From Chiloscyllium plagiosum (taxonomy: Eukaryota), in contig NC_057753.1 in assembly GCF_004010195.1 (NCBI RefSeq), forward strand, positions 14,825,230 to 14,866,061: a stretch of 40,832 nucleotides of DNA, in the 5' to 3' direction. Every line of letters starts with the position of its first letter. Position 1 is the stretch's first letter. The notes beneath the pieces are model-generated. The model made no database searches. It was not told the DNA's origin and saw only the letters and a program-made list of their open reading frames with translations. Made by a program: the position numbers and the translations under genes. Of the stretch, positions 1-40,832 are shown in pieces.

Positions 1-232
1 GTTAGATTCCATTTCCTTTTTTTAAATCTTCTTCTTTGAATAATTCCTTCCTCTCCCCCCCCACACACAAAAAAACCCCAACAAGCGAGAGAGGGGAAGG
101 GGGTAAAGAAAAAACCAGCCCTCCCTCTTCTATCATCACCTCCACCGCCACCACTTCTCCCCTTCTCTTGTGCCCCCTTACTCTATCTCTCTTTTTTACC
201 CCCCCACCCCCTCTCTGGGTTTTGTCCTCTCG
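1..232 (+). other. Possible 3' part of a non-coding 5'-UTR exon of the hnRNP C-family gene
   Basis: Pyrimidine-rich tract ending in a consensus donor CG|GTGAGT (GT at 233-234), followed by a long intron-like region. HNRNPC/RALY genes have non-coding first exons and long 5' introns. No transcript evidence. Confidence 0.35.
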
Positions 233-3200
233 GTGAGTACAACGTTATTGAAAGAAACGGCAAAAAGAAAAGGGTGGGTCGTTTTGGTGGGTGGGGGGGG
301 GAGACAGGTTGTCTTAGTGGGGTTTTTAAAAAAAAATTACGAAGCTATCTAATTGTCTTTTTTTTTCGCCCCTTTTTTTGGGGGCGGGGGGTGCTGAGAG
401 ATCGTGGGTGGGGGTTGGCAAAGAGATCTAGGGCCTGGGTCACTTTTTGTTTGAGACGGTGAATAAATATATATAAATGACATGGTTAGGTACCTAATTA
501 AGTAGCTGCTTGTAACGAGCTTTAAATCTGCAAGTGCTAAATCGTAATCTACAATACGTAAAGTCTAGTGGCTTTTAAACCTGCCTCAATTCTAACTAAA
601 TCTCTGTTCTTTTTCTTGAAACAAAAACCTCCACATGTGCAGTTTGATTTTTTAACAAAGCCACCTTTTAACTTCAGGTCTGTTTTAATGTAAATTCTCA
701 TTTTCCTAATCCTAAACGCTCTTGTCTGTTTCCCCCAAATTCAAATCATACTGTGCAGAATAATCCCAGAGCTTAATCTGATTATCGGTGTGCTGGTTAT
801 TGCATCTAAACTTTTATTCTTTTTTAAACAGTAATACAAATTTTATCTAAGCTGCAAATGTGGGTGTAATTGAATGTTTCATTTTGTTGAAATTGACAAT
901 CCTTTATTGTTAACTAAAGTGAGTGTTTGTTTATCAGTTTTAGATTTTAGTTTATGAAAAATTAGTGCAATAATCTGGTAATGAATATTTGGTAAATCAA
1001 ACTCCAAAAATCTCTCCCTCCCTAATTACAACCAAGCAATTTACATTTCACTTTATGGATGCATAACTAAGTAAATATTTAGTGAATCCTTGTTGTTAAA
1101 CCTAAAGCAGCTCTCTTTCTGTGTAAATCGTGTAATTTACAAATGTGAATAGTCCTTCAGTATACAGTAAACTCTTGCTAAAAGCTGAAATTTTCTTGGT
1201 AAAATATAATTGACAAAATAAACGTGAAAGATCTGATTGCTTAAATAGTTATGTTTTCTCTGTGTTTGACCAAATTGCCTTAATTAAAACTAAAAGTTTA
1301 TTCTGCCACTTTGTTTTAAACAAAGGTTGCTAAATACCTTTTTGCTGATGCTAGTATTAGGTTCTTGTTTGATTTCTGAACAATCTCAATTGTTTTTCTT
1401 TTAAATTAGCTAATATTTAATTGTGGGCATTCTATCTGAATAGATCTAATTGTAATGTACATTTCGGTTAGGTAATTACAACTTTTAATCATGGGCTTGA
1501 AGGCAAATTATTTTGGTGTTTAATATCAGGCTATAGAAAGAAAATTGAAAATGTACACGTTCGGCTTGAAAAGATTTAGTTGTGAATTCAATTAAATGTA
1601 TATAATCTTATAAACAGTTTAGAAGTCTCACAGTTGGTTAAAATTATCTAAAATGTGTTTAATTATAACTAAATGCAATTATGATTTAATGTCACCCTCA
1701 ACATGTTTAATAGTTTCCATGAAATATCGCATTTTATCTATAATCACGTTTTGGCGTAAGAAAAATCAAATTATACATTCATTTCAGACTTTATGTTCAT
1801 TCTTCTAAAGTTACTCGTTCTGAATTGAATTACAGATACAAATTGTTTCCATAAGTGTAAATATTTAAATGCATATAAACTAAAAATAAATAAAACAATA
1901 AATGAGTGTTTTGTAAACCTGTTAAAATATTATAAATTCAAACCTCTAATGTGTTTATATATATTTATGATTGCAAATTGAATTGTTAAAAATCAAAATA
2001 CTCCCTTGCCGAGAGCCAGTCACTATTTTTAAACATGTGCAACGTGCACTTTTTAAAGTGATTTTTTTAAAAAAAATTTTTACTTTGTCGAGCTTCCTGG
2101 TTTTAAACTTGGCCAAAAAAGTCCATGATTTGCCCTTTTTTTTTGGAGAGGGGGAAAAAGTCTTAGATTTGTGTTTTTTTTTTAAAAGATTGAAAACTTT
2201 TTGATATTTTATTTGCATTTTACACTTGACAACGGAAAGCTTTTTAGAAATGTGATTTTTTTTTCATAGAGAACAATATTTTTGCAATTTTGCTGTTGAT
2301 GTAAAGTTTTACACTATCATTATCACAGTTCAGATGCCATTTTTGATGAGTGTTTTCTACGTAAAAAGGACATGAAATACTTTTTAAGGCGTGTTTTTGC
2401 ACTTTCGGGAGTGTATTTTGTGGGAGAAGTTTGAAGTACTGGCGAGAGAAATCTTATCGGGGCGAAAGTTGAACATTTCTGTTTTTTTTTTAAAACCTCT
2501 TTTGAATTAGAATGTTTTGTGCTTTTACGAGTATCTGGCATTTTAAAAAGAGGAAATTTAAATATTTTGTACCTCAAAATGTCCACTTTTTTTTTCTCTC
2601 TCCTTCATACAACAAACAATTCTGGACTTGAAATAATTCGGGTTTATTTCTTAAATAAGTCCCTCACCCACCCCCCCAAAAAAAAGTTTAAAGTTTTGTT
2701 GCCATTTCGGGAACAATTTTGTTTTGCGAACCTTCCACTTAGTGGGGAAGTGACACAATTTTTTTTGTATTCAGCTTTCTTTAAAATTCAAGGACATTCT
2801 TCCCCCCCCTCCCCCACCACCCCGTGCTTCCTGTTTTGAAAACATTGCTGACTCTTTTGTAAAAATGTTTGACGCTTTAAAATGTTTTGTTCTGAACACA
2901 TTTTTTTTTGTTGTTTTTAAATGGAAAACACCTATCTGATGTTGGCTTTTACATCTGCAACTTGGAAACGTTTAGAATTGACTTGAGATTGTTGTCAACC
3001 TCCTTCGGGTTAATTGGCTGTGAATCCAAAGACTTATTTTTCTGTTGTCTGTTCTTCCTTCTGAAGGGGACAGGGAGCATCAAAAATTGGCTCTCCTTGT
3101 TGCTCCAACTGAGGCGTCGATCGACGGACAGGCGCGAGATGATTGGAGTCAAATTCTAATGCGGCTGCTAAAACCTGCGTTTTCATGAATTAAATCCGAC

Positions 3201-6200
3201 CTGTCTGTTTTTTTTCCCCCTCCCACAAAATACAAACGAGTGGATTGCAGTGGCTTCCACTTGTGGTGTGACTGGGAGGCCACTGGGAGGGAGAGTGCAT
3301 GTTCTGCCCAGTAGTTCAGTGGTGGCAAAGGATTGCTACTGCACGTGAGATAGCAATGTTAATGTGGGCGAATGGTTACGCACCCTCCTCCCCTTGCGTC
3401 CCGGGGAAAAAAAAAAGTAAAGTTCGTTTTCAGCCTACATTTTTTTTTTTAAAAATACTGTTTGGAAGGTTTTCCCTACTCGAAATTTCATCTGTTGAAC
3501 TTTTGTACTTTTGATTTTTTTTATATTTGCAGTTTTGTGGACACTTTTTCCCTAAAAACAGCCAGTTTGGGCCTCTCTATAAGATCAACATGAATGCAGA
3601 AGTAAGCACCAACATTTTTTTTTTCAAGAAAACGTTTTTTAAAGCTGACGAGTGTTTAAGAGTTACAAAATATTTTCCTTTTTTTAAAATGAAACGCTAT
3701 ATACTCTGTATAATTTTTTTTTTAAATTAATCTGTAGTGTTAGAGGTGTGCGTTGAGTAGATTTCCCAAAAGCGCACTTTGTTTATGACTTTTATATATT
3801 TAGCTTTAGAGTCGTTTTTGGGTCAGACTTTAATTTGAAACAAAATCTGAGCGAGTGGCTTTTTTCATAAGAACAAAGGTTTTTAACTTCTCTCTTTTTC
3901 TTGCGGTGTTTTTCCCCTCTTTTTAATACTACCTACTCGAGCTGTTTATAAAAAAACAATCTTTGAACATTTTACATTGGATCAATCTTGATTCTGCCTT
4001 TCTCCTTTTTTTTCACGCTTCAATCGAACTGTTGAATTTTAAGTGTATAAGTGCAATTTTTAAAGTTTTTGAACGTTTTATATTGATGATATTTAGAGAG
4101 CATATATAACATAGATATTTTTATGCAGCTCCCTCTTTTCCCCCCTCCTTTTGATTTTTACAGTTAAGTAGTGCCTTTTTAGAGGGTTTTTGGGGTAGCT
4201 GGATGTGTTTTTTTTTTAGCGCCTGTATATTTTTGTAAAGCCGTTGGACTCTGGTGTTACGTTTGAGCAGAAGGTGAAATTTTTTTCCCTTCCGTTCCCT
4301 GCCCCGTCCTGTCAGTGGGCCACAAATTTAGCAGTGGGTTACTTTTGTTCGGGGGAAACGACCCCAAACACGCTTTTACTTTTGGTCGCACCAATTCATG
4401 AGTTTCTCTTGCTGTTCACACTCTATTCCCCAAATCCCCACCTCCCACCCCTTCTTTCTCTCTTTTTCCCCCCCCCCCCCCAACTCCATCCATCCACCCG
4501 CACGCAAAACATGTGTCCTTTGATTTGTTTCATGTGTTTCCAGACATGGGGGTTGAGGGGAAAGGGAGGGGGAAACTGGCAACCAACACAGCTCACCATC
4601 GCTGCACCTACCGTGAGATTCTGCTGTGCGTATGTGCTTCCTACCTCCGCCCAGTCCTAGAGACCGCTGCTGCTGTGGGGTTAGTCACATTCCTTCACCC
4701 TAAGTCCTCTTGACCTTTTATGAGCTGAAGGTGGCACGGTTGTCCAATTCATGCCTTCCAGATTGAGCAGCTTCTTTGAGAACAGTAACCTCTGCGGTTG
4801 TGAGGTGATGAATTTCCTTCTCTTCCCTTAACCTGCACCCCATCCCAAAAGTTCTGGTTTCCCGTGCAAATGCTTTCCTTCCTAAGACGCCCTGGCAATT
4901 TGGCTGAATCTCAAGTCATCCCAGAATTGCAGAGCATTCAATTTTCCAAGCGCTCCCGTTCTTCCCCCCCCTCCCCACTGTGCTTTGCGTTGCTGGTTTG
5001 GCTCGTTTTTCCCCTCCCCTCTCTGTCTCAATCTGAATCCCTGGTGCCTCGGGTTATCTGAACATCATTGGGTCAAACCATCCGTCTTGTCTGGTGTCCA
5101 TCCGAGCCTCCAAATTCACGTGGGGTTGCCGAGAGCAGATGGAAGTGCAGATGTCAGAGTTGGCGCCTAGATGCCAAAGTGATCGTGAATCTCTTCAGTG
5201 GTTTCTGCATTCACGTCTTGTTAACATAAGCACCACGCACCAAAACATTGCATTTAAATAAAAAGAATTTGCACTCCATAAGGTGCCTTCTAATTTCTCG
5301 GGGCTTCTGGCAGTGCCTCTGGCAGCTTGTTCTAAGCCTGGTTGGATGGAACTGAAGGGGTAACTTGATCACGGTAGACAAGGGAGCATTTATAAATGTT
5401 GCGCGTGTGGGTTTCAAGCAGGCCTTTACTGAGCTTCCGCACAGGCGCGAGAAAGATTGAGTGCTCATACTTGAATGAATCCTCTTGGTTTGGGTACAGA
5501 ACTGTTTAGGAGATGGGGTGAGTGTGTGAGCAAGGGATTTGGTGCTGTGACCTCTGCTTCGCATTACTGTTACAAACAACTCCCTGAATAAGCGACAGGC
5601 CGTTTATCTGGATTATCTCTCAAATGTATCTGAACACTGAGCAGTGTGACATGCGCTGGCAAAGGTATTTGTAGGCAGATGCCGGATGTTGGCAGTGCAA
5701 ATATTTTGGGAGGCTGGGACTATTTCCCTTTCCCCACCCCCAAAAGATGGCCATTTGTTTGTTCATCTGCTCCAAGCTGTACGTGAGGGTTGACAGTGTG
5801 GAAGCGAGCCATGCGGCTCAGCTGGTCTGTCCAGTTCACGCTCAGTCCCTCCTCCGCGCCGCAGCGCCTCATCCAATCCCAGCATGGGTTTTTTTTTGTC
5901 TGTCTCTCTTGTGGGTTCGTGCAGCTGCCCCTCGACTCTGGTCGTACTGTCCGCCTCAGTCACGGCAGTCTCTCTCTTCTTCCCCCCCCCCCATCTCATC
6001 ACTCCCTGCAGAGTACCCATCGTCTGGAACCAGTTGCAGGGGGAGTTAGGTGGGTAGGCGAGGTTAGGTCAGAGCAGAATGGGGAGTGGGCAGAGTCGAG
6101 GTAGGGCGGGGGGAAGGTTTGCTGCAGTACCATTGGTGACCGAAATGTTGATGGTGGGCAGTTTCCTGGCTGTAACCCTTTCGATTTTCCTCTCCCCCCA

Positions 6201-6655
6201 CCCCCCATCCTACCTCAGGAGCATGTATCCTGTCTGGTGTTTGAGCTTCCTAATTCACTTCAGAGCAAAAGGCATTGCGAATATAAAACCTGGGTGTCCC
6301 CCCTCCCCACCCACCTTGCTCCCTCCTGCAAGGTGCCGCCCTAATGCAGGAGGTGTGGTAGCTCGATCGTGCATAGCAAGATCCCGCAAACAGCTGAGAG
6401 CCTAACCATCTGTGTTTTTCAGATGGGTAACCTTTTTGGTCCTGCGTTCGCCCCCCCCCGCCACCCCCTCCTTTTCCAGATCGTGAGGGGAGTCACATAG
6501 ATTGAAAGTTCCACCCTCCAGGGTGACGGGTAGGGTTTTGAACCCACTGCCTTCTGACTCAGTTGGGGGTTGGCGGAGTAGGAGGGTGGGAATGCACAGC
6601 CCTCGGCGAGGAGCGGCTGACCCCACTGGTGCACCCCGAGACTTTGTTTTTTGTT

Positions 6656-6952
6656 ATTAGATTCCCTACAGTGTGGAAACAGGCCCTTCAGCCCAACCAG
6701 TCCACACCCACCCTCAGAAGAGCAACCCACCCTGACCCATTCCCCTACATTTACCCCTGACTAATGCGTCTAACATGACGAGCAATTTAGCACGGCCAAT
6801 CCACCCTAACCTGCACATCTTTGGACTGTGGGAGGAAACCCACGCAGAGAATATGTAAACTCCACACAGACAGTCGCCCTGAGGCAGGGATCAAACCTGA
6901 GTCCCTGGTGCCGTGAGGCAGCAGTGTTAACCACTGAGCGACCATTCTGCCC
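6656..6952 (-). mobile_element. tRNA-derived SINE of the HE1/V-SINE type with CR1-like 3' tail
   Basis: Minus strand reads GGGCAGAATGGTCGCTCAGTGGTTA (A box), CAGGTTTGATCCC (B box), the central domain GACTGTCTGTGTGGAGTTT...CTGCGTGGGTTTCC and the tail GGGCTGAAGGGCCTGTTTCCACACTGTAGGGAATCTAAT. Confidence 0.85.
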
Positions 6953-8125
6953 CCTGAGACCCGAAGAAGGGGCTGCGCAAACAGTGGTCCCATCTTGTGC
7001 TTAATACCACAAGCATTCAAATAAATTCCAGGGTAGGAGGCAGCCTGGGGAGGGGGGGGGTGTGGGTTACCCTCCTGTCCTTTTACCACATTACATTGGA
7101 GACTGGTCATTGCTGTCACAACCGATTTGTCTATGGGGCCTGAACCTTGTGGGTTCAGAGGAGAGAAAGGGGGCGATCCAATCTGTGAACAGTTAAAAGA
7201 TTAAGGGAGGGTCCTTGCTATCCAAAGTGAAATGGGGCGAATTTGCAATGTGGTCAAAACACAACAGGGGCGACGCTAAAAAAAAACTGCGATCGAGTTA
7301 CCTGAGAACGTTGGAGGGAATACAACAGCACTCTCTCGCCAAGTAATGTCAACGCAGGGACAGGGCTACTCAGGGGTCCGGATAATCAGTGAACTAGCAG
7401 ATGGTGTTCCATAAGAGGTATAGTTAGTAAGTTTGCAGATGACACCAAAATTGGAGGGTGTAGTGGACAGCGAAGTGGGTTACCTCAGATTACAACAGGA
7501 TCTGGACCAGACGGGCCAATGTGCTGAGAAGTGGCAGATGGAGTTTAATTTAGATAAATGTGAGGTGCTGCATTTTGGGAAAGCAAATCTTAGCAGGACT
7601 TATACACTTAATGGTGAGGAAGGTCCTGGGGAGTGTTGCTGAACAGAGACCTTGGAGTGCAGGTTCATAGCGTCTTCCTATCGGAAAGATGTTGTGAAAC
7701 TTGAAAGGGTTCAGAAAAGATTCACAAGGATGTTGCCAGGGTTGTAGGGTTTGAGCTACAGGAAGAGGCTGAACAGGCTGGGGCTGTTTTCCCTGGAGCG
7801 TCGGAGGCTGAGGGGCGACCTTTATAGAAGTTTGCAAAATTGAGGGGCATGGATAGGGGTAAATAGACAAAGTCTTTTCCCTCTGGTCGGGGAGTCCAGA
7901 GCTAGAGGTGCATAGGATTAGGGTGAGGGGGGGAGATATAAAAGAGACTTAAGGGGTAACTTTTTCACACAGAGGGTGGTATGTGTATGGACTGAGCTGC
8001 CAGAGGAAATGGTGGAGGCTGGTACAGTGACAACATTTAAAAGGCACCTGGATGGGGACATGAATAGGAAGGGTTTGGAGGGATATAGGCCGGGTGCTGG
8101 CAGGTGGGACTAGATTGGGTTGGGA

Positions 8126-10132
8126 ACAAAGAAATGGCAGAAGAATTGAATTGGTACTTCAGATCTGTGTTCACTGGGAAGACATAAGCAATCTCCCTGA
8201 GGTAACAGTGGCTGAAGGACCTGAACTGAAGGGAATTTATATTTGCCAGGATTAGTGTTGGAGAGACTGTTGGGTCTGAAGGTTGATAAGTCGGATGTTG
8301 GTTAGGACCACTGTTGGAATATCGCGTGCAATTCTGGTCTCCTTCCTATCGGAAAGATGTTGTGAAACTTGAAAGGGTTCACAAAAGATTCACAAGGATG
8401 TTGGAGGGTTTGAGCTACAGGAAGAGGCTGAACAGGCTGGGGCTGTTTTCCCTGGAGCGTCGGAGGCTGAGGGGCGACCTTTATAGTCCCCGGGACCTGA
8501 TGGTCTACATCCCAGGGTACTGAAGGAGGTGGCTCGGGGAAATCGTGGATGCGTTGGTGATTATTTTCCAGAGTTCGATAGATTTGGCATCTGTTCGTGC
8601 AGATTTGAGAGTGGCTAATGTACCACTTTTTAAGAAAGGTGGGAGAGAGAAAGCAGGAAATTATAGACCAGTTAGTGTGACCTCAGTGGTGGGAAAGATG
8701 CTGGAGTCTATTCTCAACACCCCCACCCCCTGTGCCTCCCACACACACACACGCACACACACACACTCTGTGCCACTCTCACACACACACACTCTGTGCC
8801 TCTCTCCCACACACACACACTCTGTGCCTCTCTCCCCCACGCACACACACACACTCTGTGCCTCTCTCTCTCACACACACAAACTCTGTGCCTCTCTCCC
8901 ACACACACACACACACTCTGTGGGAGAGAGGCACAGAGTGTGTGTGTGTGTGTGGGAGAGAGGCACAGAGTGTGTGTGTGTGTGTGTGTGTGAGAGGCAC
9001 AGATTGAGTGTGTGTGTGTGAGAGAGAGTGTGTGTGTGTGGGAGAGAGGCACAGAGTTTGTGTGTGGGAGAGAGGCACAGAGTGTGTGTGTGTGGGAGAG
9101 AGGCACATAGTGTGTGTGTGGGGGAGAGAGGCACAGTGTATGTGTATGTGTGTGGGAGAGAGGCACAGAGTGTGTGTGTGTGGGAGAGAGGCACAGAGTG
9201 TGCGTGTGTGTGATAGAGCCACAGAGTGTGTGTGTGTGAGAGGCACAGAGTGTGTGTGTGTGTGTGTGGGAGAGAGGCACAGTGTGTGTGTGTGGGAGAA
9301 AGGCACAGGGTGTGTGTGTGTGTGTGAGAGGCACAGAGTGTGTGTGTGTGGGAGAGTGAGGCACAGAGTGTGTGTGTGGGATAGAGGCACAGGGTGTGTG
9401 TGTGTGGGAGAGTGTGTGTATGTGTGTGTGTGTGTGTGTGGGAGAGAGACACAGAGTGTGTGTGTGTGAGAGAGAGAGGCACAGAGTGTGTGTGTGTGTG
9501 TGTGTGTGGGAGAGAGGCACAGAGTGTGTGTGTGGGAGAGAGCCACAGAGTGTGTATGTGTGTGGGAGAGAAGCACAGAGTGTGTGTGTTTGTGTGTGGG
9601 AGAGAGGCACAGAGTGTTTGTGTGAGTGTGTGTTTGGGAGAGAGGCACAGAGTGTGTGTCGAGGTCAATTCCTGGAATGGCGGGACTACCTTACGCTGAA
9701 AGACTGGAGCGACTGGGCTTGTATACCCTTGAGTTTAGAAGACTGAGAGGGGATCTGATTGAGACATATAAGATTATGAAAGGATTGGACATGCTGGCAA
9801 CAGGAAACATGTTTCCACTGATGGGTGAGTGCCGACGCAGAGGACACAGCTTAAAAATACGGGGTAGACCATTTAGGACAGAGCTGAGGAGAAACGTCTT
9901 CACCCAGAGAGTGGTGGGTGTGTGGAATGCTCTGTCCCAGAGGGCAGTGGAGGCCCAGTCTCTGGATTTGTTTAAGAAAGAGTTGGATAGAGCTCTGAAG
10001 GATTGTGGAATCGAGGGTTATGGAGATAAGGCAGGAACAGGATACTGATTAAGGATGATCAGCCATGATCATATTGAATGGTGGTGCAGGCTCGATGGGC
10101 AGAATGGCCTACTCCTGCACCTATTGTCTACT
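8126..10132 (+). mobile_element. Inner CR1 LINE of a different subfamily, itself interrupted by a CR1 fragment (8293-8488) and a minisatellite
   Basis: Encodes KVDKS|PGPDGLHPRVLK, FKKGGREKAGNYRPVS and the C-terminal LERLGLYTLEFRRLRGDLIETYKIM. The 3' end is ...AGAATGGCCTACTCCTGCACCTATTGTCTA. Confidence 0.8.
8716..9659. repeat. Compound minisatellite of (CA)n + CTCTGTGCCTCTCTCC units, with an orientation switch at about 8920
   Basis: Directly visible: C/A-rich units at 8716-8920, then reverse-complement GGGAGAGAGGCACAGA(GT)n units at 8921-9659. Confidence 0.95.
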
Positions 10133-10344
10133 GATATCTGGGTTGGCACAGACATGTTGGACCGAAGGGTCTGTTCGAGTGCTATACATCTCTATGACTC
10201 TATAACTGCTTAGCACTGACCCGAGACCGTACATTAGAATAGACCGGAAAAGGTAGCCCCGAGTGGAGGTGAGCGTAAACGTTTGGCACGTCCTTTGGGC
10301 CGCGTGGTCAGTTTCTGCGCTGTAGGCCGTGTGAATTCAGGCTC

Positions 10345-10520
10345 ACGGGGGAAGTGGTGGGTGCAGGCCCATCGACAAAGTTGGGATAAGTGCAGCAATG
10401 GGCAAGGTCTGGAGGGAATTGAGCCTGGAGCGGGCAGCTGGGGGACTAGTCAGGTTTGGGGAGTCGCGTTCGGCGCGGACTGGTCGGGCCAAATAGTCCG
10501 TTTCCCTGCCTTGCGAATCT
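10345..10520 (+). mobile_element. Old, diverged CR1 3' end
   Basis: GAAGTGGTGGGTGCAGG...GGGACTAG...GGACTGGTCGGGCCAAATAGTCCGTTTCC resembles the younger CR1 tails elsewhere in the window. Confidence 0.55.
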
Positions 10521-12361
10521 TGTGACCCTGGGGGTGGGGGAAATACACGGTCCCTGGGCGCTCCCGCAACAAGATTTCCCAGACAAACGGTTTATCTGTC
10601 GAGAGCCTGTGGCAATCGCGGCTGTGTGGAGCGGGGCATCCTTGGAGACGGGATTGGGGGGGTGGGGGTGGAGAGGTCAGTATGGTTTTGAACGCCCTGT
10701 AACTTTGTAGGATAAAAGGCTAGCCTGTGGTGGAGAGGGTAGGTGCCATTAACTGGGCAGGCCCACAATCGCCAGAAAGCCTTGCTTTTGCACAGCGACG
10801 TACTGCACTCGCACGGTGTCTGGGACCCAAGGGCGGGTGGATCGGGAGAGCGGGGCAGGGTCAAGTCCACCCGGGGTTTGGAAACTAGGGTGAACCGTTT
10901 GAACGTTCTGACAGCGCAGGACCAGGAGGATGGGTCAGTTCCGAGAGAGATGTCAGGCGTAGGAACTTGTAAATGCAGGAGTCGTCAGCCATCCCTCCCT
11001 GCGGCTGCGTTGACTCCCGTCCGGATGTAATCTTCACCCCGCAGGTTCTCAGTCTTGCTTTGAAATCCCGTGACCCACCTCCCAAGAGCTCTGGGCCACT
11101 TGAATATCCCTGATTCTAATGGCCCCAGCACCGGGGAAGCCAAGCCTTGGTCTCCGAGCTGGAGAGCACCCTCTCCTGACCGCCCACCCCAGGTGCTCCT
11201 TCAAAGCCGAGCTCTACCACCAAGTTCCCCCTGGCACCCCGTCCAGAGTCGTGGCTTTTGAGGAAGTGGGGAGAGTTGGATAACTTTCTGAAAAGATGGT
11301 TTGCACTGAGCAAGGGGCGGGGATGTTTTGCGCTTTGATGGCAAGGACGCGATGGGCTGAATGGCTTCCCCCTCGGCCTGAGCCCGCTTAAAGACTTGGC
11401 GTGGTCAGTAAACCTGACCTTCCCGGGGCTGAGGGTGCCACGCGAAGGGGAGGAGAGGGCTGAAGCACTCCCTTGTGTGCATGCGACAGTCCCCCGTTCT
11501 CTCCCCTACCCCCCCCCCCCCAGTGAGAAATCGCGTCGACTTTAAAGCAACAAGGTGAAAGGCGCCTCAGTGCTCTCTGAGCGGGTGCTTTGAGAGGGCA
11601 GCCAGGCTGGGCTGGTCCACGCCAACCAGCAGGCCCTGGCTGACCAGAAATCCAGCCTCACCTCCGGATCGTCTCACCATCACCCACCCCACCCCACCCC
11701 ACCCTGCCAGAAGGCTGCCTCCCGTCTTCTCCACTGCTGAGGGGCGGCTCGCTTCCTCTTGTGCTGACGGCCGCGCCTCCCGCCAGAGGGAATTTGCACC
11801 TGGTGGGCCTTGTGTTGTTCCGCTGAGAGCGTGCGGACAACCGTGCGCCCTTTTTTATTTGGTAATTAGCGTCGTCGTCGTCGTCTTCCTCCTCCTCCAC
11901 CCCACTCGGAGGTTATCGGGGCGTACGCTTTTTCTGGACAAGCGGGCGGCAGAAAGCTTTTCCCCTGAGTCGTTCTCGCGAGCTCTCCGGCTGCGCTGGT
12001 TGCCACGAGGAAAGCGCTTGCGATGACTGTCAGTGTTGGAGGGTTCAGCGAAAAGCCATTTTTTGCATCCCCCTCGCAAAAAAAGCCCTCTTCGGGCCAG
12101 AGCAAACCCGCTGTCTCCAGAGTCCGTAACTGCTCCGTTCGCTGCCTCTCGGGACTCTGGCGCCAGCCCCCTTGTTTATTTCTCCCCTCCCCGCAGCTGG
12201 TGAACTGGCCCTTCGGAGATGTGTTCCACCGATCATCATGCCCCCTCTCCCAGCCCCCAGGTGCCCTCTGCCATCTTCTCTCCTGGTCCACCACCTAAAT
12301 ATCTGCACTCCCTCCACGCCAGCCCCAACAACCATCTTGTCTGTTTTCATGTGTCTCTAAC

Positions 12362-12393
<32 letters not shown>

Positions 12394-13754
12394 CGCCTTT
12401 TGCAGTATGCTTTTGGAGTGCACTCGATCTTGCGTGCGCACTTGCCCGTCTCCCCCTTTTTATTCCCTCCGTCCATCTGAGGGTCCTGGAGGGGTTTCGT
12501 CCAAACCTCGGCCGGTTGCGTTGCAGAGGCCGGGCTGGGAGGAGCAGGAGGCCCCCCAGCCCCTCACGGCCGGTCTCCACGTCCCTGATCTCTCCGCGCA
12601 TTCTTCCCCTCGACCCCCCCCCCCCCCCTCCCCCCCAAACCTGGGGTCACCTTGTGGGGTGGTCGCTGGAACTCTCCCTTCAGCCAGGGAATTGGGCAGC
12701 GACGCAGAGGTGGCTCGGGGTGAGTCTCTCCTTGCGGAGACTGGGGTTGGGGGGGGGGGGGGGGTGCAGGGTGGGCCCACAGTAGCTCTGGCTGAGGAAC
12801 ACTCGTGCTTGGAGGTAGCGGGAGTGCTGAGGGTCGTTAAAGGCGTCGTGGTGGGTGCCTGAGGGTCTGCACGTGTCCGTCCCCCCCAAGGCCTCACCGC
12901 CCTCTGCCTCATTTTGAGCGTTGGCCTCCGATTACGCCAGGAACGATTCTGTGCGCCAAGCCACCTCTTGCGTGTCGGCCTGCGTTTGTCCCCGTCCTGA
13001 TCGCTCTCATCGTACCCTGTCGCGGTTCACTTTGTAAATTGGTGCTCTTCATTAACCCACCCCACCTCGCTGCAGCTCTGGTCTGTTGTAACTGCTTTGC
13101 CTTAACTCCCTACCATTCGCCCCCTCCCCCGTCCAGTGTAATACCGCAGAGTGGGAGTGCCCCGAAGTTTAGTTCCTCTGGTGTTTACCGAGTTCACCAC
13201 TCCCGGTTAGAGTCCAAGGAACGGGCTGACTCGCTGCCTGAAGGTGGATTTGGATTTGTTTGGATCCCATCCTGCAGTTGCCTCTGGATGCAATGAGGAA
13301 CGGAGTGGGGAGGGGAGTGCTGGCGAAGGGGGTTGATAAAACGCACACGTCACTTCTCCTTTGGGAAACACGGGCCGTCAGAGAGCACACCTTCCTTTCC
13401 AGCTGTTTGTCCCTCTCCGTTTAAAAAGCGGGCATCACAAAACCGACACGAGCCGCCGGTGAGAGTAGGAGGTACTCGGCGTTTCCAGCGCACATCCAAA
13501 GCGCCCTGATCCCCAATGTTCTTTCTTTGCTGTGCGCCGCTGTTTCTGTGGCGTGGGCGTGGGGCTCTCGAGACGCACGCAGAAGTTGGAAAGGCTCAAG
13601 AGGGTCAGCCTGGGTGGGGACGTCGAAAGTGGTTAGCAGGTCAGACTCGAGCGCCCGTCGCTCGCGCAGAGCCTGCGCAGCCTCTGTTCTCAGATGAAGG
13701 GTCCCTCGACCCATTCCTCCAAAGGGAGATTGGGCAGGAGAGATCTGCAGGCAG

Positions 13755-13848
13755 AAGTGCGGATGCTGGAGATCAGGGCGGCAGTCAGGCAGCATCCGAG
13801 GAGCAGGAGAATCGAGGTTTCGGGCAATGGCCCTCCGTCGGGAATCTC
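13755..13848 (-). mobile_element. Degenerate Penelope-like terminal-repeat fragment with decayed hammerhead motif
   Basis: Minus strand ATTCCCGACGGAGGGCCATTGCCCGAAACCTCGATTCTCCTGCTCCTCGGATGCTGCCTGAC aligns to the intact copies at 19226, 19535 and 35570. Confidence 0.65.
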
Positions 13849-13899
13849 TGCCTGTCAGGAGTTGAGGAAAGGGAGGTGCAACGTTCCAGACGTGTGCAC

Positions 13900-15240
13900 G
13901 ATCCTGAGGGCGACTCGGTTGAATGCAATAGTGGTACCCTTATTTGAGGAGGGAATGTATTTGTGCTGGAGGCAGGTCAGAGGAGGTTGGCTGGATTGGT
14001 TCTCTGGACGAAGGGGTCTGTCTGTGGGGAGAGATCGAGCGGTTTAGGCCGTCGCTCATTGGGAGTTTAAAACAATTGAGATCTAATCGAGGTGCGCAGG
14101 GTGGTAAAGGGTAACCGCAAAGTAGCTGGAGCGAGGATGTTTCCTCATGTGAGGCAGTCTAATTTCAGAACAAAATGGGGCAAATTCAAAACAGAGGCCA
14201 TGAATTACTTCTCTCGATGGGTGGCGAGCCTTGCGGAATTCGTCCTCCCGAAAATGCGAGGGGCTGCATTTTTGGAAAGGCAAATCTTAGCAGGACGTAT
14301 ACACTTGATGGTAAGGTCCGAGGGAGTGTTGCTGAACAGAGAAACCTTGGAGTGCAGGTTCATAGCTCCTTGAAAGTGGAGTCGCAGGTCGATAGGATAG
14401 TGAAGGAGGCGTTTGGTATGCTTTCCTTTATTGGTCAGAGTATTGAGTACAGGAGTTGGGAGGTCAGGTTGCNNNNNNNNNNNNNNNNNNNNNNNNNNNN
14501 NNNNNNNNNNNNNNNNNNNNNNNNNNNNNNNNNNNNNNNNNNNNNNNNNNNNNNNNNNNNNNNNNNNNNNNNNNNNNNNNNNNNNNNNNNNNNNNNNNNN
14601 NNNNNNNNNNNNNNNNNNNNNNNNNNNNNNNNNNNNNNGTGTGAAATGAGCTGCCAGAGGAAGTGGTGGAGGCTGGTACAATGACAGCATTGAAAAGGTG
14701 GATGGGGACAGGGATAGGAAGGGTTTTTAGAGGGATACGGGCCAAGTGCTGGCAGGTGGGACTAGGTTAGGTCTTCCAGCACCATTGATCCAGAATCTAG
14801 GTTAGGTTAGGTTAGGGATATCTGGGTAGGCCTGGATGAGTTGGGCCGAAGGGTCTGTTTCCGTGCTGTACGTCTCTGACGCTCAAGAGTGCAGTGGTCG
14901 CCAGAGGAGGTGGGCATGTTTAATGCGTAATGTGTTGAAGGGTCACGGAGAGCGGGTGGGAGAGTGGAGCCGGGGCCAAGGGGGAGATCAGCCAGGATCG
15001 TCACAAATGGCAGAGCAGGCTGAGGGTTGCCGTTTCAGACTCGAGGATGAGAACTCTTCGTTTTTGAGCATCGAGAGGCTGTGGAATGTCTCCTCCCCAG
15101 AGAGCGCTGGTGGCCTGCCCGTCGAACCTACTCCGAGAGATCTCGGACGGCCCGGGATGATGGGGGGGAGGGAATTTCAGACCGTGACCCCTTACAGAAT
15201 GGCGGAGTGGGCCGAGTGGCCGCCTGCTCTTCTGGGAGCA
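13900..15240 (+). mobile_element. Old CR1 3' fragments with a younger CR1 inserted at about 14263-14880 (N gap 14473-14638)
   Basis: The younger part encodes FGKANLSRTYTL and GMLSFIGQSIEYRSWEV and has a CR1 tail. The flanks are diverged CR1 C-terminal and 3'-UTR-like sequence. Confidence 0.7.
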
Positions 15241-15464
15241 CTTCCTGTGCCCCTCGGCCTTTGCAGGATCTTGGAGGGACTGGAGTTGGGTGCGTTTTTA
15301 TTTTTGGTGAGGCAGTGGGCCGGACCCTGGCCTGTGCGTCCAGCTCAGCCCTGGTACTCGCCGCTTGGTCAACTGTTAAAGACTGGGCAGACATCAAGAG
15401 TTTGAATTTACGTGTGCGTGTGTTCAGGACTGCTTTACATGTTGTGATTTGGAGTAGCACCAGG

Positions 15465-15745
15465 GCGTACAAAGTTTAAAAATCACACAACGCCAGGTTA
15501 TAGTCCGATGGGTTTAGCTTTCGGAGCGCTGCTCCTTACTTATCCAAGTGGTTGTGGAGTAAAAGTTCTGGGGTTTACATACAAAGCCAACGTGGTCATT
15601 CTGAAAGGTGACCGACTGAACAAGCAATCCCGGTCTTTTTCGATCTAGAGTTTTGGTTGCCTCACACCGTGAGCGTTTGCTGTCGGTGCTCTGTCCGACT
15701 CCACGGCCACCCGACCAAGGAGCAGCGCTCCGACGGCTGGTGCTC
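15465..15745. mobile_element. Inverted pair of decayed terminal repeats of a third hammerhead-bearing (Penelope-type) family
   Basis: The stem GGAGC-AGC-GCTCC is followed by GAAAGCTA on the - strand (15515-15537) and by GACGGCTG on the + strand (15708-15742). The flanking AAAATCACACAAC(G/A)CC motif recurs at about 19840-19856 and in reverse complement at 20761-20807. Confidence 0.5.
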
Positions 15746-18349
15746 TCTCCACGTTGTGCACCCCGCGCTCTCGGGCGGCCAGCGCTGTTCAGCACCGCAG
15801 GCAGGCACATCGCGTCCGCGTCAGGGCGCGGGCGAGGTGCGACGGTCTGCGGGGGGGGGGGGGCGAAGTGCTTGGCTGCTGCTGTCAGGTGAAATTGGTT
15901 CGGTCAGGTCTGTGCAAGGGGGGGAGGGGGGAGGGGTGGATGTTGGGGACAGCATCTTGGAATGGCATCGTGAGCTTATCTTACCCTCTCCAAACTCCTT
16001 GGTCCAGTCAAATACCTTCCCACCACAGCTGCCAGAGTTTCGCTGAATAAAACGTGGAACTGGAAGCTAGCCTCGACCAACGTAATTGAAAGCGCGTTGG
16101 GCCTCACTGATGTGTGACTGGGCTGACCGCTAACGTGCCTGCGGGTTGACTCTTCAAACCGCTGTGCGTTCAGGGAGCGGTGGGCTTCCCGGGTCTGGAA
16201 TGCCACCGGGGCAGCGTTCCAGAGGCCCGGGGTCCCAATCCCGCGGCAGCCGGTGGAACCCGCGTTGGTGAAGGCGCTCCCAGCGATGCTGACGGTTCAG
16301 CAGTCGTCGTCTGTCCTCTGGCCTCGCTAAATGTCCCGTCGGGGGAAGGAATCTGCCGTCCTCGCCCGGACGCACAAACCGAAATCGGAGCGGGGGAGGG
16401 AAGAGTCCGTTCGGCCCCTCAAGCCTGCAGCCCTGCCGTCCCGTAAGAGCTGGTCGTCCGACTCTGCCTCTCCCGCTTCCCCCCCCCCCTCCAACCTCCA
16501 TCCCCTCGCCTCCCGTTTCTGCTCGTGTGAAAATGATTTGTTTAGCCCTACTGTCTGCTGATCGGACCTCCATTACTACTCTACCAGTCCCTCGCGCCCC
16601 CCCATATGTGTTAATTTTATATGCTCATCTGTTATTGGGAGAGGTGAGAGGGGGGAGAATCCCCTTTAGAGAGTCCCAGGTAAATGGCATCCACTGGATC
16701 CCCCTCCGCTACCAACTTTCTCGGAGTGACGTCCCTGAAAAGCTGCAGTGCGTTGGCCAGAGCCTGGCTTCCCTTTGGACCCTCCGTCGCTGATTCTGTT
16801 TGACCCAGCGTCCGTATTCCAGACGGACAGCGACGCGCTTGAGTTTTGACTGCTTCCCCCTCCACCTCCCCAGAAATGGCGATGCCAGGCCCTCAGGCCA
16901 GGGAGGACTGGCCAGCAAACGTCGGCAGTTCCCCGGCTCCACCAAAGAGTAGATCTCGGGTGGGCACACTGGGCTGAGTCGCAGCTCCTGAGTTGTCGAC
17001 ACTCGGGCGTCCCCGGGGGGGGTAACATTGAAGCAGCCCCACCTGGGACTTTCGCTGAGTGTCACCGCCTGGCTGCCCGGAAGGTGTAGGTAGCGCTCTG
17101 TGTGTGTGTGCGTGCGCACCCACACCCCAGTCCGGTCTTTCCACGTGCCCCCGTCGCACCCAGTGGGGGAGTAACGTGTAACGAAAAGCCCCCGGGTCGC
17201 TCGGCGGTGTTATCTACGCCTGAACCGCACGGCTGTACCCGGCTCGGCTCCCCCATGGCACCTCACCCCCCTTTGTCTCCCACATCCCCCCCCCAACCCA
17301 GTCTGCGCTTCCTCAGCGACACCAGAGGGGTTCAGTCTCTATGGGTGGGGGGTGGTGCGTCGCCACAATTCGATAGGCGAGGCCACGCCTGGGACTCAAC
17401 CGCGTGGCAGTGGGTCTGGGGTCACCGTGCGCTCTGGGGGGAAAGGCACAGTGCTGGGGCGGGGGTCCCACCGTCCCCGAGGGAGCGTTACGGTGCTGCC
17501 GTCCGGTGGCGGGCAGCGAAAACGGTTCTTCTCTGCGCCAGGTTCGCGCGGGCGGTAACCCCTCGGGAGAAGGAGCGGATTATTCTCGTTAGTCCCCCGA
17601 GCAAACCTCCCTGCCGACGCAAGCGAAAGGGAAGACAAACGTCGGTGAGGGGGCGGTGCTCTCCCTCGGGCGACGAGTCCGAGAAACGGCAGTGACCTGG
17701 TCCGGGGGGCTACGTAAATGCGAGTCCGCTCGCGGGGTTTGCTGAACTCCTACAACTGCGGCACCCAAAATGACTAGTGTGCTCCCCCCACACACACACA
17801 CACACACACACCCCAGTGAGATATCTTAAGTACAGACCCCTCCCCCACCTCTCTTTTAGAAAGTTCGCTTCTATGGAAGACCCACACCTGTTTTCGCAAG
17901 GCGAAACCCCAGCAGGATTTTTGCGAGAGCCGGCAAAGATCCCCCTCTTCCCCCCCCCCCCCCCCCCACCGTGAATTAACGCTCCTTCACTTTACGCCAT
18001 GATGAATAGTTTCATAGGAACGCTCTACTTTTGCATGGGGGAGGGGTGGGATACTTTGCGAGGGGGAGACTGAGGGGACACTGGGTGAGGAGGGGCGATC
18101 TCTGACGTGAGGGCGGGCGGGCAAGCGAGCGCTCGGTCTCTGAGGCAGGAAGAGAGAGAGAGAGAGAGAGAGAGACGCTGGGGGAAGGAGGGTGATGGAG
18201 CAGGAATACCTGATGACCAAAGGTTCGCCAGTCTACGGCGACCCCCTCGCAAATCAGGAAGGGGCGGTGGGGGGAAGGTGGTGCCAGAGTTCAGGAGCGG
18301 GAGTCGGCTGGTTTCACCGATGGCTCAACGGTGTCTCCTTCTCTTCTGA

Positions 18350-18570
<221 letters not shown>

Positions 18571-19070
18571 NNNNNNNNNNNNNNNNNNNNNNNNNNNNNN
18601 NNNNNNNNNNNNNNNNNNNNNNNNNNNNNNNNNNNNNNNNNNNNNNNNNNNNNNNNNNNNNNNNNNNNNNNNNNNNNNNNNNNNNNNNNNNNNNNNNNNN
18701 NNNNNNNNNNNNNNNNNNNNNNNNNNNNNNNNNNNNNNNNNNNNNNNNNNNNNNNNNNNNNNNNNNNNNNNNNNNNNNNNNNNNNNNNNNNNNNNNNNNN
18801 NNNNNNNNNNNNNNNNNNNNNNNNNNNNNNNNNNNNNNNNNNNNNNNNNNNNNNNNNNNNNNNNNNNNNNNNNNNNNNNNNNNNNNNNNNNNNNNNNNNN
18901 NNNNNNNNNNNNNNNNNNNNNNNNNNNNNNNNNNNNNNNNNNNNNNNNNNNNNNNNNNNNNNNNNNNNNNNNNNNNNNNNNNNNNNNNNNNNNNNNNNNN
19001 NNNNNNNNNNNNNNNNNNNNNNNNNNNNNNNNNNNNNNNNNNNNNNNNNNNNNNNNNNNNNNNNNNNNNN
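18571..19070. other. Scaffold gap of exactly 500 N
   Basis: Round length, unlike the other gaps (166, 74, 57 and 88 N); typical of an unsized scaffolding join. Confidence 0.95.
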
Positions 19071-19225
19071 TGTGGGTTTAGGGTACACGTCTGTTTAGAA
19101 CATCAGGGAAAGTGTTGGGGGGGAGAGAGAGGGTTCGCGGCGAGAGGGTCAGTCATTTGGAGACATTGCTGAAAATGTGTTGCTGGAGAAGCGCAGCAGG
19201 TCAGGCAGCATCCAGGGAACAGGAG

Positions 19226-19261
19226 AATCGACGTTTCGGGCATAACCCCTTCTTCAGGAAT
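19226..19261 (-). ncRNA. Minimal type I hammerhead ribozyme motif (Penelope type)
   Basis: AUUC-CUGAAGA-A-GGG(GUUAUG)CCC-GAAACGUC-GAUU: intact core, palindromic helix III (ACGU), GUC cleavage triplet, very short helix I. Confidence 0.7.
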
Positions 19262-19534
19262 GAGCTCTGTTTGAGAATGTGGCTGAAGAGCTTCTGTGCA
19301 GAGGAGATGACCTGGGGGGTGCAGTGAGAGAGGGACTCACTGAAATCTTTGTAGAGGGAGGAAGAGAGCTTCTTCAAGCCATGCATCCTTGCAAGAGGAT
19401 TCGCAGTAGGTTGAAATCTTTGAGGAGAAAGTGAGGACTGCAGATGCTGGAGATCAGAGCTGAAAATGTGTTGCTGGAAAAGCGCAGCAGGTCAGGCAGC
19501 ATCCAAGGAACAGGAGAATCGACGTTTCGGGCTC

Positions 19535-19570
19535 ATTCCTGAAGAAGGGCTTATGGCCGAAACGTCGATT
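19535..19570 (+). ncRNA. Minimal hammerhead ribozyme motif, stem II with one mismatch
   Basis: AUUC-CUGAAGA-A-GGGC(UUAU)GGCC-GAAACGUC-GAUU; core nucleotides are intact. Confidence 0.6.
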
Positions 19571-19865
19571 CTCCTGCTCCCTGGATGCTGCCTGACCTGC
19601 TGCGCTTTTCCAGCAACACATTTTTCAGCTCTGATCTCCAGCATCTGCAGACCTCACTTTCTCCATTTGGAGACATTGCCTGGTTCAATCACTGCAAACA
19701 AAAGACCCGATCGCTGCTGGAAACAGTCCGACTTTCCGGATCTCCGGTGTTTGGATAATCGAGGTTTCACCGCGATCGGCGTCATCTCAGCTTGGACGAC
19801 GGAGTTAAGCGCGCCAAGGTGAAGTGGATTTGGAGGTTAAAATATCACACAACACCGAAAGCTAG

Positions 19866-20735
19866 TCACAGAGTCACACAGATGGACAGCACAGAAACAG
19901 ACCCTTCGGTCCAACCCGTCCATTCCGACCCAGATATCCCAAACCCAATCTAGTCCCACCTGCCAGCACCCGGCCCATATCCCTCCAAACCCTTCCTATT
20001 CATATACCCATCCAAATGCCTCTTAAATGTTGCAATTGTACCAGCCTCCACCACGTCCTCTGGCAGCTCATTCCATACACGTACCACCCTCTGGGTGAAA
20101 ACGTTGTCCCTTGCCCCTCTCACCCTAAACCTACGCCCCTCTAGTTCTGGACTCCCCCGTCCTCAGGGAAAAGACTTTGCCTATTTACCATACCCATGCC
20201 CCCTCATGATTTTATAAACCTCTATAAGGTCACCCCTCAGCCTCCGACACTCCAGGGAAACCAGCCCCAGCCTGTCCAGCCTCTCCCTGTAGCTCAAACC
20301 CTCCAACATCCTTGTAAATCTTTCCTGAACCCTTTCACAACATCTTTCCGATAGGAAGGAGACCAGAATTGCCAATATTCCACTAACCAATGTCCTGTAC
20401 AGCTGCAACATGACCTCCCAACTCCTGTACTCAATACTCTGACCAATAAAGGAAAGCNNNNNNNNNNNNNNNNNNNNNNNNNNNNNNNNNNNNNNNNNNN
20501 NNNNNNNNNNNNNNNNNNNNNNNNNNNNNNNCACTCCAAGGTCTCTTTGTTCAGCCACACTCCCCAGGACCTTACCATTAAGTGTATAAGTCCTGCTAAG
20601 ATTTGCTTTCCCAAAATGCAGCACCTCACATTTATCTGAATTAAACTCCATCTGCCACTTCTCAGCCCATTGGCCCGTCTGGTCCAGACCCTGTTGTAAT
20701 CGGAGGGAACCCTCTTCGCTGTCCGCTACACCCTC
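19866..20735 (-). mobile_element. 5'-truncated CR1 LINE with 3' end (N gap 20458-20531)
   Basis: ORF 20181..20813 contains WAEKWQMEFNSDKCEVLHFGKAN and RLRGDLIEVYKIM. A CR1 tail ends at about 19866. Confidence 0.9.
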
Positions 20736-21009
20736 CGATCCATAAACTCTTGAGCTGCCTTGGACTATAACCTGGTGTGGGGTGAATTTTATTTTTTTAA
20801 CTTTGTCGACCAACGTTGAGCCGTTTTCTACTTCTGAAGTGGGGCCGAGAGAACCTTACGGGGAATTACGTGCAATCCCCCAACATAAGGCGACCTCTCG
20901 GCTCGGACGATGCTCTAAAGGCGTGAGGCTAGAGTCTGTCTGCATCCCGATCTTGAGTCAGACTGGCTCTGTTTCCAAGGCTGGAATCCCCATGCAGGGG
21001 CATTGTACA

Positions 21010-22087
21010 ACATCCCGCCAATCAGATCAGCCAGGAGCCTGATTGACAGCGCCGCTGGCCAATCGACTTGGCGGTAGGCGGCGCCGGGACCTGCCGCCAA
21101 ATCCCCGCCCTCGTTGGGCGCTCCGCCCAATCGGCTTCGCCCGGCTCGTGATGGACAGTCACTTCGGCCAATAGGCACCGGGGGATTGGCACATCGGGTT
21201 GCCGCCTCCCGCCCCTTCCACGCAGCACCGCCCAATCGGCTTGGAGGGGTTCTGATTGGCAGCGCTGCCGACCAATCGCCGCGGGGGGTGCGCCCCGCAA
21301 GACGCACCCCAACAGCGCAGCACGCCCCCCCCTTTCATTGCCCATTCGCGTTAGGCCGCCCTCCTGATTGACAGCGGCATTGACCATTAGCCTTCGAAGT
21401 TATCACCCCCCCACGTCGCTTACGCAACGCGAATACGACGTCCCGCCTTTCCGCAGACACGCGCCCAATCAGCGGCGCAAGCCCCGTGACTGACGGCGGA
21501 AACAGCCAATGAAACCGAGAGAGCCCGTCCAAGTTAGCCGCGCCCCCACAACGTCAGTTTCTCCCGCCCATTCCTCCGCGATCTGACCAATCAGCACAGG
21601 TCGCTATCGGGATGGACGGCAGCTCTGGCCAGTAGAACGCGCGGTGGTTCTTTTTCCGGGGTGGCAGGGCGAATTGGCTCGCGCGCTGCCTCGAGCCCAA
21701 TCGTCGCACACCCGCGAGAGCCTCGACCAATCGGCGTGCGGCGATGGCTGATGGTGGTGGTGGGGTCAGCCAATGGAAAGGGGCACGGGTCCGTCAATGG
21801 CGGGTTTCATGGACGGCGGCGACGGCCAATAGGACGAGCGGAGGTTCGGGGGCGGGGTTTGCAGGCTAGGGTCGCGCGCTCGCTCGAGACCAACGGTCGC
21901 GCCGACGTCCGCCCAGCCCGGGGGCGGGGACCAATCCGCGTGGGGGTTACAGTCTGACTGACACGGGAGTGACCAATGAGTAGTGGGGACATCCGGAATT
22001 GGCGATTGATGGACGGGGCGGGGGGCAAATCGGCGGCGTCGGCGTGGGGGGAATGGGGCGGGTTCTTCCATCCAGGAGTCGGCGGCG
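21010..22087 (+). promoter_or_regulatory. CpG-island, TATA-less promoter of PARP2 with many CCAAT boxes, GC boxes and PBX-PREP/MEIS decamers
   Basis: About 19 CCAAT/ATTGG by manual count, several GGGCGG boxes, TGATTGACAG at 21040 and 21365, and high CpG density. It lies directly upstream of the ATG at 22088. Confidence 0.85.
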
Positions 22088-22121
22088 ATGGCGGCGGGAA
22101 GACGATCCCGGGAGCGGGAAG
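22088..22121 (+). CDS. PARP2: PARP2 coding exon 1 (MAAGRRSRERE-G)
   Basis: Strong Kozak context GGCGGCGATGG and donor AAG|GTGAGG (phase 1). Resembles human PARP2 MAARRRRS and joins exon 2 in frame. Confidence 0.75.
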
Positions 22122-22376
22122 GTGAGGGATGCTCCCTTTTCTACTCCGTTTAATGTCTCTATGCAAACCTTTTGCCCTCCTGTGGGTGGGGTTTCATCTG
22201 TGGGAGACGTTAGAACGTGTCGTTACCCACACCCGCTCCCCCCTAACCCCCCCCCCCCCCTCCAGCTTTCATTTATATATAGCCTGGCACGTCCCAAGTG
22301 GCAGAAGGGAGCATCTGGGGAGCAGCACTGCACTCCCTGGAGCGTGGCGGTCAGATATCCGCCCTCATGTCCTGTC

Positions 22377-23588
22377 CGCATCCCAATTTGTGCACAGTCT
22401 GATCCCCCAGTGTCACACCGCACCCAATTTGTGCACAGTCTGATCACCCAGTGACACACCGCACCCAATTTGTGCACAGTCAGATCCCCCAGTGTCACAC
22501 CGCACCCAATTTGTGCACAGTCTGATCCCCCAGTGACACACCGCACCCAATTTGTGCACAGTCAGATCCCCCAGTGTCACACAGCACCCAATTTGTGCAC
22601 AGTCTGATCCCCCAGTGACACAGTGCACCCAATTTGTGCACAGACAGATCCCCCAGTGACACACCGCACCCAATTTTTGCACAGTCAGATCCCCCAGTGA
22701 CACACCGCACCCAATTTGTGCACAGTCTGATCTCCCAGTGACACACCGCACCCAATTTGTGCATAGACAGATCCCCCAGTGACACACAGCACCCAATCTG
22801 TGCACAGACAGATCCCCCATTGTCACACAGCACCCAATTTGTGCACAGACAGATCCCCCAGTGACACACAGCACCCAATCTGTGCACAGACAGATCCCCC
22901 AGTGACACACAGCACCCAATTTGTGCACAGACAGATCCCCCAGTGTCACACCGCACCCAATTTGTGCACAGACAGATCCCCCATTGTCACACCGCACCCA
23001 ATTTGTGCACAGACAGATCCCCCAGTGTCACACCGCACCCAATTTGTGCACAGTCAGATCCCCCAGTGACACACCGCACCCAATTTGTGCACAGTCTCAT
23101 CCCCCAGTGACACACCGCACCCAATTTGTGCACAGTCTGATCCCCCAGTGTCACACCGCACTCAATTTGTGCACAGTCAGATCCCCCAGTGTCACACCGC
23201 ACCCAATTTGTGCACAGACAGATCCCCCAGTGTCACACCGCACCCAGTTTGTGCACAGTCTGATCCCCCAGTGTCACACCGCACCCAATTTGTGCACAGT
23301 CTGATCCCCCAGTGACACACCTTTCACCCAATTTGTGCACAGTCTCATCCCCCAGTGACACACCGCACCCAGTTTGTGCACAGTCAGATCCCCCAGTGTC
23401 AAACTGCACCCAATTTGTGCACAGTCTGATCCCCCAGTGACACAGTGCACCCAATTTGTGCACAGACAGATCCCCCAGTGTCACACCGCACCCAATTTGT
23501 GCACAGTCTGATCCCCCAGTGTCACACCGCACCCAATTTGTGCACAGTGTGATCCCCCAGTGTCACACCGCACCCAATTTGTGCACAC
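22377..23588. repeat. 41-bp minisatellite, about 29-30 copies, in PARP2 intron 1
   Basis: Unit CACCCAATTTGTGCACAGTCTGATCCCCCAGTGTCACACCG with a few recurrent variant positions. Confidence 0.97.
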
Positions 23589-23589
23589 A

Positions 23590-23726
23590 TCTGGCCCCAG
23601 TCCTTTCAGAAACGTGAAAGGGTTCAGAAAAGATTTACAAAGGATGTTGCCAGGCTTGGAAGGTTTGAGCTGCAGGGAGAGGCTGAATAGGCCGGGGTGT
23701 TTTCCCTGGAGCGTCGGAGGCTGCGG
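23590..23726 (+). mobile_element. Short internal CR1 fragment
   Basis: GAAAGGGTTCAGAAAAGATTTACAAAGGATGTTGCCAGG...CCCTGGAGCGTCGGAGGCTG matches the CR1 at 7700-7810. Confidence 0.75.
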
Positions 23727-24014
23727 AAACCATCCTCTGAGATTGCTGGGCGGGCCCGTCAGTCGAAAGAGTGAACGTGCCTGGGGTGCTGTCAAATGAA
23801 ATCAGGCACACACGGTCTCCGTAGTTCCCGAGTCTGGAAGGCTCTGCCTCCTCGGGGAAAATACTGAGTTTCTTTGGGATTTCGTTAAGCTTGCAGACCG
23901 GAGGCTGAGGACAGCGAGGGAGTGGGGCAGAGAGTCGTGGTGTCTTAGAAGTATTTTCTTTACATTGTACTTAGTGGTTCTGCATCTCTCAAGGCAGTCA
24001 GTTCCAGATTTTTT

Positions 24015-24348
24015 TTTATTATTCATTCAAGGGATGAGGACATCACGGGCCAGGCCCAGCATTTATTGCGCAGGGTCGGCCACAGTGCTCTGGGTCTGGA
24101 GTCACAGACTGTCGGCCAGACTGGGTAAGGAAGGCAATATGCTTCCCTAAAGGACACTCCTGAACCGGATGGGTTTTTGCAACAATCGACAATAGATTCG
24201 AGGTCATCGTTAGCCTCTTAGTTTCAGGATTTGCCGAGTGTTCAAATCCCACCATCTGCCGCGGTGGGCTTCCAACCTGGGTCCGCAGAATGTTGCCCGT
24301 GTCTCTGGATTAACAGTCCGGCGATCACACTGCTAGGCCACTGCCTTC
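24015..24348 (-). mobile_element. tRNA-derived SINE (second family) with LINE-like tail
   Basis: Minus strand: GGCAGTGGCCTAGCAG (A-box-like), GGACTGTTAATCC hairpin, CAGGTTGGAAGCCC (decayed B box), central AAAACCCATCCGGTTC...TCCTTTAGGGAAG, tail GCAATAAATGCTGG...TGAATGAAT. Confidence 0.7.
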
Positions 24349-24349
24349 A

Positions 24350-24733
24350 GAATCACCCCTCAACCAACAGCACGGAAACAGACCCTTCGGTCCAACCCGT
24401 CCACGCTGACCCTGATATCCCCAACCCAATCCAGTCCCATTTGCCAGCACTTGGCCCATGTCCCTCCAAACCCTTCCTGTTCATGTCCCCATCCAGATGC
24501 CTTTTCAATGCTGTCATTGTGCCAGCCGCCACCACTTCCTCTGGCAGCTCATTCCACACATGCACCACCCTCTGGGTGCCCCTTAGGTCCCTTTTATATC
24601 TTTCCCCTCTCAACATAAACCTATGCCCCTCTAGTTTTGGACTCCCCCACCCCAGGGAAAAGACCTTGTCTATTTACCCCTATCCATCTGATCACCCCTT
24701 AACCTCCAACGCTCCAGGGAAAACAGCTCCAGG
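24350..24733 (-). mobile_element. CR1 3' end
   Basis: Encodes RVVHVWNELPEEVVAAGT...KRHLD; the tail matches the other CR1 copies. Confidence 0.85.
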
Positions 24734-26185
24734 GTGTAAGTTTGCTCGCTGAGCTGTAGGTTTGATATCCAGGCGTTTCATTACCTGGCTAGGTAACATC
24801 ATCAGTGGCGACCTCCAAGTGAAGCGAAGAGGTTGTCTCCTGCTTTCTATTTATATCTTTCTCCTGGATGGGAGTCCTGGGGTTTGTGGTGGTGTCATTT
24901 CCTGTTCGTTTTCTGAGGGGTTGACAGATCTATGTGTTTGTTTATGGCGTTGTGGTTGGAGTGCCAGGCCTCTAGGAATTCTCTGGCATGTCTTTGCTTA
25001 GCCTGTCCCAGGATAGATGTGTTGTCCCAGTCGAAATGGTGGTTTCTTTCATCCGTGTGTAGGGCTACGAGGGAGAGAGGGTCGTGCCTTTTTGTGGCTA
25101 GCTGGTGTTAGTGTATCCTGGTGGCTAGCTTTCTTCCTGTTTGTCCTACATAGTGTTTGTGGCAAATCCTTGCATGGAATTTTGTAGACGACGTTGGTTT
25201 TGCCCATGGGTTGTACTGGGTCTTTTAGGTTTGTTAGTTTTTGTTTGAGAGTGTTGGTGGGTTTGTGTGCTACTAGGATTCTGAGGGGTCTCAGTAGTCT
25301 GGCTGTCTGTTCTGAGACTTCTTTGATGTATGGTAAGGTGGTTAGGGTTTCTGGCTGTGTTTGGTCTGCTTGTCGTGGTTTGTACTTGAGGAATCTGCGC
25401 ACTGTATTTTTTGAGTATCCGTTCTTCTTGAATACGTCGTATAGGTGGTTCTCCTCTGTTTTCCGAAGTTCGTCTGTGCTGCAGTGTGTGGTGGCTCGTT
25501 GGAATAGCGTTCTGATACAGCTTTGTTTGTGTGTGTTGGGATGGTTGCTGGTGTAGTTAAGTCTTTGGTCAGTGTTAGTCGGTTTTCTGTATACGCAGGT
25601 TTGTAGTTCTCCCTTGTCCTTTCTTTCGACTGTGACGTCCAGGAATGCGAGTTTGTTGTCGGTTTCTTCCTCCCTGGTGAACTCTATGCCTGTGAGGGTG
25701 TTGTCGATGATGTTAAATATCTCTTCTCTCTTGTTTCGTTTTGTGATGACAAAGGTGTCATCTACGTCGCGGACCCAGATGTTTGGTTTGATGGTTGGTA
25801 GGGCTGTTTGTTCTAGCCTTTGCATTACCGCTTCTGCTGTGAGTCCTGATAGCGGAGATCCCATGGGTGTGCCGTTGTTTTGTTTGTAGACTATGTTGTT
25901 GAAGGTGAAGTGGGTGGTGAGGCACAGGTCCACTGGCTTCATGATGTTTTCGTTGGTAATGTGATTGATGGTGGTTGGGGGGGGTGTGTGTGTGTGCGTG
26001 TGCGTGTGCGTGTGCGCGTGTGTTCCCTCCGCCGGGCCGACGTTGCAGGGGGTGAACGGTGCTGTTACGTCGCATGGGACCATCGCTCCGTCGTCCTCTA
26101 TCTTGGTGTGTTTGATGGTGTTTAGGAGGTCCTGGGTGGTGTGGATGGAGTGCTGCGACTCTTCTACTGGGTACCTCAGTCATGC
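24734..26185 (-). mobile_element. 5'-truncated Penelope-like element (RT + GIY-YIG endonuclease), defective
   Basis: ORF 25049..26083 contains YKQNNGTPMGSPLSG, WVRDVDDTFV (YVDD mutated), LAFLDV, VYRKPT and NVVYKIPCKD, then a frameshift into YVGQTGR. The terminal repeat carries a hammerhead motif at 24769-24808 (CUGAUGA...GAAACGCC, triplet mutated). Confidence 0.92.
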
Positions 26186-26224
26186 GCGTAGTCCTGCACT
26201 GTATCACACAACGATTCTGTGCCT

Positions 26225-27020
26225 CAGAGGGGCTTTTAAATATCACTTATTGCCCTCCTTGAGAAGGTGGGAGGGGGTGTGAGCTGCCATCTTCGCCACG
26301 TGCTGTGGGGTAGACCCACGATGTCCCTCAGGGAGGGGGGGCAATCCCAGGGTTCTGACCCCAGGAAGGAACGGCAGATAGATTCTGAGACGGGGAGTGG
26401 CTCGGAGTTGGGGAGAGGGGGAGGGGGAGTGGTGTTCCCCGTGTATCTGCTGCCCCCCCCCCCATCCCCCTTCTAGATGGTAGAGGGGTGTGGGGGGTTT
26501 TGGGAAGGTGCTGTCTGAGGAGCCCCTCGGTGAGGTTCTGCAGTGGGTCTTGTAGACGGTACACACTGCTGCGACTGAGCGTCGGTGGGTGGGGTGGAGG
26601 GAGGGAGTGGGGGGTTTGTGGGGCTGGGGCCAATCGAGCGGGGTGTGTGGGGGGGCTGCTTTGTCCCTGGGCGGTGTGGAGATTCTCGAGTGTTGTCGGA
26701 GCTGCCCCCCCCCCCTCCATCCAGAGGCAAGTGGGGAGTACTCCCTCAGCCTCCCTGACTTATGCCTTGTCGATGGTGGGACAGGGCTCGGGGAGCGGGG
26801 AGTCAGGAGGGGAGTGATCGCTGCAGGATTCCCAGCCTCTGACCCTGCTCTTGTAGCCGCTGGGTTTATACGGGGCTGGTCCACGTTCAGTTTCTGGTCA
26901 ACGGTAACCCCCAGGATGTTGGTAGTGGGGGAATTCAGTGGCGGTAACGCCATTGAACATCAGGAGGCGGTGATGGGATTGTCTCTTGTTGGAGATGGTA
27001 GTTGCCACTTGTCAGCGCAA
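26225..27020 (-). mobile_element. Old CR1/L2-group LINE, C-terminal RT region
   Basis: Fragments ILGVTVDQKLN, REYSPLA and HRRSVAAVCTVYKTHC are typical of the C-terminus of CR1/L2-group ORF2. Heavily frameshifted. Confidence 0.7.
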
Positions 27021-27099
27021 GCCTAGATATTGATAAGATTAACCTTGATAGTGTGTGTGCGTGAGAGTTGTGATGGTGGGACTGGTGTTCTCCCTGCAG

Positions 27100-27241
27100 G
27101 CCGCAAGAGAGGGATGGCGGACGATGAGGAAGAGGAGGGGGGTCTTGACGAGTTGGCTTGTCGCTGGGAGTGGGAAGGGGATGACGGATCCTGGAACGTT
27201 TACTCGACGGAACACGAGCAGGATCTCTCAGATGCTTTGCG
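27100..27241 (+). CDS. PARP2: PARP2 exon 2: acidic linker plus first half of a WWE domain
   Basis: Acceptor TTCTCCCTGCAG|G, donor CG|GTGAGT, phase 1 to 2. Encodes (G)RKRGMADDEEEEGGLDELACRWEWEGDDGSWNVYSTEHEQDLSDAL(R), carrying the WxW-x5-W-x2-Y-x2-E WWE signature. Confidence 0.85.
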
Positions 27242-27465
27242 GTGAGTCTCGGGGGCAGCGTTCGGCCAAGGGGCTCTCTGCTTCAAAACTCAAAATCCTT
27301 CCATCGCCTCTAACCCCACCGCTCCCTCTGATCGCCCACTTTCCCCTTTCACACCCACCACCCTTTCCCCATCTCTGTGATTTCCTCCAGTCCCACAACC
27401 TTCATATCTCTGCTTGCTTCTGTTCCCACACTCCCAAACACTCTTCATCCCCAGTTTGAATTGCT

Positions 27466-27740
27466 GTCTCTCTCGCGCTCTCTCTCTCACACACACACAC
27501 ACTCACTCACTCACTCACTCACTCACTCACTCAGTNNNNNNNNNNNNNNNNNNNNNNNNNNNNNNNNNNNNNNNNNNNNNNNNNNNNNNNNNCTCTCTCT
27601 CTCTCGCCCCTTCTGTCCTTTACTATGTCTTTCTGTCTCTCTCTCTCTCTCTCTTCGCCTGTCCACCTCTCTCTGTCCCTTTTTCTCTATCTCTCTCGGT
27701 CAGCCCCCTCTCTTTCTCTCCCTCTCCCTCTCTCTCTCTC
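27466..27740. repeat. Compound (CT)n/(CA)n/(CACT)n microsatellite with a 57-N gap
   Basis: Directly visible. Confidence 0.9.
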
Positions 27741-27829
27741 TTCCTCAGTTCCCCCCTGTCCCCGCTCAGACTTTCCAAGTGAATTACGTGGACACTGACA
27801 TTGCACCATATCTTTCTCCCTCCGCCCAG

Positions 27830-27966
27830 GTCAGGGAGTACCTCTGTTCAGCTGTCTCTTCCCACGAATGTCACCCTGCAAGTGGATTTGAAGAAAATGG
27901 TGCAGAGGAACAGCCAGACGGGCTTTGAGAGGAACGTGCGCTACGCCGTGGAAGAAAAGAAGGACT
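27830..27966 (+). CDS. PARP2: PARP2 exon 3: second half of the WWE domain
   Basis: Acceptor TCTTTCTCCCTCCGCCCAG|G, in frame with exon 2. Encodes SGSTSVQLSLPTNVTLQVDLKKMVQRNSQTGFERNVRYAVEEKKD, matching the WWE C-terminal pattern (I/V)D(F/L)xxMxQxNxxTGxxRxVR. The donor T|GTACGA is weaker, so the 3' boundary is less certain. Confidence 0.8.
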
Positions 27967-28127
27967 GTACGATCCTGTCCTGACAGTGTTCAATGGGCAG
28001 ACACTCCGGGGAACTTTAAATTCATCTTGTTGTTAAAGCGTAGAGACAGCTTTGCATTCAGTTCAAAACAGTACAGAGAGTTTTACTTTCCATTGGGAAA
28101 AACAGAGGGAGCTTTACCTTCTCTGTA

Positions 28128-31100
28128 AAAGGGTAGAGGGAGCTTTACTTTCAGATTAAAGGGTAGAGAGAGCTTCACTTTCAGATTAAAGAGTAGAGGG
28201 AGCTTTACTTTCAGATTAAAGGGTAGAGGAGGCTTTACTTTCAGATTAAAGGGTAAAGGGAGCTTCACTTTCAGATTAAAGGGTAGAGGGAGCTTTACTT
28301 TCAGACTAAAGGGTAGAGGGAGCTTTAGTTTTAGATTGAAAGGGTAGAGAGAGCTTTACTTTCAGATTAAAGGGTAGAGGGAGCTTTACTTTCAGATTAA
28401 AGGGTAAAGGGAGCATCACTTTCAGTCTAAAGGGTAAAGGGAGCTTTACTTTCAGATTAAAGGGTAGAGGAAGCTTCACTTTCAGATTAAAGGGTAGAGG
28501 GAGCTTTACTTTCAGATTAAAGGGCAGAGGGAGCTTTACTTTCAGATTGAAGGGTAGAGGAAGCTTCACTTTCAGATTAAAGGGTAGAGGGAGCTTTACT
28601 TTCAGATTAAAGAGTAAAGGGAGCTTTACTTTCAGATTAAAGGGTAGAGGGAGCTTTACTTTCAGATTAAAGGGTAGAGAGAGCTTTACTTTCAGATTAA
28701 AGGGTAGAGAGAGCTTTACTTTTAGATTAAAGGGTAGAGAGAGCTTTACTTTCAGATTAAAGGGTAGAGAGAGCTTTACTTTCAGATTAAAGGGTAGAGA
28801 GAGCTTTACTTTCAGATTAAAGGGTAGAGAGAGCTTTACTTTCAGATTAAAGGGTAGAGAGAGCTTTACTTTCAGATTAAAGGGTAGAGAGAGCTTTACT
28901 TTCAGATTAAAGGGTAGAGAGAGCTTTACTTTCAGATTAAAGGGTAGAGAGAGCTTTACTTTCAGATTAAAGGGTAGAGAGAGCTTTACTTTCAGATTAA
29001 AGGGTAGAGAGAGCTTTACTTTCAGATTAAAGGGTAGAGAGAGCTTTACTTTCAGATTAAAGGGTAGAGAGAGCTTTACTTTCAGATTAAAGGGTAGAGA
29101 GAGCTTTACTTTCAGATTAAAGGGTAGAGAGAGCTTTACTTTCAGATTAAAGGGTAGAGAGAGCTTTACTTTCAGATTAAAGGGTAGAGAGAGCTTTACT
29201 TTCAGATTAAAGGGTAGAGAGAGCTTTACTTTCAGATTAAAGGGTAGAGAGAGCTTTACTTTCAGATTAAAGGGTAGAGAGAGCTTTACTTTCAGATTAA
29301 AGGGTAGAGAGAGCTTTACTTTCAGATTAAAGGGTAGAGAGAGCTTTACTTTCAGATTAAAGGGTAGAGAGAGCTTTACTTTCAGATTAAAGGGTAGAGA
29401 GAGCTTTACTTTCAGATTAAAGGGTAGAGAGAGCTTTACTTTCAGATTAAAGGGTAGAGAGAGCTTTACTTTCAGATTAAAGGGTAGAGAGAGCTTTACT
29501 TTCAGATTAAAGGGTAGAGAGAGCTTTACTTTCAGATTAAAGGGTAGAGAGAGCTTTACTTTCAGATTAAAGGGTAGAGAGAGCTTTACTTTCAGATTAA
29601 AGGGTAGAGAGAGCTTTACTTTCAGATTAAAGGGTAGAGAGAGCTTTACTTTCAGATTAAAGGGTAGAGAGAGCTTTACTTTCAGATTAAAGGGTAGAGA
29701 GAGCTTTACTTTCAGATTAAAGGGTAGAGAGAGCTTTACTTTCAGATTAAAGGGTAGAGAGAGCTTTACTTTCAGATTAAAGGGTAGAGAGAGCTTTACT
29801 TTCAGATTAAAGGGTAGAGAGAGCTTTACTTTCAGATTAAAGGGTAGAGAGAGCTTTACTTTCAGATTAAAGGGTAGAGAGAGCTTTACTTTCAGATTAA
29901 AGGGTAGAGAGAGCTTTACTTTCAGATTAAAGGGTAGAGAGAGCTTTACTTTCAGATTAAAGGGTAGAGAGAGCTTTACTTTCAGATTAAAGGGTAGAGA
30001 GAGCTTTACTTTCAGATTAAAGGGTAGAGAGAGCTTTACTTTCAGATTAAAGGGTAGAGAGAGCTTTACTTTCAGATTAAAGGGTAGAGAGAGCTTTACT
30101 TTCAGATTAAAGGGTAGAGAGAGCTTTACTTTCAGATTAAAGGGTAGAGAGAGCTTTACTTTCAGATTAAAGGGTAGAGAGAGCTTTACTTTCAGATTAA
30201 AGGGTAGAGAGAGCTTTACTTTCAGATTAAAGGGTAGAGAGAGCTTTACTTTCAGATTAAAGGGTAGAGAGAGCTTTACTTTCAGATTAAAGGGTAGAGA
30301 GAGCTTTACTTTCAGATTAAAGGGTAGAGAGAGCTTTACTTTCAGATTAAAGGGTAGAGAGAGCTTTACTTTCAGATTAAAGGGTAGAGAGAGCTTTACT
30401 TTCAGATTAAAGGGTAGAGAGAGCTTTACTTTCAGATTAAAGGGTAGAGAGAGCTTTACTTTCAGATTAAAGGGTAGAGAGAGCTTTACTTTCAGATTAA
30501 AGGGTAGAGAGAGCTTTACTTTCAGATTAAAGGGTAGAGAGAGCTTTACTTTCAGATTAAAGGGTAGAGAGAGCTTTACTTTCAGATTAAAGGGTAGAGA
30601 GAGCTTTACTTTCAGATTAAAGGGTAGAGAGAGCTTTACTTTCAGATTAAAGGGTAGAGAGAGCTTTACTTTCAGATTAAAGGGTAGAGAGAGCTTTACT
30701 TTCAGATTAAAGGGTAGAGAGAGCTTTACTTTCAGATTAAAGGGTAGAGAGAGCTTTACTTTCAGATTAAAGGGTAGAGAGAGCTTTACTTTCAGATTAA
30801 AGGGTAGAGAGAGCTTTACTTTCAGATTAAAGGGTAGAGAGAGCTTTACTTTCAGATTAAAGGGTAGAGAGAGCTTTACTTTCAGATTAAAGGGTAGAGA
30901 GAGCTTTACTTTCAGATTAAAGGGTAGAGAGAGCTTTACTTTCAGATTAAAGGGTAGAGAGAGCTTTACTTTCAGATTAAAGGGTAGAGAGAGCTTTACT
31001 TTCAGATTAAAGGGTAGAGAGAGCTTTACTTTCAGATTAAAGGGTAGAGAGAGCTTTACTTTCAGATTAAAGGGTAGAGAGAGCTTTACTTTCAGATTAA

Positions 31101-33259
31101 AGGGTAGAGAGAGCTTTACTTTCAGATTAAAGGGTAGAGAGAGCTTTACTTTCAGATTAAAGGGTAGAGAGAGCTTTACTTTCAGATTAAAGGGTAGAGA
31201 GAGCTTTACTTTCAGATTAAAGGGTAGAGAGAGCTTTACTTTCAGATTAAAGGGTAGAGAGAGCTTTACTTTCAGATTAAAGGGTAGAGAGAGCTTTACT
31301 TTCAGATTAAAGGGTAGAGAGAGCTTTACTTTCAGATTAAAGGGTAGAGAGAGCTTTACTTTCAGATTAAAGGGTAGAGAGAGCTTTACTTTCAGATTAA
31401 AGGGTAGAGAGAGCTTTACTTTCAGATTAAAGGGTAGAGAGAGCTTTACTTTCAGATTAAAGGGTAGAGAGAGCTTTACTTTCAGATTAAAGGGTAGAGA
31501 GAGCTTTACTTTCAGATTAAAGGGTAGAGAGAGCTTTACTTTCAGATTAAAGGGTAGAGAGAGCTTTACTTTCAGATTAAAGGGTAGAGAGAGCTTTACT
31601 TTCAGATTAAAGGGTAGAGAGAGCTTTACTTTCAGATTAAAGGGTAGAGAGAGCTTTACTTTCAGATTAAAGGGTAGAGAGAGCTTTACTTTCAGATTAA
31701 AGGGTAGAGAGAGCTTTACTTTCAGATTAAAGGGTAGAGAGAGCTTTACTTTCAGATTAAAGGGTAGAGAGAGCTTTACTTTCAGATTAAAGGGTAGAGA
31801 GAGCTTTACTTTCAGATTAAAGGGTAGAGAGAGCTTTACTTTCAGATTAAAGGGTAGAGAGAGCTTTACTTTCAGATTAAAGGGTAGAGAGAGCTTTACT
31901 TTCAGATTAAAGGGTAGAGAGAGCTTTACTTTCAGATTAAAGGGTAGAGAGAGCTTTACTTTCAGATTAAAGGGTAGAGAGAGCTTTACTTTCAGATTAA
32001 AGGGTAGAGAGAGCTTTACTTTCAGATTAAAGGGTAGAGAGAGCTTTACTTTCAGATTAAAGGGTAGAGAGAGCTTTACTTTCAGATTAAAGGGTAGAGA
32101 GAGCTTTACTTTCAGATTAAAGGGTAGAGAGAGCTTTACTTTCAGATTAAAGGGTAGAGAGAGCTTTACTTTCAGATTAAAGGGTAGAGAGAGCTTTACT
32201 TTCAGATTAAAGGGTAGAGAGAGCTTTACTTTCAGATTAAAGGGTAGAGAGAGCTTTACTTTCAGATTAAAGGGTAGAGAGAGCTTTACTTTCAGATTAA
32301 AGGGTAGAGAGAGCTTTACTTTCAGATTAAAGGGTAGAGAGAGCTTTACTTTCAGATTAAAGGGTAGAGAGAGCTTTACTTTCAGATTAAAGGGTAGAGA
32401 GAGCTTTACTTTCAGATTAAAGGGTAGAGAGAGCTTTACTTTCAGATTAAAGGGTAGAGAGAGCTTTACTTTCAGATTAAAGGGTAGAGAGAGCTTTACT
32501 TTCAGATTAAAGGGTAGAGAGAGCTTTACTTTCAGATTAAAGGGTAGAGAGAGCTTTACTTTCAGATTAAAGGGTAGAGAGAGCTTTACTTTCAGATTAA
32601 AGGGTAGAGAGAGCTTTACTTTCAGATTAAAGGGTAGAGAGAGCTTTACTTTCAGATTAAAGGGTAGAGAGAGCTTTACTTTCAGATTAAAGGGTAGAGA
32701 GAGCTTTACTTTCAGATTAAAGGGTAGAGAGAGCTTTACTTTCAGATTAAAGGGTAGAGAGAGCTTTACTTTCAGATTAAAGGGTAGAGAGAGCTTTACT
32801 TTCAGATTAAAGGGTAGAGAGAGCTTTACTTTCAGATTAAAGGGTAGAGAGAGCTTTACTTTCAGATTAAAGGGTAGAGAGAGCTTTACTTTCAGATTAA
32901 AGGGTAGAGAGAGCTTTACTTTCAGATTAAAGGGTAGAGAGAGCTTTACTTTCAGATTAAAGGGTAGAGAGAGCTTTACTTTCAGATTAAAGGGTAGAGA
33001 GAGCTTTACTTTCAGATTAAAGGGTAGAGAGAGCTTTACTTTCAGATTAAAGGGTAGAGAGAGCTTTACTTTCAGATTAAAGGGTAGAGAGAGCTTTACT
33101 TTCAGATTAAAGGGTAGAGAGAGCTTTACTTTCAGATTAAAGGGTAGAGAGAGCTTTACTTTCAGATTAAAGGGTAGAGAGAGCTTTACTTTCAGATTAA
33201 AGGGTAGAGAGAGCTTTACTTTCAGATTAAAGGGTAGAGAGAGCTTTACTTTCAGATTA
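28128..33259. repeat. 30-bp tandem array, about 171 units
   Basis: Unit GAGCTTTACTTTCAGATTAAAGGGTAGAGA. Variant units run to about 28723; roughly 151 apparently identical copies follow. Confidence 0.98.
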
Positions 33260-33470
33260 CACTGCTACCTGTCCCTCTACCTATCTTTGTATCATCTGCA
33301 AACGTAGCCAGAATGCCCTCAGTCCCTTCATCGCGATCGTTAATGTATAAAGTGGAAGGTTGTGGTCCCAGCACTGAGCCTTGTGGGACACCACTTGTCA
33401 CCGGCTGCCATCCTGAGACGGACCCTTTTCTCCCCCACTCTCTCTGCTTCCTGCCAGACAGCCAGGCTTC
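33260..33470 (-). mobile_element. CR1 RT core fragment abutting the satellite
   Basis: Minus strand encodes [17 protein letters not shown]...YIND...[13 protein letters not shown] and ends exactly at the array boundary. Confidence 0.85.
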
Positions 33471-33602
33471 TGTGCTCTATTGTTTGGGGATGCAAGTGAA
33501 TACTCCGTATCAGCTGACCACATTCTCACAGGGGTGTCACTTCTGAAGATGGTTCGACCTGTTCAGGAACAAGGAAGCAATTTGGGATGGCTCCTTGCAG
33601 CC

Positions 33603-34345
33603 TTAGAGATGTACAGCACGGGAAACAGACCCTTCAGCCCAACCCGGCTGTGCCGACCCAGATATCCCTAACCTAATCCAGTCCCCGTTTGCCAGCCCCT
33701 GCCCCGTATCCCTCCAAACCCTTCCTATCCCTGTCCCCATCCACCTTTTCAATGCTGTCATTGTACTAGCCTCCACCCTTCCTCTGGCAGCTCATTCCAC
33801 ACACGCACCACCCTCTGGGTGAGAAAGTTACCCCTCGGGTCCCTTTCCCCTCTCACCCTAAACCTACGCCCCTCTAGTTCTGGACTTCATCCCCCACCCC
33901 AGGGAAAAGACCTCGGCTATTCACTGTACCATGTCCCTCATGATTTTATAAACCTCTAAAAGGTCACCCCTTAGTCTCCGACACTCCAGGGAAAACAGCC
34001 CCAGCCTGTTCAGCCTCTCCCTGTAGCTCAGATCCTCCAACCCTGGTAACATTCATGTAAATCTTTTCTGAGCCCTTTTGAGTTTCACAACATCCGTCCT
34101 ATAGCAGGGAGACCAGAACTGAATGCAGTGGCCCTAACCAATGTCCAGTACAGCCACAACCTGACCTCCCAACTCCTGTACTCAATACNNNNNNNNNNNN
34201 NNNNNNNNNNNNNNNNNNNNNNNNNNNNNNNNNNNNNNNNNNNNNNNNNNNNNNNNNNNNNNNNNNNNNNNNNNNNTTTATCTGAATTAAACTCCATCTG
34301 CCACTTCTCAGCCCATTGGCCCATCTGGTCCAGACCCTGTTGTAC
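33603..34345 (-). mobile_element. 5'-truncated CR1 with 3' end (N gap 34189-34276)
   Basis: Encodes WAEKWQMEFNSDK and IEYRSWEV; a CR1 tail ends at about 33605. Confidence 0.88.
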
Positions 34346-35053
34346 TCCAGAGGCTTCCGCCCTATTTACGTCTATTCTATCCACACCTTTTATCCTCTTG
34401 AATACCTCAGTTTGATCTCCCCTCAGTCATCTAAATTCCAGAGAGTACAGGCCTAAACTGTTCAATCCCTCTTCATACGACAAGCCCCTCATCTCTGGGA
34501 TCAATCCAGTGAGCGCCCTCTGAGCTGCCTCCAACGTCACGACGCCTGTCCTTGAATAACGGAACCAAAACTGTGCATGATACTCCGGGTGCGCTCTCAC
34601 CAGTCCCTCATACAGTTACAACAACACTTCCTTACCTTTCCACTCCAATCCCTTAGCTCTGAAAGCTGACAGTCCATTTGCTTTCTTTATTATCTGCCAT
34701 TCACGATTGCTAGTTTTCTGTGACTCATGAACTAGAGCACCCAGATCCCCCTGCACCTTCTCAAGCAGGGGTGTTACGTTAGCCATTTTCCAGTCCTCTG
34801 GGACCCTCCTGCCTCAGTGATTCCCGAACGATCACCACCAGAGCCTGTGCAGTCTCCTCAGCTGTCTCTTTCAGAACTCTGGGGTGTAGTCCATCTGGTC
34901 CAGGGGATTTATCCACCTTCACGCCTTTCAGCTTTCCCCCAGTACCTTTCTCCTGAGCGATGGCCCCCTGACTCTCTCCAGGTTCTGGTACGCCGCTGGT
35001 GCCTTCCGCTGTGAACACTGAGGCAAAGTAACCTGTTCAGTTCCTGCCCCAGG

Positions 35054-35279
35054 AGCACTGCTGCCTCACAGCACCAGGGGCCCAGGTTCGATTCCAGCCT
35101 CGGGGCGACTGTCTGTGTGGAGTTGGCACGTTCTCCCGCTGTGTCTGCGTGGGTTTCTTCCAGGAAGCTCTGGTTTCCTCTCACAGTCCAAAGATGTACA
35201 GGTTAGGGCGGATTGGCCGTGCTAAATTACCCATAGTGCCCAGGGATGTGCAGATTAGGTTGGATTGGCCGTGCTAAAT
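35054..35279 (+). mobile_element. HE1/V-SINE-type SINE, truncated, with an internal duplication
   Basis: B box GGTTCGATTCC, the same central domain as at 6656-6952, and two copies of GATTGGCCGTGCTAAAT. Confidence 0.85.
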
Positions 35280-35280
35280 G

Positions 35281-35701
35281 CCTCATCTTCCGCTTCGGGA
35301 CCCTTCAACCCCAGGGCATCAATGTGGACTTCACCAGTTTCCTCATTTCCCCTCCCCCCACATAACCTCAGTTCCAACCTTCCAGCTCAGCACTTGTCCT
35401 CATGACCTGTCCTACCTGCCTATCTCCCTTCCCACCTATCCGCTCTGCCCTCCTCTCTGACCTATCACCTCCATCCCCACCCCCATCCACCTAGTGTACA
35501 CTTTGCTACCTTCTCCCCCACCCACCCCCTCTTCCATTTATCTCTCCACCCCGGAGGCTCCCAGCCTCTATTCCTGATGAAGGGCTCCTGCCCGAAACGT
35601 CGATTTTCTTGCTCCCTGGATGCTGCCTGACCTGCTGTGCTTTTCCAGCGCCACTCTTGACCTTGACTCCGATCTCCAGCATCTGCAGTCCTCACTTTTT
35701 C
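35281..35701 (+). mobile_element. 3' end of a Penelope-like element (Neptune-like ORF terminus plus terminal repeat)
   Basis: LIFRFGTLQPQGINVDF* style terminus, typical of the end of PLE GIY-YIG domains. It is followed by a C-rich UTR, a hammerhead motif and the tail shared with 19557-19664. Confidence 0.8.
35570..35605 (+). ncRNA. Minimal hammerhead ribozyme motif, intact core
   Basis: AUUC-CUGAUGA-A-GGGC(UCCU)GCCC-GAAACGUC-GAUU; stem II is perfectly paired. Confidence 0.75.
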
Positions 35702-36719
35702 CCCCCTTCCGATCAACTCGGGCCAGCTCCTCCCTCGCCTCTTTGCAGCTACACTTACTCAATCGCAACGTCTGAATCCAGCTTTTCCCTCTCAGACCGC
35801 AGGGTGAATTCTTACACACAATGCTCACTGCCTCCTAGCGGCTCCTTCATCTTAAGCTTCCTAATCAAGTCTGCCGCGTCCCCAGAAACCAGGATTGTCT
35901 GTTCCCCAGTGGGCTCTACCACAAACTGCTCCGATAAACCATCTGCTAGGTGTTTTACAAATCCCTTTTCCTGGAGATCCACTACCAACCTGATTCTGAA
36001 CGCTTCCAGGATTATTGTAATAGTGTCTTCTCTCTCTCCTGATCTATTTTCTTCCCGACTGCCTCGAGAGGGCCTGTACACAAGACGTGTAGCCTTGGCT
36101 GCTTAGTTCCTAGCCCTGCTTCCGTGATACCCACAGCGTTGTGTCTGCTGACTTCGATCTGCGCTGTCAGTCCACTTACCTCATTCCGTGCACAACAGCT
36201 TCAGTCCTGCGTTGACTGACACGCTTCTCAGAGTGGCCCCCTTATCTGCTGTTAGATTCCTAAACTTACTTAGCGAGTTTTGAGAAGATTTGTAGCTCAG
36301 GTTGACATTCTGGATGTGGGTTTGCTCGCTGAGCTGGAAGGTTCATTTCCAGACGTTTTGTCACCGCACTAGGTAACATCTTCATTTTACACGGTATTTT
36401 GTAATCTTTGGCATCACTAGACGAAACTAATTAGAGGAAACCTTCAAGACCATCAGTAATACCCTTACTGGCATAAAATTCACTGAAGAGGAGGAAAACA
36501 ACAACAAAGTGCCATTCCTAGATGTCACAGTAGAGTGAACAGCCAATGGGGAACTTCAAACTAGCGTCTACAGAAAAACAACACATACGGACCAAATACA
36601 GAACTACAGAAGCAATCATCCCAACACCCACAAACTAAGCTGCATCAGAACGTTATTTCAACGAGCCAACACACAGAGGAACTATGCAGAGCAGAGGAAA
36701 ATCACCTATACCTATATAA

Positions 36720-36982
36720 GGGCAGCACGGTGGCTCAGTGGTTCGCACTGCTGCCTCACAGCACCTCTGGCGACTGTCTGTGTGGAGTTTGCACATTCTC
36801 CCCGTGTCTGCGTGGGTTTCCTCCCACATGTGCAGGTTAGGGTGAATTGGCCGTGCTAAATTACCCGTAACGTTAGGTGCATTAGTCAGAGGGAAATGGG
36901 TTCGGGTGGGTTACTATTCGGAGGGACGGTGTGGACTGGTTGGGCCGAAGGGCTGTTTCCACACCGTAAGGGAATCTAATCT
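36720..36982 (+). mobile_element. HE1/V-SINE-type SINE (B box deleted) inserted in the Penelope ORF
   Basis: Head GGGCAGCACGGTGGCTCAGTGG, central domain, and tail GGGCCGAAGGGCTGTTTCCACACCGTAAGGGAATCTAATCTA. It splits the host peptide EENHLY|RVFKKNG. Confidence 0.88.
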
Positions 36983-37068
36983 ACCGTGTATTCAAAAAGA
37001 ATGGGTACCCAATGAACACAGTCCGCCGATTTCTCAGCAACAAACCCAAACAAACAGACAAAACGCGT

Positions 37069-37643
37069 TCCAAGTTTGGGAGAAGATTTGTAGCTCGGGT
37101 GCTCGTTGTTGTGGTTCTGTTCGCCGAGCTGGGAATTCATGTTGCAGACATTTCGTCCCCTGTCTAGGTGACATCCTCGGTGCTTGGGAGCCTCCTGTGA
37201 AGCGCTTCTGTGATGTTTCCTCCAGCATTTATAGTGGTTTGTCTCTGCCGCTTCCGGGTGTCAGTTCCAGCTGTCCACTGAAGTGGCCGGTATATTGGGT
37301 CCAGGTCGATGTGCTTATTGATTGAGTCTGTGGATGAGTGCCATGCCTCTAGGAATTCCCTGGCTGTTCTCTGTTTGGCTTGACCTATAATAGTAGTGTT
37401 GTCCCAGTTGAACTCATGTTGCTTGTCATCTGTGTGTGTGGCTACTAAGGATAGCTGGTCGTGTCGTTTCGTGGTAGTTGGCGTTCATGGATACGGATCG
37501 TTAGCTGTCTTCCTGTTTGTCCTGTGTAGTGTTTTGTGCAGTCCTTGCATGGGACTTTGTACACCACATTGGTTTTGCTCATGCTGGGTATCGGGTCCTT
37601 GGTCCTGGTGAGTTGTTGTCTGAGAGTGGCTGTTGGTTTGTGT
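37069..37643 (-). mobile_element. Second Penelope subfamily (GIY-YIG end plus terminal repeat) inserted antisense in the first
   Basis: Encodes HKPTATLRQQLTRTKDP...NVVYKVPCKDCTKHYTGQTGR, with a decayed hammerhead at 37144-37183. The host reading DKTR|P resumes at 37644. Confidence 0.88.
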
Positions 37644-38231
37644 CCAGGAACCCCAGCCACTCTCCCCGACATCAAAGACATCTCGGGAATGACTGTCAGA
37701 CTACTCGGACCCCTTGGCATCGTGGTAGCCCACAGACCCACCAAAACAGCAGCTAATGAAGTTGAAAGGCCCTATACAGACAACAAGCAAAACTAATGTC
37801 ATTTATAAAATACTGTGCAAGGACTGTAACAAACACTACATTGGACAAACAGGCAGAAAACTAGCCACCAGGATACATGAACATCATCTAGCCACAAAAC
37901 GACATGACCCTCTCTCACTAGTATCCTCACGTATGGATGAGGAAGGACACCACTTCGATTGGGACAACACATCCATCTTAGGACAAGCCAAACAGAGACA
38001 CGCACGAGAATTCCTAGAAGCATGGCATTCCAACCAAACCTCTATCGACAAACCCATCGAGTTAGACCCCATCTACCACCCACCTGAGAAAACGAGTTAG
38101 ACCCCATCTACCACCCACCTGAGAAAAAGGAACAGGAAGTGACTTCCCCACAGGAAACGACACCACCAACCCAAAGAGACCCAAACATATAAACAGAAAG
38201 CAGAATTATCAGCAGTGCTTCGCCCGGAGGC

Positions 38232-38271
38232 CCACTGAAGATGTTACCTAGTAGGGTGACGAAACGTCTGG
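38232..38271 (+). ncRNA. Minimal hammerhead ribozyme motif, intact core
   Basis: CCA-CUGAAGA-U-GUUACC(UAGUAG)GGUGAC-GAAACGUC-UGG: helix I CCA/UGG, 6-bp stem II, palindromic ACGU helix III, GUC triplet. It lies in the terminal repeat of a PLE. Confidence 0.8.
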
Positions 38272-38424
38272 AAATGAACCTTCCAGCTCAGCGAGCAAAC
38301 CTACATCCATTTCCATACTCTCTGTCTTGTTACGCATTCTGGCAGACCTTAATAACCTCTCCTTCCTGATCCCTCCCTCCCTTAAACTTTTTCCGTAACT
38401 TTCCATGCAACTGAACCCAGCTCA

Positions 38425-39000
38425 TTCCGTGCAATTCTGGTCTCCTTCCTATTGGAAAGATGTTGTGAAACTTGAAAGGGTTCAGAAAAGATTTGCAGGG
38501 ATGTTGCCAGAGTTGGAGGATTTGAGCTACAGGGAGAGGCTGAACAGTCTGGGGCTGTTTTTCCTGGAGCCTCAGAGGCTGAGGGGTGACCTTAAGAGAG
38601 GTTTATAAAATCACGAGGGGGCATGAGTAGGGTAAACAGACAAGGTCTTTTCCCTGGGGTCGGGGGAGTCCAGAACTATAGGGGCATAGGTTTAGGGTGA
38701 GAGCCTCGGAGGCTGAGGGGTGACCTTATAGAGGTTTATAAAATCATGAGGGGTAATGGATAGGATAAATAGACAAAGTCTCTTCCCTGGGGTTGGGGAG
38801 TCCAGAACTAGAGGGGCGTAGGCTTAAGGCGAGAGGGGAAAGATATAAAAGAGACCTCAGGGGCAACGTTTCACACAGAGGGTGATACGTGTGTGGAATG
38901 AGCTGCCAGAGGAAGTGGTGGAGGCTGGTACAATGACAGCATTTAAAAGGGTGGATGGGGACAGGGATAGGAAGGGATTGGAGGGATATGGGCCGGGCGC
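38425..39000 (+). mobile_element. CR1 3' fragment with an internal tandem duplication of about 135 bp
   Basis: Encodes VQFWSPSYWKDVVKLERVQKRF...RLRGDL. The segment starting CCTC(A/G)GAGGCTGAGGGGTGACC occurs at 38570 and 38704. Confidence 0.88.
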
Positions 39001-39309
39001 CCCCAGATTCAGTACTTAGTTTAAAGCCCTAATCATAACCCTAGTTACTTAATTCACTAGGACTCGGGTCCCGGCATGATTCAGGTGCCCGCCTCATTCG
39101 AACACCCCCCCACTTAGTGGTAGTCAGGAAAATAAATCAGGAGATAGAGAAGGCGTTGTTACGATAATCCTGGAGACCTTCTATATGCAGTTGGAATGGG
39201 GTGAGTCAGGTTGGTCATGGATCTCCATGAAGAGGAATTTGTAGAATATCTACCAGGTGGTTTTCCGGAGCAGCTTGTGGCAGGTACCATAGGGTCCACA
39301 GGGTTAATT

Positions 39310-39690
39310 TATCCCCACACGGAAGGGGGTGGTGAGTGTCAGGAACGGGCTGCGACAGGTCGTGGCAGAGGGCGGGTACCACTTTGGCATTTAAGAAACA
39401 CTTGGAGAGGTACGTGGTTGGTGTGGGGATGGAGGGACAGAGGCCAAACGCAGGCACATGGGACTAGGTTCGCAAGTTTGGAGAAGGTTGGTAGCTCGGG
39501 TCGAGGTTCTGGATGTGGGTTTGCTCGCTGAGCTGGAAGGTTCGCCTCCAGACGCTTCGTCACCCTACGAGGCGACATCTTCAAGTGGGCGAAGCGCGGC
39601 TGACAATTCCGAGATTAATCGCTCGATTAGTTGGGAAAACGGGGGCGGCATGGACGGGTTGGGCCGAAGGGCCTGTTTACGTGCTGTGGG
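39310..39690 (+). mobile_element. Old CR1 3' end interrupted by an antisense solo Penelope terminal repeat (about 39470-39610)
   Basis: The CR1 tail GGGACTAG...GGCATGGACGGGTTGGGCCGAAGGGCCTGTTT is split by sequence matching 36272-36384, with a decayed hammerhead at 39548-39588. Confidence 0.75.
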
Positions 39691-39924
39691 CCTCCAGAAC
39701 GTAGACCATTCCAGCACGGTCCAGGCCCTTTGGCCCTCGATGTCGTGCCGGCCTGTGGAACCGACCTGAAGCCCATCCAACCTAACCCATTGCATTCTCA
39801 CCTGCGTTTGTCCGGTGACCTTTCCTCGATGACTCTATCGCCGCCAGTGCCTCGTGGGCTCTCGCTCCCGCGCCAGTCTCTGAGCCACGCGTTTACGAGG
39901 CCGGTCTTGTTTCACATTCCTCGG

Positions 39925-39960
<36 letters not shown>

Positions 39961-40427
39961 TCTCTCTCTCCGCCTTTGGTACAACTGGACTTTCCCCGCC
40001 CATCCCCCTCCACCGCTCCAAGTTCCGGCACGAGGATTTACCTCCCTACAGGGCGCTCCTCCCCCCCCCACTCCCATCCACACAGGGAGCACGAGCCTCT
40101 TTTTCCGAACACGCCATCGATCGATGCAGGGGGTGGTGGGGAGACAGAAGCTGAGACGCCGAATGATTTCGGAAGGAGAGGCGGGCTGGCGGACAAATTA
40201 AACCGGGAGGGATTCGGGGAGGGGTTGGCGCCGTTGGGGGGGGGTGGTGGGGTGCGAGGGAGGGAGATGGGAATGAGAGCGTTGCTCCACGGAGAGGTAG
40301 CACAGCTCGATGGGCGGAATGGCCACCCCCCCACCCCACACCCCGATTGGCGGTGTTCTCCCAGACCTGAGGGGGGCGTGATGAGGTTCGCCGCCGAGAC
40401 CCACCTCCCTGTCCCTTCTCTCTTCAG

Positions 40428-40498
40428 AAACAGTGAAGACGATGATCGTCAAGGGGAAAGCGGCCGTGGACACGGAGTGCCAACAGAAGCTGGGCAAG
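40428..40498 (+). CDS. PARP2: PARP2 internal exon immediately preceding the WGR domain
   Basis: Acceptor CCCTTCTCTCTTCAG|, donor AAG|GTACCG, phase 1 to 0. Encodes xTVKTMIVKGKAAVDTECQQKLGK, matching human PARP2 ESVKALLLKGKAPVDPECTAKVGK. Not shown in the ORF track in this frame. Confidence 0.9.
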
Positions 40499-40740
40499 GT
40501 ACCGCCGGTTTGAGGGGTGGGGGGAGAGAGGGGCAGCGGCACGGTGCTGCCCCACGCGAGGATCTGAGCTGGACTGACAAAGCTGGCCCCCTGCGTCACT
40601 TCTCCGTGCCCACTCCCTCTGCTCCTGTTAACGCAGTGATCTGTCACTCGCATTAATCCCAAAACCCCTACCGATGCCAACTCGTCGCCCTCCATTCCCC
40701 AGACTCTCGCTAACTTGGATTAGGCCTTTGGTGTGCAATA

Positions 40741-40832
40741 TCCCTCACTCCCTCCCCCTCACTCCCTCCCTCCCTCCCTCCCTCCCCCTCACTCCCTCCC
40801 CCTCACTCCCTCCCCCTCACTCCCTCCCCCTC
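40741..40832. repeat. 14-bp C-rich minisatellite (CACTCCCTCCCCCT)n, running off the window end
   Basis: Directly visible; the minus strand has recurrent G-runs. Confidence 0.9.

Follow-up and report, generated by a model that had tools for sequence, protein, structure and literature searches.

Genomic context of the insert

The window (the whole analysed stretch of 40,832 nucleotides from Chiloscyllium plagiosum) contains an RRM exon similar to RALY and hnRNP C (Table 1) and an insert of 494 bp at 19170-19663, which probably lies in the intron following this exon, with a block of 500 N between the two. The insert is bounded by a target site duplication (TSD), the two copies of which are identical in 16 of 16 bp. 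This 16-mer occurs at these two places and nowhere else in the window, and in 1000 dinucleotide simulations run on the 1.2-kb region no repeated word reached 16 bases, the best value being 15, obtained once. The perfect target duplication of the preliminary description is therefore confirmed. The edges of the insert are nevertheless soft by one or two bases, because positions 19168-19169 and 19664 also match the repeat from which the insert is built.

The target seems itself to lie within another repeat, as the bin 19149-19161 on the TSD has a depth of 2974 in the sequencing run X9. We take the right flank (19680-19775) to end like a Tigger-type terminal repeat. Elsewhere in the window, an ordinary 3' end of the same family as the insert (copy D) is 85% identical to copy C, with an approximate upstream boundary, and the peptide preceding it presumably resembles the C-terminus of a Penelope-like element (PLE) endonuclease. 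At 13740-13860(-) lies an old copy of the insert's repeat in which both the hammerhead core and the cut site have been altered by mutation. A decayed, PLE-like reverse transcriptase (RT) frame at 25049-26179(-) (weak RVT_1 match, E 7e-5) lies upstream of a hammerhead motif belonging to a second family, at 24775-24805(-), and a GIY-YIG frame at 37729-38100(+), which scores above the Pfam cut-off, is followed by a motif of this second family at 38235-38265(+). Further repeats are a 30-bp satellite at 28104-33259 (~172 copies, 98% matches, long open frames on both strands), two minisatellites (22376-23587, 41 bp x 29.5; 8754-9624, 28 bp x 24) and a dispersed repeat with LINE-like frames at 19880-20300, presumably of the CR1 type, which matches 7748-8124, 24367-24678, 33607-34030 and 38521-39000 with ~83-90% identity.

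Layout of the insert

Read 5' to 3' on the minus strand, the insert consists of an inverted repeat with a tail (copy C), a repeat that is cut in stem II of its hammerhead (copy B), a 37-nt leader, 40 codons of an open reading frame (ORF) and a repeat without a tail (copy A). The tail is thus present at one end only, comprising 35 nt at the right end of the insert that are absent from the left. The direct repeat measures 74 nt with 97% identity and a spacing of 291, and the inverted arms measure 94, 68 and 43 nt with 96-98% identity. The motif GAAACGUC has its last base, the cut base, at 19230 and 19521 on the minus strand and at 19566 on the plus strand. Both the 291-nt unit between the two minus-strand cut sites and the inverted third copy with its own plus-strand hammerhead, as originally proposed, are borne out by these data. 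The 291-nt unit, which carries the leader and the 40 ORF codons fused to the hammerhead end, has a GC content of 50.2% and folds no better than its shuffles (z -0.13); for the whole insert, the comparison with shuffles gave a z of -19.6.

Table 1. Features of the insert and related features of the window (positions are those of the window; strand as +, - or none)
Feature	Position	Strand	Remarks
RALY / hnRNP C-like RRM exon	18401..18568	+	phmmer E 4e-26 to RALY, 2e-24 to hnRNP C
TSD, left copy, 16 bp	19154..19169	.	identical to 19664-19679
Terminal pseudo-LTR copy A: element 3' end without the 35-nt tail; starts 7 bases upstream of the hammerhead core	19170..19264	-	family reads depart from the reference at 19264
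Hammerhead A, minimal type I; core CUGAAGA at 19257-19251; one additional A ahead of stem II; helix III loopless	19226..19261	-	predicted cut after 19230
Fusion point, ORF codon 41 / hammerhead end	19265..19266	-	base 19265 matches neither parent
First 40 codons of the family ORF, in frame from the ATG at 19386	19267..19386	-	95% identity to P0001
37-nt leader, tail end to ATG	19387..19423	-	
Copy B, upstream pseudo-LTR; tail at 19424-19458; truncated within stem II	19424..19532	-	GAAACGUC kept (19528-19521), no catalytic core
Inverted pseudo-LTR copy C with tail 19630-19664	19532..19663	+	same starting family base as copy A
Minimal hammerhead C	19535..19570	+	predicted cut after 19566; private G.G mismatch in stem II
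TSD, right copy	19664..19679	.	identical to 19154-19169
Copy D: ordinary 3' end of the same family, hammerhead 35570-35605	35280..35702	+	intact stem II; ~290 nt of further upstream sequence

Retained ORF start

The insert had been described as non-coding, which is refuted by the ATG and 39 further codons on its minus strand; these match the beginning of P0001, a gene model of Hemiscyllium ocellatum, with 95% identity. Past the fusion, P0001 continues with T-R-Y and the window with S-S-F, showing that the ORF is left at codon 41, and the reading frame ends after 62 codons, 40 of which are ORF-derived. There is no intact RT-endonuclease ORF in this copy, in agreement with the earlier statement that the insert lacks an RT.

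Searches with the ORF start using phmmer yielded eight matches. Six of these (P0001, P0003, P0005-8) are carpet-shark proteins from Hemiscyllium, Chiloscyllium, Rhincodon and Stegostoma that all align over the same N-terminus; the other two (P0002 and P0004), a plant LRR protein and an unnamed repeat protein, are chance matches to repetitive sequence. With all six carpet-shark proteins as queries, tblastn found a match in the window only at this insert. The relatives are N-terminal gene models only and had no hit in Pfam, and protein searches, Pfam and NCBIfam revealed neither longer relatives nor a full-length parent protein. In an atlas comparison, residues 190-319 of P0006 scored 0.97 to clusters in which 28-51% of the members carry DUF8422, a domain with no tie to PLEs in that comparison, and residues 1-165 of P0001 gave nothing informative. 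P0006 has a putative DKG-like motif at its end. The ORF may be that of a PLE encoding RT and GIY-YIG endonuclease.

Hammerhead motifs

Our assignment of the hammerheads is based on motif features and on the description of minimal hammerheads in PMC4209133, and not on Rfam, where no match reached the gathering score and no hammerhead family was found at E<=10; the 16 Rfam matches obtained at E<=10 are hairpin-driven miRNA and chance matches. Copies A and C share with the minimal type the CUGANGA core, an extra base before stem II, the G10.1-C11.1 pair, a palindromic helix III (15.2-16.2) without a loop and a short helix I (PMC4209133). Stem II has 4 bp in the shark family as against 7-8 bp in schistosomes; the available text of PMC4209133 names no shark family.

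Each of the two whole hammerheads has one G.G mismatch in stem II. In copy A it is located at 19246, where 97% of the family depth in X1 has a pairing base instead. The pairing probability of stem II is 0.27 in A and 0.07 in C, compared to 1.0 in copy D, and neither A nor C in isolation is predicted to fold into a hammerhead. The full hammerhead claimed for 19226-19261(-) therefore stands as a motif, with the qualification that its stem II carries a mismatch private to this copy. Copy B retains the cut strand and has no CUGANGA core; it ends inside stem II, which bears out the proposal that the upstream minus-strand hammerhead was cut by the inversion. Its cut site lies in a hairpin of ~107 bp and is fully paired in the predicted read-through transcript (mean paired 1.00). 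In a transcript starting inside the element, stem I of A is predicted to pair with the cut strand of B with a probability of 0.0.

Minimal hammerheads have been reported in pairs on opposite strands, 100-700 bp apart, with low activity that is confined to dimers (PMC4209133). By analogy with this model, the core of A could in principle cut B as a dimeric hammerhead, but the cut site of A itself would still need a partner in trans. In a preprint on retrozymes, only one of nine predicted dimeric hammerheads cut at all (10.64898/2026.07.22.740005). Since B lacks a core, its site is buried in a hairpin and stem II is mismatched in both A and C, release from this copy of a small circular RNA or of the ~291-nt monomer that the preliminary description envisaged for a tandem precursor appears unlikely; there is one complete hammerhead on the strand, with a damaged stem II, and the fusion shows no excess depth (see below). 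We infer that the hammerheads are passengers of the pseudo-LTR in this insert.

The family in shark reads

Positions 19071-19458 were compared, at 90% likeness, with the contigs of X1, X2 (organism A) and X9 (organism B) and with the raw RNA reads of X21, four of the 24 listed sequencing runs; depths given here are summed over contigs and do not equal copy numbers. The hammerhead end of the family is hugely abundant in these reads, with a summed depth of ~1e7 on the repeat (X1, X2). The corresponding value is 1e5 to 5e5 for the leader and ORF start, which the repeat exceeds 33-49 fold, and 7-26 for the first flank bin. In X1, 1204 loose-end records mark the main family end, at 19422-19424. One contig of organism B, 80 nt long, runs from 19387 to 19458, showing that repeat and leader are joined in the family and not only at this insert.

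At the fusion, the usual upstream sequence of the family departs from the reference at 19264 (66, 89 and 169 contigs; 107 RNA reads), and the loose ends there start with a base other than that of the window. For this reason we place the fusion between 19264 and 19266, with one base from neither parent. None of the 24 pieces listed bridges 19265 (there are 197,212 others, and 796 loose ends besides those listed). The ratio of the depth in the fusion bin to that two bins inward was 0.11-0.14 in the three DNA runs, against 0.10-0.11 (~0.105) at a plain repeat edge. We thus observe no sign of an amplified fusion, in what is a weak test. Metagenome, prokaryote-genome and viral contigs had no match to the fusion or repeat patterns, and the viral contigs none to the protein alignment; shark DNA is not expected in these collections, which makes the negative results uninformative.

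Similar fusions, with a fixed ribozyme side, a varying other side and including tandems of the repeat only, seem to exist: at least seven joints (15 listed, 266 others) connect 19258-19261 to 19301, 19344, 19350, 19423 or 19424, the sequence between the two sides being not known. Head-to-tail joints of the repeat only (19260/19261 to 19423/19424) were found in organism A with 5-16 contigs per row listed, and were absent from the rows listed for organism B. For a search for retrozyme-like arrays, such units without leader or ORF in organism A are more promising than the present locus. A joint that goes back by 291 nt (19458 to 19168; 19, 36 and 60 contigs, 262 RNA reads) was considered as evidence for a circle and rejected, because the tail normally continues into the repeat in any copy.

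In X1 and X9, the depth at 19123-19148 is zero, so that these two runs may lack this locus, and no run is continuous from the left flank into the insert. In the RNA of X21 (~2 in 100 of the run, 2123 reads), the depth is ~2 at 19266-19278 compared to up to ~1300 on the repeat; X21 is a polyA single-cell library, which is blind to circles and cut ends, and no pile-up of ends was seen among those listed. We therefore give these RNA data no weight.

Differences between the repeat copies

Copies A, B and C differ at two sites, 19215 and 19219, where they read G/A, A/A and G/G, respectively. Both sites are polymorphic in the family, with 62% and 38% of the depth in X1 carrying the other allele. Over the 64 bases shared by the copies, two of the four differences fall at these sites, the rough post-hoc chance of which is 0.001. 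The three allele pairs fit several templates better than one circle, which is an unlikely source since a circle copied through more than one round would give identical copies A and B; they are also compatible with a master locus of unlike repeats that was copied whole, or with gene conversion. Further, copies A and C share their first family base, which lies 7 nt upstream of the core; this indicates that the fusion took place at a recurring stop and not at a random point.

The insert had also been called young, for which we find no support, as at least 4 of ~287 positions differ from more than 90% of the family in X1. At a mutation rate of 7e-10 per generation (PMC10587355), this divergence of 1.4% would imply an implausibly old insert, so that some of the differences probably stem from the source subfamily.

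Comparison with known elements

A typical Penelope insertion has an ORF between two pLTRs, an adjacent inverted pLTR, a 31-bp tail at one end and a 9-bp TSD (PMC3846280), and the same layout is given for the PLE class (PMC8557442). The insert shares with endonuclease-bearing PLE insertions (Arkhipova et al. 2013, PMC3846280; Craig et al. 2021, PMC8557442) the direct pLTRs, the inverted, 5'-truncated copy beside the upstream pLTR, a tail at one end only (30-40 bp in the published cases) and the TSD; together with the minimal hammerhead, these are five of the six features we tested, the sixth being a parent RT with endonuclease, and on this basis the insert is a PLE insertion. It differs in that its body is reduced to the 37-nt leader and 40 codons, that its TSD has 16 bp compared to 8-10 bp in the rotifer examples (PMC3846280) and that, unlike in these published insertions (PMC3846280, PMC8557442), the ATG is located 135 nt past the ribozyme cut, outside both repeat and tail.

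In PAc, the Poseidon element of Anolis (Frangieh et al. 2024, PMC11167929), the RT has two start sites separated by one tail length, which accounts for the occurrence of tailed and tail-less ends, as observed here, and insertion in vitro does not require cleavage by the hammerhead. Both the ribozyme and the start sites of PAc overlap its ORF, whereas here they are upstream of the ATG; the 40 retained codons are therefore not the equivalent of the PAc start region. The fusion, 121 nt into the ORF, lies numerically near the RT start of PAc at 111-118 (PMC11167929), which we regard as coincidence given the different spacing from ribozyme to ATG.

With non-LTR retrozymes (Cervera and de la Pena 2020, PMC7229834; Li, Clavereau and Pollet, 10.64898/2026.07.22.740005), the insert has in common the ~300-nt spacing of the cuts, a type I hammerhead, the PLE origin, the lack of an RT and a long TSD. 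The monomers of these elements are described as ~300 nt long and non-coding, with a GC content under 45-50%. In contrast, the insert comprises 1.3 units with one complete hammerhead on the strand, contains ORF codons, has a minimal instead of a canonical ribozyme and gives no indication of being amplified or of forming a circle. Judged by the requirement for two complete hammerheads or by the canonical ribozyme of the published description, it is not a non-LTR retrozyme.

Origin of the insert

Taken together, the insert is very probably a PLE insertion without a body, and the earlier view of a non-autonomous, TSD-flanked PLE derivative with minimal hammerheads is upheld by its layout and motifs. 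Its source was most likely the abundant carpet-shark Penelope-like element, of which it would be a single insertion, dead on arrival.

On balance, we consider it probable that the insert was built in one event, by template jumps of the RT during integration. The PLE endonuclease would have nicked the target. Reverse transcription would have begun 60-62 nt past the hammerhead cut, at the tail-less site, proceeded over ~95 nt to the usual family stop just upstream of the hammerhead core and then switched to another family RNA at codon 41, continuing back through the leader, the tail and repeat B. Yet another template would have contributed inverted copy C prior to the joining of the ends. We infer all of these steps, and likewise the template RNA. 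This route is favoured by the stop shared between A and C, by the fixed ribozyme side among the listed joints and by the three allele pairs, as well as by a layout equal to that of published PLE inserts and a fusion-bin depth near that of a plain edge. Against it, other letters may lie inside the listed joints.

A less likely, though still sizeable, possibility is that a full-length PLE with a standard inverted end lost its ORF body, later or already in the master, by an internal deletion of the microhomology type reaching from codon 41 to the 3' repeat. Such a case is on record in rotifers, where a Pen2 derivative with inverted pLTRs and a 10-bp TSD arose by microhomology-mediated internal deletion (PMC3846280), and both the in-frame ORF start, 95% identical to its relative, and the unlike alleles of A, B and C, which would be natural for a master locus, agree with this explanation. 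However, the breakpoint coincides with the first base of copy C and is close to the point at which the other listed fusions leave the repeat, neither of which a random deletion requires; further, one base at the joint fits neither parent.

The preliminary description favoured a retrozyme and set a one-off deletion or template switch against it. The latter is the better fit, though the junction may not be unique. We consider it improbable that the 291-nt unit is the monomer of a retrozyme family, whose tandem precursors elsewhere would be cut by dimeric hammerheads, circularised and reverse-transcribed through more than one round by a PLE RT, this locus being one copy of 1.3 units with an inverted end. 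The size does come near that of the ~300-nt monomers (PMC7229834), the unit retains the repeat, the tail and the whole core, and PLE-derived retrozymes have been reported, one of them in a cartilaginous fish, with a mean consensus of 363 bp (10.64898/2026.07.22.740005). The junction-bin depth of X2, slightly above the plain edge (0.14 vs 0.105), leaves room for a low-copy family, and the repeat-only head-to-tail joints of the family, each in 5-16 contigs among those listed, point in the same direction. Yet the two consecutive complete hammerheads that define such elements (10.64898/2026.07.22.740005) are absent, A and B differ at a common family polymorphism where copies of one circle would be identical, none of the 24 listed pieces bridges the fusion, and the mismatched stems II and the fully paired B site speak against cleavage. 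Slightly more doubtful still is a retrozyme caught at its birth: by fusing the ORF start to the hammerhead end, the template jump would have made a short, self-contained monomer that dimeric or trans-acting hammerheads turned, or still turn, into a circle and that spread through carpet sharks in few copies.

Two or three independent nested insertions, or an assembly error at the hairpin, that merely mimic one element are very improbable: the family is very abundant and no run crosses from the left flank into the insert to confirm the locus independently, but a single perfect 16-bp TSD bounds the whole with no inner TSD found, the three copies differ from one another and the layout is that of the published PLE pattern.

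Significance

The insert is a real, well-formed and ordinary PLE insertion in a PLE-rich genome. Searches of a limited literature collection listed no paper on this shark family. Were the fusion amplified and circularised after all, it would offer a direct view of a retrozyme arising from a PLE, and the birth of a retrozyme at this point would, if true, give a base-level route from one to the other; such a reading would not be new in kind, since PLE-derived retrozymes, including one from a cartilaginous fish, have already been reported (10.64898/2026.07.22.740005). The way in which PLEs assemble tandem and inverted inserts is not yet settled (PMC8557442, PMC11167929). In this respect the mechanistic value of the insert is modest: within one TSD it combines three copies of the repeat that carry unlike family alleles with a common stop just upstream of the ribozyme, which suggests that a single insertion drew on several templates.
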